Shown one piece after another: positions 1 through 64,000 of a DNA stretch of 64,000 nt (positions within the stretch are counted from its first letter, which is position 1; the number at the start of each line of letters is the position of its first letter). The position numbers were made by a program, and so were the translations under genes. The stretch is from Pseudomonadota bacterium. Its GTDB lineage: Bacteria > Bdellovibrionota > Bdellovibrionia > Bdellovibrionales > SG-bin7. The notes beneath the pieces are model-generated. The model saw nothing but the letters and a program-made list of their open reading frames with translations. It had not been told where the DNA came from and did no database searches. The DNA lies in contig JAWXAY010000029.1 of the NCBI GenBank assembly GCA_034439715.1, forward strand, positions 96,001-160,000, given 5' to 3'.

Positions 1-521
1 GGCATGTTAACGGCCACAAAGGCTTCTCGGTCAATAGGGACACGCACTTCTCCGTCGTCACCCTTATAATTTCCTTTGTAATCAAAGGGGGCCTCCACCG
101 TGCCAAAGCCACCAAAAATAAATTTTCCCGCAAGCTTTCTATTTCCCACTTGAACAATCTGCTCATAGAGCTGCTTAACTTCGCGTGCAAGCGTGCGCCG
201 CGTGTCTGTGTTGGTGCTAGCATCGTTGACTGCGCCTAAAACCAATTCTTTCACTCGCAAAAAAACGTCTCCCAGTTCACCCAGCGATTGCTCTGAGAAT
301 TCCAGATAAGATTTAGCGTGAGTAAGCACTTTTCCAAACTGAGTGTTATTCTGATCTTCTGTTTTATAAGATAAAACTCGAGCAGCCGACATCGGGTCAT
401 CCGAAGGTTTATTAACCCTTTTTTGCGATGAGGCTTTAGCCAAAGCATCATTAAGACCTGTACGACTCTTATGAAGTGAATCATTAATTTGGCCATAAAC
501 CATTTTATCAGAAACGCGCAT
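1..521 (-). CDS. flgL: Flagellar hook-associated protein 3 (partial, runs off window start)
   Basis: Manual translation from ATG 521: MRVSDKMVYGQINDSL...KRVNKPSDDP..., a flagellin-like N-terminus, directly after flgK; not in the ORF track because it is truncated. Confidence 0.92.
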   Translation of the reverse strand, partial: MRVSDKMVYGQINDSLHKSRTGLNDALAKASSQKRVNKPSDDPMSAARVLSYKTEDQNNTQFGKVLTHAKSYLEFSEQSLGELGDVFLRVKELVLGAVNDASTNTDTRRTLAREVKQLYEQIVQVGNRKLAGKFIFGGFGTVEAPFDYKGNYKGDDGEVRVPIDREAFVAVNM

Positions 522-534
522 TTCCTAAATCCTC

Positions 535-1959
535 TTATCTCTTCATTGCCAGTATCGTGTCAAACATCTCATCAGCTGTCTGAATTAATTTCGCCGAAGC
601 ATCAAATGTTTTTTGAAACTCAATCATCTTTGTCGCTTCTTCGTCGAGACTGACTCCACTGACACTGTCGCGAATGTTTTCTAATTGAGCGTGAATGTTC
701 TTCTGTGATTCCGCGCTACGATTAGCTTTTTCAGTGGCAATTCCCACTTTTCCCACAATAGAATTATAAAACTCATCATAAGTGGTAGTCCCCTGCTCCA
801 TGACTCTCTGTTGTTGCAGTTCACCGATCATATTGGCAATTCGATTATCTCCGGGAGCATTCGGCATTATTCCAGCTACAATACGTCCCGGATCTTTAGC
901 TACGGCAGCATCGAGACCCATATTTTGGGCCGCTTCTATTTTATTTTGTAGCGGTGCAAATAAAGCGCCCCCAGGATTGCTAAAGGCATCAAACCCTTGG
1001 CGATGGATGCCATTCACTCCATTGATAAAACTAAAAGCCAACTCGTCGACATCGTCGAGGAGACTATTAATCGCAACATCTCGAACTTCAAATATTCCAC
1101 CCAAGCTTCCATTTTTTATTTCTTTAGTGATGTTCATGGGATCTGCACCAACTGCTGGCTGAATAAAAATCGCATTTCTTATGCCTTCTCGGCCATTTTT
1201 ATTTTCAACTCGCCCAGAGGTGATTTCGTTAGAAGAGTTTCCAGATACTATAATTCCGGAATTTCCGACAGTGACAGAAATCATTCCGTTGCCAGCTTCG
1301 GTAACTCTCACGTTAGCCATTTCGCTCATCTTTTTTATTAACAGATCTCGGCGATCTCTTTGATCATTCGCCGGTGCTCCAGAAATTTCAATCGCCGCAA
1401 TTTTTTCGTTTAGCTGAGCTATTTCTTTTCCGAAGGCATTGATTTGCCCAACTTGCTGAGTCACTTGTTGATCCAGCTCACCTTGAATTGCCCTAAGGCT
1501 AGCCACCGCTTTAGCAAAATCTTTTGTCACAAATTTTGCGGTATCGCGAACCAGCGTTCGTGTGGCCGTACTTTCTGGATTCGTAGCCAGCTCTCTAAAG
1601 GAGTTAAAAAATTCTCCGATGGATTGGTTAAGGCCTTTATTCATCTGTTCGTTATAGATTTGCTCTACACGAGTCATAGCGTCAGATTTCGCCTGTTCAA
1701 ATCCCAGCTGAGTGCCTTCAAATCTTAATTGTTTTTCTAAGAATATATCATTGATTCGAGTCACAGAACTAGTTTTGGCTCCCATGCCAACTTGGTATCG
1801 GCCTTCGCTTATAGGAATATTTGTCTGAGTCTCTATGCGCTGCCGAGAGAACCCTTCCGTGGATTTATTAGCAATGTTGTGACCGACTGTTTGCAGCGCG
1901 GTTTGACTGTTCATCATGGCCCGCTTGCCCACATCCATCATCGAATTTATTTTGGCCAA
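535..1959 (-). CDS. flgK: Flagellar hook-associated protein 1
   Basis: GHNIAN..T.GFSRQR N-terminus and SVSGVSLDEE...FQK.F.ASAK C-terminus. Confidence 0.96.
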   Translation of the reverse strand: MAKINSMMDVGKRAMMNSQTALQTVGHNIANKSTEGFSRQRIETQTNIPISEGRYQVGMGAKTSSVTRINDIFLEKQLRFEGTQLGFEQAKSDAMTRVEQIYNEQMNKGLNQSIGEFFNSFRELATNPESTATRTLVRDTAKFVTKDFAKAVASLRAIQGELDQQVTQQVGQINAFGKEIAQLNEKIAAIEISGAPANDQRDRRDLLIKKMSEMANVRVTEAGNGMISVTVGNSGIIVSGNSSNEITSGRVENKNGREGIRNAIFIQPAVGADPMNITKEIKNGSLGGIFEVRDVAINSLLDDVDELAFSFINGVNGIHRQGFDAFSNPGGALFAPLQNKIEAAQNMGLDAAVAKDPGRIVAGIMPNAPGDNRIANMIGELQQQRVMEQGTTTYDEFYNSIVGKVGIATEKANRSAESQKNIHAQLENIRDSVSGVSLDEEATKMIEFQKTFDASAKLIQTADEMFDTILAMKR

Positions 1960-1962
1960 GTC

Positions 1963-2484
1963 TTAAGCCTCGCAACTAACAATCTTGCCTGCCACCCCTG
2001 TTTTCGAGAGATTTCCTTTTTTCTCGTAAACAGGTTTTCCAGCCAAAGAATCGCGAATCGCGCCAATGGCACCAGAAACATTCTTCAAAGCAGCATGAGC
2101 AAGCTGTTCGTTTTCTTTGTTTATCTCATTAAGTCTCTTTATTAAAAGATCTAAAACGGAATGTTGATTTCTTAAATGATTGCCTTCAGATGTCGACAAG
2201 CGCGACGCGATATCTAAAAGTCTGGGTTGTTCGTGGTCGGCCCCCACGGCCATCGCTAAGTCTTTAGCCACCTTCATTCGAGCATTTTCAAAAGTTCTAA
2301 GTTTTAAAAGAATGATCTCCTTGGCCTTGTTGTTTTCAGCCAATTTTTCAATATCCGCTTTAATTAATAGGTCTTTTTCGTTACGAATATTATCGAGGAG
2401 CATTCTATAAACTTTTATGAGATGCCCCATGCCGTCGGTCAATAAGGTGCAAAGACGTTTTTGATTCGGAGATAGTGTTTCCAT
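1963..2484 (-). CDS. flgN: Flagellar export chaperone FlgN
   Basis: Helical ~170 aa protein between flgM and flgK with C-terminal VYEKKG motif; start placed at ATG 2484, 8 nt after AAGGA (ORF track starts at 2493). Confidence 0.85.
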   Translation of the reverse strand: METLSPNQKRLCTLLTDGMGHLIKVYRMLLDNIRNEKDLLIKADIEKLAENNKAKEIILLKLRTFENARMKVAKDLAMAVGADHEQPRLLDIASRLSTSEGNHLRNQHSVLDLLIKRLNEINKENEQLAHAALKNVSGAIGAIRDSLAGKPVYEKKGNLSKTGVAGKIVSCEA

Positions 2485-2517
2485 TTTTCTCATCCTTGAA
2501 AATGGTTATTAACTGTA

Positions 2518-2850
2518 TTAGTCGCTAAACAAATGCTCAGACAGAATTTTATCTGCAAGTTCTTTTGAATCTATCGAATATTTACCGTCATCTATTAATT
2601 TTTGAAAATGAGCGACCTTGGCCTCATCAACGGCATTCATATTTGGTGTTGCCAACTCTTTTACTTTTAAAGTGTCTTGAGCTCGCTTAGAAATATCCAC
2701 GCGGGCATAGTCCCCACCCACATTATCGGTGGCCGCAGCGCCCTTGCCGTCTTTCTTATTTATGTTTATGCCCGAAGGTCCGACCTTACCTGATTTAGCC
2801 GAATCTTGAGACCCTAAAGAATCTCTAATTTTTGAGTTGTCCACTTTCAT
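2518..2850 (-). CDS. flgM: Anti-sigma-28 factor FlgM
   Basis: V.IS..AQ and VDEAKV..FQKLIDDGKYSIDSKELADKIL motifs; GGAGG SD before ATG 2850. Confidence 0.92.
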   Translation of the reverse strand: MKVDNSKIRDSLGSQDSAKSGKVGPSGININKKDGKGAAATDNVGGDYARVDISKRAQDTLKVKELATPNMNAVDEAKVAHFQKLIDDGKYSIDSKELADKILSEHLFSD

Positions 2851-2962
2851 ACGTTCCTCCCCCAAAAAACTTTAGAACCATTTAGTCATACCCTAAGGCC
2901 CAAAAGTTTCCAAGTTATCCTTACCTATTGTATCATACTGAGACAGAAAAAAGTTTAGGTTT

Positions 2963-3628
2963 TTAGCTGACCGGACTATAATTAATACTCCAGATCAGCG
3001 GTTTTTCAGCTGAAAAGCGACCAATTCTGTCACCGGGGGCCACTTTGGTGTCTGGCGGCAAACTGGAGACTGCTCCATTAAATGCTAGTGTCGATTGGGT
3101 TCCATTGTCGTGATCTAATTTTACAATACTAAGGCCCTCTGGACTTTGGAATGAAGACTGAACTTTTCCGGACCAGGGACTCAATATCTCCAAAGTTTTT
3201 TTGTCGAGCTCCTTATTGATGTAAAATGAGAACTGATCAACTTTGCCATCACCATTTTTTTTAATCTTTATATTTTGTTTTAAATCTTCTGGCAAAGGTC
3301 CCCGCGGTCTATCTAGTGGTTTTATATTCTTCATACCAAATTGGTTGCCATATCTTTCTTTAATTTGATTATAGATAAGATCTGATAAACCTACGCCACC
3401 CTTTCCGACCCACTGATCTACATACTCATCATCTAATTGGTTGCGAAAAATTTTTTCGCCCATTGAGGCCGGCATGAGCTCACTTTCACTGACAGTTTTT
3501 CTCATGGCACGCACCATTTCACGTAAAAATTGTGATTCATAAAGTTGGGCCGCTTTTAGCAACTTGGGATCTCGGGTGTCTTGCTGAGGCTGAGGCTGGG
3601 TTTTTGCTATTGAAGAAATGTCTCCCAT
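2963..3628 (-). CDS. flgJ: FlgJ rod-binding protein with degenerate C-terminal M23-like domain
   Basis: LLKAAQLYESQFLREMVRAMRKTV and GGVGLSDLIYNQI rod-binding motif; follows flgI. Confidence 0.88.
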   Translation of the reverse strand: MGDISSIAKTQPQPQQDTRDPKLLKAAQLYESQFLREMVRAMRKTVSESELMPASMGEKIFRNQLDDEYVDQWVGKGGVGLSDLIYNQIKERYGNQFGMKNIKPLDRPRGPLPEDLKQNIKIKKNGDGKVDQFSFYINKELDKKTLEILSPWSGKVQSSFQSPEGLSIVKLDHDNGTQSTLAFNGAVSSLPPDTKVAPGDRIGRFSAEKPLIWSINYSPVS

Positions 3629-3639
3629 CAGAGACACCC

Positions 3640-3855
3640 AGAAAAAAGAGGGGGAGTATGAGCTAGAGTTGTACGTGCATCCTGCACTTCACTCTTTAAT
3701 ACCGGTCTACTGCCAATACTTGGCTGGCGCTGAACCGTTGACTTTGTTTCCTGCGAGAAACTTTTGTCACCTAACCATCCTTGGTCACCAATCCCTAACC
3801 CATCATCCCCCGGATCCCAACACGTCCATGTGTCGGAAAAAATAACCGTTGATAT
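3640..3855 (-). ncRNA. Candidate structured CsrA/RsmA-binding RNA (CsrB/RsmZ-like sRNA or structured leader) between flgI and flgJ
   Basis: Hairpins CCGACAC-AUGGAC-GUGUUGG (3836-3817), UGACCA-AGGA-UGGUUA (3787-3772), GUGCA-GGA-UGCAC (3687-3675); ~20-bp closing stem 3811-3789 with 3671-3650, followed by U6. Confidence 0.6.
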
Positions 3856-3859
3856 CTTT

Positions 3860-3888
3860 ATTTTAATATTTTTTTGCTTCAATGCGAA
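3860..3888 (-). promoter_or_regulatory. Possible sigma70 promoter for the flgI-flgJ intergenic RNA
   Basis: TTCGCA-N17-TAAAAT just after the flgI stop; AT-rich context weakens the call. Confidence 0.35.
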
Positions 3889-3896
3889 ACAAATTT

Positions 3897-4901
3897 TCAT
3901 AAAATCTCTAAATCTCCCTGTAAAGCCCCGACCGCCTTGATGTTCTGAAGTATCGTGATCAGGTCTTTGGGAGAGACCCCTAGACCATTGAGCGACTTGA
4001 CAAGGCCTCCGACATTCGCATCGGGAGGAATGACCCCGACCCGTTCGGCATCTTGATCTTTCCCCTTTGCGACTTTTGCTCCACCAACTCTAACGCTTAA
4101 ATCTCCATGGCTTATGGCTACCTCACTAATTCTCACTCCTGATCCGATGACAACCGTTCCCGTTCTTTGATTAACCACAACCTTAGCTTTGACATCAGGA
4201 ACGACTTCAAGAGATTCAATCGTTGCTAACATCTCCACAACTTTTCCTTCAAATCTTTGGGGGACAATAACGTCAACCGTACCTGAATCTTTGGCGACTG
4301 CATATTTACCAGATAGATCACTATTAATGACTTTCACCATTCTTGCCGCCGTAGTAAAATCGGGGTTGTTAAGTGTCAGTCTAAACATTTTTCTTGAAGT
4401 AAAATCAGATGAGACGTCGCGTTCAATGATGGCGCCATTAGGAATTCTACCAACCGTATTGTGAGTGGCCCCACCACCTTCGCCGATTAAAACGGCTCCT
4501 TGCGCTACAGCATAAATTTCCTGATTAGCCGCTCTTAAGGGAGACTGGATGAGCGTGCCACCCTTTAAACTTGAGGAGTCGCCAACGGAGTTAACTGTAA
4601 TGTCAATATTGTTCCCCGCCCTCGCAAAGGAAGGGAGATTAGCTGTGATAATTACAGCAGCGACATTGGCGCTAGCGACTTCTTTGCCCGAAAGCTTCAT
4701 TCCCATTTTATCTAGCATTCGTGTGAAACTTTTTTCAGTAAACTCTGACTTCGAGTCACCTGTACCCGCAAGACCTACCACTAATCCATAGCCAACCAGT
4801 TGGTTTTCACGAACACCGCGAACATTGGCTATGTCTTTGAGGCGTACAGCCTGAGCTAAATCACACGAGATCATCAACAGTAAAAAATATATTTTTCTCA
4901 T
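3897..4901 (-). CDS. flgI: Flagellar P-ring protein
   Basis: RLKDIANVRGVRENQLVGYGLVVGLAGTGD signature. Confidence 0.97.
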   Translation of the reverse strand: MRKIYFLLLMISCDLAQAVRLKDIANVRGVRENQLVGYGLVVGLAGTGDSKSEFTEKSFTRMLDKMGMKLSGKEVASANVAAVIITANLPSFARAGNNIDITVNSVGDSSSLKGGTLIQSPLRAANQEIYAVAQGAVLIGEGGGATHNTVGRIPNGAIIERDVSSDFTSRKMFRLTLNNPDFTTAARMVKVINSDLSGKYAVAKDSGTVDVIVPQRFEGKVVEMLATIESLEVVPDVKAKVVVNQRTGTVVIGSGVRISEVAISHGDLSVRVGGAKVAKGKDQDAERVGVIPPDANVGGLVKSLNGLGVSPKDLITILQNIKAVGALQGDLEIL

Positions 4902-4903
4902 AA

Positions 4904-5710
4904 TTATAGGCCTCGCTTTACACTAACGACGTCAAAATTGGGCTCTAGAATAGCCTGAGAGCTCAGCCCGTCGTCATTAAAATCCTGTTCGCGCACAATT
5001 CCGGTTACAACGACGCGGTACTCTCGCTTGCCCAACATAAACGACTGGGTACCTTTTATTCGATAATTGCCATCAGGAAGTCTTTGGATAATTCTTGTCG
5101 GAACTAGTTCTAGGCCAAGATTGTTCTCATCCTTGTTGTTGTCGTCCTCATTTTTTGCAGTTGAGTTGTCTTTACCAGTATCTTTTTTATCCTTTGAATC
5201 TTTGGCGTCGGCCGTCTTATCTTTAGAGTCTTTGCTGTCTTTAGCATCTTTCTCCTTTTCTTTATCGTCGGCCTTACCGTCTTCGTCAGAGGCCAGTTTT
5301 CGCTGTGGAGCATCTATTTTTTTCAATAGCTTTTTAATAACAGTTACTTTGGAGTCCACTTGAGTGCGCCCCGAACCTTCAAGCTTTACATTTAAAAGGT
5401 CACCCACCAGACGAACTATGTTTTGCGAAAATAAATATGAACTTTGCCCTTCCATGATCCACAGCGAGCCTTCATTGGCTCCCACTCTAGCTTCACGTTC
5501 AAACTGATCCTTAGTCATTCTCGAATATTTACGTTGCTCACCTTTTTTGTAGTTGGGGTTATCGGCATAAGAAAATGGCTTTTGCGGACTCGCGTCTTCA
5601 ACAAAACCGTTGCCTCTCATTAAATTTTTAAGTTTCATGCCAAATCCCGCGCAGGCAGAGACCTGTAGAGAAATAATAATCAATATAAAAAGCTTTAAAC
5701 TTTTATTCAT
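4904..5710 (-). CDS. flgH: Flagellar L-ring lipoprotein with Lys/Asp-rich insertion
   Basis: Lipobox VSAC, GSLW, VGDLLNV, RLPDGNYRIKG, GIVR..D; lies between flgA and flgI. Confidence 0.88.
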   Translation of the reverse strand: MNKSLKLFILIIISLQVSACAGFGMKLKNLMRGNGFVEDASPQKPFSYADNPNYKKGEQRKYSRMTKDQFEREARVGANEGSLWIMEGQSSYLFSQNIVRLVGDLLNVKLEGSGRTQVDSKVTVIKKLLKKIDAPQRKLASDEDGKADDKEKEKDAKDSKDSKDKTADAKDSKDKKDTGKDNSTAKNEDDNNKDENNLGLELVPTRIIQRLPDGNYRIKGTQSFMLGKREYRVVVTGIVREQDFNDDGLSSQAILEPNFDVVSVKRGL

Positions 5711-6669
5711 TGGACTTTTACGACTCCTGGCTCCTTGACCACTGCAAAAATAATTGTTTGCGTGGTTGGGTTAATCACACGTATTGTATCGCCGACTTCG
5801 CCTTGCTCTTGGGCAACTCCCCGGAGCGTAATATCGTAGTAATCTGTTTCGTTAACTATTTTTACGGCTTGCCCTTGTTTAATTGCTATTTCTTTAACTA
5901 GGTCCCGCCGCCAAATAATGTCATTCACTCTTAAACCCCGGCTGACTTTTTTGCCAATCAGAGAATTAAAATCGGTGACACCATCGTCAGCAAATGTAAC
6001 TTCTCTTTTTTGATTTTGGTAATCACCAACTTGAAGTCTTTCACCAATATTAAGTGCTCGAGATGCGACTGGCACATTTCTTAATACTTGAATTTTTCCG
6101 CTAACCCAATAAATTTTGGGCAACCCTTGAAGTGAGGCAATTTTTAGCGGCAAAGAAAAACTTCCTCGAGGGAGCGTCTGGCCAATATGCTCGAGTGACC
6201 ATTTAGCATCCGCTTCGACATCGGCAATCCATGGGATTTGAATTCCTGAAATTTGAAATTCACAATCCTGGCAAATCTGGGAGTATTTTTGGACGATAGT
6301 GGCCTTAAGGTCTTCTTCGTCAAAGGCATATTTTGAGCGGTAAACATCTACGAGGCTCGGAACGATTAGTGAAATCTTTTGGCTCCACTTTTTTTCGAGA
6401 GCTGCTACTTGCTTTCGAATCATTCGGGTTAAAACAGAACCTTTTAATTTGATGGTTTGGCCCACACCGGGCGCGGGTCCCAGATCAATTTTTTGAAGTT
6501 CTTGAGCCTTTTCGGCATCGATATTTTTTAGTGTTACTCCGTTACCTAAATAAATTCGTGACTGGCTCTTAACGTTAATTCTTTTATTAACCGAAATTTC
6601 TGGCGCGTCATTAGCAAGCCCAATAACTCCCAAAAAAATAAAAAATAAGAACGTTAAAGCTCTAATCAC
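5707..6669 (-). CDS. flgA: P-ring formation chaperone FlgA
   Basis: C-terminal SAF domain VPVASRAL.IGE...G.A.EQGEVGDTIRVINP; operon position. Confidence 0.9.
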   Translation of the reverse strand: MIRALTFLFFIFLGVIGLANDAPEISVNKRINVKSQSRIYLGNGVTLKNIDAEKAQELQKIDLGPAPGVGQTIKLKGSVLTRMIRKQVAALEKKWSQKISLIVPSLVDVYRSKYAFDEEDLKATIVQKYSQICQDCEFQISGIQIPWIADVEADAKWSLEHIGQTLPRGSFSLPLKIASLQGLPKIYWVSGKIQVLRNVPVASRALNIGERLQVGDYQNQKREVTFADDGVTDFNSLIGKKVSRGLRVNDIIWRRDLVKEIAIKQGQAVKIVNETDYYDITLRGVAQEQGEVGDTIRVINPTTQTIIFAVVKEPGVVKVQ

Positions 6670-6672
6670 CTG

Positions 6673-7458
6673 TCACCTCAGCGAATTTATACTTTGAAGC
6701 ATTTGATCTGCGGCCTGTACAACTTTAGAATTTGTTTCGTACGCTCTCTGGGCCGAAATCATATTCACCATTTCATCAACAATGTTTACGTTGCTATTTT
6801 CAAGTTGGCCCTGCGAAATGTCGCCTACCCCATTCTCGCCAGGAATAGACTGTTGCGGCAGACCACTAGAGTTAGAGGGCATAAAGAGATTTCTGCCCAT
6901 AGCTCTTAGGCCCGCAGGATTGACAAAATTAACTATTTGGATTTGTCCGAGATTTTGTGGAGCTACGTTTTGGTCTAGGTAAGCCTCTACTATTCCCTTG
7001 TTGTTTACCGTAAGGGTTTTGGTGTTCACAGGAATGACTATTTCTGGCTGTAGAACATAGCCATTTTTATCGACAATGCGGCCCGACGAGTCTTTTTTAA
7101 AGGATCCATCACGTGTATAGGCGATTTGTCCGTTATCAGTTTCCACTGGAAAAAAACCATTACCATCGATTTGTAAATCGAGAGGATTATTAGTCAAGCG
7201 CGGCGTGCCACTTGTAAAATCCTTTTGAATAGAACTGGTTCGCACACCAAGGCCGGTCTGAATACCGGTAGGTGAAATCGTGTTGGCCCCTGTCGCAGAG
7301 CCTGGCTCCTTAATCGTTTGGTACATGAGGTCTTCGAATTCAGCGCGATGTTTTTTAAATCCTGTCGTACCGATGTTTGCCATATTGTGGGCAATGACAT
7401 CCATATTATCTTGCTGGGCGTTCATACCCGTGGCTGAAGTATTTAGCGCTTTAAGCAT
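6673..7458 (-). CDS. flgG: Flagellar distal rod protein
   Basis: ATGM.AQQ..MDVIAHNMANIGTTGFKK.RAEFEDLMYQ; LENSNVNIVDEMV. Confidence 0.96.
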   Translation of the reverse strand: MLKALNTSATGMNAQQDNMDVIAHNMANIGTTGFKKHRAEFEDLMYQTIKEPGSATGANTISPTGIQTGLGVRTSSIQKDFTSGTPRLTNNPLDLQIDGNGFFPVETDNGQIAYTRDGSFKKDSSGRIVDKNGYVLQPEIVIPVNTKTLTVNNKGIVEAYLDQNVAPQNLGQIQIVNFVNPAGLRAMGRNLFMPSNSSGLPQQSIPGENGVGDISQGQLENSNVNIVDEMVNMISAQRAYETNSKVVQAADQMLQSINSLR

Positions 7459-7479
7459 TCATCCTCCCCAAAAACATAA

Positions 7480-8292
7480 CTAACCTCTGCTAACTCTCGG
7501 AACGTCATTGGTGAGCTTTTCATCTATTTGATCATAGGCCTTGATTGCCCTTTGATTAGATTCAAAAACCCTTGTCGCCCCAATCATGTCTGTCATTTCT
7601 TGTACAATATTTACGTTGCTGGCCTCCAAAAATCCCTGATGAATTTTAGTTTCATTGGCGGGGGTCATGTTGACGTTATAATTTGGTCGCAGATTGTATA
7701 AAGTCATACCCTCTTTTGCCAATGCGTCTTTTTGGTCAACATTAATAACTGAGAGTTTGCCGAGGCTATCGCTGCCATCGAAAACTTCGCCATTGTAAGC
7801 CACAGTTACATTGGAGCCTTTTAGGTTAATTATTCTTTGTGCCGGATCTCCCGCACCTGCTTTTAACACCGGAAAGCCTGATGACGAAATGAGATTGCCC
7901 TGATTATCAATTTTAAAATTTCCCGATCTCGTAAAACGAGGTCCACCGGGAGTTAAGACTTCAAAAAAACCATCACCCTCAATCGCGACATCTAACTTAT
8001 TGCCGGTAGACATTAACGAACCTTGCGAGAAGTCTGACGACACTGAATTGGCATCAACGTAGCCGCGATCGACTCCTTGCATATCATAGAAACTTTCGAT
8101 GGACGCGGGCACTCGAGGGATTTGCATGACATCTGGTTGTTTTTCTAACGCCGTTAAATACTCTTTAAATTGAATGTTGTCTTTTTTAAATCCGGCCGTA
8201 TTGGCGTTCGCAATATTATTGGCAATTGTGTCTAGCCTTTGGTTTTGGGCAATAGCTCCGCTCAACGCTGCATAGATGCCTTTTGAACTCAT
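7480..8292 (-). CDS. flgF: Flagellar proximal rod protein
   Basis: ANNIANANTAGFKKD, FTRSGNF, QGFLEASNVN; directly upstream of flgG. Confidence 0.92.
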   Translation of the reverse strand: MSSKGIYAALSGAIAQNQRLDTIANNIANANTAGFKKDNIQFKEYLTALEKQPDVMQIPRVPASIESFYDMQGVDRGYVDANSVSSDFSQGSLMSTGNKLDVAIEGDGFFEVLTPGGPRFTRSGNFKIDNQGNLISSSGFPVLKAGAGDPAQRIINLKGSNVTVAYNGEVFDGSDSLGKLSVINVDQKDALAKEGMTLYNLRPNYNVNMTPANETKIHQGFLEASNVNIVQEMTDMIGATRVFESNQRAIKAYDQIDEKLTNDVPRVSRG

Positions 8293-8315
8293 GCTTCCAC
8301 CTCAACAAGATATGG

Positions 8316-8332
8316 AGCAATGCACATGCCAA
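8316..8332 (-). promoter_or_regulatory. Sigma54 (-24/-12) promoter of the flgF operon
   Basis: TTGGCATG-TGCA-TTGCT with exact GG-N10-GC spacing, 23 bp upstream of the flgF ATG. Confidence 0.8.
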
Positions 8333-8394
8333 TTTAATTTACAGGACCTAGGTGGGTGTTTGATATGTTTTTAGTCTGTTTCAGTGGTTATAGA

Positions 8395-8410
8395 CGCCAA
8401 AATCCTGACG
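8395..8410. promoter_or_regulatory. Possible enhancer site for a FleQ/FlrA-type sigma54 activator
   Basis: CGCCA-AAATCC-TGACG, a one-mismatch GTCA-N6-TGAC palindrome about 65 bp upstream of the -24 element. Confidence 0.35.
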
Positions 8411-8466
8411 GTCTGTCAAAAAAACTTGTCTCGACCGCGACCCACTTTTAACTGATAATTAAACCT

Positions 8467-9411
8467 ATGTTAAACAAAGTATTTCTTTTGGGAATGCTTC
8501 TTTTCTCTCAGGTTGTGTCTATGACAACCTATGCAAGTCCGCCAGCGGAACTTAAAACTATCGACACATTAAGTGTGCCAAAACTTGTATTAGCTCGGCC
8601 CGACGAGGGCTCGGTCGTTTTTGATCTTCCCATTACGTACAACACACGCGTCCAACATTGGATCCACTATTTTCAAAAAAACGGAAAACCTTATTTCAAA
8701 AAGTGGATCGAACGCTCCTATAAGTATATTCCAGCTATTCAGCGGGTTCTAAAAGAACGGGGACTTCCTAATGATTTGGCCTATGTCGCCATGATTGAAA
8801 GTGGTTTTTCGTCACAAGCGGTAAGCTCTGCAGCCGCCGTAGGGCCCTGGCAATTTATCAAAGGAACAGCTGAAAGATTTGGGCTCCAAATAAATTGGTG
8901 GATTGATGAACGCAAGGATTTTCATAAAAGCACCGTGGCTGCCGCCAACTATATATCTTCTCTTTATAAGATGTTTAGCTCTTGGTATTTGGTCGCCGCC
9001 GCCTACAATATGGGAGAAAACAGAGTTAAAAGAATTGTAGCAAAACACCAAACAACGAATTTTTGGATTTTATCAAAGCAAGGCGCTTTGTCGCAGGAAA
9101 CCAAAAATTACGTACCCAAATTAATTGCGGCAATGCTCATCTCTAAAGCTCCTGCCCTTTATGGTTTCCGTGAGCTGAAAGCACAAGAGCCTGTGCCCTA
9201 TGATCATATTTTTGTACCTGGCGGCACAGACCTCGCGGGACTTGCGACTCACTTGGGAGTTAACTACGAATACATAAAAGAAATGAATCCAGAATTACTT
9301 CATGGCTTCGTTCCCAAATTTATACAAAGTCACAAAATAAAGATTCCCAAGGGATCGACCAAAATGGTATCTCATTATTTGGAAACAAGGCTTTCAGGAA
9401 AGACTCTATAA
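8467..9411 (+). CDS. mltD: Lytic murein transglycosylase, MltD-like SLT domain
   Basis: AMIESGF, AVGPWQF, AAAYNMGE, ETKNYVPK; signal peptide. Confidence 0.85.
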   Translation: MLNKVFLLGMLLFSQVVSMTTYASPPAELKTIDTLSVPKLVLARPDEGSVVFDLPITYNTRVQHWIHYFQKNGKPYFKKWIERSYKYIPAIQRVLKERGLPNDLAYVAMIESGFSSQAVSSAAAVGPWQFIKGTAERFGLQINWWIDERKDFHKSTVAAANYISSLYKMFSSWYLVAAAYNMGENRVKRIVAKHQTTNFWILSKQGALSQETKNYVPKLIAAMLISKAPALYGFRELKAQEPVPYDHIFVPGGTDLAGLATHLGVNYEYIKEMNPELLHGFVPKFIQSHKIKIPKGSTKMVSHYLETRLSGKTL

Positions 9412-9412
9412 A

Positions 9413-10600
9413 ATGTCTCTCATTGTCCAAAAATATGGTGGAAGCAGTCTTAAGACTGCCCGAGAAGTTCACTCGGTCGCTGATAGAATTCAAAGTCTCC
9501 ATAGTCATGGCCTGTCTATTGTGGTGGTGGTTAGCGCCATGGGTAACACCACTAACGAATTAATTGATCTCGCCTTTCAAGTGAGCCCACGCCCCCTCCA
9601 ACGTGAACTAGACATGTTGCTCACTACTGGCGAACGGGTATCTATGTCACTTTTGAGCATGGCACTTAATGATCGAAGTGTTCCTGCAATTAGTTTTACC
9701 GGCAGTCAAGCGGGCGTTATCACCAACGAATCTCATAATAACGCCCAGATAGTAGAAATAAAACCACTTCGTGTAAAACAGGCTCTCGAACAAAAAAAAG
9801 TGGTGGTCCTAGCAGGCTTTCAAGGAGTAACTCAAGAGTCAAAAGAAGTTACTACCCTTGGTCGCGGAGGATCAGATACAACAGCCGTGGCAATGGCAGC
9901 GCACTTTTCAGCCGATCGATGTGAAATCTTAAAGGATGTGGACGGCGTTTATTCCGCCGATCCAAAAATCGTCAAAACTGCAAGACTTATTCCGATGATG
10001 AGCTATCAACATTTAAGCGAGATGACTTTTTGGGGGTCTAAAGTTTTACATCACCGCGCTGCAGATTTAGCTCTGCAGCTGAAAGTCCCACTTTACGTGG
10101 GACCAACTCACACTAAGGGAACGGGAACGTTAATTAAGGGAGAGGCCACAATGTATGAAAATTCAAATATTTCATCAATCAACAGTCATACCTTTGTCAG
10201 ACTAATTAGAGTAAAAAACAGCAATTTAGATCAAGCGCTTATTGCTTTTACTCAGATACTAGCAAACAAAAACTTTTCGCTTCCGCAAATTATTGATGCC
10301 CGATTTGAAAATTCCGACACGTTGCTGCTTATTACGGGTCCTAAAGAAAATATTTTACCGCTTATGGAAACGCTATTGGGCCAAACCACTCTAGAAATTG
10401 TTTCGAACCACCTTTCTTCAGTCACAGTTACTGGCTTAGGTTTTAGCGCCACTCCTTCGATTCAACGGCTCACTCATTGGCTCACTCTAAAAGGCGTGGC
10501 ATTGCACTCTATAATTTCTAGCCCAATGAGTTGCACCTTTGTGATTAATGAGAATGATCGTGAGAATGCTATTAAAATTTTACATGAATTTATGCAGTGA
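9413..10600 (+). CDS. lysC: Aspartate kinase
   Basis: VQKYGGSS, VVVSAMG, TLGRGGSDTTA, DVDGVYSADP. Confidence 0.95.
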   Translation: MSLIVQKYGGSSLKTAREVHSVADRIQSLHSHGLSIVVVVSAMGNTTNELIDLAFQVSPRPLQRELDMLLTTGERVSMSLLSMALNDRSVPAISFTGSQAGVITNESHNNAQIVEIKPLRVKQALEQKKVVVLAGFQGVTQESKEVTTLGRGGSDTTAVAMAAHFSADRCEILKDVDGVYSADPKIVKTARLIPMMSYQHLSEMTFWGSKVLHHRAADLALQLKVPLYVGPTHTKGTGTLIKGEATMYENSNISSINSHTFVRLIRVKNSNLDQALIAFTQILANKNFSLPQIIDARFENSDTLLLITGPKENILPLMETLLGQTTLEIVSNHLSSVTVTGLGFSATPSIQRLTHWLTLKGVALHSIISSPMSCTFVINENDRENAIKILHEFMQ

Positions 10601-10609
10601 CAATCAACG

Positions 10610-11593
10610 ATGACAAACAAAGAACTGAGTCACTTTTATAAGAATTTTTATGAACTCGTTGAGTCAGGCATTCCTATCAACGGAATTTTGGAAACCTTAA
10701 GAACCACTTCCAAAGGTGATCATTTAAAAAGACAATATGGTCACGCACTGAAACTCGTAGACTCAGGTAAAACTCTCACCGAGTCTCTGCAATCCGCTGA
10801 ACTTATTTCTCCATTTGATGTTGAAATTATTCGTGCGGCCGAATCTTCGGGTAGTTTGTCTCGCGTCTTAACGGCATTGTCTTTTAGGTATGAAGTGCGA
10901 AGTGCAGCCGAACAAGAGCTTCGCTCGGGACTGTGGCGCCCCTTCTTTTTATTTGTGGCCGCGTTGTTTGTACCTAGCTTGCCCGGCTTGATGAGTGGCA
11001 AAACCACTTTGGCGCAGTATTGCATTAGTTCTTTCGGCTTATTATCACTTGTTCTATTTTTGGTTTATTTGATTTTTAAATTTAATAACTTGGCTAATCA
11101 GAACTATGAATTGGCTCTGCTTCGTTTTCAGATTTTTTCTAAAGTGCCTTTTATTAGCGGGCTTATAAAAAAAATGGCACTTGAAAATTTTTGCTCTTCC
11201 TTGGCCTTTATGCTAGACGCCGGCATTGATATGTTTCGCGCGCTCAAATGGGCAGGTAATTCGTCGGCCGACAAGTCCATTAAAAGATCTGCGCAAATGA
11301 TACTTATGCAAATAAAAGAGGGCCGCGACCTGGCGGTCAGCTTTCGTGCCCAACCCGCATTTACTGATGAAATCAAAAATGCGATTTTTGTCGGGAATCA
11401 AAGTGGTAAGATTCCAACGATGCTCCATCGAGCATCTCAGGACCTAAACCGTGACGTGACTTCACGTGTCCAAGCAATTGCTAAGTTTGTTCCTTTAATT
11501 ATTTATGCAGTGATCGCCTTTTTTGTGGCGAAACAAATTATTGATTTTTATAGCGAACATCTTAAGGATATCGACAAAGCGTTGGGAGAATAA
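10610..11593 (+). CDS. Type II secretion system F / PilC family inner-membrane protein
   Basis: Two T2SSF repeats (ESGIPI...AAESSGSL; DAGIDM...VGNQSGKI) with hydrophobic segments. Confidence 0.82.
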   Translation: MTNKELSHFYKNFYELVESGIPINGILETLRTTSKGDHLKRQYGHALKLVDSGKTLTESLQSAELISPFDVEIIRAAESSGSLSRVLTALSFRYEVRSAAEQELRSGLWRPFFLFVAALFVPSLPGLMSGKTTLAQYCISSFGLLSLVLFLVYLIFKFNNLANQNYELALLRFQIFSKVPFISGLIKKMALENFCSSLAFMLDAGIDMFRALKWAGNSSADKSIKRSAQMILMQIKEGRDLAVSFRAQPAFTDEIKNAIFVGNQSGKIPTMLHRASQDLNRDVTSRVQAIAKFVPLIIYAVIAFFVAKQIIDFYSEHLKDIDKALGE

Positions 11594-11594
11594 T

Positions 11595-11621
11595 TGCGGC
11601 CTCCGTGAATCGGAAGCCGCA
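11595..11621 (-). terminator. Hairpin between convergent pilC-like gene and recA
   Basis: On the minus strand UGCGGCUUCCG-AUUCA-CGGAGGCCGCA, an 11-bp stem just after the recA stop; weak U tail. Confidence 0.6.
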
Positions 11622-11626
11622 TTACT

Positions 11627-12772
11627 TCAGTGGCTCTTCTTTTTCAGAGCTTTTTTCTTTTCTTCGTCCAGAAGTTTTTCTTTTTCTTTATCCGCATCGG
11701 GATTGACTGTGGCCGCTTCAATAGAGGCGTCAGGAACGGGAGCCACTCTACCTATTCCGTGCTTTGTAAGCACTTGCGCCCGCAGAGATTTCAGAAGGTC
11801 AGTGTGTTCGTAGAGATACTGTTTTACAGCGTCGCGACCCTGGCCAAGTCTTTCTCCGTTGTAACTGTACCAAGCACCAGATTTTTCAACGATACCGTCA
11901 TTAGAGGCGATATCCAAAACATCTCCGGCCTGGCAAATTCCTGTGCCAAACATCAAATCAAATTCGATTTTAGCAAAAGGCGGCGCCATTTTATTTTTTA
12001 CCACTTTTACAGCTGTGCGGTTACCCACAATATCTTCACCGTTTTTAATGGCACCAATTCGGCGTACATCTAAACGCACTGAAGAATAAAACTTTAGAGC
12101 ATTACCGCCAGTGGTTGTTTCGGGGTTACCAAACATCACACCGATTTTCATTCGAATTTGGTTAATAAAAATCACAAGAGTGCGGCTGCGGTTTATCGAC
12201 GCCGTTAACTTTCGAAGGGCTTGTGACATCAAACGCGCCTGAAGACCCATGTGAGAGTCTCCCATTTCGCCTTCAATCTCAGCTCGAGGAACAAGAGCCG
12301 CTACCGAGTCTATTACTAAAACGTCTATAGCGCCTGAGCGCACAAGTGTTTCAGTAATTTCGAGAGCCTGCTCACCCGTATCGGGTTGCGAAACAAGAAG
12401 ATCTTTTGTGTTTACACCTAGCTTTGCAGCATATCCAATATCTAGGGCATGCTCAGCATCGATAAACGCCACCACGCCGCCAGCCTTCTGAGCTTCGGCA
12501 ATTACACTTAAAGACAGAGTTGTCTTACCAGAACTTTCAGGACCGTAAATTTCAACAATTCGACCCTTAGGAAGCCCACCGATGCCTAAAGCGATATCTA
12601 AACTTAATGACCCCGTGCTGATAGTGGGAACATCTTTATATAAACTCTCCCCACCCATGCGCATAATTGCGCCTTTACCAAATTGTTTTTCAATTGCGGT
12701 AACTGCTAAGCTGAGAGCTTGTTGCTTTTCAGTACTTCTCTCTGTTCCTTTTTCGGTCTGTACACTTGCCAT
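11627..12772 (-). CDS. recA: Recombinase A
   Basis: [37 protein letters not shown]. Confidence 0.99.
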
Positions 12773-12798
12773 GCTTTCTCCTTTTTATTGAGCTTCTA

Positions 12799-12820
12799 TT
12801 AGTTAGTTAGTTAGTTAGTT
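12799..12820. repeat. (TTAG)5 tetranucleotide microsatellite between cinA and recA
   Basis: ttagttagttagttagttagtt read directly. Confidence 0.85.
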
Positions 12821-13295
12821 ATTGAGTAGCTGTTAATAATAATTCTAATGCTTTATTTACAGAAGCTTCAATTATTTCTAATCGAGCCCCTTTAAAACAG
12901 TAAGTAGCCACATATTCAAATCCTGGGCCACAGACTGCAATACATACAGTACCTACTGGCTTCGTTACTGTGCCGCCGCTCGGACCTGCAATTCCCGTTA
13001 TACCCAGAGACCAAGTGCTTTCCAATTTTTTTCGTAGGCCCTTTGCCATTTGGACTGCTACTACCTGACTCACTGCGCCCGATGCTAAAAGAGTTGCCCG
13101 AGATACGTTTAATTCATTTATTTTAATTTTATTGGAATACGCAATAACTCCGCCAGAAATATATTGAGAGGCTCCAGGTAGCGAAGTTAACTGTGAAATT
13201 AATGTCCCGCCTGTACAACTTTCTGCCAACGATAAAGTAATGTGCCTATCGACAAAGCGTTTTTGAATTGTTTTTATTATTTCTAGATTCTTCAT
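12819..13295 (-). CDS. cinA: CinA C-terminal domain / nicotinamide-nucleotide amidohydrolase (PncC)
   Basis: AESCTGG, GAVS, ITGIAGPSGG..KPVGTVCIA; ATGA overlap with pgpA stop. Confidence 0.9.
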   Translation of the reverse strand: MKNLEIIKTIQKRFVDRHITLSLAESCTGGTLISQLTSLPGASQYISGGVIAYSNKIKINELNVSRATLLASGAVSQVVAVQMAKGLRKKLESTWSLGITGIAGPSGGTVTKPVGTVCIAVCGPGFEYVATYCFKGARLEIIEASVNKALELLLTATQ

Positions 13296-13768
13296 AACAT
13301 CCACTCTTGAACCAGTTGCGATTTAGAAAAAATCAACTGAAGTAAAATATTGCTCAAAAGGCCAGCAGCCAAATCGTCTGCCACGACACCTAATCCACCT
13401 TTTATTTTTTGATCTAAAATATTAATTGGAAAGGGCTTTAAAATATCAAAAAATCTAAAGAGCACAAAGCCAAGCGCATAAGGCAACCAGTGATGCGGCA
13501 ACCAGGTCATAGTTACCAGATAACCCACGACCTCATCGATAACTATAGAAGGTTGGTCATGCTCATGGGTCGCCAACTGGTAAAAATGACACAAAAAAAT
13601 AGCAAACAGAATAAGAGCTAATGTCGCTCCCATATAAAAATAAATGTTTCCGAAATTAAGGAGAATTGCCAGAGGAATTCCCAAAAGGGTGCCAAATGTG
13701 CCTGGTGCCCATTTAATCTTGCCAATACAGAACCCAGTGACGATAAATTCGAGAACTTTACGCCGCAA
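13292..13768 (-). CDS. pgpA: Phosphatidylglycerophosphatase A
   Basis: APGTFGT, IVIDEVVG, FRFFDILKPFPI, GGLGVVADDLAAG. Confidence 0.95.
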   Translation of the reverse strand: MRRKVLEFIVTGFCIGKIKWAPGTFGTLLGIPLAILLNFGNIYFYMGATLALILFAIFLCHFYQLATHEHDQPSIVIDEVVGYLVTMTWLPHHWLPYALGFVLFRFFDILKPFPINILDQKIKGGLGVVADDLAAGLLSNILLQLIFSKSQLVQEWML

Positions 13769-13872
13769 TGTAAACCCCTTATCATGTTTTTAACATGACC
13801 AAGGGCACTGTCAACGTGACAGCCCACAAAATTCATAGTTAAATTATGAAAGGCTTCCGAAAGGATTTTATT

Positions 13873-15108
13873 TTGAAATTAAACAATTTGTTAACTCTCG
13901 CTGTTGACCGTGGTGCTAGTGATCTACATCTCAAAGTAGGAATCGTACCCGTTATTCGCAAGCACGGTATTCTGAGACCTCTTGATCCTAGTATGGAGGC
14001 GGTAAATCAAGATATGATGAGTGCAATTACCGATCAACTTTTAAGCGCCCCTCAAAAGGAAACCTTAGAAAGAGAAGGCTATGTCGATTTAGGTTACGGC
14101 ATATCCGGACTTGGTCGCTTTCGCGTGAACATATTTAAACAACGAGGAACTCTGAGGCTCGTGATTCGAAACATTCCCTTTGATGTCCCTGATATTGATA
14201 ATTTGAATCTCCCTCCAATAATAAAAAAACTTGCCCTAGAAACTGAAAGGGGCTTGATACTTGTCACTGGCATGACGGGCTCAGGAAAATCCACAACTCT
14301 CGCTGCCATGATCGACTATGTTAACAAACACCGAAATCGCCACATCATTACTATTGAAGACCCTATAGAATTTTTGATTAAAGATCAAAAATGTATTATT
14401 TCTCAAGTTGAATTAGGCAGCGATGCCCCCACCTATCCAAAAGCGCTGCGGGCCGCCCTTCGTCAAGATCCCGATATTATCTTAATTGGCGAAATGCGAG
14501 ACCTAGATACCATCGACACGGCTATTACGGCTGCCGAAACTGGCCATTTAGTTCTCTCAACTCTTCATACATCTGATGCCGTCGAAACCATTAATCGAAT
14601 CTTAGCGGCCTACCCCTCTCATCAACAGCAACAAATTCGCTATCAACTCTCATCTGTGATTACGGCGATTATAAGTCAAAGAATGATCATGAAAACAGAT
14701 GAACAAGGATTTGTTCCGGCAATCGAAGTGCTTATCAATACGAGTCGTATTAAAGAGTTGATTCTCAATGGAGCCAGGACTAAAGAAATTTTTAATTCTA
14801 TTGAAGAAGGAAAGTCGGCCTATGGAATGCAATCATTTGATCAAAGTCTGCTCGAGCTCGTCCATCAGAAGATAGTTACTTTTGAAGAAGCCATGGCTTC
14901 AGCCACCAATCCCAAAGATTTCGCACTCAGGCATTCAGGCGTTAAGGGCGCGAGTACCCAAGTCTGGGACCCAAAGTCAGACCGCGCGGCAGGCAAAAAA
15001 ATATGGGATGACATTCAGGAACTTGAACTTCAAACTAATGTTTCGCATATCCAAAAATCTTCGAAATTTCCGACCCGTTCACCACCTAAGCCTCCCGGAA
15101 AAAAATAA
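13873..15108 (+). CDS. pilT: PilT/PilU family type IV pilus retraction ATPase
   Basis: ASDLHL, GMTGSGKSTT, TIEDPIE, ALRQDPD, GEMRD, AAETGHLVLSTLHT, GMQSFDQ; TTG start 13873 after AAGGA. Confidence 0.9.
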   Translation: MKLNNLLTLAVDRGASDLHLKVGIVPVIRKHGILRPLDPSMEAVNQDMMSAITDQLLSAPQKETLEREGYVDLGYGISGLGRFRVNIFKQRGTLRLVIRNIPFDVPDIDNLNLPPIIKKLALETERGLILVTGMTGSGKSTTLAAMIDYVNKHRNRHIITIEDPIEFLIKDQKCIISQVELGSDAPTYPKALRAALRQDPDIILIGEMRDLDTIDTAITAAETGHLVLSTLHTSDAVETINRILAAYPSHQQQQIRYQLSSVITAIISQRMIMKTDEQGFVPAIEVLINTSRIKELILNGARTKEIFNSIEEGKSAYGMQSFDQSLLELVHQKIVTFEEAMASATNPKDFALRHSGVKGASTQVWDPKSDRAAGKKIWDDIQELELQTNVSHIQKSSKFPTRSPPKPPGKK

Positions 15109-17729
15109 TGAAAAGCTTTGAAGTCAGAAATACCTTTATTAAATACTTTGAGGGGCAAAAACATACCCACGTATCGTCTAGCTCGCTCATACCTGAAAAT
15201 GACGCCACAATTCTCTTTGCCAACGCGGGCATGAATCAGTTTAAAAATGTTTTTTTAGGAATAGAGAAAAGAAACTATAGTCGCGCGGTGTCTTCCCAAA
15301 AATGTGTGCGCGCCGGGGGAAAACACAACGATCTTGAAAACGTGGGCATCACGGCAAGGCATCACACTTTTTTTGAAATGCTCGGTAATTTTTCGTTTGG
15401 CGATTATTTTAAAAAAGACGCCATTCGCTTTGCCTGGGACCTTCTACTTAAAAAATATGGTTTTCCGAAAGACAAACTTTATGTTTCGGTTTTTGAAACC
15501 GACCATGAAGCTGCAGACATTTGGCATAAACAAGAGGGCGTGGCCAAAGATCGAATTTTTCGATTTGGTGAAAAAGATAACTTTTGGCGAATGGGCGATA
15601 CCGGTCCTTGTGGACCATGTACTGAAATTTTTTATGATCATGGGTCGGATTCGGGTTGCGGAAAGCCTAGCTGTACCGTCGGCTGTTCCTGTGACCGATA
15701 CGTTGAAATTTGGAATAATGTTTTTATGCAATTTTATGAAGACGAAAATGGCAAACAAACGCCACTACCAAAACCCTCAGTCGATACAGGTGCGGGACTT
15801 GAACGGCTAACGGCTGCCCTGCAAGGGAAAACTAACAATTACGATACGGATTTGTTTGCGCCGATGATTCAAACAGCGGCTAAGCTGGGGAAAGTTGAAT
15901 ACGGTACTAACCCAAAAACAACGACGGCTCTCAGAGTGATGGCTGATCATGCGCGCGCGACAGCCTTTTTAATAGCTGACGGCGCCCTACCTTCAAACGA
16001 AGGCCGCGGTTATGTTTTACGCCGAATCATGAGACGGGGTATCCGCTACGGCCGGAGCATTTCAAAAGATCAGTCTTTATTTCCTGCAGTGGTTGGCTCG
16101 GTCATTGAACATATGTCTAGTTTTTATCCAGAATTAAAACAAAGCTCGGATCGAATATTGAATTCAACTCGAGACGAAGAAGGACGCTTTATACATACTC
16201 TTGATCAGGGCACTGAAATAATGACTCAAACTTTGAGTAAACAAAAAAATAAAGTCCTTGATGGCGCATTTGTTTTTAAACTCTACGATACCTTTGGCTT
16301 TCCGGCCGATCTAACCGCGCTAATGGCTAAAGAAAAGGGTTTTGAAATTGACGAGGCCGGCTTTGAAAAAGAAATGCAAAAAGCACGCGAAACTTCTAAA
16401 GCAAGTTGGAAGGGTACAGCCATAACTGAAGATCGCACTCACCTAGTAAGTCTTGTGCAACAAGCAACTAAAATGCAAAAAACAACTCAATTTGTAGGCT
16501 ATGAATCATTCTCCTCAAAAGCTAGAGTTTTACTTTTGAGTGACGGTAAACAGATTGTTAATAGTCTTAGCAAAGGTAGTCGTGGTTATTTAATCACTGA
16601 TACCACGCCATTTTATGCCGAAGGTGGCGGGCAAATTGGTGATCAAGGCACGGTAACCGGAAATGAAGTTTTTAATTGTACCAAAGAGCACGAGATTTAT
16701 ATTCATCATGTTAATATAACCGAGAAGGAAATTAAAACGAGCGACAAAGTCGATCTCATCGTAACCACAGGTCGGCGCAAAAAAACTATGGCGAATCATT
16801 CGGCAACTCACTTGATGCATGCGGCGCTAAGAAAAATTCTTGGCTCGCACATTGGTCAAGCAGGCTCTCTTGTGAACGAAGAAAAACTTCGTTTTGATTT
16901 TACCCATAACCAACCAGTTTCAAAAAAAGAATTATTAGAAATTGAAAGACTCGTGAATGAAGAGATTGCTAAAGGAAGCGAAGTAGATACAAAAATAACG
17001 ACGCCGAAAAAAGCGGCTGAAGAGGGCGCCATGGCTCTTTTTGGCGAAAAATACGGCGACGAGGTGCGCGTAATAAAAATGGGTGATTTTTCTATGGAGC
17101 TTTGTGGTGGCACCCATGTTTCTAATACTTCAAATATTTTGGCTTTTAAAGTTACAAGCGAAGGCGGAGTGAGTGCGGGCGTAAGGCGTATTGAAGCGAT
17201 CACAGGCCCCAACGCAATTCAATATTTAATGAACGCGACAGCTGAACTCAGTGAAGCCAAACAGGCCATCGGCACCATTGAACCAATAGCAAAATGGATA
17301 GAAAAATCGCGTGAAGATATTAAAATTCTCGAGCGCCAAATCAAAAGTCTGCAAAGTCAAAAAATCGATGTCGATCAATTTATTAAGGAAGCTAAGATAC
17401 TAAATTTTGGCGGCACTGAAGCCAAATTAGTTACGGCGATAATTGAAATGGATGATCGCCAAGTGTTAAGCGAGATCGCTGACAAATTAAAGAACAAAGT
17501 GAGCAGTGGTGTCGTTATCGTCATTGGTAAGGGCGAAGAAACACATCCCATTATTGTGACGGTCTCTAATAATTTGACGGGCAAAGTAAAGGCCGGTGAT
17601 GTTTTAAAATCTTTGACTGCGACAATGGGTGGTAAGGGTGGCGGTCGCCCTGATTTTGCTCAAGGCGCCGGAAATGATTTTTCTAAAGCCAAAGAGTCTA
17701 TTGCTGGAGTTGTGCTTCAGTTTCAGTAA
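15108..17729 (+). CDS. alaS: Alanine--tRNA ligase
   Basis: FANAGMNQFK, HHTFFEMLGNFSFGDYFK, NHSATHL, ELCGGTH, GGKGGG. Confidence 0.99.
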   Translation: MKSFEVRNTFIKYFEGQKHTHVSSSSLIPENDATILFANAGMNQFKNVFLGIEKRNYSRAVSSQKCVRAGGKHNDLENVGITARHHTFFEMLGNFSFGDYFKKDAIRFAWDLLLKKYGFPKDKLYVSVFETDHEAADIWHKQEGVAKDRIFRFGEKDNFWRMGDTGPCGPCTEIFYDHGSDSGCGKPSCTVGCSCDRYVEIWNNVFMQFYEDENGKQTPLPKPSVDTGAGLERLTAALQGKTNNYDTDLFAPMIQTAAKLGKVEYGTNPKTTTALRVMADHARATAFLIADGALPSNEGRGYVLRRIMRRGIRYGRSISKDQSLFPAVVGSVIEHMSSFYPELKQSSDRILNSTRDEEGRFIHTLDQGTEIMTQTLSKQKNKVLDGAFVFKLYDTFGFPADLTALMAKEKGFEIDEAGFEKEMQKARETSKASWKGTAITEDRTHLVSLVQQATKMQKTTQFVGYESFSSKARVLLLSDGKQIVNSLSKGSRGYLITDTTPFYAEGGGQIGDQGTVTGNEVFNCTKEHEIYIHHVNITEKEIKTSDKVDLIVTTGRRKKTMANHSATHLMHAALRKILGSHIGQAGSLVNEEKLRFDFTHNQPVSKKELLEIERLVNEEIAKGSEVDTKITTPKKAAEEGAMALFGEKYGDEVRVIKMGDFSMELCGGTHVSNTSNILAFKVTSEGGVSAGVRRIEAITGPNAIQYLMNATAELSEAKQAIGTIEPIAKWIEKSREDIKILERQIKSLQSQKIDVDQFIKEAKILNFGGTEAKLVTAIIEMDDRQVLSEIADKLKNKVSSGVVIVIGKGEETHPIIVTVSNNLTGKVKAGDVLKSLTATMGGKGGGRPDFAQGAGNDFSKAKESIAGVVLQFQ

Positions 17730-17731
17730 GT

Positions 17732-19850
17732 TCAGGGTGCAGGGATTACATCGACCACAACATTACTGACATTCGAGTCTAGTCTTCCATCATTAGCTTT
17801 ATAGGTAAAAAAGTCCTGACCAATATAATCAGTGTTGGGCGTGTATCGAAATATATTTCCTGAGATTAAAGTGGCTGTGCCGTTTAATGGAGGCGAAACA
17901 ATAGAGTAGGTTAAAACGTCTCCATTGGGATCACTGGCATTACCCGCAACCTGTATCGTCACGTTTTGATCTGTCGCTGCACTTACATTGAGCGAGACTG
18001 GTGTATTAACAGAGGTGACAGTAATCCGCGCCATGCTAAACGTAGAATCGATTTTACCATCGTTTGCCACATACTGAAAACTATCGATGCCATCAAAATC
18101 AACTTTATTAATATAGTATAAATATTTAAAGCTTAGAGCGATATTATAGGGGGGGGCTGGAGGTATCAAAAACAAGTACGCCTCCGTCATTGTAGGTCGT
18201 CACATAACCATTTGCAGGAATATTGATCAGCCGATAAGTCAGAGAATCTCCATCGACATCACTAGCCACCAACGGCACACCGCTGTTAGTATTTTTATCT
18301 ACTACAAGGTCAATGTTTTGTGAAACGGGAGCATCATTAACAGCATTCACTGTTATCGCCACCGTTTTAACAACTGAGTCAACTTTGCCGTCACTGACTG
18401 CATACTGAACACTATCAGGACCATAAAAATTAGCCTTGGGAGTATAAACAAAAGTGCCCGCCACCATATCGCTGCTTCCCACCGTACCATTTACAGGCTG
18501 ACCAGTTAGACGGTAAGCAAGAGAGTCGCCATCAACGTCTGTCGCCAACATCTTGATGGTAACGCTCGAGTCTTCATTTGTTGTTGCACTAATGTTCTGT
18601 GCAACAGGCACGTCATTTACTGCCGTTACTATTATTGAGATTGTCTTAATGGCAGAGTCAACGGTTCCATCGCTGGCCACAAATTGAATACTATCAGAAC
18701 CATTAAAATTAGCATTTGGAAAATAGGTAAAGGTACCTTTGATCAAGTCGCGGTTTCCAGCTGTGCCATTTACCGGTTGCTTAGTCAGCCGATAATTAAG
18801 GGGGTCGCCGTCAGCGTCTGTCGCCAACATCTTAATGTCCACGCTCCCGTCCTCATTTGTAGTTGTACTAATATTTTGTGCGACAGGCGCATCATTTACA
18901 TTATTGAGATTTACCGTAGTCGTTGCCGTGTTTGAAAAATCCCCTCTGTCTCTGGCTCTAAAGGTAAAACTATCAGTACCGATGGCTCCGGCATTAGGTA
19001 CAAAGGTATACGTCCCGGTATTTACATTGAGATTATTTATGGTACCTTTTAACGGCATTACCACAATTGAATACTCCAGGGCATCAGCGTCAACATCAAC
19101 AACACTTAACTGCCCATTAATCCGCACATCTTGATCTGTATTTAGGTTGCCACTCGCAGCGACCGGCAGGTCGTTGATCGGAGCAATTGTCAATGAAATG
19201 AACGCATCGTTTGAAGTCAGCTGACCGTCGCTAACCTTAAACGAAAATGAATCCGTTCCGTTGACATCTTTTCGAGGACTGTAAACATAATCACCACTAC
19301 TAGGATTGATGGTTACTGTTCCTTTATCAGGACTCTTGGCAACACTAAAAATAAGTGCCGCACTGTCGATGTCTGAACCCACCAGTTTACCCGATTTGGG
19401 TGCATCCTCAGAAGTCGCCAATGCTGCAGGAAATGCCGTAGGCAAATCATTGACAGGCAAAATTTCAACTTCAATTTTGTGGGGCTCTGAAGTAAATTTT
19501 CTATCTACAGTCGCCACGATTTCAAATGAGTCCAAACCACTAATGTTTGCAACAGGCACATACTCGAATTGAGCCGTCATTTCGTTAAACGAATTGATTT
19601 TTCCCAGTGCAGGTTGCCTAGTAATGGCATAGGTAATGCGATTTTCAGGGTCGGCATATATGCGCGCCTGTCCTAAAAATCGGATGTCCTCCATTGTTGT
19701 TGATTTCCTTTGAAATGAGGAATTTCCGTTTGAAGAAAAATAATCATTTTGTTCTGATTTTATTTCTAAAAAAGTTTCTTTGTTACAACTTAGAAGAGTT
19801 AGTGCTGCCGCAGAAAGCATGAGAACTTTAGATAATTTATTAATCTCCAT
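17732..19850 (-). pseudogene. Cadherin-like (tandem-95/Ig-like repeat) surface lipoprotein, frameshifted at a C8 tract (ORFs 18144..19850 and 17732..18190)
   Basis: Lipobox LLSC; repeated NDAPVA...T.ED...A.D.DGD.L.Y...P.NG...DSF...SDG units, with a 279-bp DNA repeat period; the same repeat pattern resumes in another frame after the homopolymer at 18149-18156. Confidence 0.8.
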
Positions 19851-19874
19851 TTTTGCCATCCCCCCAAATAATAT

Positions 19875-19891
19875 TGCAATAGAGGGGCCAG
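19875..19891 (-). promoter_or_regulatory. Sigma54 promoter upstream of the cadherin-like lipoprotein
   Basis: CTGGCCCC-TCTA-TTGCA with exact GG-N10-GC spacing. Confidence 0.6.
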
Positions 19892-19980
19892 ATTGAGCTC
19901 CTGTTTTCAATATGTTGGGAGAGTTAATTTTAAGAATTTTGACTACTTGAATATTGTCCAGACGTTTTATGAAACATTTT

Positions 19981-19995
19981 ATCTCAATTTGAGAT
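19981..19995. promoter_or_regulatory. Perfect palindrome ATCTCA-ATT-TGAGAT, putative regulator site
   Basis: Read directly; related copies at 2930, 25230, 62204. Confidence 0.45.
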
Positions 19996-20047
19996 GTTAC
20001 TTAGTACCTGGCTTAGCTTCAAAGCGGTAAGTCAAAATGGGAAGAAA

Positions 20048-22888
20048 CTAAAACGAAAAATGTTTTCGGCCGAACAATCTCAGGTTCGCCGAAAATACAT
20101 TTTCGCCGCTAATTACTCCTAAGAAACCGGGATTCGATGACGTGGGGCCCGGTTCTAAATCAACAGATAATTTGGTGTTGGCAAGAGTTCCATCGGTTTC
20201 CCAAATTTCTGTTCCAGTAGCAGCGTCAGCATACGGGAAATAAGCCTTTCCGTTACCAACGGCGTAAGCGGGATACCCATTAAAAGTCGGTGTCACGACC
20301 TCCTCGCTCATAGGCACAAGCCCAGTGCGAATTTGTGTAACGGCTACTCCGTCGAAGGAATAAAGACTGTACCGAATGGCCGCGTTATCAGGTTTCACAT
20401 AAAAGAAAAGGTTTTGACCAGAAGCTCGGAGGTTATTGATAGCCCCAATACCAGCGTACACCATACTGGTGCCGACAGCGGTTCCATCTGTCGACCAAAG
20501 CTGTGAGGTGGTGGTCGAAGAAACTACGACAAAGAAAACCTTGTTGCCAAGAATAGCGGAATTGAAAACCTCCGTGAATGCAGGGCCGCCAAAATCGGCA
20601 AACTGGCTACTATAGAAATACATGTTTTGAGCTAAGTCAGTTTCTTTAAGGCGTGTTGCCACCCTTGTGGTGATATCCAAAGACCAAATTTGGTAGCTGG
20701 CACCATTAAAAGTACTAAAAATAAGTTGGTTTCCAAGCTTAAAAGGGCCGCTGGTAAAATTTGCGTTGCTGGGATTTATCGAGTTCACATTAAAAAGATT
20801 CGTCGTGCCCGCCGTTGTTCCGTTGGTCTGGCCAATATTAACTTGACCGCCAGCCGAGGAAATAAAATAAGCGATATTGGCCTCTGGCAGCTGAGCTAAT
20901 TGCAAATTTGCGTCGGCAAGTTTTTCGCGATTTACTCCCTCCACACTCCATGTGGCGAAAGTAAGATTAGGATAAGCTGCGCCAATGATCAGGCGCTGAG
21001 CAACACTACCGGAGAAAAATATATTTAACGGATTCATAAGGTCAATATTAACCAAAGCTGTGTTGGCATTGGTGCCGTCAGTTCTCCAAAGTTCTTTTAG
21101 ATTTTTGATGTAATACAGAAAACCGCCACTGATTCTAAAACTACGGTGATAATCACCATCCGAGCCCGGAGTTAAAGAAAGCAAATCAAGCCGAACACTT
21201 TGACCCGTTAGTGAGTCCACAGAAATAAGTTGCGTGCCATTTGTGGGGTTATTCCGAGATACTTCAACAAAGAATTTTTTAGTGGCGGTCTTACCTAAGT
21301 ATTTTTCAGCTAGGTTTTTAGTATCTGTCTGTGTTGCGAATGAATTTAACGGAAAAATTTTGGACCCATCAAATTGCCAGGGAGAATAGCGCGTGGTCCC
21401 ATTAGTCTTTGCTAAGAAGAAAACTCCCGCAGATGTGGATTCAATACTATGTGCAGGACTCTTTAGATCCTGGTGCGTGATTGTCCCAACAACTGTACCG
21501 TCGGTGGACTTAAACAGCGAGTTTTTCAAAGCATCGCCTCGTTTAAAATAAAAGACTCGTCCGTTAAATGCTGTAATTTCAGGTTCAACATCGGTATCTA
21601 AAACCTGAAGTGTATCGCCAATGGGATCGTAAACTGCCAGGTTGGGATTTAGATCCAGTTGAGAACCATTAACAATCAAATAAAGTTTGTTATTTGACAC
21701 CAGCCACGAGCGCTGTTTTCCAAACAAGAATTCTAAATAGCGTGAACCTATATTTGCATCGGTCCTCGTGCCAGCTACTGTCCCGTTAGTAACTCCGCCC
21801 TGAAAAACAACTTTGTTGCCGACAGCAGAAATCACCTGACTTCTACCAACTGTCCCCAGCCCAGTTGCATTCCCGGCGGCGTCCACTTTCAAAAGTTGGC
21901 CACCATAAATAAAGTAAACATCCGTTCCCAGTTTTACGACGGGATAGTTATCAATGTAGCAATTATCGCGGTTATTAGTGGTATAGACGGCGACTGTTCC
22001 CGCAGCGGTTCCATCACTACGCCAAAGCCTGCAGGCCTGGACATCTGGGGAGAAAAAATAAACCTCCGTATTACTCACATAACTAAAATATAGTGGACCG
22101 CCACTGGGGAAAAGGCGCACAACATTGAAGGCTTCGCCCTCGTAGCTGTAGAGGTGATATCCAGTGTTTGACGCCATACTAAATATTGTTCTGCCGTTTA
22201 AGACTACCGGTAGTCGGGGGGCGACCGTGCTAGAGAGCAGAGTCGAGACATTGTTTTCAAATTTATAAGTCTGGTAGCTGAGTGTGCCGATATTGTTATT
22301 GATGCGGGCTTTACCGTAAAAAACAATATTACTTACCTGGTGAGAATAAATATATTCGCTGATGTTGGGCGGAACATTGTTGGCTTGGGTCAGGAGTACG
22401 GGTGTTGGACTCTGATTCGAGACATAATACAGATTAGTGGCGTTCGCGCTGCTGAAGACGACACCCGTTGAGGATGGAGTTACGTTGGTAATGTCGCTAG
22501 AGGCCGCACCCACAGTCGTATCAGCCAAAAGTTTATTTGCTTTTGTAGTAGTATCAAATTTCCACAGCTCAAGACCGCTAACTCCGTCGCTGGCGGTGAA
22601 GAAAATATTTTTTCCGTCGCTAGCAATTTTTTGTGTGGGTTGTCCGTACTCTAAAAGTGGGGAGTACTTTCCTTTAAAGCTTTCTAGCGTTGAGCCAGGA
22701 GCGGGGCCCGGCATTGGTCCCGGGCCGGGATTGTTGTCAGTGCCAGAATTGTTGTCTGGGTCGGCGTCGTTTGAAGCTGTTGATAAGTCCTTTATGGATT
22801 GGAAGCTGTCGCCGCAGTTTTGAAATGTAGTTGTTGTAATGAGAACAAAAACAATAAGGCCCTTTGAAACAACTATCTTATTTTTCAA
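20048..22888 (-). CDS. ELWxxDGT-repeat beta-propeller lipoprotein
   Basis: Repeats LWRSDGTAAGT, ELWRTDGT, QLWSTDGTAVGT, EIWETDGT; FQNC lipobox; PG-rich linker. Confidence 0.85.
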   Translation of the reverse strand: MKNKIVVSKGLIVFVLITTTTFQNCGDSFQSIKDLSTASNDADPDNNSGTDNNPGPGPMPGPAPGSTLESFKGKYSPLLEYGQPTQKIASDGKNIFFTASDGVSGLELWKFDTTTKANKLLADTTVGAASSDITNVTPSSTGVVFSSANATNLYYVSNQSPTPVLLTQANNVPPNISEYIYSHQVSNIVFYGKARINNNIGTLSYQTYKFENNVSTLLSSTVAPRLPVVLNGRTIFSMASNTGYHLYSYEGEAFNVVRLFPSGGPLYFSYVSNTEVYFFSPDVQACRLWRSDGTAAGTVAVYTTNNRDNCYIDNYPVVKLGTDVYFIYGGQLLKVDAAGNATGLGTVGRSQVISAVGNKVVFQGGVTNGTVAGTRTDANIGSRYLEFLFGKQRSWLVSNNKLYLIVNGSQLDLNPNLAVYDPIGDTLQVLDTDVEPEITAFNGRVFYFKRGDALKNSLFKSTDGTVVGTITHQDLKSPAHSIESTSAGVFFLAKTNGTTRYSPWQFDGSKIFPLNSFATQTDTKNLAEKYLGKTATKKFFVEVSRNNPTNGTQLISVDSLTGQSVRLDLLSLTPGSDGDYHRSFRISGGFLYYIKNLKELWRTDGTNANTALVNIDLMNPLNIFFSGSVAQRLIIGAAYPNLTFATWSVEGVNREKLADANLQLAQLPEANIAYFISSAGGQVNIGQTNGTTAGTTNLFNVNSINPSNANFTSGPFKLGNQLIFSTFNGASYQIWSLDITTRVATRLKETDLAQNMYFYSSQFADFGGPAFTEVFNSAILGNKVFFVVVSSTTTSQLWSTDGTAVGTSMVYAGIGAINNLRASGQNLFFYVKPDNAAIRYSLYSFDGVAVTQIRTGLVPMSEEVVTPTFNGYPAYAVGNGKAYFPYADAATGTEIWETDGTLANTKLSVDLEPGPTSSNPGFLGVISGENVFSANLRLFGRKHFSF

Positions 22889-22909
22889 ATTCCCTCCGAA
22901 GAACCTTAC

Positions 22910-25111
22910 TTATAATTCATTAATCCAATCGCGGAATATTTTTTCCACTGCAGGATCAAGAATTTGATTCAGTAGCGGTGGTGGCATCGGCAATGCTACA
23001 TTTGTTGCCCGGATATAAATTCGACTCGCCAAGGGATTTTTAGCCACTACTCTAGGTGGTGCGGCAATTAATGTTACATATGCGTTTTCTGTCTCGAGAC
23101 TTACCGCTGTGCTCGAGTGCCACAGATTTAGCCCCACAACGGCCGCTGGCCCGGTCGGGCTATGGCATGTGCCACAATTAGTTTGCATATAACCCAGCGC
23201 CGCTTTGGCATTAGGTGAACCTTGAATTTCTACTGGGTTTAGAATCGGTCTCGTTAAGAGTCCCCTTGCTCCCAAGTTTGCCAATGAGAAAGTGCCCACC
23301 TGGCCCGAGAGTTGGAGCGCATTGAATCCCAGCACGTAATCTTTAGCAGCATTATGACAAATAATGCAAATGCCGACATGAGCTACGCTTTTATTTTGGG
23401 TAAGTTGGTTTCTTAAAATCGTCCGGTCAGCGGGATCGCGTTTAACTAATCGCCCTGGACTGTTAGGACTGGGCGCAAAAACTGTAGATATCCAGTTTGT
23501 GCTACCTACGCCGTCGCGAATTTTTTCAAAGACGCGTGTCTCGTAGTTCGCATTGTTAAATATAAACTCTTTCCACAATCTGGTTTCGCGAGGAAAAGTC
23601 CAATTATCTGTGTCAGTGGTGTCAATCTTTTTACCAGGAGGAAGATAAATAATTCTTTGTTTTTCGGCACCATCACTATAAAGAGGATATTTAGGCGTGT
23701 AGGCCAAGGCATTGTCAAAGTAACCTCGGTAGCCAGATTTAAGAACTTCTAGGCATTTAAGGTCTTCTTGATTAGGTATCGTAGGTTCGCAAAAAATTGG
23801 ACCTCTTGAGTCTACCTTTTGATTACCGCCAAACACAAGAGTAAACCCACGACTAGGCTCTCCCAAATCAACAATCACACGATCGCCTAAAATATCAAAG
23901 AAGCTTAGGCCCTCGCTATTGCCAGAGCTGGTATTAACAATCAATTTTGCACTCGGGATTGGCCGTCTCAGATCTATGGCATATAATTTTCCACCAATAT
24001 TATTAAAATAGGCCACGCCATCAATTGTTTCTGTGAGTAATCCTCCGTTATTCGGCAATAGCATCTGAGGCGCTTTAAGACTATACTGGTTACTCCTATC
24101 AACCTGGTGAAGGACGAGCCCACTTTGGGAACCAATTGTCCCGAGGCCAGCAAAATAGTCTCCGTAAATGGTATCACAGCCAAATCCATCTATTGTCCCT
24201 AACGGAAGATATTGCCCCTGAGTAAATCTAAAAATTTGCGTTTTCGACCCCAGTGTCGGACTCTGAATATGAACAACTAAATAATCAGAACTAATATGGG
24301 TGAAGTAGCTATAAATTCTATTGAAACCTTGCGGCGCGGGGAGGGTTTGAATCAAATTTGGGTTTGACGGAGCACTTAGGTCGTACACTCCTAATGTCAT
24401 TTCGTCGGGTGAAAAATGCAGTAATTTGTTTTCTTCGATTCTAAAACCCCCTGCGGGCAAAGAAAATGAAACTGAGGTAGGATTAGTTAAACTAAAAATT
24501 TTAATATTCTTTTTAATTGATAGGTCCGAAGAGGAAATAAATAAGTAATCACTGTGTATGTCCGCATTATCTAGTTTTGTTCCTAAATCTGGCGCAATAA
24601 TGAATGGCGAGCGCACCGTCCCGTTTACCAAGTTAATGGCATAAACCGTTTTTATTGGTTCATTCAAAAGATAAAGATTCTGTTTGTAATACTTCAAAAC
24701 CACTTTACTAAAAATTCCATTATTAGTGTTTGGCACGGTAACATTAATCTCTTTGACCGGTATGTGCGGCGTCAAATTGCCAACGCTCATGTCAAAATGC
24801 AAAATACGAAAAGCTTCTGGCCCCGAATCACTTATTGTCATCCATAGATTACCTTCTTTGTAACCGGACGGGACGGCACCGGAAAGCGTACTTGAACCAG
24901 GTAGTCTTAGCGGGGTTGCTGCCACAAAGCCTCCTACAAATCCCGCTTCTTTAACTTCGGGACCGAGTGCGGATAAACTTTGAGAATTCATGTTTTTCGT
25001 AGCGAGAAATCCTTCGCCACAATTTTGATACGAAAGCGCAAATGCGACAATCACTACTACAAGCGCAGAAAAATAAAATTTTCCCAAATGGCTTTTTTTA
25101 ATGACTGGCAT
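22910..25111 (-). CDS. Lipoprotein with beta-rich N-terminal region and C-terminal diheme c-type cytochrome domain (SO2930-like)
   Basis: YQNC lipobox; PLYSDGAEKQR.I.LP, WTFP..T..WKEF, and CxxCH motifs CIICH and CGTCH. Confidence 0.75.
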   Translation of the reverse strand: MPVIKKSHLGKFYFSALVVVIVAFALSYQNCGEGFLATKNMNSQSLSALGPEVKEAGFVGGFVAATPLRLPGSSTLSGAVPSGYKEGNLWMTISDSGPEAFRILHFDMSVGNLTPHIPVKEINVTVPNTNNGIFSKVVLKYYKQNLYLLNEPIKTVYAINLVNGTVRSPFIIAPDLGTKLDNADIHSDYLFISSSDLSIKKNIKIFSLTNPTSVSFSLPAGGFRIEENKLLHFSPDEMTLGVYDLSAPSNPNLIQTLPAPQGFNRIYSYFTHISSDYLVVHIQSPTLGSKTQIFRFTQGQYLPLGTIDGFGCDTIYGDYFAGLGTIGSQSGLVLHQVDRSNQYSLKAPQMLLPNNGGLLTETIDGVAYFNNIGGKLYAIDLRRPIPSAKLIVNTSSGNSEGLSFFDILGDRVIVDLGEPSRGFTLVFGGNQKVDSRGPIFCEPTIPNQEDLKCLEVLKSGYRGYFDNALAYTPKYPLYSDGAEKQRIIYLPPGKKIDTTDTDNWTFPRETRLWKEFIFNNANYETRVFEKIRDGVGSTNWISTVFAPSPNSPGRLVKRDPADRTILRNQLTQNKSVAHVGICIICHNAAKDYVLGFNALQLSGQVGTFSLANLGARGLLTRPILNPVEIQGSPNAKAALGYMQTNCGTCHSPTGPAAVVGLNLWHSSTAVSLETENAYVTLIAAPPRVVAKNPLASRIYIRATNVALPMPPPLLNQILDPAVEKIFRDWINEL

Positions 25112-25265
25112 ATGACGTTCCCCCGACTTTAATCTTGTCGGGCAAACGAAATGTATACTTTAGGGATTTTTTTCAGTACTTTGCGGTGGCTAACCTTACT
25201 ATATCTGGGCGACCAGCAACAAATTTGCCGTATCAATTCGAGACAAAAACCGCGATAATATAAGT

Positions 25266-25706
25266 ATGAAAATTCTCAATTGTTTTGGTTTATTCCTTGC
25301 TGTATTTGTTTTTTCAGGTGCCTCGTTGGCTTTTAAAACCAACGATTCCGAGTGTTTAGGTTCATTGTTTCCTCGGAGACTACATGCCGTGGAGTCCTAC
25401 AAGTGGGCGACCAAAGACGACAAAACGCTCGTCGGCTTAAGTGTCGAGGGCCATACATCAATCGTGAATGAAAATGGCACCTATCTAATCAAGGATGGCA
25501 TTTGCGGAATGTCTAACCCAGATAGAACATTTTCTGCATTAATAGTTCAGGCAGCAACCGGAGCTAAGGGGCTTTATAGTTTAGAACCAGATATCTGGAA
25601 CAAAGTTGTTACTGCCTGTAAAGATGCTGAAAGCAAAACAATTCGCGATGTGGTAGCACCTAAAGTGAGACTCGGCGAAGACGCCAAAAGTCTCAAATCA
25701 AATTAA
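25266..25706 (+). CDS. Secreted hypothetical protein
   Basis: 146-aa ORF with a signal peptide ending ASLA. Confidence 0.7.
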   Translation: MKILNCFGLFLAVFVFSGASLAFKTNDSECLGSLFPRRLHAVESYKWATKDDKTLVGLSVEGHTSIVNENGTYLIKDGICGMSNPDRTFSALIVQAATGAKGLYSLEPDIWNKVVTACKDAESKTIRDVVAPKVRLGEDAKSLKSN

Positions 25707-25715
25707 AGCAATTAA

Positions 25716-26639
25716 TTAAAACATACATAAAAATTCAAACATGGTATCAGCTGCTGCGAGTGCCGTAATTTCTGTAGGATCATAGGCCGGGCAAACTTCG
25801 ACGATGTCAGCGCCTACAAGATTTTTAATATTTAAACCTCGCAGAATTTTTTGCGTTTCATACGTCGTAAGTCCACCGCACACAGGCGTACCCGTGCCAG
25901 GTGCATAGGCGGGATCCAGACAATCTATATCAAAACTGATGTAGGTTGGCACATCATCTAAATGCGATACTTTTTTTAATCTTCCGGGAATGCCTTCTTC
26001 GCGAATAGTATCTACGGTATGCACATTGATTTTATGTTTTCGCACGAAAGCCAAGTCGTCTGCTGAAGCCAGTGGCCCGCGTATGCCAAACTGATGTGAT
26101 TCTTCGGGATCAATAAGTTTTTCTTCGACCGCATGTCGCACAAAAGTACCATGGTGATATTCACAGTCCCACGCGGCCGGATAAGTGTCGAAGTGCGCAT
26201 CAAAATGGATTAGTCTAATGGGAGTTTTATATTTCTTTTTTAGTTCCCGCAAAATCGGCAGTGTTACCGAATGATCGCCGCCGACTGCAATAAATTTTTT
26301 ATCATTTTTTAAAACTTTGGCAGTAAATTCTTGAATGCGCTTGTAACATTTTTCTTGATCAATCGGCACTGTGGGGCAGTCGCCAATATCAGCCACTTTT
26401 AATTTATCGATAAAACTTATTTCGCGACTCATGTGATAACCGCGACCAAGGGACGAAAGATCTCTTACTTTTTGTGGAGCAAAGCGCGCTCCCGGCCGGT
26501 ACGAAACCGCGCCGTCATAAGGAATACCAAAAATTCCAACGTCATAGTCAGCATCTAGCGCCACATAGGGCATGCGAAAAAAAGTTTTAATTCCTGAAAA
26601 TCTCGGAAACTCGCGACCACTTATCGGTTTATATTCCAA
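25716..26639 (-). CDS. speB: Agmatinase (ureohydrolase family)
   Basis: RPGARFAP, GGDHS, HFDAHFD, SFDIDCLDPAYAPGTGTP. Confidence 0.9.
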   Translation of the reverse strand: MEYKPISGREFPRFSGIKTFFRMPYVALDADYDVGIFGIPYDGAVSYRPGARFAPQKVRDLSSLGRGYHMSREISFIDKLKVADIGDCPTVPIDQEKCYKRIQEFTAKVLKNDKKFIAVGGDHSVTLPILRELKKKYKTPIRLIHFDAHFDTYPAAWDCEYHHGTFVRHAVEEKLIDPEESHQFGIRGPLASADDLAFVRKHKINVHTVDTIREEGIPGRLKKVSHLDDVPTYISFDIDCLDPAYAPGTGTPVCGGLTTYETQKILRGLNIKNLVGADIVEVCPAYDPTEITALAAADTMFEFLCMF

Positions 26640-26763
26640 GCTGTACTCCCTAGGCAGTGTTTAGTTTTCACTGTATTTTTCCTTGGCTTGCCTCAATAGT
26701 AAACAAAATTCTCAAAATAAAGCTGTTTGCTTATATTGATGTATTTTTGGTAAACAATTACTC

Positions 26764-27759
26764 ATGAGTAGTACAGAAGTAAGTGTCGATATTCTCCGCC
26801 CGCTACTCCTCAATTGGTACAAAGTTCATGGGCGTAAACTACCATGGCGGCAAAACCAAGACCCCTACTTGATTTGGCTGTCCGAAGTAATGCTGCAACA
26901 AACAACAGTAACTGCTGTCATCCCGTATTTTGACAGGTTTAGCGCTAAGTTTCCCACGTTGAACGATTTGGCCTTAGCCCCTTTGACTAAAGTTTTGGAA
27001 CTCTGGGCCGGGCTTGGATATTACAGTCGGGCGAAAAACCTTCATAAGGCCTCGCACAGAATTTCTAAAATGAAGGCCTTTCCGCAAACTTATTCCCAGC
27101 TCTTAAAGCTCCCGGGCTTTGGCCCCTACACAGCGCGAGCCGTTAGTAGCATTGCCTTTGGTGAAGCCGTGGGAGTTGTCGATGGAAATGTCATTCGCAT
27201 TTTAAGTCGCGTTTTTGGAAAAAGAATAAAACATTGGATTACCGACGGAAAAATTCTCCTACAAAAACTTTCTGATGAGTTTTCGTTCAAAGGCAATAGT
27301 GCTAACATCAATCAAGCCCTTATGGATTTGGGAGCACAAATTTGTACCAGAACCTCCCCCCGCTGTCGCGCCTGCCCATGGGTCGCCAAATGTTTGGCCT
27401 TTAAAAATGATTTAATCAATATTTTGCCACTTAAAAAACCGAAACGCGAGATTGAAATTTGGCAGTGGCGAGCTCAAGTGGTTATGCGTAACAAAAAAAT
27501 CGCTCTCATTAAAAACAGCTATGCGCCGTTTTTAAAAAATGAGTGGATTTTACCCGGCACCGTCAAAAAGTGTAAAAAACGTCCAAAAGCATTTGCATTC
27601 AAGCATGCCATTACCCATCATGCTATTTACGGTAACAGCCAAAAAAACTCAGGCTTAGGCCAAAGGCAAGGAGTGCGATGGGTCACAAGAAAAGAGTTGT
27701 CGCAGATAGCGCCTTTTTCTATCCTACAAAAGGCCTTAAACCATTTGGAACTGAAATGA
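26764..27759 (+). CDS. mutY: A/G-specific adenine glycosylase
   Basis: WLSEVMLQQT, WAGLGYYSRA, LPGFGPYTA, VDGNV, 4Fe-4S Cys motif. Confidence 0.93.
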   Translation: MSSTEVSVDILRPLLLNWYKVHGRKLPWRQNQDPYLIWLSEVMLQQTTVTAVIPYFDRFSAKFPTLNDLALAPLTKVLELWAGLGYYSRAKNLHKASHRISKMKAFPQTYSQLLKLPGFGPYTARAVSSIAFGEAVGVVDGNVIRILSRVFGKRIKHWITDGKILLQKLSDEFSFKGNSANINQALMDLGAQICTRTSPRCRACPWVAKCLAFKNDLINILPLKKPKREIEIWQWRAQVVMRNKKIALIKNSYAPFLKNEWILPGTVKKCKKRPKAFAFKHAITHHAIYGNSQKNSGLGQRQGVRWVTRKELSQIAPFSILQKALNHLELK

Positions 27760-28937
27760 AAAAAGAAATACTATTTTTTGGTTTGTTATTTGGATTTATT
27801 CTTTTCCTTGTCAGCTGTGAGTCCACGCCTCCCCTTGCGCCAGTAGGCGAATCCCTTCCTTTTGCCGAAGCTACACGCGAAGGTGCAATCTTGCCGCCGC
27901 CTATTGCGCCAGGCATATTACCTGCCCCACCAATGACAGTTTCAGAATATACAGTGCTGCTGCCGGCCGACCTTCCTCCTCTTCCCAAAACATTTGCCGA
28001 ATTCAAGGAACCCCCCGTTCAAATGCTTACTCAGAGTGGTGAAAATTTTAACGCAGCATTTTCGAGCAATGGAAAAAAAATCTTATTCAGCAGTCGTAAT
28101 CGACCGCAACATCTACAAGCTCAAGCTTATGAACTAAATCTCGAGAATAAAAAGGAAAAACGTGTCACTCACCAAGATGGCGATGTCATTGAAGCCAGAT
28201 ATCTCGGAGACAACAAACTCGTTTATGTTTCTACCACTGACGAACAAAAGGAAAATCTTGCTGCCCTAGTAAAAGGTCTCTCCAAATCAGGTGCGGCGCA
28301 AATACCGGTCATTATCCAAGAAAATAATTCTAATTTGCCCACTGAAATTTACTTAGCGAATAGCGATGGTAGCCATATTCGGAGGATTACTGACGCCAAA
28401 GGCTTTGATGGTTTTACCTCAAACCCCTCTGGCAGTAGAAATCTTATCTATACCTCATTTCGAAATGGCAACGGCGAACTTTACTTGTTTAATTCGATTT
28501 CAGGCGTTCAACAAAAATTAAGGACGTCTCTCGGCGCCGACATGGAAGGACAACTTTCTACTGATGGCAAAAGGATGGTCTGGGTTAATAAAGAAAAAAA
28601 TGGCGCCGACACACGTCTGATGACAGGAAGCTACATGGCGGCGAATCCAAAGGCTTTAAAATTAAAAACCGGAATTCATCAGAGTCCGAGCTTTAGCCCC
28701 AATGCCGAAACTATTTTATTTAGCTCTAACTTTGAAAATCCCAATAATTCCGAGATTTATGTTTATCTGGCCGCGACTGAATGTGTCCGCAAAGTAACCC
28801 AAAATCCAGCGCAAGATAGAGCACCTTCTTTTAGCCCCGACGGAAAGAAAATCCTATTCACCAGCACACGAAGCGGCCAAGATCAGATCTATTTAATGGA
28901 TTTTGAGACATCCCAGGCTTGCATTTCAGCGCAATAA
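27756..28937 (+). CDS. TolB-like PD40 beta-propeller lipoprotein with Pro-rich linker
   Basis: Lipobox LVSC; repeated PSFSPDGKKILF motifs; ATGA overlap with mutY stop. Confidence 0.8.
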   Translation: MKKEILFFGLLFGFILFLVSCESTPPLAPVGESLPFAEATREGAILPPPIAPGILPAPPMTVSEYTVLLPADLPPLPKTFAEFKEPPVQMLTQSGENFNAAFSSNGKKILFSSRNRPQHLQAQAYELNLENKKEKRVTHQDGDVIEARYLGDNKLVYVSTTDEQKENLAALVKGLSKSGAAQIPVIIQENNSNLPTEIYLANSDGSHIRRITDAKGFDGFTSNPSGSRNLIYTSFRNGNGELYLFNSISGVQQKLRTSLGADMEGQLSTDGKRMVWVNKEKNGADTRLMTGSYMAANPKALKLKTGIHQSPSFSPNAETILFSSNFENPNNSEIYVYLAATECVRKVTQNPAQDRAPSFSPDGKKILFTSTRSGQDQIYLMDFETSQACISAQ

Positions 28938-28954
28938 TAGCTTAAAGTTTATAA

Positions 28955-29527
28955 ATGAAACTAATAATATCAATTCTGACACTGAAAGTAGCATTGGCAA
29001 TATTAAGTGTTCCCCTAGCGCTTGCGTCTCCGGCGCCGGGTGCCCTAATGTCATTAGGCACAGACACCGCAAGTCTTTACCGCTCTCCACTTGGTTTTAA
29101 AATCGACTCTGCTGAAACCGCTTGGGAACGAATTTCTCCGACCAAAAAAAGTAAATTTGTTATCACCCAGTACCGCGCTAAAGAAAGTTATAAAAATATT
29201 TTCGCTTCGTTAACTTTGAGGCGAGATTCGTTGAAAAAAAAACAGAGCCTTGAGGATTACGTTGAGAAATGGCTTGGCCAGTACCCTAAATTTGGTTTTG
29301 ACGTGATCGGATCCAAACGCTTAAAGTCTAAATCCAAAGATAGCTCTAGAGAAAATGAAGGCTTTTTAATTGATCTCGTGAGCCGCGATGGACTCAAACA
29401 ACTTCGCCAAGTGGTTTACGTTCATGATAAGAATGCTTTTGTACTCACTTGCCGCGATCATAAAGAAAATTTTAAAAAATCTTTGAAAGACTGCAACAAA
29501 ATCATCCGCTCTTTTGAATTCGAATAG
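28955..29527 (+). CDS. Secreted hypothetical protein (PsbP/DcrB-like fold possible)
   Basis: 190-aa ORF with signal peptide; Y....GF.I N-terminus and II.SF.F C-terminus. Confidence 0.65.
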   Translation: MKLIISILTLKVALAILSVPLALASPAPGALMSLGTDTASLYRSPLGFKIDSAETAWERISPTKKSKFVITQYRAKESYKNIFASLTLRRDSLKKKQSLEDYVEKWLGQYPKFGFDVIGSKRLKSKSKDSSRENEGFLIDLVSRDGLKQLRQVVYVHDKNAFVLTCRDHKENFKKSLKDCNKIIRSFEFE

Positions 29528-29529
29528 CC

Positions 29530-30675
29530 TTAAAAAACATTACTTAGAATTTCGGTGACGGCCTCAGTGTGAGGACAAGCAAACTTATGGTTCGCTTTCG
29601 TTTCCTGCGTCTTAGAAAATCTAGGTATCATTAGTATATTTACGGGACTGAATCTTTCCAGCGCAAGCACGTCTTTAGACTTTTGAAACACCGAATTCAT
29701 TTCTTTTTTGTGGTTATTAATAAGATTCTTAGCGGCCTCATAAGCGTCAGTACTAAGCGATAATTGATCAGTTGCCGCAAGAGAAATATAGCGATCAAAA
29801 TCAGCCACTGGGCTATTTAAGAGCTCGTATAACTCGAGTCCTTTTTTATAATTTGACTCAATATATCCCTGTGATGATCCAAAACTTTTTGGCATGTACG
29901 AAAATTTTGAATAATCTCCAATGAGTTCGCTTTCAATTGTCATTTCCTCCAATGCCGAGCCCACTACAAGGTCATCAAAAAGTGTCAAAAGGTTAGCCAG
30001 CAAATCGATTCCTTGCTGAAGTCCTGCTTTAATTTCTGAATAATTTTTTGCCTGGCCATCATTTAGATAAAATTTGCTATTCAACTCACCCGAAAGCTTA
30101 GTAAAATCAGAAATCACTCGATTTTGACTTTTGCCTTGCTTGGTACTTTCAAGTTCAAATAGGTGATGCATGAACTCATGAACCAAAGTCCAACGGGACG
30201 TATCGTTTCTTACCAAAATAGTAGCGTCATGCCCTGGTAGTCTCGAATAATTTTCGGGTAAATATACTCCTAACAATTTACTTCTATCGTCCTCAACGTC
30301 GCCAACAACATCATCCCAGAACTTTTGAAAAACACCATCAGCTCTGCCAATCTCGCTAAACATCGAGCAACCATCATTAGTATTTGTACTCCTAAAGACT
30401 TTTACCTGACCTTTCTCGGTCATGTATTTAAAGGTTTGAGCCGCAGAAGATTTCTGAATATTTTTAAGGTGGTGGCTACTATAAATCTTTGAAAATGAAG
30501 TCGTTTTTAACTCCTCAGGAAAAGAAGAGTAGCTTTCACCTTCATCATATTTAAATTCGCAAGACTCAGAGGAAAACCCCGCAACACCCACTCTATTTTT
30601 GCTACTATTGGATTTGCCGCAGCCCACTACGCTGATTAAAAGTGCTCCGATCAAGAAGTGATGAATTAATTTCAA
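29530..30675 (-). CDS. Lipoprotein with HEXXH zinc-metallopeptidase motif
   Basis: Lipobox VVGC; TLVHEFMHH and downstream EE. Confidence 0.7.
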   Translation of the reverse strand: MKLIHHFLIGALLISVVGCGKSNSSKNRVGVAGFSSESCEFKYDEGESYSSFPEELKTTSFSKIYSSHHLKNIQKSSAAQTFKYMTEKGQVKVFRSTNTNDGCSMFSEIGRADGVFQKFWDDVVGDVEDDRSKLLGVYLPENYSRLPGHDATILVRNDTSRWTLVHEFMHHLFELESTKQGKSQNRVISDFTKLSGELNSKFYLNDGQAKNYSEIKAGLQQGIDLLANLLTLFDDLVVGSALEEMTIESELIGDYSKFSYMPKSFGSSQGYIESNYKKGLELYELLNSPVADFDRYISLAATDQLSLSTDAYEAAKNLINNHKKEMNSVFQKSKDVLALERFSPVNILMIPRFSKTQETKANHKFACPHTEAVTEILSNVF

Positions 30676-30770
30676 AATATCCTCCCCAATTTAAAATTGC
30701 TAAGCACCCTATCTCAGTTTTTTTTAAAAAAGGATAGCGGGAACTATTAGTGAAATGACTTAATGCGGAG

Positions 30771-30803
30771 CAGCCCGCTGTTATGGGCTGGTACCTTACG
30801 AGA
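30771..30803 (-). repeat. REP-like repeat copy overlapping a hairpin after the helicase stop
   Basis: Reverse complement TCTCGTAAGGTACCAGCCC (30803-30785); CAGCCC-N8-GGGCTG hairpin at 30771-30790. Confidence 0.7.
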
Positions 30804-30804
30804 A

Positions 30805-32478
30805 TTAATTGAATATTTTTTTAAGAAAGCCTTTTACTTTTTCAGTAATGCCGGTAGCTGGTTTTGGTTTTGCGGCGTATTGCCTCGGTGGCGTCTTATT
30901 ATTGTATGATTTGCGAGGAGGCGGCCGATTATCTCTATTACCCCGCAGGTCTCTATTTTCTTGTGTGCCACTTCGGTTGGGTCTCTGATCTCTGGTCTGT
31001 CCTCTGGCTTGATCTCGATTGTTTCTATTGTCACTCGGTGGTCCCTGTTGACCATGTCGTCCTGTTAGTCTGTCCCGGTGTGCCTGATTGCCCTGTCCTT
31101 CGCTGCGACTCTGTGCCTGAGGTCGATCACCACGGGGTGGACCATCATTTCGTGGTCCGCGAGAAGGCAAACCATCTCGACGTTGAGGTCTATCGGGGCG
31201 ACGACCTTGACCTTTATCATGACCCGGCCATTTACTGGTAGGAACCCCCAAGTGGCGCGGTCGGCTTTCTCGAAGAAAAGGTTTAAATTCTTTTACGAGT
31301 TGCGCTTCGTCCATCCATAACACGGGCAAAGTATTTTTCAAAAACTCTTGAACTCTCTCTAGCGAAGGCACGTCATCATCAGAAACTAAACTAAACGCTT
31401 CACCCGTTTTACCTGCTCGACCCGTTCGACCAATGCGATGTACATAAGTTTCGGCATCTTCAGGCATGTCGTAGTTCACAACCAGATCAACACCTGTCAC
31501 ATCAAGACCTCGAGCAGCAAGATCGGTTGCGACTAAAATATTTTGCCCACTATCATCGGCCTTAAACTGGCCCATTACTCGGTTGCGTTGGCTCTGACTT
31601 AACAGACTTGAAATTCCAACTGCCGGGTGACCATTAGAAGTCAGGAAGGTCGCAATTCGATCAACGTTATGCTTGTAGTTAGTAAAAATAATCGCCTGTT
31701 TTGGCCCTTGCGCGCGAATCAGCGATAAAAGATGCGACGGCTTTTCACTGTTACCGACATGATAAATCGCGTCTTTAACATTCTCAGCTTTGGCCTGGTC
31801 TCGGCTTAAATTAATTTCAATAGGATCTGAACCAACTTGATAGGCCATGTTTAAAACATCAAAATTGAGAGTCGCACTAAACAGCAAGAGCTGCCGCTCT
31901 TTTGGAATTCGCGTTAATATATATTTTACATCATCCTTAAAACCCATATCGAACATACGGTCAGCTTCATCAAACACAACGCCACGAACTTGCCTGAGAT
32001 CCAAAAAATGCTCTTTATAAAGATCAATAAGTCTGCCGGGAGTCGCAACAACAAACTCAACGCCGCTCGCAAGATCTTCTTTTTGTTTATCGTAGCCAAC
32101 TCCGCCATATATTGTAGTTATTCTTAGATTAGTATCGCCTCGTAACTGATGAAAATGCTCTTGCACTTGCTCGGCAAGTTCTCTCGTAGGAACTAAAACC
32201 AATACAAAATTTCTGTTTTGCCAATCAGGATAGATTTTGGTTTCAGGCTTAAGAGGCTCTGTTTCAGTCGGCGGATTTTTACCCCAAAGGACGCGAGTCA
32301 TGAGTGGCATTAAAAACGCCGCTGTTTTTCCTGTTCCTGTTTGTGAAAGTCCGGCAATGTCTCGTCCCGCAAGAACATGAGGGATTGCGGCCTCTTGGAT
32401 TGCAGTACAGTCGGTAAAGCCCAATTTTTCTACAGCGGATTTAATGCTGGGATGGAGATCAACTTCGGAAAATTTCAA
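30805..32478 (-). CDS. DEAD-box RNA helicase (RhlB-like) with disordered C-terminal tail
   Basis: QTGTGKT, PTREL, TPGRL, DEAD, SAT, ARGLD, HRIGRTGR. Confidence 0.95.
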   Translation of the reverse strand: MKFSEVDLHPSIKSAVEKLGFTDCTAIQEAAIPHVLAGRDIAGLSQTGTGKTAAFLMPLMTRVLWGKNPPTETEPLKPETKIYPDWQNRNFVLVLVPTRELAEQVQEHFHQLRGDTNLRITTIYGGVGYDKQKEDLASGVEFVVATPGRLIDLYKEHFLDLRQVRGVVFDEADRMFDMGFKDDVKYILTRIPKERQLLLFSATLNFDVLNMAYQVGSDPIEINLSRDQAKAENVKDAIYHVGNSEKPSHLLSLIRAQGPKQAIIFTNYKHNVDRIATFLTSNGHPAVGISSLLSQSQRNRVMGQFKADDSGQNILVATDLAARGLDVTGVDLVVNYDMPEDAETYVHRIGRTGRAGKTGEAFSLVSDDDVPSLERVQEFLKNTLPVLWMDEAQLVKEFKPFLRESRPRHLGVPTSKWPGHDKGQGRRPDRPQRRDGLPSRGPRNDGPPRGDRPQAQSRSEGQGNQAHRDRLTGRHGQQGPPSDNRNNRDQARGQTRDQRPNRSGTQENRDLRGNRDNRPPPRKSYNNKTPPRQYAAKPKPATGITEKVKGFLKKIFN

Positions 32479-32570
32479 AATTCAATTCCTCAAAACAACT
32501 TAACACATGATATCAAGTTTTTAAAACCAAGTAGAATCTAGCCGATATAGCAGGGTAAAGTCAAAGAACC

Positions 32571-33290
32571 ATGGCGCGAAATATATTATCTTCACGAATT
32601 CAGCGTAAATCTCAACTCACCCCCACCATCACCGAATTTGAAATCGTCATGCAGGAGCCTGTGGAGCTTATTTTTAAGGCGGGGCAGTTCATGATGTTAA
32701 ATATTCCCCCAAAAGAAGGTCAAAAAAGGCCTACACTTCGGGCTTATTCGATTTCTTCAGATGCTAACGATAAAAACGGCTTTAAATTGCTCATTAAGCT
32801 TGTATCGGGTGGCCTGGGCAGTGAGTTTTTACGATCAAAAAATGAAGGTGATGAGCTGCAATTCACTGGCCCCTTTGGCAAATTGTTATTTTTAGAGCCT
32901 CCGACTTCTCGGGTGGTTTTTGTGTGCACGGGGGCTGGTCTGTCTCAACACATGTCTTTTTTGCTAACTCATGGCGCGAAATATCCTCAAACGAAATTCA
33001 CAATGCTACTGGGGGTGTGGAACGAAACAGAAGTATTTTATCAGAGAGAGTTGGCTGACCTTAAAAGTAAATTGAAGAATTTTGAATTTCGTTTTGTTTT
33101 GGATAAAGCCGGGCCCGGTTGGGCAGGTCTCACGGGATTTGTAACTGATCATTTAGAAAAAATAGACTATACGAATCCGCACTCTACTTTTTATCTCTGC
33201 GGAAATCCCGCTATGATTAATAGCGTGACAGAAAAATTAAAAGCAATTGCGGTAGAGCCAGAACGAATTTTAGCAGAAGCATTTTCTTAA
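32571..33290 (+). CDS. FAD/NAD(P)-binding ferredoxin reductase-type oxidoreductase
   Basis: FKAGQF, RAYSISS, GPFG, TGAG, YLCGNP, EAF. Confidence 0.88.
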   Translation: MARNILSSRIQRKSQLTPTITEFEIVMQEPVELIFKAGQFMMLNIPPKEGQKRPTLRAYSISSDANDKNGFKLLIKLVSGGLGSEFLRSKNEGDELQFTGPFGKLLFLEPPTSRVVFVCTGAGLSQHMSFLLTHGAKYPQTKFTMLLGVWNETEVFYQRELADLKSKLKNFEFRFVLDKAGPGWAGLTGFVTDHLEKIDYTNPHSTFYLCGNPAMINSVTEKLKAIAVEPERILAEAFS

Positions 33291-34115
33291 TCAAGTTTTG
33301 AAAAAGTCTTTTACGGCCGCAGCAATCTTTTGTGGTTGATCGGCATGAACCCAATGCCCCGCCCCCGGGATTACCACGCCTTTGATATTATTATTCATAG
33401 AAAGCACTTTTTGGTAAACTTCGGGACTCAATTCTTTTGAGTTTTCACCGCGAATCAAAAGGGTCGGTATCTTGAGCCCGGCCACTTCTGTCCAGCGGTC
33501 AATGGCTCGGCCTAACTTTACCGATTCTAAAATCCCCGGTAAATAAAATCGCCAGTTAAAGGACCCGCCGGCCTGACCATCTAAATTTTGTTCGGCTAAA
33601 TTGCTATACAGAAATAATCCCAGCGTTCTCGCGTTTTCGGGGCCCTTATATAGCTTTATAAACTCGTTCTGAAAAAATTTGCGAGCTAGTTCTTTGGACA
33701 TAAATGGCACTGGTACTAAAGCTAAGAGTTCTTTAATTTCGTTTTCCCCTTTGGGAGATCTCTCGGGTCCAATGTCTTCAATAACCAGTTTTTCAACCCG
33801 CTCCGGAAAACGCGTAGCAAAATTTAGTGCACTTCTTCCACCCATTGAATGACCCATTAAATAAATTTTAGGCCATTTAAGCTCGTCCAAGATCTTGACT
33901 AAATCTTCAGCATAATTTTCAGGAGCATAGCCAGTCTTGGGCTTAAAACTTCGGCCATGGCCCCTTTGATCATAAACCAATACCTCGTAATCAGCCTCAA
34001 ACTCTTTGGCAACGGTTCGCCAGTTAGATCCATAGCCCATTAGTCCATGAAGAAAAACAAGTTTCTTGTCGCCTTTACCATAAATTTGGGAGAAAAAGTT
34101 TATTGCATAACTCAT
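33291..34115 (-). CDS. Alpha/beta hydrolase (YbfF-like esterase)
   Basis: LHGLMG, DQRGHG, GHSMGG nucleophile elbow, AGHWVHAD. Confidence 0.9.
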   Translation of the reverse strand: MSYAINFFSQIYGKGDKKLVFLHGLMGYGSNWRTVAKEFEADYEVLVYDQRGHGRSFKPKTGYAPENYAEDLVKILDELKWPKIYLMGHSMGGRSALNFATRFPERVEKLVIEDIGPERSPKGENEIKELLALVPVPFMSKELARKFFQNEFIKLYKGPENARTLGLFLYSNLAEQNLDGQAGGSFNWRFYLPGILESVKLGRAIDRWTEVAGLKIPTLLIRGENSKELSPEVYQKVLSMNNNIKGVVIPGAGHWVHADQPQKIAAAVKDFFKT

Positions 34116-34154
34116 AATGGGCGACTCTTAATTGCTCTATAAGGACATTATTTT

Positions 34155-35393
34155 TTGGTAGATGAAGTCAAGAAAAAACCTAAACTTAACCGCGACTGGA
34201 TCGATTTTGACGCTCACGAAATCGTCAAGAAACTTCAGCGAAATGGCTTTCTCACCTATCTGGTAGGTGGCTGCGTGCGAGATCTTTTAGCTGGGATTCC
34301 GCCAAAAGATTTTGACATCGCTACCAATGCTCTCCCACGACAGGTAAAGACTTTTATTTATAACTCGTTTATTATTGGGCGACGATTTCGCTTGGTTTTG
34401 GTCAAACGCGGCCTCAAACAGTTTGAAGTTGCGACATTTAGACGCGAAGTCAGACCTGATGAATTCCCAGAGGGCGTACCACCAGGTGATAATATTTTTG
34501 GCTCGCCCGCAGAAGATGCTCAACGTCGCGATTTTACCGTGAATGCGCTTTTTTATGATCCCATAAAAGATGAAATCGTCGATTACTGTGACGGCCTAAG
34601 TGATATTAAAAATCGAGTCATTCGAGTCATCGGTGATCCTAACACCCGAATGATAGAAGACCCCATTCGCATATTGCGAGCACTGCGACTCGCTCATAAG
34701 TTAAGTTTTACAATCGAACCCAGTCTTAGGGGCGCAATGCTGACCAATGCCAGTGAACTGACTAAATCAGCACTCCCTAGACGGCGCGAAGAAATTTTAA
34801 AAATCTTACGACTCTCTGACCCGCTGATGGCATTACAAGAGGCTCATGACTTGGGTTTACTCCAACATCTAGCACCCACGCTGGATGAGGTGTTCAAATC
34901 ACCTGAGACAAGCCAGAATTTTTCAAGTTACATGCATCGCTTTCATAATATTGTCGGCGACCCCGCAAACCCTGTTGAGCTTTTTGCTGTTTTAGGTTTG
35001 GCCTTCTATCGTACCATGATTGAAGCCGACCCCTATCAGGTAAAATCTATTGACGAAATTTTAGAAAATCCACTCATTCTGAGTTTATTTAGAGACGAGC
35101 TCGGCCTTTTTAATTTAGAGCAAAAATTTATTGCTAAAGCGCTTCACCAACAGCCCGAACTGCTAAAAACCAGAGAAAAAACCCTAGATACTGCGCCCCA
35201 AGCAGAAAGTCCCCGTCCTTCGTTGGTCAACAATGAATCCTTTGGCGTTACACTTCTTATGGCCTATGCGGATCATTTGATTTCGCCTTCAGAACTTTTT
35301 TTCTGGAAAAAGGAATACGAAAAGGCCATTCAAAAATTGCGAAGTCGACCCAGCTCACGAGGGCGACGCTTTAGTCGAGGCCCAAGAAGGTAA
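34155..35393 (+). CDS. pcnB: Poly(A) polymerase I
   Basis: LVGGCVRDLL..PKDFD, IIGRRFRL (PAP-specific), RRDFTVNAL, EDPIRILR. Confidence 0.88.
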   Translation: MVDEVKKKPKLNRDWIDFDAHEIVKKLQRNGFLTYLVGGCVRDLLAGIPPKDFDIATNALPRQVKTFIYNSFIIGRRFRLVLVKRGLKQFEVATFRREVRPDEFPEGVPPGDNIFGSPAEDAQRRDFTVNALFYDPIKDEIVDYCDGLSDIKNRVIRVIGDPNTRMIEDPIRILRALRLAHKLSFTIEPSLRGAMLTNASELTKSALPRRREEILKILRLSDPLMALQEAHDLGLLQHLAPTLDEVFKSPETSQNFSSYMHRFHNIVGDPANPVELFAVLGLAFYRTMIEADPYQVKSIDEILENPLILSLFRDELGLFNLEQKFIAKALHQQPELLKTREKTLDTAPQAESPRPSLVNNESFGVTLLMAYADHLISPSELFFWKKEYEKAIQKLRSRPSSRGRRFSRGPRR

Positions 35394-36358
35394 CCCAGGC
35401 GGGCCGCGCCGACAGCGCCGGCTTTAACGTCAAGCTCTGCGATTTCAATTTTAGCGCGAAAGGCCGAGTGACGGATGCTGATAAGCCTTTCATATTCTAA
35501 CAGTAGAACATTCCAAAAAAGGTCTTTGATCTGAATCATGCCACCCGAAAATAAAATTTTCTCTAAGTTAAAGCCAAGTGACAAATTAAAACATAAAACC
35601 GCGAGTGCGCGAGCAGCACCGGTAAAAAGTTTTTGATATTGATTTTGGCCATTTTTAATCTCGTGAACCAAATCAACTGCGGACTTTCCTTGAAAACCCA
35701 TCTCACGAGCGAGTTTAACCAAGGCGGTGCCCGAGGCCAAACCTTCAAAACATTGAAAATACTGATCGGTGTTATCTTTGATGTTAGAGATATCTACAAT
35801 TTGGCGTCCCCATTCCCCACCCATGCCTCTATATTGCAACGGCTTTCCCTTAAAGATAACTCCAGTACCAATTCCCGTGCCAACGGTAACGACAGCAAAA
35901 TTCTCTAAGCCTTTTGCGCCTCCCAACCAACCCTCACCAAGGCTTGCAGCCATCGCATCATTTTGAAAAGCAATTGAGTGCCTAATTTTATTTTTCAGAA
36001 GTTCTTTTTTTAATAGTTTTATAATGGGAAATATTTTCCAGCCCTTAAAATTGCTGGGCTCTATTAATTCGCCGGATTCAACATTCATCGGTCCAGCCGA
36101 GGCCAATCCGATGCCCACTATTCGGCCTAACTTTTCTTTGCGAATAAAGTTAACGGTCTCGACAATCGCTGCACACATTATCGCAATAACTTTTTGCTGA
36201 GAACTTTTGGGGTCATCAATTTCAGAAATCTCGAGAGCTATAGACTTAAAAAATTTTTCGCGACCTTGAGTTGAGATGAGTGTCCAGGCTAGCTTGGTAC
36301 CACCGAGATCAAGGCCGATGAGCCACTCCTGAGACTTATTTCTTTTTTTAGATGTCAT
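35330..36358 (-). CDS. ROK family sugar kinase
   Basis: GLDLGGTK, QNDAMAA..GE...G, VGTGIGTG, GGEWG, FEGLASG; 3' end overlaps pcnB by 64 bp. Confidence 0.88.
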   Translation of the reverse strand: MTSKKRNKSQEWLIGLDLGGTKLAWTLISTQGREKFFKSIALEISEIDDPKSSQQKVIAIMCAAIVETVNFIRKEKLGRIVGIGLASAGPMNVESGELIEPSNFKGWKIFPIIKLLKKELLKNKIRHSIAFQNDAMAASLGEGWLGGAKGLENFAVVTVGTGIGTGVIFKGKPLQYRGMGGEWGRQIVDISNIKDNTDQYFQCFEGLASGTALVKLAREMGFQGKSAVDLVHEIKNGQNQYQKLFTGAARALAVLCFNLSLGFNLEKILFSGGMIQIKDLFWNVLLLEYERLISIRHSAFRAKIEIAELDVKAGAVGAARLGYLLGPRLKRRPRELGRLRNF

Positions 36359-37823
36359 CTTCGTTGGCAATTTGGGTAATCCCAGTTCCAGTATAAAAAT
36401 AGGTTAATATCTGCTCGGCCGTCTTGCCACCCTCGGCAAACAAAAGGGCACCGTACTGTGACATTCCAACGCCGTGACCATAACCATGCCCTGTTACCTT
36501 TTGTTGGCCTTTTTGATCGGGCGGATCTAAGCGATAGAGATAACTTCGAATAGAGCCAAAAAGCATTAACATCGCTCGGCTTTGCCTACGATTCAATTTT
36601 ATTTGTTCACCATTCATTAGGTTTATATCTAAAGTCCAAACCCTTCCGGTTTCACCAATAAGCCCCAGAAGCATTTCGTCCACCTCAATCATACTTGGAA
36701 AACCTAAGGTCAAAAGTTTTTGCTTTATTGTTTCTCGAGTGACGTTGGCAAACTGGCCCCATTTACCATAGGGCTTTTCAAGGACACCCTCAGCATCAGG
36801 CACTGAAGTTAAGTAGGGTGGATTTTCACTTTGAAGTTCAAAACACTCTTTTGCGGAGCAGGTAACTCCACCAGAGTTAGCCGAAAAATAGGCTTTTATG
36901 ACCTCGCCCTGATAGGTAACAATTCTATGCCGACTTGATTTTACGGCTTCGTTAGTTTGCGGAGCTTCAATTTTGAGCGAAGATTCTCCCTGACGATACT
37001 TCACCCCACGATAACTTTGGTACCAGGTAGTGGGATCTACATCCCAATTACGTTTTAGTTTATCGCGAGAATACGCCAATTCATATAGCGCATAAGTGCG
37101 AGCAGCGATCGCTTGCGTGCGAAGCGCCTCGGGATGCCATTTAGCACTAATTTCAGAGGGTAAAACGGATTGCAAATAATAATTAAGTGGTAAAACGTTT
37201 AATACGGACCAAAGCGATCGGGGGTCTTGACTTTTTTCAGGTGCCCGCGGCAATTTTTTATCGAGTACCTTTCTAATTCTTGAGTGAATCGGAAAAAAAT
37301 CGGTCTTTGTAATCAAAAATCCGCCTCTCATATCGAGTGACATTTCGACAGATTCGTTTTCGGCATTTTTTTCAGACTTATCCCAAAGCACTCGGCTAAG
37401 ACTAGAATTATCTTCTGGCGTCAATATCAATTCCTCAAGAGGAATTTCCGTTCCATCGACAAAAAGTTTTTCCTTTAAAAAATCAAAGGTAACGGTTTTG
37501 CCACGGCCCAAAATTTTGTTATCCGAAAATCTTAGGATTTGAAAAAATTTTTCGTTCTGGATACTAAAATTAAAGGGATTGCGCACCACCGGAAATGGGT
37601 CACGATAGGGAGAGGAAAGTATGGGGAACATCCGCACTTTAATATCAAGCGCACGGCGGTTCTGCGAAAGTGAGTAGCTAGGTCCAATAATATTTTGAGT
37701 CGTGCCCGCGCGCAAAAGCTCAATTTTTTGTACTAAGGGCCTGGGGTGCTGCACCAAAAGCAGAGGCTTAGCCCATGCCGAAATCGAAAAACATAGTCCA
37801 AACACTAGGCTCCGCAAAAACAT
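36348..37823 (-). CDS. SpoIID/LytB domain lytic transglycosylase
   Basis: YLQSVLPSE, EALRTQAIAARTYA, GHGYGHGVGMSQYGA, ILTYFY. Confidence 0.9.
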   Translation of the reverse strand: MFLRSLVFGLCFSISAWAKPLLLVQHPRPLVQKIELLRAGTTQNIIGPSYSLSQNRRALDIKVRMFPILSSPYRDPFPVVRNPFNFSIQNEKFFQILRFSDNKILGRGKTVTFDFLKEKLFVDGTEIPLEELILTPEDNSSLSRVLWDKSEKNAENESVEMSLDMRGGFLITKTDFFPIHSRIRKVLDKKLPRAPEKSQDPRSLWSVLNVLPLNYYLQSVLPSEISAKWHPEALRTQAIAARTYALYELAYSRDKLKRNWDVDPTTWYQSYRGVKYRQGESSLKIEAPQTNEAVKSSRHRIVTYQGEVIKAYFSANSGGVTCSAKECFELQSENPPYLTSVPDAEGVLEKPYGKWGQFANVTRETIKQKLLTLGFPSMIEVDEMLLGLIGETGRVWTLDINLMNGEQIKLNRRQSRAMLMLFGSIRSYLYRLDPPDQKGQQKVTGHGYGHGVGMSQYGALLFAEGGKTAEQILTYFYTGTGITQIANEDDI

Positions 37824-37968
37824 GCAGCACTCTCTAACAACAAAGGGGTAAATAACAAGATTCTTCTATAGCCTGAAGGAGATTGTGTGTTGTGTCAAAT
37901 CGTAAGTTAACCGTCCAGTTGAGTTCGTACCGGTTTTATACGATAAGTAGTTATTCGAGGAGGCTTGT

Positions 37969-38160
37969 ATGGGCTTTATGAGTGGCGGTCATTGGATAAT
38001 AATTTTGGCGATTGTGATGTTACTATTCGGGGCCAAAAAACTACCTGATCTTGGCCGCTCTGTCGGCGAAGCCATCCGAGGCTTTAAAAAAGGCCTCAGC
38101 GAAGACGAAGTCGACGTGACAGCTAAGAAAAAAGAAATCGACGACAAAAACAATTCTTAG
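37969..38160 (+). CDS. tatA: Twin-arginine translocase subunit TatA
   Basis: LLFGAKKLPDLGRSVGEAIRGFKKGL; GGAGG SD. Confidence 0.93.
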   Translation: MGFMSGGHWIIILAIVMLLFGAKKLPDLGRSVGEAIRGFKKGLSEDEVDVTAKKKEIDDKNNS

Positions 38161-38166
38161 GGATTT

Positions 38167-38190
38167 TCTCATAAGGTGCCAGCCCCTAAA
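38167..38190 (+). repeat. REP-like repeat copy
   Basis: TCTCATAAGGTGCCAGCCC, identical over 19 bp to 40899-40917. Confidence 0.75.
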
Positions 38191-38733
38191 AAAGAAAGTT
38201 CACTTATTCGCCTTGCTACTCCCGATGATGCTGAGCTTTTTTACGATCACACATTTAGACACATGAGCGAATCTGGAAATAACGACCTGATTTTTCACCC
38301 TGTTGGTGACATGAAATCGTGGAAAAAAGAAGAAAATGTGGCCGCTATTAAGGAGCGCTGGGGCTATCCATCATCAACTGAATTTAAATGGGAGCGGGCC
38401 TGGGCTCTTTTTGTTGATAACCAAATTGTAGGCTCGGCAAATATTAGAGCCAATCCTTTACCAGCAGCTCGACATCGAGCAACATTTGCCATTGGTATCG
38501 AAAAACAGTATCGCAACCAAGGTTTTGGAAAACTCTTCATGACTCGAGCGATTGGTTGGGCGAAGGACCAACCGTTTTTAGATTGGCTTGATTTAAATGC
38601 CTTCTTAAATAACGAAAAGGCTATTGCGCTCTACAAATCCTTTGAATTTAAAGAAATCGGCACCACTGTGGATATTTTTAGAGTCAAAGGCCAGTCGATT
38701 GACGACATTCATATGTGTTTAAAACTTCGCTGA
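38176..38733 (+). CDS. GNAT family N-acetyltransferase
   Basis: IEKQYRNQGFGK acetyl-CoA motif, N..AI.LY..F.F; start codon uncertain. Confidence 0.85.
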   Translation: MPAPKKESSLIRLATPDDAELFYDHTFRHMSESGNNDLIFHPVGDMKSWKKEENVAAIKERWGYPSSTEFKWERAWALFVDNQIVGSANIRANPLPAARHRATFAIGIEKQYRNQGFGKLFMTRAIGWAKDQPFLDWLDLNAFLNNEKAIALYKSFEFKEIGTTVDIFRVKGQSIDDIHMCLKLR

Positions 38734-38770
38734 GCACCAAGGTCACCAACCTCTTTGCCCACTCTCGAAC

Positions 38771-38795
38771 AAGTGAAGGTATAGCTTCACTTTTT
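38771..38795 (+). terminator. Intrinsic terminator between convergent GNAT gene and tkt
   Basis: AAGTGAAG-GTATAG-CTTCACTT ending in a T5 run. Confidence 0.65.
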
Positions 38796-38852
38796 CAACA
38801 CAGTGGTAAGAGGCAATTACCGATAAGCGAATATGGAAATATCAGAAAATTC

Positions 38853-40886
38853 TTAAGAGAGCGCAGCAGCTTCGATGGCTTTAGCATCAATGCCGTGCTT
38901 TGCGTAGAGTTCGCTTGCTTTGTAGGCACTCTGGCCGAATTGATCGCGAACGCCAAGAGATTTCATTTGAGATATTTTCACGCCATTTTGCAATAAAGCG
39001 TGTGCGATAAGTGCACCCATGCCCCCAATGACTTGATGGTCTTCGACTGTCAGGATTTTGCCGCTAGTTTTTTCAAGGCAGGCAGCCAAAGTCGCTACAT
39101 CGGGATAATTAATAATTGCTGGATTTACCACAATACAACCGACGCCTTTGGTTTTCAAATTTTCTGCGGCCTTCACGGCTTGAGGCAAAATCGAGCCGCC
39201 CGCAACGATGGTAACACTTTTCTTAAAATCATTTGTGTTGTCACTAATGACTTGCGCTTTTTTCAGTTGATACTTATGACCTCCATCTAAAAATCGCTTC
39301 GGAAAATTTTCGCGACCTAAAAAGAAAATTGTTGAATGTGGCACTTGACCTAGTCTGCGAGCTTGAAAAAATTCTTCAAGCACCTGGCTCATTAGACTCT
39401 CGGCCTCATCAGAACAAGTAAGGCAATAAACGTCTACATTGGGAATCGAACAAGTCATCGAAATATAACTGAGTGCTTGGTGGCTTGCGCCATCTGCGGC
39501 ATCTTGAAAACCAGTATGTGAATATACGGCAATCATGGGCGCGCCAGAGAGGGCACCCATAATCATGGGAAGTGCACCTTTTGTCACACCAAATTGCGCG
39601 AAGGTGTCAACGACAGGAATATATCCCGCCTTTGATAACCCCACCGCCATGCTTACCATATTGGCCTCAGCCACACCTACATCTACGCCACTTTCAGGAA
39701 ACTCTTTGTGAAATGCGGCAACGCCAGTTGAACCAGGCAAATCAGATGTTACAGAAATAATCGGAAGGCCTGCTTTTTTCTTAGCGATCATCGCTTTCGC
39801 AATTCCTGTTTGAATTTTTTCTGCAGGGATTGCCTCTGACGATGTCGATGCTATCGACGGCGGTTTTGCGGCATATTTAGTCCGTATGTTTTGGCACCAA
39901 TTTCGAAATTCTTCGGGAACTTCGGAGTGCCCATAAATTTCACTCAGAAAAGCGGTAAGATCTTCAGGATTACTCAGTGGAAAGCCATGCCCTCCTGTAC
40001 TCGATTTCACAGTTTTTTCGACTCCAAAGCCCTTAATTGTTTTAGCGTGAATACAAACCGGCGTTTTGGGATCATCTAAAACTGAAAGTATTGCTTGCTC
40101 GACAGCCGCCATACATGCCGCCAAGTCGTGACCGTTACCGATAGGTATTACCTTCCACCCTAAAGCTTTCATCGCCGCAAACTGGGGACTCATTGAAAAA
40201 CTATCGGCATCAATACGACCCGAAAGTTTGGTGTTATTGTCACTCACAATACAAACAAAGGGTGCTAATTTTTCTTTAGTTGCAAAACCGGGAATCGCTG
40301 CAAAAGCTTCTTTAGCCTCTCCCTCAAAACTGGCGCCATCGGAAATCGCGCAAATGGTGACTCGTTTTTTCTGCGACAAATAATCAGCGTATGCTAAACC
40401 CTGCGCCTGAGGAATACTTGAACCTAAAGGACCATTACTCAAAAGTATGGCTTCAGGAAAAAGATGGGACTCGCCATGTCCAGTGAGTTTACTTTCAATC
40501 GAACGAAATTTTCTTAAGTCTTGAAATGTCAGTCCGGCAAAACCGTAATTTGCACGGAGTGCGTAGAGCCCATTTTCACAGTGGCCGGCATCATTTATTA
40601 AGTTAAATTTTTCAAACCAATCGATGTTGTTGCGTTCAGAAATATGAAATACATAACCAAAAACCGCTGACATAAGTTCGGCAAACGCAGCCGGCCCTCC
40701 CCAGTGTGAAGCAGCCCCACCAATGACGGCTTCCATGTCCATGAGTGCTACCATCGCACGTGTCGCCCGCGGGTCAGCAACTTTAATGCGGTCTCCATTT
40801 ATTAGCGGCACTTCAACCCAATATTTAGGGGGAAGGTTAGGGTTTCTGGCTAAGTGATTTTTTAGGGATATTGGTTGTATCGGCAT
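38853..40886 (-). CDS. tkt: Transketolase (single-chain, TPP-dependent)
   Basis: GPLG, SDGA..EG..E, GVAEANMV, DGASHQ, VEDH...GGMG. Confidence 0.85.
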   Translation of the reverse strand: MPIQPISLKNHLARNPNLPPKYWVEVPLINGDRIKVADPRATRAMVALMDMEAVIGGAASHWGGPAAFAELMSAVFGYVFHISERNNIDWFEKFNLINDAGHCENGLYALRANYGFAGLTFQDLRKFRSIESKLTGHGESHLFPEAILLSNGPLGSSIPQAQGLAYADYLSQKKRVTICAISDGASFEGEAKEAFAAIPGFATKEKLAPFVCIVSDNNTKLSGRIDADSFSMSPQFAAMKALGWKVIPIGNGHDLAACMAAVEQAILSVLDDPKTPVCIHAKTIKGFGVEKTVKSSTGGHGFPLSNPEDLTAFLSEIYGHSEVPEEFRNWCQNIRTKYAAKPPSIASTSSEAIPAEKIQTGIAKAMIAKKKAGLPIISVTSDLPGSTGVAAFHKEFPESGVDVGVAEANMVSMAVGLSKAGYIPVVDTFAQFGVTKGALPMIMGALSGAPMIAVYSHTGFQDAADGASHQALSYISMTCSIPNVDVYCLTCSDEAESLMSQVLEEFFQARRLGQVPHSTIFFLGRENFPKRFLDGGHKYQLKKAQVISDNTNDFKKSVTIVAGGSILPQAVKAAENLKTKGVGCIVVNPAIINYPDVATLAACLEKTSGKILTVEDHQVIGGMGALIAHALLQNGVKISQMKSLGVRDQFGQSAYKASELYAKHGIDAKAIEAAALS

Positions 40887-40898
40887 GGTTGGAATCTA

Positions 40899-40922
40899 TC
40901 TCATAAGGTGCCAGCCCGTGAA
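40899..40922 (+). repeat. REP-like repeat copy, left flank of the RAYT gene
   Basis: TCTCATAAGGTGCCAGCCCGTGAA. Confidence 0.75.
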
Positions 40923-41057
40923 GAAGATACGCGGCGCGATACTGAAATGTTACCAACTGAATTTCGTACGATAGTGTCCGATATATAGCCGCCACTATCC
41001 TCAAAAACCTTTTAAGCGCGAGAGCGGCAGGCATAAATCTTTGCAGTATCAAGACTC

Positions 41058-41696
41058 ATGGCCCGAAACCCAGCAATACTTCAAAGCACTCACCCCTATA
41101 ATGTTGGCGCCAGATGCATAAACCGGGAATGGTTCAATATTCCAATGGACGAAGTATGGGAAATCATGTCTCGCCAACTCTTTTTTATTCGGCACGCCTA
41201 CAATGTGCGAATTCACTCCTTTGTATTGATGAGCAACCACTTCCATCTGCTCATTTCAACGCCGGAAGCAAACCTTAGCCAGGCGATGGCTAATTTTATG
41301 GGAGAAACAAGTCGCTATTTAAATCTAGCCGGGAACAGAGAAAACGAAACCTATGCGGGTCGGCACTTTCGATCGATAATCGAGAACTATCACAGCTTTA
41401 CTCATGCCTATAAATATAACTACCGTAATCCAGTTAAGTGCGGAACGGTGACCCATGTTGAGTCCTACAAATACAGCACTTTGCACGGCCTGCTGGGGTT
41501 GAGTCATCTGCAAATTCCAGTAGAAGAGGACTTACTTTTATTTCCAGATATTCAGGATACACTTAACTGGCTAAATACCGATTCTGGTAATGACAACTCA
41601 CTGGTTATCAAATACGCGCTAAAAAGAAAAGTATTTAAAATGCGCAAGCTCTTGGTAACAAAAAAGCCCCATAACTTGGAGTTTGAAAGATATTGA
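41058..41696 (+). mobile_element. REP-associated tyrosine transposase (RAYT, Y1/HUH superfamily)
   Basis: MAR N-terminus, FVLMSNHFHLL (HUH), Y.GR.F.S, Y..RNPVK.G, Y.YS motifs; flanked by inverted repeat copies. Confidence 0.85.
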
Positions 41697-41721
41697 GCGG
41701 CGATCCTCGTAACGATTCGCG

Positions 41722-41763
41722 TTTAGGGCCTGGCACCCTACGAGCCCTACGAGCCCTACGAGA
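41722..41763 (-). repeat. REP-like repeat copy with a triplicated 9-mer, right flank of the RAYT gene
   Basis: Reverse complement T(CTCGTAGGG)3TGCCAGGCCCTAAA; contains the thiQ TAG stop. Confidence 0.75.
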
Positions 41764-42388
41764 ACAGTCTTCCACGATTGAGTGTAAATACTTTCTTACA
41801 GATCTTGAGGTCTTCTTTGTCGTGAGTGATAAGCAGCGATGGAATTTTTCTTCGCTCGATGACTTTTACCACTAAATCTCGGGCCTCATTTTTGAGCTCG
41901 AGATCCAGCGCCGAAAAGGGCTCATCTAAAAACAAAAACCTTGGCTGACCGATGAGCGCACGAGCAAGCGCCACGCGCTGCTGTTCGCCGCCTGAAAGTT
42001 GATGGGCCCGCCGAAACAAACACTCCGCAAGCGACAATTCACGAACCAGGCTTGCGAATTCCTCAAGAGACTCAGATTCTGAAATTTTTCGGGCTTCGGC
42101 CGCAAACAAAATATTATCGCGAGCGCTCATGTGGGGGAACAACTCATAATTTTGAAAGACCACGCCCAATCGCCTTTGCGGCGCTGACAATTTAGCGAGG
42201 TCAATTCCTCTAAAACTCCACTCCAAACTCGGGCATTCGTCGAGGCCAATTAAAATCCGAAATGCTGACGTCTTCCCTGCACCCGATGGCCCCCAAAGTG
42301 CAGTGATACCTTCGTCAGAAATTTCCATTTCAGGAATTTCAATGCTGAAGTTTCCATAGTTACGAATAAGATTTTTCACCAAGGACAC
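41756..42388 (-). CDS. thiQ: ABC transporter ATP-binding subunit (thiamine)
   Basis: GPSGAGKT, LSGGEQQR, LDEPFSALD, ITHD; in an operon with permease and binding protein. Confidence 0.8.
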   Translation of the reverse strand: MSLVKNLIRNYGNFSIEIPEMEISDEGITALWGPSGAGKTSAFRILIGLDECPSLEWSFRGIDLAKLSAPQRRLGVVFQNYELFPHMSARDNILFAAEARKISESESLEEFASLVRELSLAECLFRRAHQLSGGEQQRVALARALIGQPRFLFLDEPFSALDLELKNEARDLVVKVIERRKIPSLLITHDKEDLKICKKVFTLNRGRLFS

Positions 42389-43832
42389 GGCCGATCCCCC
42401 AGAAAAACATTCCAACACTTACACCAACAATAATCAACACCCAAGCCAAAGTGACTCCTGGATTTATTCGGTAAGAGCTCATCAAACTATCAATGTGCAT
42501 AGCCAAAGTAAAATTTTTGCCCGAAACCAATTTAGAAATCGCAAAGTCGCCTGAGGCCCAAATACCAGCAAGACCGGCTAAGAGACCTGCCTCACCAATG
42601 ACTTGCGGAAACACCAACTTTGTAAAAATAAGATTCCAGCTTGCACCCAATGTACGAGCTGTTTCAATCTGGGGCTCCAAACTATCAATAAGATTAGCCC
42701 ATCTAAATCGGTAAAGAACCGGTAATATCAAAATGCTCAGGCCCAGAATAATATAAATAAATTCGATGTTGTTATTATTTCTTTTTAACAAAAACATCGC
42801 AAATCCAACAAGGGCTGAGCTCGGCGCCACGAACGAAAATAAAAACCAGCGAAAGGTAGAATGCGGAAGACCGTAAGCTACTATTAGCAATCCGAAAATA
42901 CAAAATATACTCGTACCAATTGAAATCAAAAAAGTACCCATGATTAGTGTGGGTAAGCCCTGAACGAGTGCGGGAGTGGAGCGTATTTGCTCGATACCGC
43001 TAAGTAATCCCGTAAAAAGCCCGCTCAGGGAAACCAATACGCAACCGACCGGCATCAGTAAACCACTGCCTCGGGACAATAATTTTAAATTGCTCCACTT
43101 ATAATTACTTTCTCTTACTCCAGTTGAGAATATTTTTAACTTTCCCATTAGGGTTAAGCCCATAAGCATCAACAGTTGCACGAGAGAAAGGCCAATAGCC
43201 TGTGCTAAGTTTCCGTCGACTCTAATTTTTTCATAGATCAGGACTTCAAGCGTGTTACTCCCAATTTTGCCAGCCATCAGTGGAACAGAAAAACTCGCAA
43301 AGCAAAGCGAAAAAACATATAAAAATAAGCTATACAGGTCAGTACTGAGCAGTCTTACTCCCGCCCGTCTAAAAAAAAACCAAAGCGACGCCCCTTCGAC
43401 GTAGGCAAGTTCAATCGTTCTGCCAAAACGACTACGTAGTGTTAGGAAAATACTAACACTAACTGTGCCCACATTGATCAATGAGTGCAGAATTACAATA
43501 CCTGTCATTCCAAACGGAAAAGGTTTGAAAATTTGAAAGCACGATAAAATTATGAACAATGCCGGAACTAAATTTGGCAGGAGCAAAAAAAATGTTACAC
43601 GATTAACAAATATTTCACCAAATCGAGAAAAAACCCAGACTAAACCAAGCGCGCCCCAAACACCTAAAATTACTGAGGCCAAAGCACTCAAAAAAGCTTG
43701 GGTAAGAGTAAAACTCAAAACATTGGCCACTTCTGTAATCTCGGGGAACGAAAAAGATTGAGTTCTTATGATAAAAATTAGGTAAGGAAATAGAAGCAAA
43801 ACCGCAATTAAAACTCGAGAGAGCGCCCTCAC
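42360..43832 (-). CDS. thiP: ABC transporter permease (thiamine), duplicated TM domains
   Basis: FTLTQAFLSA N-terminal motif; two EAA-like motifs (ELAYVEGAS, ETARTLGAS). Confidence 0.8.
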   Translation of the reverse strand: MRALSRVLIAVLLLFPYLIFIIRTQSFSFPEITEVANVLSFTLTQAFLSALASVILGVWGALGLVWVFSRFGEIFVNRVTFFLLLPNLVPALFIILSCFQIFKPFPFGMTGIVILHSLINVGTVSVSIFLTLRSRFGRTIELAYVEGASLWFFFRRAGVRLLSTDLYSLFLYVFSLCFASFSVPLMAGKIGSNTLEVLIYEKIRVDGNLAQAIGLSLVQLLMLMGLTLMGKLKIFSTGVRESNYKWSNLKLLSRGSGLLMPVGCVLVSLSGLFTGLLSGIEQIRSTPALVQGLPTLIMGTFLISIGTSIFCIFGLLIVAYGLPHSTFRWFLFSFVAPSSALVGFAMFLLKRNNNNIEFIYIILGLSILILPVLYRFRWANLIDSLEPQIETARTLGASWNLIFTKLVFPQVIGEAGLLAGLAGIWASGDFAISKLVSGKNFTLAMHIDSLMSSYRINPGVTLAWVLIIVGVSVGMFFWGIGRVLGEKSYS

Positions 43833-43833
43833 T

Positions 43834-44883
43834 TTACCAAAGCCCTTTCCAAAGTTCTAACCACGTCTTTTTTTTCTCGGCAGTTAAAGAGCTGTAATTC
43901 AATTCTTTGATTTTTAATTTAGGCAACCGCCGTAAATTTTCTGAGGAGCTCGTCAATTTTACCACTGGCAACATAAAGTTTCTGGTCACAATGATTTCTT
44001 GCGCTTTTTCCGAAAGCAAAAACCTAATAAATTTTTCTGCCAAATCTCGGTCGGCCGAAGTTGCTGGAATCCCAACATATTCTACTTGATAGGGGTGACC
44101 CTGTACAAAGTTGGCCGCTTCTATTTGATCTAAATCTTTCTCTTGCTGCCAATGATACATCAAAGATGTTAAATAACTAAAGGTCAGCGGCACTTGTTTA
44201 GTTTGAAAAAGGCCGTAGGCAGCAGACCATGATGGCGCCATTGAAAAAATATTACCTTTCAATTTTTCTAGGTAATTTATTGCGCCCGCCTCCCCTTTTT
44301 CACTGATCAACCAATAATAAAACTGAAAACCCAAATTGCTAGTGCGCGGATCTTGCAAAGATATTTTCTTTTCGAACCGTTGATCGAGTAGGTCGTCTAA
44401 ACTAATGGGCGGTTTTACGTCGCCTTTTCGAATAACAAAAGTAAGTGGCGCCCAATCAAATGGAATCAAGGTCTTTTTCTCTAGAGAAACTGGAAGCATC
44501 GGGCTCCACTGAATATCACTAAAAAACTTTTCGCTGAATTCATGCCAGGCGAAGCCACTCAAAGCTTCATCCTTCGTCATTTGGTCCATACCAAGAACGA
44601 CGTCGACATTTCCTACTTCATACCGCAATTTCTGCAGTAATACTCCCGAGTCTCCCGCATCGATAAGGTCTACTTTACAATTGCAAGCCTCTTCAAAAAT
44701 CAGCACTAACTCAGGGCCCGCTCCCCAGGATTGGGTAAATGAGGAATAAGCATATACCGTCAGTAGTTTTTTTGTGGCGTTTTTTAATTCGACGCCATGA
44801 TCTATATGAAAAAAAATGATGGCCAATCCTAAAATAAAAAAATACGTACCTAGTGGCCTAAGATATTTTATCAGAATCTTCAC
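43834..44883 (-). CDS. thiB: Thiamine ABC transporter substrate-binding protein
   Basis: LTVYAYSSF..SWG.GP, DVVLG.D, QDPRTS..G, WS.AYGLF, SY.TS, QVEY. Confidence 0.85.
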   Translation of the reverse strand: MKILIKYLRPLGTYFFILGLAIIFFHIDHGVELKNATKKLLTVYAYSSFTQSWGAGPELVLIFEEACNCKVDLIDAGDSGVLLQKLRYEVGNVDVVLGMDQMTKDEALSGFAWHEFSEKFFSDIQWSPMLPVSLEKKTLIPFDWAPLTFVIRKGDVKPPISLDDLLDQRFEKKISLQDPRTSNLGFQFYYWLISEKGEAGAINYLEKLKGNIFSMAPSWSAAYGLFQTKQVPLTFSYLTSLMYHWQQEKDLDQIEAANFVQGHPYQVEYVGIPATSADRDLAEKFIRFLLSEKAQEIIVTRNFMLPVVKLTSSSENLRRLPKLKIKELNYSSLTAEKKKTWLELWKGLW

Positions 44884-45362
44884 CACCACAGCCCGCGATG
44901 GCGTTTATAAAAGTAATAATCCAAACCCAAACAACGCCCAGCGCCTAGCCAAGACAACATTAAACAGATGGCCATAAAGGTTTTGAATATTACCGCATAA
45001 TCGGGATTTGATATAAAAATAAAGGACCAACTTAAAAGAACGGCTACCAGCGCGAATGGGCGCACTAAAAAACCGGCCATTAGTGATACGCCAATGGCAA
45101 ATTCAATACCTGTCAAAAAATAAGCGGATGACTGCCAATGAGGCACCACAATATTCTCGAGAAATGATCGGTAGCCAGCCGGAACTTGATGTTTAGGAAG
45201 CCACTCGTTAATAAATGCGGCCAAGCGTGGATGAGTTAAAAAGTCGCCCTTATAATTGACGTAAGCCTGGTTAAAATAATAATAACCCATAAATACTCGC
45301 AAAAAAGTAACGGGTACTAAATGGCCGACATACTTAATGCTTTCAAAAAATGAAACTATCAT
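44880..45362 (-). CDS. DoxX family membrane protein
   Basis: FLRVFMG, E..IG..L..G.L.R, GAGR.LGLD. Confidence 0.8.
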   Translation of the reverse strand: MIVSFFESIKYVGHLVPVTFLRVFMGYYYFNQAYVNYKGDFLTHPRLAAFINEWLPKHQVPAGYRSFLENIVVPHWQSSAYFLTGIEFAIGVSLMAGFLVRPFALVAVLLSWSFIFISNPDYAVIFKTFMAICLMLSWLGAGRCLGLDYYFYKRHRGLWW

Positions 45363-45453
45363 CGGAGGTTATTTTGACGCAGGCCAGGTAGAGCTGTCAA
45401 TTAACGTCGTTCTGGCTGTAGACAGGCCCCGTCATAAATGCCACTATAATTTA

Positions 45454-46404
45454 ATGATTAAATTCTGTCTGATTTTGATGTTGATATGTCCTGCTCTTGG
45501 TATTTCTGCCGAGGAGCCGCTCGAAACACCCTCAGAAGTAAAATCGACAATTCCTGAAATGTTGGAGAAGCTTAAATCACGGATAAAGCCATTTAAGTGG
45601 GATAAAAGTATTTTTACTCAAGAAAATTGGAGCCAGCAAGGTTACTCAGTTAATGGTTTGCCCCTGATATATTGGACCTGTGGAAAAGCAAATGCTCAGA
45701 ATCGCGCGCTAATACTTTCAGGCGTACATGGCGACGAAGTGACGCCAATTTATTTCGGTTTTCGTGTGGTGGAATGGCTAAAATCTAAACCCAGTCTTTG
45801 CGATGATAAATTTGTGGTTATTGCCCCTATCGTTAATCCCGACGGATTTTTACGTTACCGAAAAGGAACACGCACAAACTGGAACAAAGTAGACGTCAAT
45901 CGAAACTTTAATACACCTGACTGGGAAGCGGACGCGCTGAGGCTCTGGAAATCCAAATTTTCCTCGCAAAGAAGGTATTATCCAGGTGATGTACCCGAGT
46001 CTGAGCCAGAAACTAAATTTCAAAAATGGCTCATCGAACACTTTAAACCCTCAAAAATCATGAGCGTGCACGCCCCACTTAACATGCTCGATTTTGATGG
46101 CCCCGAAAACACCGAGATGGGAGTTTTCTCAAAAGCCTATGTTGAAAGTTGTGAAAGCTTAAAAGAAGGCATGAAAAAAACCACGACTATTTTAAAATTT
46201 TACGCCTTTGGAATGTATCCCGGTTCTCTCGGAAATTATGCTGGAAAAATCTTAGGAATTCCTACGATTACACCTGAACTTCCTACCATAAATCCACAAG
46301 AAGCCGGATATTATTTTGGAGAAATGGAACAAAGCACGCGACTGTTCTTGGACTATAAAATGTTTCCTAAACCGGACAGTAATTTCGCCACTGCTACCAA
46401 GTAA
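45454..46404 (+). CDS. mpaA: M14 zinc carboxypeptidase, murein peptide amidase A-like, secreted
   Basis: GVHGDE, NPDG, N...VDVNRNF, SEPET, SVH, YPGSLGNY, T.EL; signal peptide from ATG 45454. Confidence 0.75.
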   Translation: MIKFCLILMLICPALGISAEEPLETPSEVKSTIPEMLEKLKSRIKPFKWDKSIFTQENWSQQGYSVNGLPLIYWTCGKANAQNRALILSGVHGDEVTPIYFGFRVVEWLKSKPSLCDDKFVVIAPIVNPDGFLRYRKGTRTNWNKVDVNRNFNTPDWEADALRLWKSKFSSQRRYYPGDVPESEPETKFQKWLIEHFKPSKIMSVHAPLNMLDFDGPENTEMGVFSKAYVESCESLKEGMKKTTTILKFYAFGMYPGSLGNYAGKILGIPTITPELPTINPQEAGYYFGEMEQSTRLFLDYKMFPKPDSNFATATK

Positions 46405-46415
46405 TCGGCCGTCTA

Positions 46416-47045
46416 TTAATCGTAGTTTTTTCGGGGACAAATTTCTTGTAAAAAACATCTGGCGCAGTCGGGACTTCTGGCTTTGCAGATTTTTCGTCCA
46501 TGCCAAATCATGAGATGTGAAAATTGAATCCAGTCTTTTTTTGGGATTTTTTTCTCTAAATCCTTTTCGATTTCATAGGGTTTTTTATAATTAGTCATCC
46601 CCATCCTCTGCGAAAGTCTCGACACATGGGTGTCAACTACGATGCCACTAGGTATGTCGAATGCGGTGCCGAGTACTACGTTGGCGGTTTTGGACCCCAC
46701 ACCCGGAAGTTTCACGAGTTCTATTTTATTTTGGGGAACTTCAGCTCTAAATTTTTCGACCAGAACTTTGGCAGTCTCCACAATATTTTTTGCTTTTACT
46801 CTAAAAAATCCAGTGGACTTTATTATCTTCTCAACATCGATAATCCTACCCTGTGCCATGGCTTTGGCGTCGGGATAATTTTCAAAAAGAATGGGTGTTA
46901 CTTTATTAACTCGTTCGTCAGTACACTGCGCAGAAAGAACAGTAGCCACCAATAATTGGAAAGGAGTTTCAAAGGTTAGTGCGCAGTGGGCGTCGGGATA
47001 GTATTTTTTTAGAAGCCTATGAAGCTGCTCAATTTTCTGGGCCAT
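46416..47045 (-). CDS. nth: Endonuclease III
   Basis: LLVATVLSAQCTD, LPGVGSKTANVV, VDTHV, C-x6-C-x2-C-x5-C; start probably ATG 47045. Confidence 0.95.
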   Translation of the reverse strand: MAQKIEQLHRLLKKYYPDAHCALTFETPFQLLVATVLSAQCTDERVNKVTPILFENYPDAKAMAQGRIIDVEKIIKSTGFFRVKAKNIVETAKVLVEKFRAEVPQNKIELVKLPGVGSKTANVVLGTAFDIPSGIVVDTHVSRLSQRMGMTNYKKPYEIEKDLEKKIPKKDWIQFSHLMIWHGRKICKARSPDCARCFLQEICPRKNYD

Positions 47046-47268
47046 CGTTGCCAATGGCCTCAACTGGGCAGGCTTCCATGGCTTCACGGACTTGGTCTTC
47101 TTCTTGTTGATTTTGCGGCTGCTTTTTGACAAAGGCGTGGCCATCTTCTTCTTTCATACTAAAATTCCCAGGTGCGGCTGTTACACATGCATCACAAGCG
47201 ATACAACTCTCATCAACATAAATCTTTCCTGCAATATTCTCTGGGTATTTTTTGTCTTTGTTAGGCAT
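47029..47268 (-). CDS. Ferredoxin (single cluster)
   Basis: CIACDAC and C-terminal CPVEAI. Confidence 0.9.
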   Translation of the reverse strand: MPNKDKKYPENIAGKIYVDESCIACDACVTAAPGNFSMKEEDGHAFVKKQPQNQQEEDQVREAMEACPVEAIGNDGPEN

Positions 47269-47294
47269 TTAGTTCGAGGCTCCTTGTTTTTAAG

Positions 47295-47323
47295 CTTTTA
47301 CCTAGCCTTTAGTCCGTTGTCAA
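47295..47323 (-). promoter_or_regulatory. Sigma70 promoter for ferredoxin-nth
   Basis: TTGACA-N17-TAAAAG. Confidence 0.55.
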
Positions 47324-47373
47324 ACTAGCGAAAACTCGATTTTTCTTAGTATAATACAACTAGAGGGCTAAGT

Positions 47374-48453
47374 ATGCAAAACTTCGAAGGTCCCAGGTCG
47401 CCAAAAAATGAAGAGTTTAAATCGCTCATCAGTTTTTTAGATAGCAATCTAAGAAACGACGTGAAGTGGTCGATAGCTGATGAGTACCCCACCACCTATG
47501 CTCTTGAAAACTTATCAAACCTTCGAATTATTAAAGATGGCGAGAGCGTTCTATCTCATGCGGCACTAAAATCTGAGATTGTGAGAACTCATTTTGGACT
47601 ATTTAAAGTGGCCGCAATTGGGGGAGTTGTAACTTCGAAAGAGCATCGAGCTCAGGGATTAAGTGGTAAAATACTTGAGAATTGTTTAGCTCTGGCACAA
47701 AAAGAGGCCCACGACATCGCCATTTTATGGACCAACCTCTATGATCATTATCGAAAATTAGGTTTTGAATTGGCGGGTACAGAGGTAGCCATTATCATAG
47801 ATAAACCTTTTTTGAATGAGCCCTCGACAAACTTGAACTTCATCAAGGGTTTCCAGGTTTCGTCTGAAGCTATTGAGCGAGTATATAGTCAACATTCGGT
47901 AATCAGTTTACGGAAAGCCTCTGACATTGCCCGCTACTTACAAATTCCCAATTCAAATATATATACTGCATGGAATAAAAAAAGTGGTCAACTCGTGGCC
48001 TATGCTGTTGAAGGAAAGGGGTCCGACCTCTCCGGTTACATTCATGAATGGGGCGGCGGTGTGTCCGAATTAATATCCCTTTTTAATTATATTTCTGGTG
48101 ATCAGATGCGAAAGCTCGCCATTATTTCGCCGGCACATTCTGAAAATCTTATTCGGCAGCTAAAACCTTATGCCAGTAATATAAACGTGGGCTTTCTCGG
48201 AATGATTAAAATACTAAACCGCGAAAATATTGTTGGTAAAATTCAAAAACAAGCAATGAAAATGGAGATTAAGGATTTAGTTTCACAAAACTTTATCGAT
48301 TTGCTGCTTTCTCTTGATGAAAAAGTGCTAACTCAAATCGTCTTTGGCCCCCATGATGCCAAGGTATTATCAGCAATACCCCAAGAGTTTCGCGAATCGG
48401 TTAAAAAACTGCTGCCCATGGCTTTTTGGATTTGGGGCTGGGATTCGGTTTAG
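47374..48453 (+). CDS. GNAT family acetyltransferase (Eis-like)
   Basis: IGGVVTSKEHRAQGLS, YRKLGFE. Confidence 0.8.
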   Translation: MQNFEGPRSPKNEEFKSLISFLDSNLRNDVKWSIADEYPTTYALENLSNLRIIKDGESVLSHAALKSEIVRTHFGLFKVAAIGGVVTSKEHRAQGLSGKILENCLALAQKEAHDIAILWTNLYDHYRKLGFELAGTEVAIIIDKPFLNEPSTNLNFIKGFQVSSEAIERVYSQHSVISLRKASDIARYLQIPNSNIYTAWNKKSGQLVAYAVEGKGSDLSGYIHEWGGGVSELISLFNYISGDQMRKLAIISPAHSENLIRQLKPYASNINVGFLGMIKILNRENIVGKIQKQAMKMEIKDLVSQNFIDLLLSLDEKVLTQIVFGPHDAKVLSAIPQEFRESVKKLLPMAFWIWGWDSV

Positions 48454-48885
48454 TTAGCGAAACCAGCGGTCTAATGTTCTTTCCCACGCCACAATCTTTT
48501 TTGAAGTCGTTTTATTAAAACCGGCCATACAAAATGCTCGTGACTGGGGCTTTAGATTGGGCAATTTTACCTCGATTATAAAATGTTTTTCGCAAGAAAA
48601 TATCTTGGGATCGGGGTAGCGATAACCCTTAGTGAGGTTTAATATCTCTTTGGTATAGGTCTTGTACATTGACCTCGAAATAATTCTATATGGCCTGCTA
48701 TCATCGGGTCCCACTGCGGTTAAAATATAGACTGGCTCATTTTTTAATACGTGTTTCGAAATAAAATACCTGCCACCCGAGATGAGACTTCGCCAAGCCA
48801 TGGCATCAACTTGTGGGACATTTTCAAGCCATGTGTAAGCTGGGTGAGCGGTAAATAAAATCACGAACATCAAAATGATCTTCAC
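48454..48885 (-). CDS. Secreted hypothetical protein
   Basis: 143-aa ORF with signal peptide; overlaps the upstream gene's stop. Confidence 0.6.
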   Translation of the reverse strand: MKIILMFVILFTAHPAYTWLENVPQVDAMAWRSLISGGRYFISKHVLKNEPVYILTAVGPDDSRPYRIISRSMYKTYTKEILNLTKGYRYPDPKIFSCEKHFIIEVKLPNLKPQSRAFCMAGFNKTTSKKIVAWERTLDRWFR

Positions 48886-50627
48886 TTAGTTTTACCCCCT
48901 GAACTTTCAGGATTCGATTTTTGTGGCGACACGGGTTCCAAGTAATTGCACGAACGTTGATTTGGCAGCGGCGTACAGCCAATGGCTTTTTGAATATTTG
49001 GCTCAGCCAAAGTAACGAGATTGGCACGAGACCTTGGTTGAGGATGTTCGTCCTCAGTTGACCAGAAAGTCAGAGCCAGTTTCAGCTGATCCTCTACGGT
49101 TTTTGGAAGTGGTATATTTTTTTTCTGGCTACAGTGCGACTTTGCCTGAATAAAAATTGGAGCTATTTTATCGTTCGGACTCTTTAACTCCCAGTTGTTT
49201 AGTGCGCGCCCAGAAATTTTAGATGCCATCCAATCACCGGACACCTCGCCAGATTTAGAATTTATCCCCGATATTGGAACACACTTTTTGTACTTTTTAA
49301 GTATTGCTGTTATTTTTTTAACGCTTTCATCTTCGGGACGCAATCCGTATAACTGAGCGAAATTATCTGAGTAGGCAGCAACCATTTTTTCCACCTCCCG
49401 GTTATCGGGATCTTTCCATGCCCCACTGGTTGCTCCAACTTCGGCAAGGCATTTGTTGACTTCACTAAATGGATTTTTCTTTTCATCTATATTTGGGTGG
49501 AGAATTTCAATAGCTCCGGTCTTTGCCATATTGCTTTTAATGCTGCCACCCAAGTCATTTTCGTAAAACTCGCTAAACATCGTGATTTCCAGCTCGTTAA
49601 GCCGCGTAAAATATTGAGTCCATACCTTTTTATATTCGTCTGAAGTTTTACTGTTTTCAATTATCGAAATATTCATCATTTTTAGTTTTTCTTTATTTAT
49701 TCGATAAACAGGAAATAGACTTTTGCAAGGATCATTGACGTGTTGCAACTCATGTCCTAAAACTCTATAAAGAGCGTCTGCGGGCGCCTCCAGATAACCG
49801 CCACAAAGAATAATCGAATAACTCAATGGATTAAATCTGGCGCGAGTAGGGTTGGCGCATTGATCTTCGTCAATACTTTCTATCTTCAGCTTCACAGAAG
49901 ATATGCGGGCAATGGCAAGCCTCTCCTCTGAACTAAGGTCAGTCTCATTGCGCCCTTGCAGAATTTCCTCTCTGTAGTATGATTTTACTCTCTCAAGAAT
50001 TATTCCAAGTCGAGCCGTGTTCATTGGGGTGGACTTAGGTAAAAATTTTAGACTCTCAGGATTTTCTTGCTTTACTTCAGACTGAATGGATTTGATGTAA
50101 TATTTCTTGGCCAATTTACTTATTTCAGAAATTGTCTCCGCCGAGTAAGCTTTTTCTAGGAAGCGATTCACTTCCCCAGCTTTCTGAAAACTTTGTTCTT
50201 GATTCTCACTTCCAGGCGGCCACGGAAGATTTACGACTTGATTTTCATTTTCTTTATGTAAAATCATACCAATCTCCCAAAGCCGGTTTGCAAGTTCAAA
50301 TCTAAACCACTCGGTTACTTTATCTTTAGATTCTAGTAGTTGTGCCAATTTTTGTTTGTCTTCAAATTCTTCTTTGGTTCCCCACTGTTTTACAAGACCT
50401 CCACCTTCTGGAAAGGAATCAACAGCGCTTTCAGAATGCTGTGGTTCCCCCCAAAACGAATTAGGCAAACATCCACCATCTGAAAAACAAAACTTATTCT
50501 TAGTGTTCTCGTAAAACAAAGCACAATTTCGCGTGAGTTCGTCGACATCACATTTGATTTTTGGCGAAGTATCGTCGGCAATAACAGACCCCGACCATAG
50601 TACGACTAAAAAAATGATCTTTGACAT
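48882..50627 (-). CDS. Secreted Cys-rich protein with M48-like zinc metallopeptidase motifs
   Basis: Signal peptide; VLGHELQH, EVSGD, HPQPRSR. Confidence 0.7.
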   Translation of the reverse strand: MSKIIFLVVLWSGSVIADDTSPKIKCDVDELTRNCALFYENTKNKFCFSDGGCLPNSFWGEPQHSESAVDSFPEGGGLVKQWGTKEEFEDKQKLAQLLESKDKVTEWFRFELANRLWEIGMILHKENENQVVNLPWPPGSENQEQSFQKAGEVNRFLEKAYSAETISEISKLAKKYYIKSIQSEVKQENPESLKFLPKSTPMNTARLGIILERVKSYYREEILQGRNETDLSSEERLAIARISSVKLKIESIDEDQCANPTRARFNPLSYSIILCGGYLEAPADALYRVLGHELQHVNDPCKSLFPVYRINKEKLKMMNISIIENSKTSDEYKKVWTQYFTRLNELEITMFSEFYENDLGGSIKSNMAKTGAIEILHPNIDEKKNPFSEVNKCLAEVGATSGAWKDPDNREVEKMVAAYSDNFAQLYGLRPEDESVKKITAILKKYKKCVPISGINSKSGEVSGDWMASKISGRALNNWELKSPNDKIAPIFIQAKSHCSQKKNIPLPKTVEDQLKLALTFWSTEDEHPQPRSRANLVTLAEPNIQKAIGCTPLPNQRSCNYLEPVSPQKSNPESSGGKTK

Positions 50628-50719
50628 CTTTTAACTATATCACTTTTTTGCGCTAATTCAGGTCTTTAATTGTTTCAGTTTATGACGATTAGTAAGGAAG
50701 GAAATCTAGTAACAAGGAA

Positions 50720-51517
50720 GTGCTTATGATTTATTTACGCCTATTTCTTTTAACCGTGATTATCGCGTCAATGGGTTGCCTCGAAGCTAAAAAGAAAGCC
50801 GTCGACTATGGTCAAGAAAATTCGGCCCAGGACGTCAGTCAAGCCTTGTCCGTACCACTCAAAGATTACTCGCCGTTTACCATGCAAAAGGGCGATCTGG
50901 TTGAATGGAATTCGTATTACTTCATTAAGAATAGCAGTGAGCAACAGTTCTTCCTCGGTAAATACGCCAACGAGGTTATTAATCGTACCGAGACCAATGA
51001 TAAACTAGATTTTCGAATTCAGCTGAGTGTGACAAAGCCTGATAAGGACGGAAAAATTGTAACATCAGTGGGACAAAGTGACTACACAGTAGTTAAACCC
51101 ATTGTTTCGCCAGCCTCCTTACTGTCGTTATTAAACATTAACCTTTTTGATGAAACCCAACCCGCCGCCGCTAACCGCGTTACCTTTCATCGCCTTCAGG
51201 TAGAGCAAAGGCACGTCGAATTACCAGAGACAGTAAAAGATAAATCAGTTTGTTCAAGATGGGAAAACTGTAAAATACCAGCCACCTTTGTGCATTATGA
51301 AACAGTCGAATGGAAGAGTGAGGGACCTGAGAGATCCGAGTGGGAATACTACTTGACCCCCCACCTGCCGTTCGTATCGATGTTACATAGCGAAGCCGAG
51401 GACCTACCGGCCAATTTACAAACCTGTTTGACTAAACAGGTGGGGGTTGAAGGTAAAAAATATATTGTGACGTTCTGTACTTCGCTCACAGATTTTGCTT
51501 TTGGCAAAACGGAGTGA
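50720..51517 (+). CDS. Hypothetical lipoprotein
   Basis: Lipobox SMGC, 265 aa. Confidence 0.7.
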   Translation: MLMIYLRLFLLTVIIASMGCLEAKKKAVDYGQENSAQDVSQALSVPLKDYSPFTMQKGDLVEWNSYYFIKNSSEQQFFLGKYANEVINRTETNDKLDFRIQLSVTKPDKDGKIVTSVGQSDYTVVKPIVSPASLLSLLNINLFDETQPAAANRVTFHRLQVEQRHVELPETVKDKSVCSRWENCKIPATFVHYETVEWKSEGPERSEWEYYLTPHLPFVSMLHSEAEDLPANLQTCLTKQVGVEGKKYIVTFCTSLTDFAFGKTE

Positions 51518-51529
51518 TAAGCTTTCTCC

Positions 51530-52183
51530 ATGAAGAAAATCGCCATAGTGTTGTCAGGTTCGGGCCATCAAGACGGCACTGAGATTACCGAAGCCGTCTC
51601 TACAATTATTACTTTAAGTCAGCTGGGAGCAGAAATTTATTTCTTCGCACCTAATATTGATCTCGAAGAGGTCAATCATCTCACTGGTAAAAAAACAGGT
51701 CTTAAAAAAAATCTGATGCAAGAGGCCGCCCGCATTGCGCGTGGCCATGTAAAAGATATTAGAGACCTCAGTGCTAAAGATTTTGACGGCATGGTTTTTC
51801 CCGGCGGAATGGGGGCTGCTCTAAACCTTTCAACATTTGGAGAAAAGGGCGCCCAGGGCCAAGTGGAGCCTCAGGTCAAACGCGTGATTGAAGAATTTCA
51901 CCGTGAGTCTTTACCCATTGCAGCTGTCTGTATTGCCCCCACCTTGTTGGCGCTAGTTCTAGGAAAACATCACGTTTCGATTACAATAGGCTCAGACCAA
52001 GAGACTGCCCAAGAACTTGAAAAAACCGGAGCTAAACATGTAAATTGTTCAGTGGATGATTTTGTTACTGATCGCGAAAACAAATTGGTTTCAACGCCTG
52101 CATATATGTTCGGTGAAAGTAAACCGAATGAGGTTTTTAAAGGCATCAGTGGTTGTATGAAAGAATTTTTTGAAATGGCCTAG
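51530..52183 (+). CDS. elbB: Glyoxalase ElbB (DJ-1/PfpI family)
   Basis: LSGSG..DGTEI.EAV, EAARIARG, PGG.GAA.NLS, CIAP, STPAYM. Confidence 0.9.
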   Translation: MKKIAIVLSGSGHQDGTEITEAVSTIITLSQLGAEIYFFAPNIDLEEVNHLTGKKTGLKKNLMQEAARIARGHVKDIRDLSAKDFDGMVFPGGMGAALNLSTFGEKGAQGQVEPQVKRVIEEFHRESLPIAAVCIAPTLLALVLGKHHVSITIGSDQETAQELEKTGAKHVNCSVDDFVTDRENKLVSTPAYMFGESKPNEVFKGISGCMKEFFEMA

Positions 52184-52512
52184 TTATTTGAGGCAAATAC
52201 TCTAAAAGTCGCACGGCAGTCTTGTTTTACCCAAACATATTTTGCGCTGTAGCCCCAACTTACATCTTCTTTGCATTTTTCGTCTGAGATTTCAAAATCA
52301 AGGTCGGCCCGTTTAATCATACGATCTATATAACATTCCAAGTATTGACTCTCATGACTTTCGCAAAAAACGACCTGACCGTTAGATGCCAAGCGCTTTG
52401 ACGCAGAGTGGCTTATGTGTCCAACTGTGCTGATTGCCATAACCACAATAACTAAACTAACAAATTTGTAACTCACGAATAGATGAATAGCTTGGGAAGT
52501 ATCAGAAATCAA
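52180..52512 (-). CDS. DUF3011-like small membrane-anchored protein
   Basis: CES...Y..C...S...C....SWGY....VWV...CRA.F pattern; N-terminal hydrophobic segment. Confidence 0.65.
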   Translation of the reverse strand: MISDTSQAIHLFVSYKFVSLVIVVMAISTVGHISHSASKRLASNGQVVFCESHESQYLECYIDRMIKRADLDFEISDEKCKEDVSWGYSAKYVWVKQDCRATFRVFASNN

Positions 52513-53198
52513 ACCATATTTAACATGTGTTTATAAACTTCCCGCTCTGGGATAAAACAAACACCCGTTCCGAAGCGATCATCTGTCTCGCCCTCTTGAG
52601 AAATCCAGACGACCTTGGCATGCACCGATCGGACTTTTTTTAAATCACTTAGCTGAACATCCACCCTGACTAAATCGCCTACTGCAAAGCCCGGTGAATC
52701 AGCACACTGCAGATAAGCTCCCGTACGCGAAACATTAAGCATTCTCGAACTCGTTTTGCCCTCTGAACCAAAGGACTCGATTTGGGTGGGAGCATCGGTA
52801 TGGTAGCGCTCATGATGCCTTTGTGAAACAGATTGCTCTAGAATGTATTTTTGAATGACTCCAATTAAATCATTTCTTCGAACTGGTTTTTGTATAACGG
52901 TTGATTTGGTAACCTTCTCAGTTTTCTTGAGAAGCGAGTTTTCAAGCGTAGGCGCCAAAACCACAATGGCGCTGGTGTTACCCAAAGTTCTTAGGTCCTT
53001 GGCCATTTGTAGTCTTTGCTGTGTCACTGTATCAAAGTTTAGGATAATTACCGACACCGAATTCAAAACTAAGTACTTCATCATATCGGATTCGGTTAAT
53101 ACGGTTTCTACAGTGACCTCTTGAATGCTATCAATAAGCTTCTGCTTAATGAGCTCAGATTCCTGCACGGCTGTACTAAAGATAAGGATTTTGTTCAT
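52509..53198 (-). CDS. Pseudo-receiver domain plus PilZ domain protein
   Basis: PilZ motifs QRHHERY (RxxxR) and NVSRTG (D/NxSxxG); receiver-like N-terminus ending IQKP. Confidence 0.85.
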   Translation of the reverse strand: MNKILIFSTAVQESELIKQKLIDSIQEVTVETVLTESDMMKYLVLNSVSVIILNFDTVTQQRLQMAKDLRTLGNTSAIVVLAPTLENSLLKKTEKVTKSTVIQKPVRRNDLIGVIQKYILEQSVSQRHHERYHTDAPTQIESFGSEGKTSSRMLNVSRTGAYLQCADSPGFAVGDLVRVDVQLSDLKKVRSVHAKVVWISQEGETDDRFGTGVCFIPEREVYKHMLNMV

Positions 53199-53204
53199 AC
53201 TTAC

Positions 53205-53231
53205 TTATCGGACTTTTTTCTATTTCATTGA
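53205..53231 (-). promoter_or_regulatory. Sigma28 (FliA) promoter, leaderless geometry
   Basis: TCAA-N15-TCCGATAA, then 6 nt to ATG 53198. Confidence 0.7.
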
Positions 53232-53320
53232 GAAAAAGGGCCAAAAGTCAGAAGATATAGTGACCTATAAAACCTCTGTATAAATGATCGACGAAATTTT
53301 TTGAATTACTCGAATACGAG

Positions 53321-54217
53321 CTAGATGTCCCGTGCCAACTTGATCACTCGGTCTTTGACCTCAATCGCCAACACCGTAAAATCCCGTGGCATATCTGTCT
53401 CATTTAGATACTTTTTGATCTGAAAAACCACCTCATTACGAACCTCATGCACATCCTTAGAAATAACATTTAGCACGGTTCGATAAAGCCGCTCTTCTCC
53501 GAATGGCTCTCCGTCTTTTTGTATTTCCAAAAATCCCTTAGAACAAACGATTAGTCGGTCGCGGGGGTTAAGCTGAATTTTCTTTGTCTGAGGTCCGGTG
53601 GTGTTTTTATTAGAAAAGGCCTCGCAGGTTTTACCAAGTCTATTTAGTTTGTTTCCTAAATAGTCATAGTGAAGAACCAAAATGTCACCCGCAACGACAT
53701 ACCCAAGCTCATGCGTGCTGCGTTCGACTTGTCCATAAAAAATATGACAGTTATTTTCACCCGTGAGAGTTTCCTTGAGCTGCTCACTTATTGTTTTCAT
53801 AACTTCGCTGGGATCCGAGCCCTTCCTGGCCTTCATCGACCCTGATAGCCTAAGCAAAAGTGAAAGTAAAAGGGCTGAGGATCCGTAACCCGAAGCACTT
53901 GATAATATCACTCCAAAGCGGGATTTACTTTCGTGCTCGAAAACATCAAAATAATCTCCTCCAGAAATTCGGCTTGGGACAAACTTAAAACTAAACTCAA
54001 ACCCCGGAATATGAGGAAATTCTGTGGGAACCATTTGTTTTTGGATTACTTGTAGGATTTTTATCTGGTCTTCCATATGGCCGGTCAAACTTCGTAGGGT
54101 TGCAGCAGCCTCTTCGAATCTTGATTTATATAACTTAAGATCAGAGTCCTTGACCAATAGCTCCTTCTCTAGGGCTAGAATTTGCTCTTTTAGAGCCTCT
54201 GATTCGACTTTATTCAT
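53321..54217 (-). CDS. SpoIIE/PP2C-family phosphatase-like protein with N-terminal coiled coil
   Basis: IQKQMVP, SGGDYFD, L...DRLI.CS.G, FGEERL, D.TVL; start placed at ATG 54217 from promoter geometry. Confidence 0.8.
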   Translation of the reverse strand: MNKVESEALKEQILALEKELLVKDSDLKLYKSRFEEAAATLRSLTGHMEDQIKILQVIQKQMVPTEFPHIPGFEFSFKFVPSRISGGDYFDVFEHESKSRFGVILSSASGYGSSALLLSLLLRLSGSMKARKGSDPSEVMKTISEQLKETLTGENNCHIFYGQVERSTHELGYVVAGDILVLHYDYLGNKLNRLGKTCEAFSNKNTTGPQTKKIQLNPRDRLIVCSKGFLEIQKDGEPFGEERLYRTVLNVISKDVHEVRNEVVFQIKKYLNETDMPRDFTVLAIEVKDRVIKLARDI

Positions 54218-54271
54218 TAAAAAATTGTCGAGCTCTTGCCGTCTCATTGTCAAGCCAGTTACCATTAATAT

Positions 54272-55105
54272 ATGGCGATAAATCTTAAAGTCGAAGATGA
54301 CATGCAAATCGTGGTTTTTTCTGGACCACTTGCCGAGTTCGAAGCTCAGGCATTAAGGCTAAAGCTCGATCAAAAAATTACCCAGGGCCGCACCAAACTT
54401 CTACTCAACATCGCTCTTTTGGACATGAAGCCTGAGGCCATAAATAGTATTCTCAGTTTTGTCGACTATGCAGAACAGTTGAAAGTATCAGTCGCAATTG
54501 CTGGGCTTACCCCTGAAACTTGGAATCTCGTCAACTCCACTTCCGGCCGACGAATTCACAAGTTTTATACTTCCGAAGAAGCGATTAGCCATTTAACCAA
54601 GACGAACTCTAGTTACTCAGTTGCTCATTCTAATCCGGCCCTGAAAAACCTCTCCACTGAAGCGCTCGAGCTTCTAGAACAATATGAAGCCAAACGCCAG
54701 AAAAAAAACTATGACCCCTTTCGTTTAAATCGGTTGCGAGAAACCTATAAAACTAGCCCCAACAAATCTCATATTAAGCAATTAGAAAATGCGGTGGCAG
54801 AATGTGCTAAGTCGCGATCGGAGAACGGTGCCCTCGAAAAAGATCTCACCCAGCTTTCACAAGAAATGCTACGCCTTACTGAGCTACGGCGCAGCCCAGT
54901 TCACTATGATGAAATAGAGCTACATACTAAGAATCTAAATAAATTGTTCACTGTTGTTAAAAAGGACATTCAAGAAATCAAAAATCAGATCCTAACCACT
55001 ACTATTATTTCGACCAATTATAGTAATCAGGTAAAACTGGTAGCCCAAGAATATCTAAAGTCAATTGCCGAGTTAGAAAATAAATTATCTGCCCTTAAGA
55101 ACTAA
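54272..55105 (+). CDS. STAS-like domain plus coiled-coil protein
   Basis: N-terminal IVVFSG.L...A..LR..L......KLLLNI STAS pattern ending in EEA; heptad-rich C-terminus. Confidence 0.65.
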   Translation: MAINLKVEDDMQIVVFSGPLAEFEAQALRLKLDQKITQGRTKLLLNIALLDMKPEAINSILSFVDYAEQLKVSVAIAGLTPETWNLVNSTSGRRIHKFYTSEEAISHLTKTNSSYSVAHSNPALKNLSTEALELLEQYEAKRQKKNYDPFRLNRLRETYKTSPNKSHIKQLENAVAECAKSRSENGALEKDLTQLSQEMLRLTELRRSPVHYDEIELHTKNLNKLFTVVKKDIQEIKNQILTTTIISTNYSNQVKLVAQEYLKSIAELENKLSALKN

Positions 55106-55108
55106 ATG

Positions 55109-55729
55109 CTAACTGTCTTTTCCAGAACCAAACTGAAAAAATCGGGACAAGTCAAATTTGGCTTGACGATAAAAAGGCTGGTTTTTTAAATAAACCTTTA
55201 ACACTCTTAGATAGAGCACGAATACTTCTTCAATAGATTTTCGTTCAAACGCATCCACTCCTAATTTTCTGTCTCGAGCAATTTGAGCATTAATTTTTGA
55301 TAAAATTTCTTCGGCAGTTAGTATTTTCTTGTCAACCACGTCGACAAAAAAAGCTTTTCCCTTATCCACAAACTTCAAAAGGCTTAAGCTCTTTGTTGAA
55401 ACAATATCCAATTTAACGTCTACTTCTTCACACATCTGTTTAAAAAGAATTGAAACCGTGACCGCGCTGCCGCGCTTCTTATTAACGACACTTTCGATCA
55501 ACACGTCAGAAACATCTCGGACTCTTTCCATCGAGTGAGCTTTGATCTCTTTGTGTTCAAACATAAACCAAATTGATTTTTTTAAGCGCTCGAGCTTATC
55601 TTCATAAGAAAGCGCCGCCGTTTTTAGTTCATACGTCATAAAATTAAGCTGCCGCTTAAGAGCGTCTTTTTGACACTTTGGATTTATGAACTCATTCACG
55701 CGTACTAAAAAATCTGTCATTCCCGTCAT
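55109..55729 (-). CDS. SirB1/transglutaminase-like core domain protein
   Basis: LIESVV..KRGS...VSILF and FFVD motifs. Confidence 0.55.
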   Translation of the reverse strand: MTGMTDFLVRVNEFINPKCQKDALKRQLNFMTYELKTAALSYEDKLERLKKSIWFMFEHKEIKAHSMERVRDVSDVLIESVVNKKRGSAVTVSILFKQMCEEVDVKLDIVSTKSLSLLKFVDKGKAFFVDVVDKKILTAEEILSKINAQIARDRKLGVDAFERKSIEEVFVLYLRVLKVYLKNQPFYRQAKFDLSRFFQFGSGKDS

Positions 55730-56364
55730 ACCTTTTCACACCCTACACCATTTTGTTTAAAATGTGAAAGGTACATGTCGTACCGCACCGACTTACCCTT
55801 AAATGAGTGGTTCATTAGCTCTGCCAGTGGCTTACCTTTTGGCGGCCTTTTTACGACGACGCGGCCCTTTGAACATTTAATAGACAAAGCTAACAGATTT
55901 GTACTCCCTAAGTCTTCACCCACGATATCTTTTAAGATAATCATTTCCTTTTTCGGAAGTGCGGATTTTGTTCTGTGAGGATACATCGGATCTAAATACA
56001 CGACATCTGGAAATTCCTGCTCTGGAAGATTTTTTAAAATCTCGCTGGCATCACCCAGCACTAATTTAAATCGCAAAAATAAGGGACCTAATTTTTCATC
56101 GCTTTTTGCTCTCTGAACCGCATCACTTAACAACTCAAAAATAACTGGGGATCTTTCTATGGCCATAACTTCACATCCAAGACCTAAGAAAAATAAAGAG
56201 TCTCGGCCCAGGCCGGCCGTAGCATCGATAATTTTAAGTGCCCTGCCTTTAAAGCCAATAGCTTTAGCCAATAGCTGTGTTTTCGAAAATGCATTTTGTT
56301 TTTTTAATTTTTTATAAAGCGAAACAAAATCGATAGAAATATCGCTCTCGTCTTTTTTTTGCAT
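55726..56364 (-). CDS. rsmJ: 16S rRNA m2G1516 methyltransferase
   Basis: IIDATAGLGRD, ERSP, DVVYLDPMYP, KKEM, RVVVKRP, G...RYD.Y. Confidence 0.9.
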   Translation of the reverse strand: MQKKDESDISIDFVSLYKKLKKQNAFSKTQLLAKAIGFKGRALKIIDATAGLGRDSLFFLGLGCEVMAIERSPVIFELLSDAVQRAKSDEKLGPLFLRFKLVLGDASEILKNLPEQEFPDVVYLDPMYPHRTKSALPKKEMIILKDIVGEDLGSTNLLALSIKCSKGRVVVKRPPKGKPLAELMNHSFKGKSVRYDMYLSHFKQNGVGCEKV

Positions 56365-57410
56365 TAAAAAATAACACTTAAGGCAAATAGTAAAGTTATT
56401 GAAAAATGAATTCGATAACGGTTGGTAAGGAGTTCGTTTAGATGAGATGAAACATTAGATTTTGCCCAAATTATTTTAAAATACACCCACTTAATTAACA
56501 ACACTCCTAACAGCCAAAAAACAAATGAGGTGGGCCCCTTGTCAATCTGAAATAATATCATCCACCAACTCAAAGCTATTCCCAACAAAATCAAACAAGC
56601 TATAGGCTTTGCACGATCATAGCCAAATAGTGTAACAAGATTTTTGATCCCCGCCTGACAGTTATTCATTACTTCGCGCATATTATTAATATGAATAGTA
56701 AACGTCGCTAATAGGCCCGAAAAGACTCCCAAAATAATAATCTCATTCTTAATTGGAGATGAAACTGCTATGGCGTATCCCAGTACTAACAATGGACCTG
56801 CCAACAAAAATATCGTGAGCTCTCCTAGACCTAAATACTTTAAACCCATGCGATTGGACGAGAACTTAAGAACTCCAACAGCGGCCAGAAAAATTACTGG
56901 GAGTAAACTGCCAGGTGCCTTATAAATAACTACCAAGCCAATAAGCAAACCCATGAGTAATAGAGAAACTCCCCAGTTGTACAGGTCAATGGCTCGCATC
57001 CAACCTTTTTGAATAGCATGGATGGATTCCAGTCTATCAACACCCTTGAGATGGTCATAATAGTCATTTAGCAAATTCATTGAGGCATGTAACAAAAAGA
57101 CCGACACAAAACTCAGAACCGCCAAATACTCAATAACGGCCACCCCTGTTACATTAAGCAACACAAGTGCAGACAGCACCGGTCCCAATGAAAGACAAAT
57201 AGATGAGAGTCGCAAAGTCTCCCACCACAACAAGATTGTGCGTGGACGCTTTACGTTTTGAACGGGTACAATCTTAAAGGTAACATATTCTTTTTTAGAG
57301 TTCACATTCAAAGATTTCGTCGGAATGGCTCTGTGAGAAGTAGAAAATGTTCCCTCCAAGTGAGAGAGGAAGCGGTTGTCGGCTCTATCTAACGAAATGA
57401 GTTGATCCAT
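56364..57410 (-). CDS. UbiA-family prenyltransferase (second MenA paralog)
   Basis: NLLNDYYD..KGVD, LKY.GLGE, multiple TM segments. Confidence 0.8.
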   Translation of the reverse strand: MDQLISLDRADNRFLSHLEGTFSTSHRAIPTKSLNVNSKKEYVTFKIVPVQNVKRPRTILLWWETLRLSSICLSLGPVLSALVLLNVTGVAVIEYLAVLSFVSVFLLHASMNLLNDYYDHLKGVDRLESIHAIQKGWMRAIDLYNWGVSLLLMGLLIGLVVIYKAPGSLLPVIFLAAVGVLKFSSNRMGLKYLGLGELTIFLLAGPLLVLGYAIAVSSPIKNEIIILGVFSGLLATFTIHINNMREVMNNCQAGIKNLVTLFGYDRAKPIACLILLGIALSWWMILFQIDKGPTSFVFWLLGVLLIKWVYFKIIWAKSNVSSHLNELLTNRYRIHFSITLLFALSVIF

Positions 57411-57430
57411 TAATTTTTTTCCATATTATT

Positions 57431-58372
57431 TTAAGTCCTTCGCCAATAAAGCTTTTGAGAGACTGTTCTTAGTTCCTTTATTAAGCCCAATTGAGATTCA
57501 CTTAAAAACCCCTCAAGGCGGTGTAAATGATGATCAAACAGTTCAATAAGGGCGGTATTGATATTATCAAAATCTTCGACCGCACTAAAAAAATACTTCT
57601 CTCCTAATAGACTGTAGACTTCGGGCATCGATTGACATTTCATAAATTCAACACGCTTGGGCTCAGAAAAATCCTTCATGAGAAACGCAGCAAAAGAATT
57701 TAAATAGCCGGATTTTAAGTCACCCAAAACAGCCTTCTTCTCTTCATTACGAATATTAAAATCTAGGAGGTCATCACTTCTCTGAAAAATCTGGCCCAGG
57801 ATTGTGCCCATTTCTTCAAGGTGATGGTGCAGATTTATGTCATAATTTTCGTTGCAATAGAACGGGGCCCGCAACGACCATTTAAATAACGATGCCGTTT
57901 TTAGATTATGTACCCGATCCAAGGCTTCGAGTTCGACATTGTGATCTTTAATTAAAGAGTCCTGTATCCACTCACCTTCCAGCAAATCAGAGATAACTTC
58001 ACTAGTATATTGGACAAGGCGGATATTGCCGTTCTTAGATAAGTTTACCATCACTCTCGCCAGCAGATAATCTCCAGCAAGTACGGCGTACTCAGGTGTG
58101 TATTTAAGCCAAGCTGTGGTTTTATTACGACGTAGATGTGAGCGATCAATTAAATCATCATGTAAAAGCGAGGCGTTATGAATGAATTCGATAGTTTGTG
58201 CCAAAAGTAAAACCTGTTTTTCGCTGAGCGGAAGATACTTCGTGGTAAGTCGGATAAGGCGAGAACGCAAACCTTTGCCGCCAGAAAACAAATCATCATA
58301 GATAGAGCTAAGTTTTGGCAAATAGGGCGGAAAGTCCTTTTCGCTGTATACTTTTAGATTTGTTAAATCCAT
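57431..58372 (-). CDS. Polyprenyl diphosphate synthase
   Basis: GGKGLR, E.IH.ASLLHDDLID...RR, VLAGDYL, KTASLF, FQRSDDLLD. Confidence 0.92.
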   Translation of the reverse strand: MDLTNLKVYSEKDFPPYLPKLSSIYDDLFSGGKGLRSRLIRLTTKYLPLSEKQVLLLAQTIEFIHNASLLHDDLIDRSHLRRNKTTAWLKYTPEYAVLAGDYLLARVMVNLSKNGNIRLVQYTSEVISDLLEGEWIQDSLIKDHNVELEALDRVHNLKTASLFKWSLRAPFYCNENYDINLHHHLEEMGTILGQIFQRSDDLLDFNIRNEEKKAVLGDLKSGYLNSFAAFLMKDFSEPKRVEFMKCQSMPEVYSLLGEKYFFSAVEDFDNINTALIELFDHHLHRLEGFLSESQLGLIKELRTVSQKLYWRRT

Positions 58373-59445
58373 TGTTTGCCAAGCTCCGAGCGATCTAACT
58401 GACTGACAATCGACACCCTTTTTATTCGTTCATAGGGCGCTGAAATTTCGTTATATTTTTCAACTAGCAGTCTGATCTCAGTATCTGTCCCACTAGTAAC
58501 CAACTCAATTTGGTGCCCTAGCCGCTCATCTAGTTTAGCAATAACTTCGGCATCTCCAGTAAACTCATTACCAAATATTATAGACTGCCATCGATCCCGG
58601 AGAATATTTAGGTAAACCCCTTCACCAGAAACTTTAACAAATTCGCCTAATCTGCCCAACGGCTTTAGATAAGGCAGATTAATTTCACCCAAATCTTCAG
58701 TGACAAACCAACCATCGACTTTTGGATCGATAAACGGAGGGCTTCCATCTAAAAGCGAAATATATCCAGTAAAGAGGGAGTCTCCCTTTAAACTTAAGGT
58801 TTTGTCGGGACCAACCTGCACTTGTAAATGGTCCAAAATCCTAAGCTTTGGGATTTCGGTTTTTTCGAGTGAACTTAGTTCAGCCGAAGCGATTTGCGAA
58901 CCACTCTCAGTCATTCCAAATGTGGGCAGCACGGGCCAACCTAGCTCACGGGCCGCAGTATATAGAGTTGGGCTTAAATTCGCGCCACCTACAAAAACTG
59001 CTCGCAAAGATTTTGGTGCAGGCATTTTTTTACTAACTAAATCAAAAATCTGAGTCGGCACAAGACTCGCAAGTGTTCCTTCCCAGGCTTGCGTCTCGAT
59101 AACAAATGTCTCAGGATCCCAACCACCATTGACCTTCAGACCACTAAATATATTGGCTCCCGATAAAAATGCTCTAGCACCTATACTGAGCCCCCCCACA
59201 TGAAAATCTGGTAGAGCTTGAATCCAAACATCATTGGCATTGCTATTTATGTGAGAATTTACCGCTTGAGCAGAACTCAATAGGGCAAATTTTGAGAGAC
59301 CTACAAGTTTAGCTTTTGCCGTCGTCCCAGAGGTCGGCACCCATATATGACCTGGCCACTGTCTAATATCGATATTTCTTGAGTCTGACCCCAATTTTGG
59401 ATTTTGCACTAAATGAGACTCTAAATTTTTCCAGTTAATTTTCAT
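58363..59445 (-). CDS. menE: O-succinylbenzoate--CoA ligase (short form)
   Basis: TSGTT..K, LP.FHVGGL, SLVPTQ, GG, FGMTE.GSQ, T.DLG; men operon context. Confidence 0.85.
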   Translation of the reverse strand: MKINWKNLESHLVQNPKLGSDSRNIDIRQWPGHIWVPTSGTTAKAKLVGLSKFALLSSAQAVNSHINSNANDVWIQALPDFHVGGLSIGARAFLSGANIFSGLKVNGGWDPETFVIETQAWEGTLASLVPTQIFDLVSKKMPAPKSLRAVFVGGANLSPTLYTAARELGWPVLPTFGMTESGSQIASAELSSLEKTEIPKLRILDHLQVQVGPDKTLSLKGDSLFTGYISLLDGSPPFIDPKVDGWFVTEDLGEINLPYLKPLGRLGEFVKVSGEGVYLNILRDRWQSIIFGNEFTGDAEVIAKLDERLGHQIELVTSGTDTEIRLLVEKYNEISAPYERIKRVSIVSQLDRSELGKQWI

Positions 59446-60421
59446 AAATAGGTATCCAACTTTCTTTTTCTAAAAGGTCGCCAAAACCAATTCCAATATC
59501 GGTTTGTGGTACTAACCAGGGGCCCCGAGAATTTATTCTTTCAAAATAAGGATTTTTTTCAAAAACACTATGACTAACAAGTCCATTATCAAGCCGTTTA
59601 AAATCTGCCGGACACAGAGCCGCGCTTAACGCTGCAAAGGACTGTCCAACAGGATGATCTAAGTAGGATGTGAAAAGGTATTTTATTTCTAAATTTTTAA
59701 TTTTGGGTAGAATCAAATCTGCGTTCTCTTTAGCCGGCTTAATGACGGCAACACTGTATCCTCGCTCTGAATCAAGGTGAGTATCGAGTTCTCTATCTAA
59801 AGCTAACGGGACAAGTTGTTCAGCCCTTAGCCAGTCAAATTCATTATAAATAAAGGGGTCTTCAACAAACTCAACTCTTTTTTGTATTTCGTTTGGTAGC
59901 GCTCGCCAAAACTCATGAAATACGCCTTGAGCTAGAGAGTTATTAAAATCAAACCGCAATCTTGTTTCACAAAGAGCAAATTCTGAAATTTTAATTAATG
60001 AGTCGAGTTCCAACTTCAAGTTGCGCCCCATCTTGAATTTAAAACTATCAAATCCACTTTCGACGGCTTGTTCAAAAACTTCGCGAGTAAAATGCTCAAA
60101 AGAAAGTACCAAAAAATGACTCTTGGGAATACTAAGTCCCTCAAACAATGATTTATTGCTTGTTCTGGCTTTGGCATCGAGTTGGGCATGGTAAATTGAC
60201 TGATGCATTTGTGAGGTGAATTGACCCTGGCGAAATAAACTAAGTTGCTGTTCAACTGGCAAATCGCCAAGCTCAATTGACGGGTGTAAATCAGAATAAC
60301 CAATCCCGCAGTTCATTTGTTCAATCCTAAGAAGTGCCCCACTCCTATTCAGTTCTCCACCCTTTGAATTCGGAAGGTGTTTTAGCTTCAATAGATAAGG
60401 GGAATACCAAAGTTTCGTCAC
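59435..60421 (-). CDS. menC: O-succinylbenzoate synthase
   Basis: Enolase superfamily KFK, RFDFN, EDP, ALD; between menA and menE. Confidence 0.82.
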   Translation of the reverse strand: MTKLWYSPYLLKLKHLPNSKGGELNRSGALLRIEQMNCGIGYSDLHPSIELGDLPVEQQLSLFRQGQFTSQMHQSIYHAQLDAKARTSNKSLFEGLSIPKSHFLVLSFEHFTREVFEQAVESGFDSFKFKMGRNLKLELDSLIKISEFALCETRLRFDFNNSLAQGVFHEFWRALPNEIQKRVEFVEDPFIYNEFDWLRAEQLVPLALDRELDTHLDSERGYSVAVIKPAKENADLILPKIKNLEIKYLFTSYLDHPVGQSFAALSAALCPADFKRLDNGLVSHSVFEKNPYFERINSRGPWLVPQTDIGIGFGDLLEKESWIPIYEN

Positions 60422-61290
60422 AGTACAAATCCCACGCTCAAAAATATTCCAAACAAAAGATGCAATTTTGCGGCTTGCCCAAGAAAATCATTAAATTTGG
60501 TGGACGGATCAGTTTTATAAACCTCTGCAATTAATTTGCATCCCATGGGCAGCAGAACCATTGGCAAAATGCCGGCAATCCAAAGGCCTTTTACTAACCA
60601 AAAAGCGTTGATAAAAAATGGCAACGACACCAATACCGCAATTTCTCTGCGAGCAAAGGTTTTGCCAAAGCGTACTGGAAGCGTTTTTTTGTGGGCTCTA
60701 GCATCACCGTCGATATCGCGCAGATTATTAATCGCAATTAAAACGCTGCAAAGTAATCCCACTTGTAAACCTGCAACAAATGCCGAAGCGCTAAACTTTC
60801 CAGCATGAAGAAAAAATGTACCGGCCACAGCTACGAGACCGAAAAAAACTATAACAAAAAAGTCTCCCAGTCCCAAATAAGCGAGGGGATAAGGCCCCGC
60901 GGTGTAGGCATAACCACACAACAATGAAGCAATACCAATAACTACTATTGTTAAACCACCCGACTGGATTAAAGGAATCCCAAATAGTACAGCGATAACA
61001 AAGCTAAAAACTCCCGCCCATAATACCGACTTGTATTCTATCAAGCCGGCCTGAGTGACGCGAGTTGGTCCCAATCGATCATGGGTGTCGGCACCTTTTT
61101 TAAAATCAAATGCGTCGTTCAGCAAGTTAGTGCCAACCTGAATAAAGAGTGCGGCAAATAGCGCACAGAATGTGAGAGTCCAACGAACCTCAAATGATGA
61201 AGTAAAAACCAAGGCTGAGCCCACAAGCACAGGCACCACGGCCGCCGTCAAAGTTTTCGGACGAATGGCGCTGATCCAAACGCTAATCAC
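60418..61290 (-). CDS. menA: 1,4-dihydroxy-2-naphthoate polyprenyltransferase
   Basis: W..AIRPKTL, NLLNDAFDFKKGAD, YTAGPYPLAY.GLGD, NNLRDIDGD...K.TL.VRFG. Confidence 0.93.
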   Translation of the reverse strand: MISVWISAIRPKTLTAAVVPVLVGSALVFTSSFEVRWTLTFCALFAALFIQVGTNLLNDAFDFKKGADTHDRLGPTRVTQAGLIEYKSVLWAGVFSFVIAVLFGIPLIQSGGLTIVVIGIASLLCGYAYTAGPYPLAYLGLGDFFVIVFFGLVAVAGTFFLHAGKFSASAFVAGLQVGLLCSVLIAINNLRDIDGDARAHKKTLPVRFGKTFARREIAVLVSLPFFINAFWLVKGLWIAGILPMVLLPMGCKLIAEVYKTDPSTKFNDFLGQAAKLHLLFGIFLSVGFVL

Positions 61291-61306
61291 TCTATCACCA
61301 CACACC

Positions 61307-62140
61307 TCAAGGTAGACGGGGGAACTTAGTAAAATCCGGTTTTCTTTTGCCAACATAAGCGTTTCTGCCCTCTTGCGCTTCCTCAGACATATAATATAAT
61401 AGGGTCGCGTTACCGGCCATATCGAGCAAACCCATTTGACCATCGCAATCAGCGTTTAATGCAGACTTCAAACAACGGATAGCGAGAGGTGAATGTTCTA
61501 ACATTTCACGGCACCACGAAACTGTCTCGTGTTCTAATTCTGAAAGCGGAACGACTTTATTTACCAACCCCATTTTTAGGGCGTCATCCGCATTATACTG
61601 GCGACATAAAAACCAAATTTCACGCGCCTTTTTTTGACCGACAATGCGAGCTAAGTAGCTACTACCAAGCCCTCCGTCAAACGAACCCACTTTAGGACCC
61701 GTTTGACCAAACACGGCGTTGTCAGCCGCAATTGTCAAATCACAGACGACATGTAACACATGACCGCCGCCAATCGCGTAACCCGCAACCATGGCAACGA
61801 CGGGCTTAGGCATGCTGCGAATTTGTTTTTGTACATCTAAAATATTTAATCGCGGCACTCCATCAAGTCCTACATAGCCTGCTTTACCGCGAACTTTTTG
61901 GTCCCCACCAGAGCAGAAGGCTTTATCACCCTGACCAGTTAATATAACGACGCCGACACTTGGCTCTTCACGGGCCCATTCAAAGGCTTCTTTTAATTCT
62001 TTAACTGTTTGTGGTCGAAATGCATTTCGAACTTCTGGCCGATTGATCGTAATCTTGCCGATGCCATCGTCAGTTTTATGAACTAATATATCTTCGAATT
62101 TTTTTACTTCATTCCACTTAATGGTTTTCATAAATCTCAT
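61307..62140 (-). CDS. menB: 1,4-dihydroxy-2-naphthoyl-CoA synthase
   Basis: [44 protein letters not shown]. Confidence 0.97.
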
Positions 62141-62351
62141 CCTTTAAATCTACATGCTGATTACCAAACAAACCGCCTATATGGCACGGACTAACTTTCG
62201 ACTGTCTCAAAATTTGACGGTTTGCGTTTTTCATTATGTTTATCAAATACTTACGATGTTTTTATTTTACTATTCCGGGCTTATTCTTCCCAAAAATGTC
62301 CGTACACTCTTGTTTAAATCGAGCCTGCACACTATTCGCGCTCAAATCAGC

Positions 62352-62368
62352 TTGGCACTGGCCTTGAA
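62352..62368 (+). promoter_or_regulatory. Possible sigma54 promoter for the vWA lipoprotein gene
   Basis: TTGGCACT-GGCC-TTGAA: good -24 element and correct spacing, but GA instead of GC at -12. Confidence 0.4.
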
Positions 62369-62480
62369 GTATATAGGTGTAACGGTGACAAAATTGCGCC
62401 TCATGCACGTTTCCTTTAATTAAAAACCAAACATATAGATATTGGATTTTTTTTATTAACCCTTTTGAAAGGAAACTTTT

Positions 62481-63647
62481 ATGAACTCGAATTTGAAAAA
62501 CAGAATGCTAATAGGCGTTTTGATACCTCTGGCATTATTTTTTACGCAAGGTTGTGGCAAAGTTAAGTTTAGCTCATCCTTTAGACCAACAGTAAATACT
62601 AATACCACTCCCCCTCCCGGCTATCTTCCCCCAGAGGTAGAAGAATGCCCTGAAGGTTGTTATAAAGAAACTTACCGCCAAAAAGAAGAGACTACTAAAA
62701 AATTAGATATCGTCTTTGTTACTGATACATCAGGTTCTTTAGATGCTGAACGACAAGAAGTAGCTGACGGTATTAAAAACTTTATCGGTCAACTTCCCCC
62801 CGGAACTGATTTCAACGTCAGCGTTGTATTAGGCCATGGCAGCACCAGCGCATATGCCGGTAAACTATATCAGACTAGTAGTGGTGAGCCGCTTGTACTA
62901 AAATCGACTGGAGCGGGCGCTCTAACAATTGCCCAAATTCAGACGCATCTTAAAAACAAGCTCACTAATATTAAGACAGATAACGACTCTGATGGTGGCG
63001 AAGAAGGTCTTTACTCTACCTCACAAGCCATTAAAGGTGCAAACCTAGCCAACGCCCAAAGCCTTGGAATGTTTCGCGCCGATGCTGGCCTTGCAGTGGT
63101 ATATATTGCTGACGAAAACGACATCTGCGCTCGTTACCCTGTCGGCGTTACTCGAGTAGTCGATCCCGATAACAAAGAAATTCCCGCATTTGTTCGTGAT
63201 TGTGAAGACATCACACACACAGGAGTTTATGGACAGCTTAAAAACTTAAAAGGCACTCTGCCTTTAGCTATAGGCGCCGTGATTTATACGGGCAAAGGTG
63301 CGATTCCCGCTGGTGGTGAAAACGAAATCGGTTATGGTTATAAAGAAATCGTATCACTTAACAATGGTGTATTAGTTGATATTGCTTCGCACAACATCAC
63401 TGCTGACCTGGCGAAAATTGGCCAATTGACAGGTGGTACTCTCATGTTAACGACTGAGTTTCAACTTACGCACTCCAACGTAAATCCGGCTTCTATCAGA
63501 GTTTATGTTGATGGTGTTCTGGTTCCTCATACTTACACGCCAGAAACAAACTCAGTTCACATTGCTGCAAATCAGTGTGGCGCAGGTGGATCAGTAATCG
63601 TGATTAAGTATTGCGAAAATGGCGTAGACGTTACCGACAATTTTTAA
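62481..63647 (+). CDS. von Willebrand factor A domain lipoprotein
   Basis: Lipobox TQGC; MIDAS motif DIVFVTDTSGS; LAVVYIADEND. Confidence 0.82.
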   Translation: MNSNLKNRMLIGVLIPLALFFTQGCGKVKFSSSFRPTVNTNTTPPPGYLPPEVEECPEGCYKETYRQKEETTKKLDIVFVTDTSGSLDAERQEVADGIKNFIGQLPPGTDFNVSVVLGHGSTSAYAGKLYQTSSGEPLVLKSTGAGALTIAQIQTHLKNKLTNIKTDNDSDGGEEGLYSTSQAIKGANLANAQSLGMFRADAGLAVVYIADENDICARYPVGVTRVVDPDNKEIPAFVRDCEDITHTGVYGQLKNLKGTLPLAIGAVIYTGKGAIPAGGENEIGYGYKEIVSLNNGVLVDIASHNITADLAKIGQLTGGTLMLTTEFQLTHSNVNPASIRVYVDGVLVPHTYTPETNSVHIAANQCGAGGSVIVIKYCENGVDVTDNF

Positions 63648-63663
63648 TAACTGACTTCTTTGA

Positions 63664-63687
63664 TTCGCACCCCATGCTGGGTGCGAA
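63664..63687 (+). terminator. Stem-loop after the vWA gene
   Basis: TTCGCACCC-CATGCT-GGGTGCGAA, 9-bp perfect stem; poor U tail. Confidence 0.55.
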
Positions 63688-63719
63688 CTAACTTTAACTA
63701 ATATTTCAAGGAGATTTTT

Positions 63720-64000
63720 GTGAAACTGGTTCTTACATTATTGATGTTCGCGACTGTAACAGGCTCTTCAGCTTTGGCTAAAGAAATCTCATTTAAATCT
63801 CCCTACCATTCGGTGGAAGTAACCTCGCAACTTAAGATTCCCCATTATAAATTTTCTTTTGCCGAAGCCCAGGGGGAGTTTGCGAAGTTAAAACCCGAGC
63901 AAGTTAAAGAAAAAATAGCAATTGTCTTGACGATGAGTAAAGGTTCTAGACGAATTGTAAATAAAGATGGAACTTCCACCACCTGGTTAGCACCGCTATC
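63720..64000 (+). CDS. Secreted hypothetical protein (partial, runs off window end)
   Basis: AAGGAG SD, GTG start, MKLVLTLLMFATVTGSSALA signal peptide; frame open to the end. Confidence 0.7.
   Translation, partial: MKLVLTLLMFATVTGSSALAKEISFKSPYHSVEVTSQLKIPHYKFSFAEAQGEFAKLKPEQVKEKIAIVLTMSKGSRRIVNKDGTSTTWLAPL

Follow-up and report, generated by a model that had tools for sequence, protein, structure and literature searches.

The flgI–flgJ Junction

What occupies the gap between flgI and flgJ in the flagellar cluster of this member of the Bdellovibrionales, and how might it be related to CsrA? The window, i.e., the whole stretch of DNA analysed, has a length of 64,000 nucleotides. In the first-pass annotation, the gap was described as about 270 bp holding a structured RNA with GGA motifs in hairpin loops, a CsrA sponge or a CsrA-controlled attenuator. 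The measured distance agrees with this estimate and is 259 nt to the GTG or 268 nt to the ATG of flgJ. The gap is not free of ORFs: a 90-codon frame (3900–3628) overlaps both the flgI stop and the flgJ ATG. Past the element, the gene order is flgJ, flgM, flgN, flgK and then, just beyond the window, flgL, csrA, and fliW. The csrA–fliW pair expected downstream of flgL is thus present, and csrA lies about 4.3 kb downstream of the RNA in the same cluster. The RNA element has a single copy in the genome according to blastn and nhmmer, which rules out a repeat or a mobile element. The features of the locus are listed below in the order of transcription.

3897..4901, minus strand: flgI (P-ring), Pfam PF02119, E 1e-110; its TGA stop and the ATG that opens the bridge frame share the letters ATGA
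3628..3900, minus strand: bridge ORF, 90 codons, from the flgI stop to the flgJ ATG, putatively translated
3876..3890, minus strand: imperfect palindrome that covers the −35 box and may be a regulator site; pattern present in 31 of 78 distinct upstream regions
3860..3888, minus strand: sigma-70-type promoter of the RNA, TTCGCA-17-TAAAAT, its use suggested by the orthologue
3641..3854, minus strand: small RNA of about 210 nt, APsRNA1 orthologue, with ends placed according to the orthologue
3817..3836, minus strand: H0 hairpin, AUGGAC loop, the hairpin closest to the CsrA SELEX consensus; 9 of 9 pairs change on both sides
3789..3811, minus strand: 5′ arm of the closing stem P1 (predicted fold, alignment)
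3772..3787, minus strand: H1 hairpin, AAGGAU loop; GGA in 70 of 78, unpaired 0.90–0.92
3739..3769, minus strand: H2 arm; GCAG invariant, GGA mostly paired; CAGGAAAC recurs in other orders
3701..3738, minus strand: H3 arm; GUA loop here, GGA in most relatives; 62% of cells paired
3675..3687, minus strand: H4 hairpin, AGGAU loop; 98.7% paired, 4 of 4 pairs change on both sides
3650..3671, minus strand: 3′ arm of the closing stem P1 (predicted fold, alignment)
3641..3649, minus strand: U-rich tail after P1, likely terminator; APsRNA1 ends at the same place
2963..3637, minus strand: flgJ (rod-binding domain), PF10135; start GTG 3637 or ATG 3628

Structure of the RNA and Its Conservation

All elements named in the first-pass annotation were found at the coordinates claimed for them, including the H3 core (3724–3712) and the TTCGCA (3888–3883) and TAAAAT (3865–3860) hexamers. 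The fold drawn there is reproduced by prediction: H0 is followed by P1 of about 20 pairs, which encloses H1–H4, and then by the U-rich tail. The predicted fold energy for 3853–3641 is −71 kcal/mol (z −3.0), with 2 of 200 shuffles being equally good, and a second fold computation of the element gave a z of −2.7.

An alignment of the flgI–flgJ gaps had been proposed as a check for covariation, and covarying stems were indeed found across the order. Over 81 distinct sequences, 81.6% of cells are paired, and the covariation is 0.375 vs. 0.169 for shuffled and 0.075–0.122 for slid partners, where the alignment (A2) was fitted to H0, P1, and H4, the remaining pairs were added from the consensus, and the kin in it are not independent. 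Every pair covaries in H0 and H4; there is almost no variation in the GGG/CCC core of P1 or in the core of H1, and H3 is poorly aligned. The copy at L101 (1134–1260) has a length of 127 nt and contains H0, P1, H1, the H2 motif, and H4 without H3. This minimal copy can be regarded as a natural minimal construct.

GGA Motifs

The CA(N)GGA motif occurs 3–6 times per RNA. Its mean number in 81 RNAs is 4.7 vs. 0.88 in dinucleotide shuffles and 0.06 on the opposite strand, and the N position is free (U 98, A 66, C 16, G 8). GGA is present at H0 in 74 of the 75 rows with letters, at H3 in 61 of 76, and at H4 in 72 of 76. The probability of GGA being unpaired is 0.90–0.99 at H0, H1, H3, and H4, with 0.98–0.99 at H0. 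The conservation of GGA loops in relatives, on which the first-pass reading depended, is therefore borne out at four loop positions kept order-wide, three of which are intact in the genome studied, where the GGA of H3 is lost (GUA). As for the location of GGA in hairpin loops, the description holds for H0, H1, and H4; it fails for H2, the GGA of which is mostly paired (unpaired 0.51/0.17/0.17).

The GCAG of H2 is the sole run that is 100% conserved (columns 131–134), and one clade (3 loci, genus g28) reads GCAGAAG there. Since the GGA of H2 is paired and this clade reads GCAGAAG, the most invariant motif of the RNA is not explained by CsrA. In the copies of genera g28 and g53, H0 is replaced by a short GGA-less hairpin. 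SELEX has given RUACARGGAUGU as the consensus for CsrA, with AC/GU paired around a six-base loop (PMC7652899), and H0 fits it, including the AC/GU pairing, save for U at the R position.

Within the genome itself the signal is modest. Three GGA hairpins per 200 nt is the maximum, but it is tied by two other segments, and the genome-wide count of GGA hairpins does not single out the RNA. Chance is excluded because of the conservation of the motifs and not by the signal in this genome alone.

Distribution in the Order and Comparison with RNA Families

According to sequence titles, 23 of 24 FlgI relatives belong to Bdellovibrionales or Bdellovibrionota. In a search of 61 genomes, the element was seen after flgI in all 30 best loci, one of which is cut by a contig end. 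The covariance model matches in 125 of 151 genomes of the order, a count that includes the 29 loci from which the model was built and which match by construction; one more RNA-bearing genome was missed by the strict filter. All 45 loci checked have the RNA between flgI and flgJ. Among the weak or missed matches, 18 of 20 loci are at the flgI–flgJ junction, and the other two are cut by contig ends. The RNA is absent from all nine genomes without flgI, and it was never found away from the flgI–flgJ junction.

Four flagellated genomes of genus g12 have flgI abutting flgJ, with no RNA and with csrA and fliW kept. A search for moved copies of the RNA in these four genomes gave no match better than E 0.13. 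The RNA is consequently dispensable for a flagellated genome. In the FlgI tree (FastTree, one outgroup), which gives no order of events across the phylum, the four genomes form one clade nested among the RNA-bearing ones, and the loss of the RNA in this clade was likely one event.

No match to an unrelated family came from Rfam, as the first-pass reading implied: the scan of 3300–4200 gave 0 matches at E ≤ 10. Scans of six related loci gave three matches far below the gathering score, none of them on the element, and the covariance models of the CsrB, CsrC, RsmX, RsmY, and RsmZ families did not match the element. The 6S and SRP RNAs are encoded elsewhere: the only match of the genome to 6S RNA (RF00013) is on C35 (59.6 bits), and its only match to SRP RNA (RF01854), on C94, scores 49.9 bits, which is under the large family's cut-off.

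APsRNA1, Expression, and Transcript Ends

The RNA had been presented as new to the lineage. This claim holds in part: the transcript is already in print as APsRNA1 of B. bacteriovorus HD100, for which the available text of Karunker et al. 2013 (PMC3627812) gives no function and reports no homology outside B. bacteriovorus. CsrA and GGA have 0 mentions in the main text of that paper. APsRNA1 occupies positions 499,375–499,581 (207 nt), has no FliA promoter, and lies between flgI, which ends at 499,332, and flgJ, which starts at 499,642, on the same strand (PMC3627812). Read by eye, its printed sequence carries the same five GGA motifs in the same order, the same closing stem, and the U end. Judging by sequence, site, strand, and length, the RNA is an orthologue of APsRNA1. 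Where the published description covers B. bacteriovorus only, the present one is order-wide, extends to relatives across the phylum, and adds the bridge ORF. Another paper (PMC3818213), in its accessible part, deals with a different sRNA.

The published RPKM of APsRNA1 is 50,451 in the attack phase and 3,181 in the growth phase, with flgI at 15/9 and flgJ at 7.7/41, where the order of the attack and growth columns is deduced from the attack-specific flagellin (PMC3627812). By these values, the attack-phase level of APsRNA1 is approximately 3,400 times that of flgI and 6,500 times that of flgJ. Library methods bias RPKM values for short structured RNAs, and both ratios are subject to this bias. 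For the organism studied, a 195-base metatranscriptome contig covers 3652–3824 and differs at two letters, both of which lie in an internal loop. Another contig agrees with the RNA in two parts and probably represents the copy of a relative. These data represent one sediment run of one study and consist of contigs only; no contig was found on the other 27 of 30 bins of 2501–5500, and contigs cannot show absence, ends, strand, or level. According to Figure S1 of PMC3627812, merRNA and APsRNA3, which lies upstream of a flagellin, also hold several A(N)GGA words.

The −10-like hexamer is present in 63 of 78 distinct upstream regions, a count without shuffle control, and a promoter scan found two sites vs. 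1.3 expected. The mapped 5′ end of APsRNA1 is 5–6 nt past the matching −10 hexamer of the near-identical locus L031 (by eye). The orthologue accordingly has a start of its own, and its end is tight. The palindrome at 3876–3890, of the GTTTC-N5-GAGAC type, occurs at six other sites of the genome (contigs C10, C16, C49, C80, and C82 of G000), some of them upstream of FliA-like boxes. Of the seven sites, that of the RNA is the only one with a −10 at the same distance.

At the 3′ end, a scan found no classical terminator at the element. At least six U in the next nine bases after P1 were counted in 60 of 68 loci, and local 3′-end pairing within the last 40 nt in only 21 of 68. The median cost of freeing the 3′ arm of P1 is 7.6 kcal/mol. 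The distance from the U tract to flgJ varies from 0 to >300 nt. Long inverted-repeat insertions between the U tract and flgJ add 150–400 nt in L008, L031, L064, and L066, and in two of these loci, L064 and L066, the insertions leave the bridge frame open as far as flgJ.

Bridge ORF

The start codon of the bridge ORF overlaps the flgI stop (ATGA), and its stop codon overlaps the flgJ start (TGATG, 3628). Its start codon is upstream of the proposed start of the RNA, and the first GGA loop is located about 70 nt inside it. The frame crosses the RNA, and the peptide is not conserved.

The bridge frame is open past the RNA in 25 of 80 loci, and the other two frames in 5 and 3. When one locus per genus is taken, it is open in 12 of the 21 genera with an overlapping start, with 0.39 expected from shuffles, and the other frames are open in 1 of 39 each. 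In 43 of 80 loci at least one sense frame runs across the RNA (20.8 expected), and in 14 an antisense frame does (23.0 expected). The crossing sense frame is that of flgJ itself in nine loci, and for 15 of the 25 coupled frames the stop falls between −8 and +1 relative to a flgJ start. No open sense frame crosses the RNA in 37 of 80 loci; the bridge is hence not universal, and a model based on it leaves these loci unexplained. The bridge peptides, which are 79–213 residues in length, are read in different frames in different clades. This indicates that openness is kept and not the product.

Junction Forms Outside the Order

A survey of 60 genomes spanning the families outside the order was carried out by reading the flgI–flgJ gaps for related elements, with junction forms classed by eye unless counted. 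Both csrA and fliW were found in all of them, and in 61 of 61 with one more genome. There is no flgI–flgJ gap in nine loci of f17, four of f22, two of f29, one each of f27 and f32, and one of f30. In f21, 15 of 16 loci have, by eye, a short leader that carries one or two GGA hairpins at the start of flgJ. In f20, f24, f25, f28, f33, and f34, 14 of 19 loci contain a long multi-GGA stretch crossed by a bridge frame, and this stretch shares CAGGAAAC with H2. A long closing stem with a U tract was found in 4 of 4 loci of f15. All three loci of f31 (L177, L179, and L204) have, just after flgI, multi-GGA arms and a local terminator hairpin preceded by a TGGCA-N7-TGCA motif, which we take to be of the sigma-54 type. 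The f31 form is the most CsrB/RsmY-like of the forms seen. One Myxococcota locus has no element.

In the other orders, the codons of the GGA motifs are fixed (CAG GAA, GCT AGG ATG) in 10 of 10 loci shown. In L155, L158, L164, L165, L175, L187, L188, L190, L193, and L202, the bridge ORF opens with a W-x-D-F-x-L-D-D-x-x-G-P-like peptide. This peptide varies at synonymous positions and may possibly be a functional leader peptide. Beyond the order, model R1 gave weak matches in 7 of 127 genomes; of the eight loci inspected, only L126 is at flgI–flgJ, and the other seven were dropped, having no flagellar neighbours.

CsrA, FliW, and Flagellin Genes

The CsrA of the genome passes TIGR00202 and PRK01712. 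It has the RNA-binding R44 and N55, a CsrA residue of the FliW type (PMC13407953). Among the 125 RNA-bearing genomes, csrA was found in 121, fliW in 118, and both in 117; the eight exceptions are assemblies of 220–810 contigs. The CsrA of B. bacteriovorus represses a flagellin reporter (PMC13443453), and, as cited in the same paper, csrA has been implicated in predation by a transposon screen. In the genome studied, GGA hairpins were seen by eye near the starts of at least 4 of 7 flagellin genes.

The attack/growth RPKM of B. bacteriovorus is 41/3,077 for Bd0543 and 92/1,344 for flgM (PMC3627812). Bd0543 is probably fliW, from its position after flgL and its length. The timing is then opposed, with APsRNA1 peaking in the attack phase and the probable fliW in the growth phase. 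Given that flgM and Bd0543 are far above flgJ, csrA–fliW is probably not under the terminator of the RNA. Autoregulation of csrA through this terminator is likewise unlikely, the levels of Bd0543 being far above those of flgL.

Possible Function of the Element

The interpretation of the element as a CsrA sponge or attenuator is supported by the conserved motifs and structure, and the published abundances favour the sponge over the attenuator as the main role, the bridge ORF supplying the cis part. We consider it likely that the free RNA acts as a CsrA decoy and that translation of the bridge carries the upstream mRNA past the long-range terminator, coupling flgJ to flgI. The internal promoter just after flgI would make the RNA, and transcription would stop at the U tract. 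Transcripts from this promoter would have no bridge start codon, so that P1 could close and they would be terminated as a free decoy, whose GGA loops may bind several CsrA dimers and free CsrA-repressed mRNAs, such as those of flagellins. On transcripts from upstream, ribosomes would restart at the flgI stop, cross the element, keep P1 open, and hand over to flgJ. As the RNA peaks in the attack phase and fliW probably in the growth phase, the two CsrA antagonists would take turns between the phases. CsrA binding, termination at P1, and bridge translation are what we infer here. Several observations stand against this reading: the invariant GCAG is not explained by CsrA, the GGA of H3 is lost in the genome studied, the four g12 genomes do without the RNA, 37 of 80 loci lack an open sense frame, the position between flgI and flgJ is fixed, which a pure trans decoy would not require, and P1 is a long-range stem and not a standard terminator hairpin, with a GGG/CCC core that barely covaries.

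The fixed position in 45 of 45 loci, with no moved copy in the four RNA-less genomes, would be expected if the element were mainly a checkpoint in cis. In such a case, CsrA on the hairpins of the flg mRNA would block the bridging ribosome or favour P1 and shut off flgJ, and the free RNA would be a by-product of termination. The selection on the bridge ORF and the f21 loci, where 15 of 16 have, by eye, only the short leader and its one or two GGA hairpins before flgJ, also fit a cis role, and E. coli iraD, which CsrA controls by way of a coupling ORF, offers a precedent (PMC5574718). Nevertheless, this explanation seems unlikely to us. An orthologue with its own mapped start, about 3,400 times as abundant as flgI and 6,500 times as abundant as flgJ in the attack phase, would be a costly by-product; flgM and Bd0543 are far above flgJ, csrA–fliW probably being outside the terminator; and the U tract may be from 0 to >300 nt away from flgJ. 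It is quite improbable that the main partner of the RNA is not CsrA but another RNA-binding protein, or the 30S subunit recognising the Shine–Dalgarno-like AGGA loops, with the invariant GCAG loop as the key site. This would account for GCAG being the sole fully conserved run, with its GGA paired, and for the g28 and g53 copies that have a GGA-less hairpin in place of H0. However, the signature described for CsrA is CA(N)GGA(N)G carried by short stems, the N being free, csrA itself is about 4.3 kb downstream in the same cluster, and all 13 named loci with csrA have, by eye, the same type of hairpin over the ribosome site of that gene.

That the gap is simply a gene of a small protein with an incidental RNA fold is very hard to accept. 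A 90-codon ORF coupled at both ends, the sense frame open in 43 of 80 loci vs. 20.8 expected, and, in other orders, the W-x-D-F-x-L-D-D-x-x-G-P-like N-terminal motif with synonymous changes are in its favour. Still, within this order the reading frame of the motifs changes from clade to clade, the products having 79–213 residues, 37 of 80 loci have no open frame, the GGA motifs in other orders have fixed codons (10 of 10 shown), and the abundant transcript starts downstream of the start codon.

Returning to the decoy with a translated bridge, a broader scheme can be put forward, although it is tentative and, taken as a whole, possible rather than probable. One stretch of DNA would have two uses: it would encode a dedicated CsrA decoy RNA, the first in a lineage with FliW, and on the operon mRNA it would be translated as a bridge and so disable its own long-range terminator. 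The RNA and FliW would share the control of CsrA, split by attack and growth phase. The graded forms at one junction across the phylum, namely, the short GGA leader, the translated multi-GGA stretch, and the free terminated RNA under sigma-70- or sigma-54-type promoters, would illustrate how a decoy arises from a CsrA target site independently of CsrB/Rsm.

Comparison with Known Systems

The CsrB, CsrC, RsmX, RsmY, and RsmZ RNAs have a local intrinsic terminator hairpin at the 3′ end. The RNA described here resembles them in its GGA hairpin loops, its abundance, the U-rich 3′ end, and a cognate CsrA (PMC7652899, PMC7366521). Transcription of the CsrB/Rsm RNAs is driven by BarA–UvrY or GacS–GacA. 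These two systems are anti-correlated with fliW (PMC7652899). Unlike the CsrB/Rsm RNAs, the present RNA has its arms inside a long 5′–3′ stem, with no local terminator found, and it lies within an operon, is crossed by a reading frame, and occurs in a host with FliW and an N55-type CsrA.

An mRNA is reported to act as the RNA antagonist in C. jejuni. The CsrA–FliW–flagellin switch of Bacillus subtilis, Campylobacter jejuni, and Geobacter sulfurreducens is similar to the present system in the location of csrA–fliW after flgL (PMC7652899, PMC13407953), in CsrA with N55 and a C-terminal extension, and in GGA sites in flagellin leaders. Unlike here, the accessible accounts describe these systems as having no CsrB/C-type sRNAs. 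The accessible text of a 2026 Geobacter paper states that no such sRNA is known there (PMC13407953), that of a 2020 review states that joint action of FliW and an sRNA on CsrA in any species is still to be determined (PMC7652899), and the two mechanisms have been called mutually exclusive (PMC7366521).

The iraD leader of E. coli is alike in that the stop of a short ORF overlaps the next start and several CsrA sites are present (PMC5574718). At iraD, CsrA covers the ribosome site of the ORF itself, whereas here the sites are in the body of the ORF. Unlike the iraD ORF, the bridge ORF has a coupled start as well as a coupled stop, and a free abundant RNA is made from the same DNA.

The transcript is known already; its function, the RNA family, and the bridge ORF were not found in the published literature searched, mostly without subscription papers. 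The orphan attack-phase RNA gains a likely function, and an RNA family missing from Rfam is defined. Since the candidate RNA is named in a culturable and genetically tractable predator, joint control of CsrA by an sRNA and FliW becomes testable. The locus also suggests how a terminated sRNA can sit within an operon without cutting it.

Variants of the csrA–fliW Locus

Among L033–L055 and L130–L145, a GGA hairpin placed immediately ahead of the csrA ribosome site (45 nt upstream of csrA) was seen by eye in all 13 named RNA-bearing loci that reach csrA; by eye, it is missing in the four RNA-less flagellated genomes and degenerate in the genome studied. This hairpin suggests CsrA autoregulation. 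In 11 loci (L130–L138, L142, and L143), csrA is outside the flg cluster, with fliW alongside in four, and N55 is lost in five of the seven that have no fliW in the fetched stretch. In G014:C34 and G047:C102, both from genomes of genus g14, fliW matches in two pieces, which may reflect a split gene, a frameshift, or an insertion.
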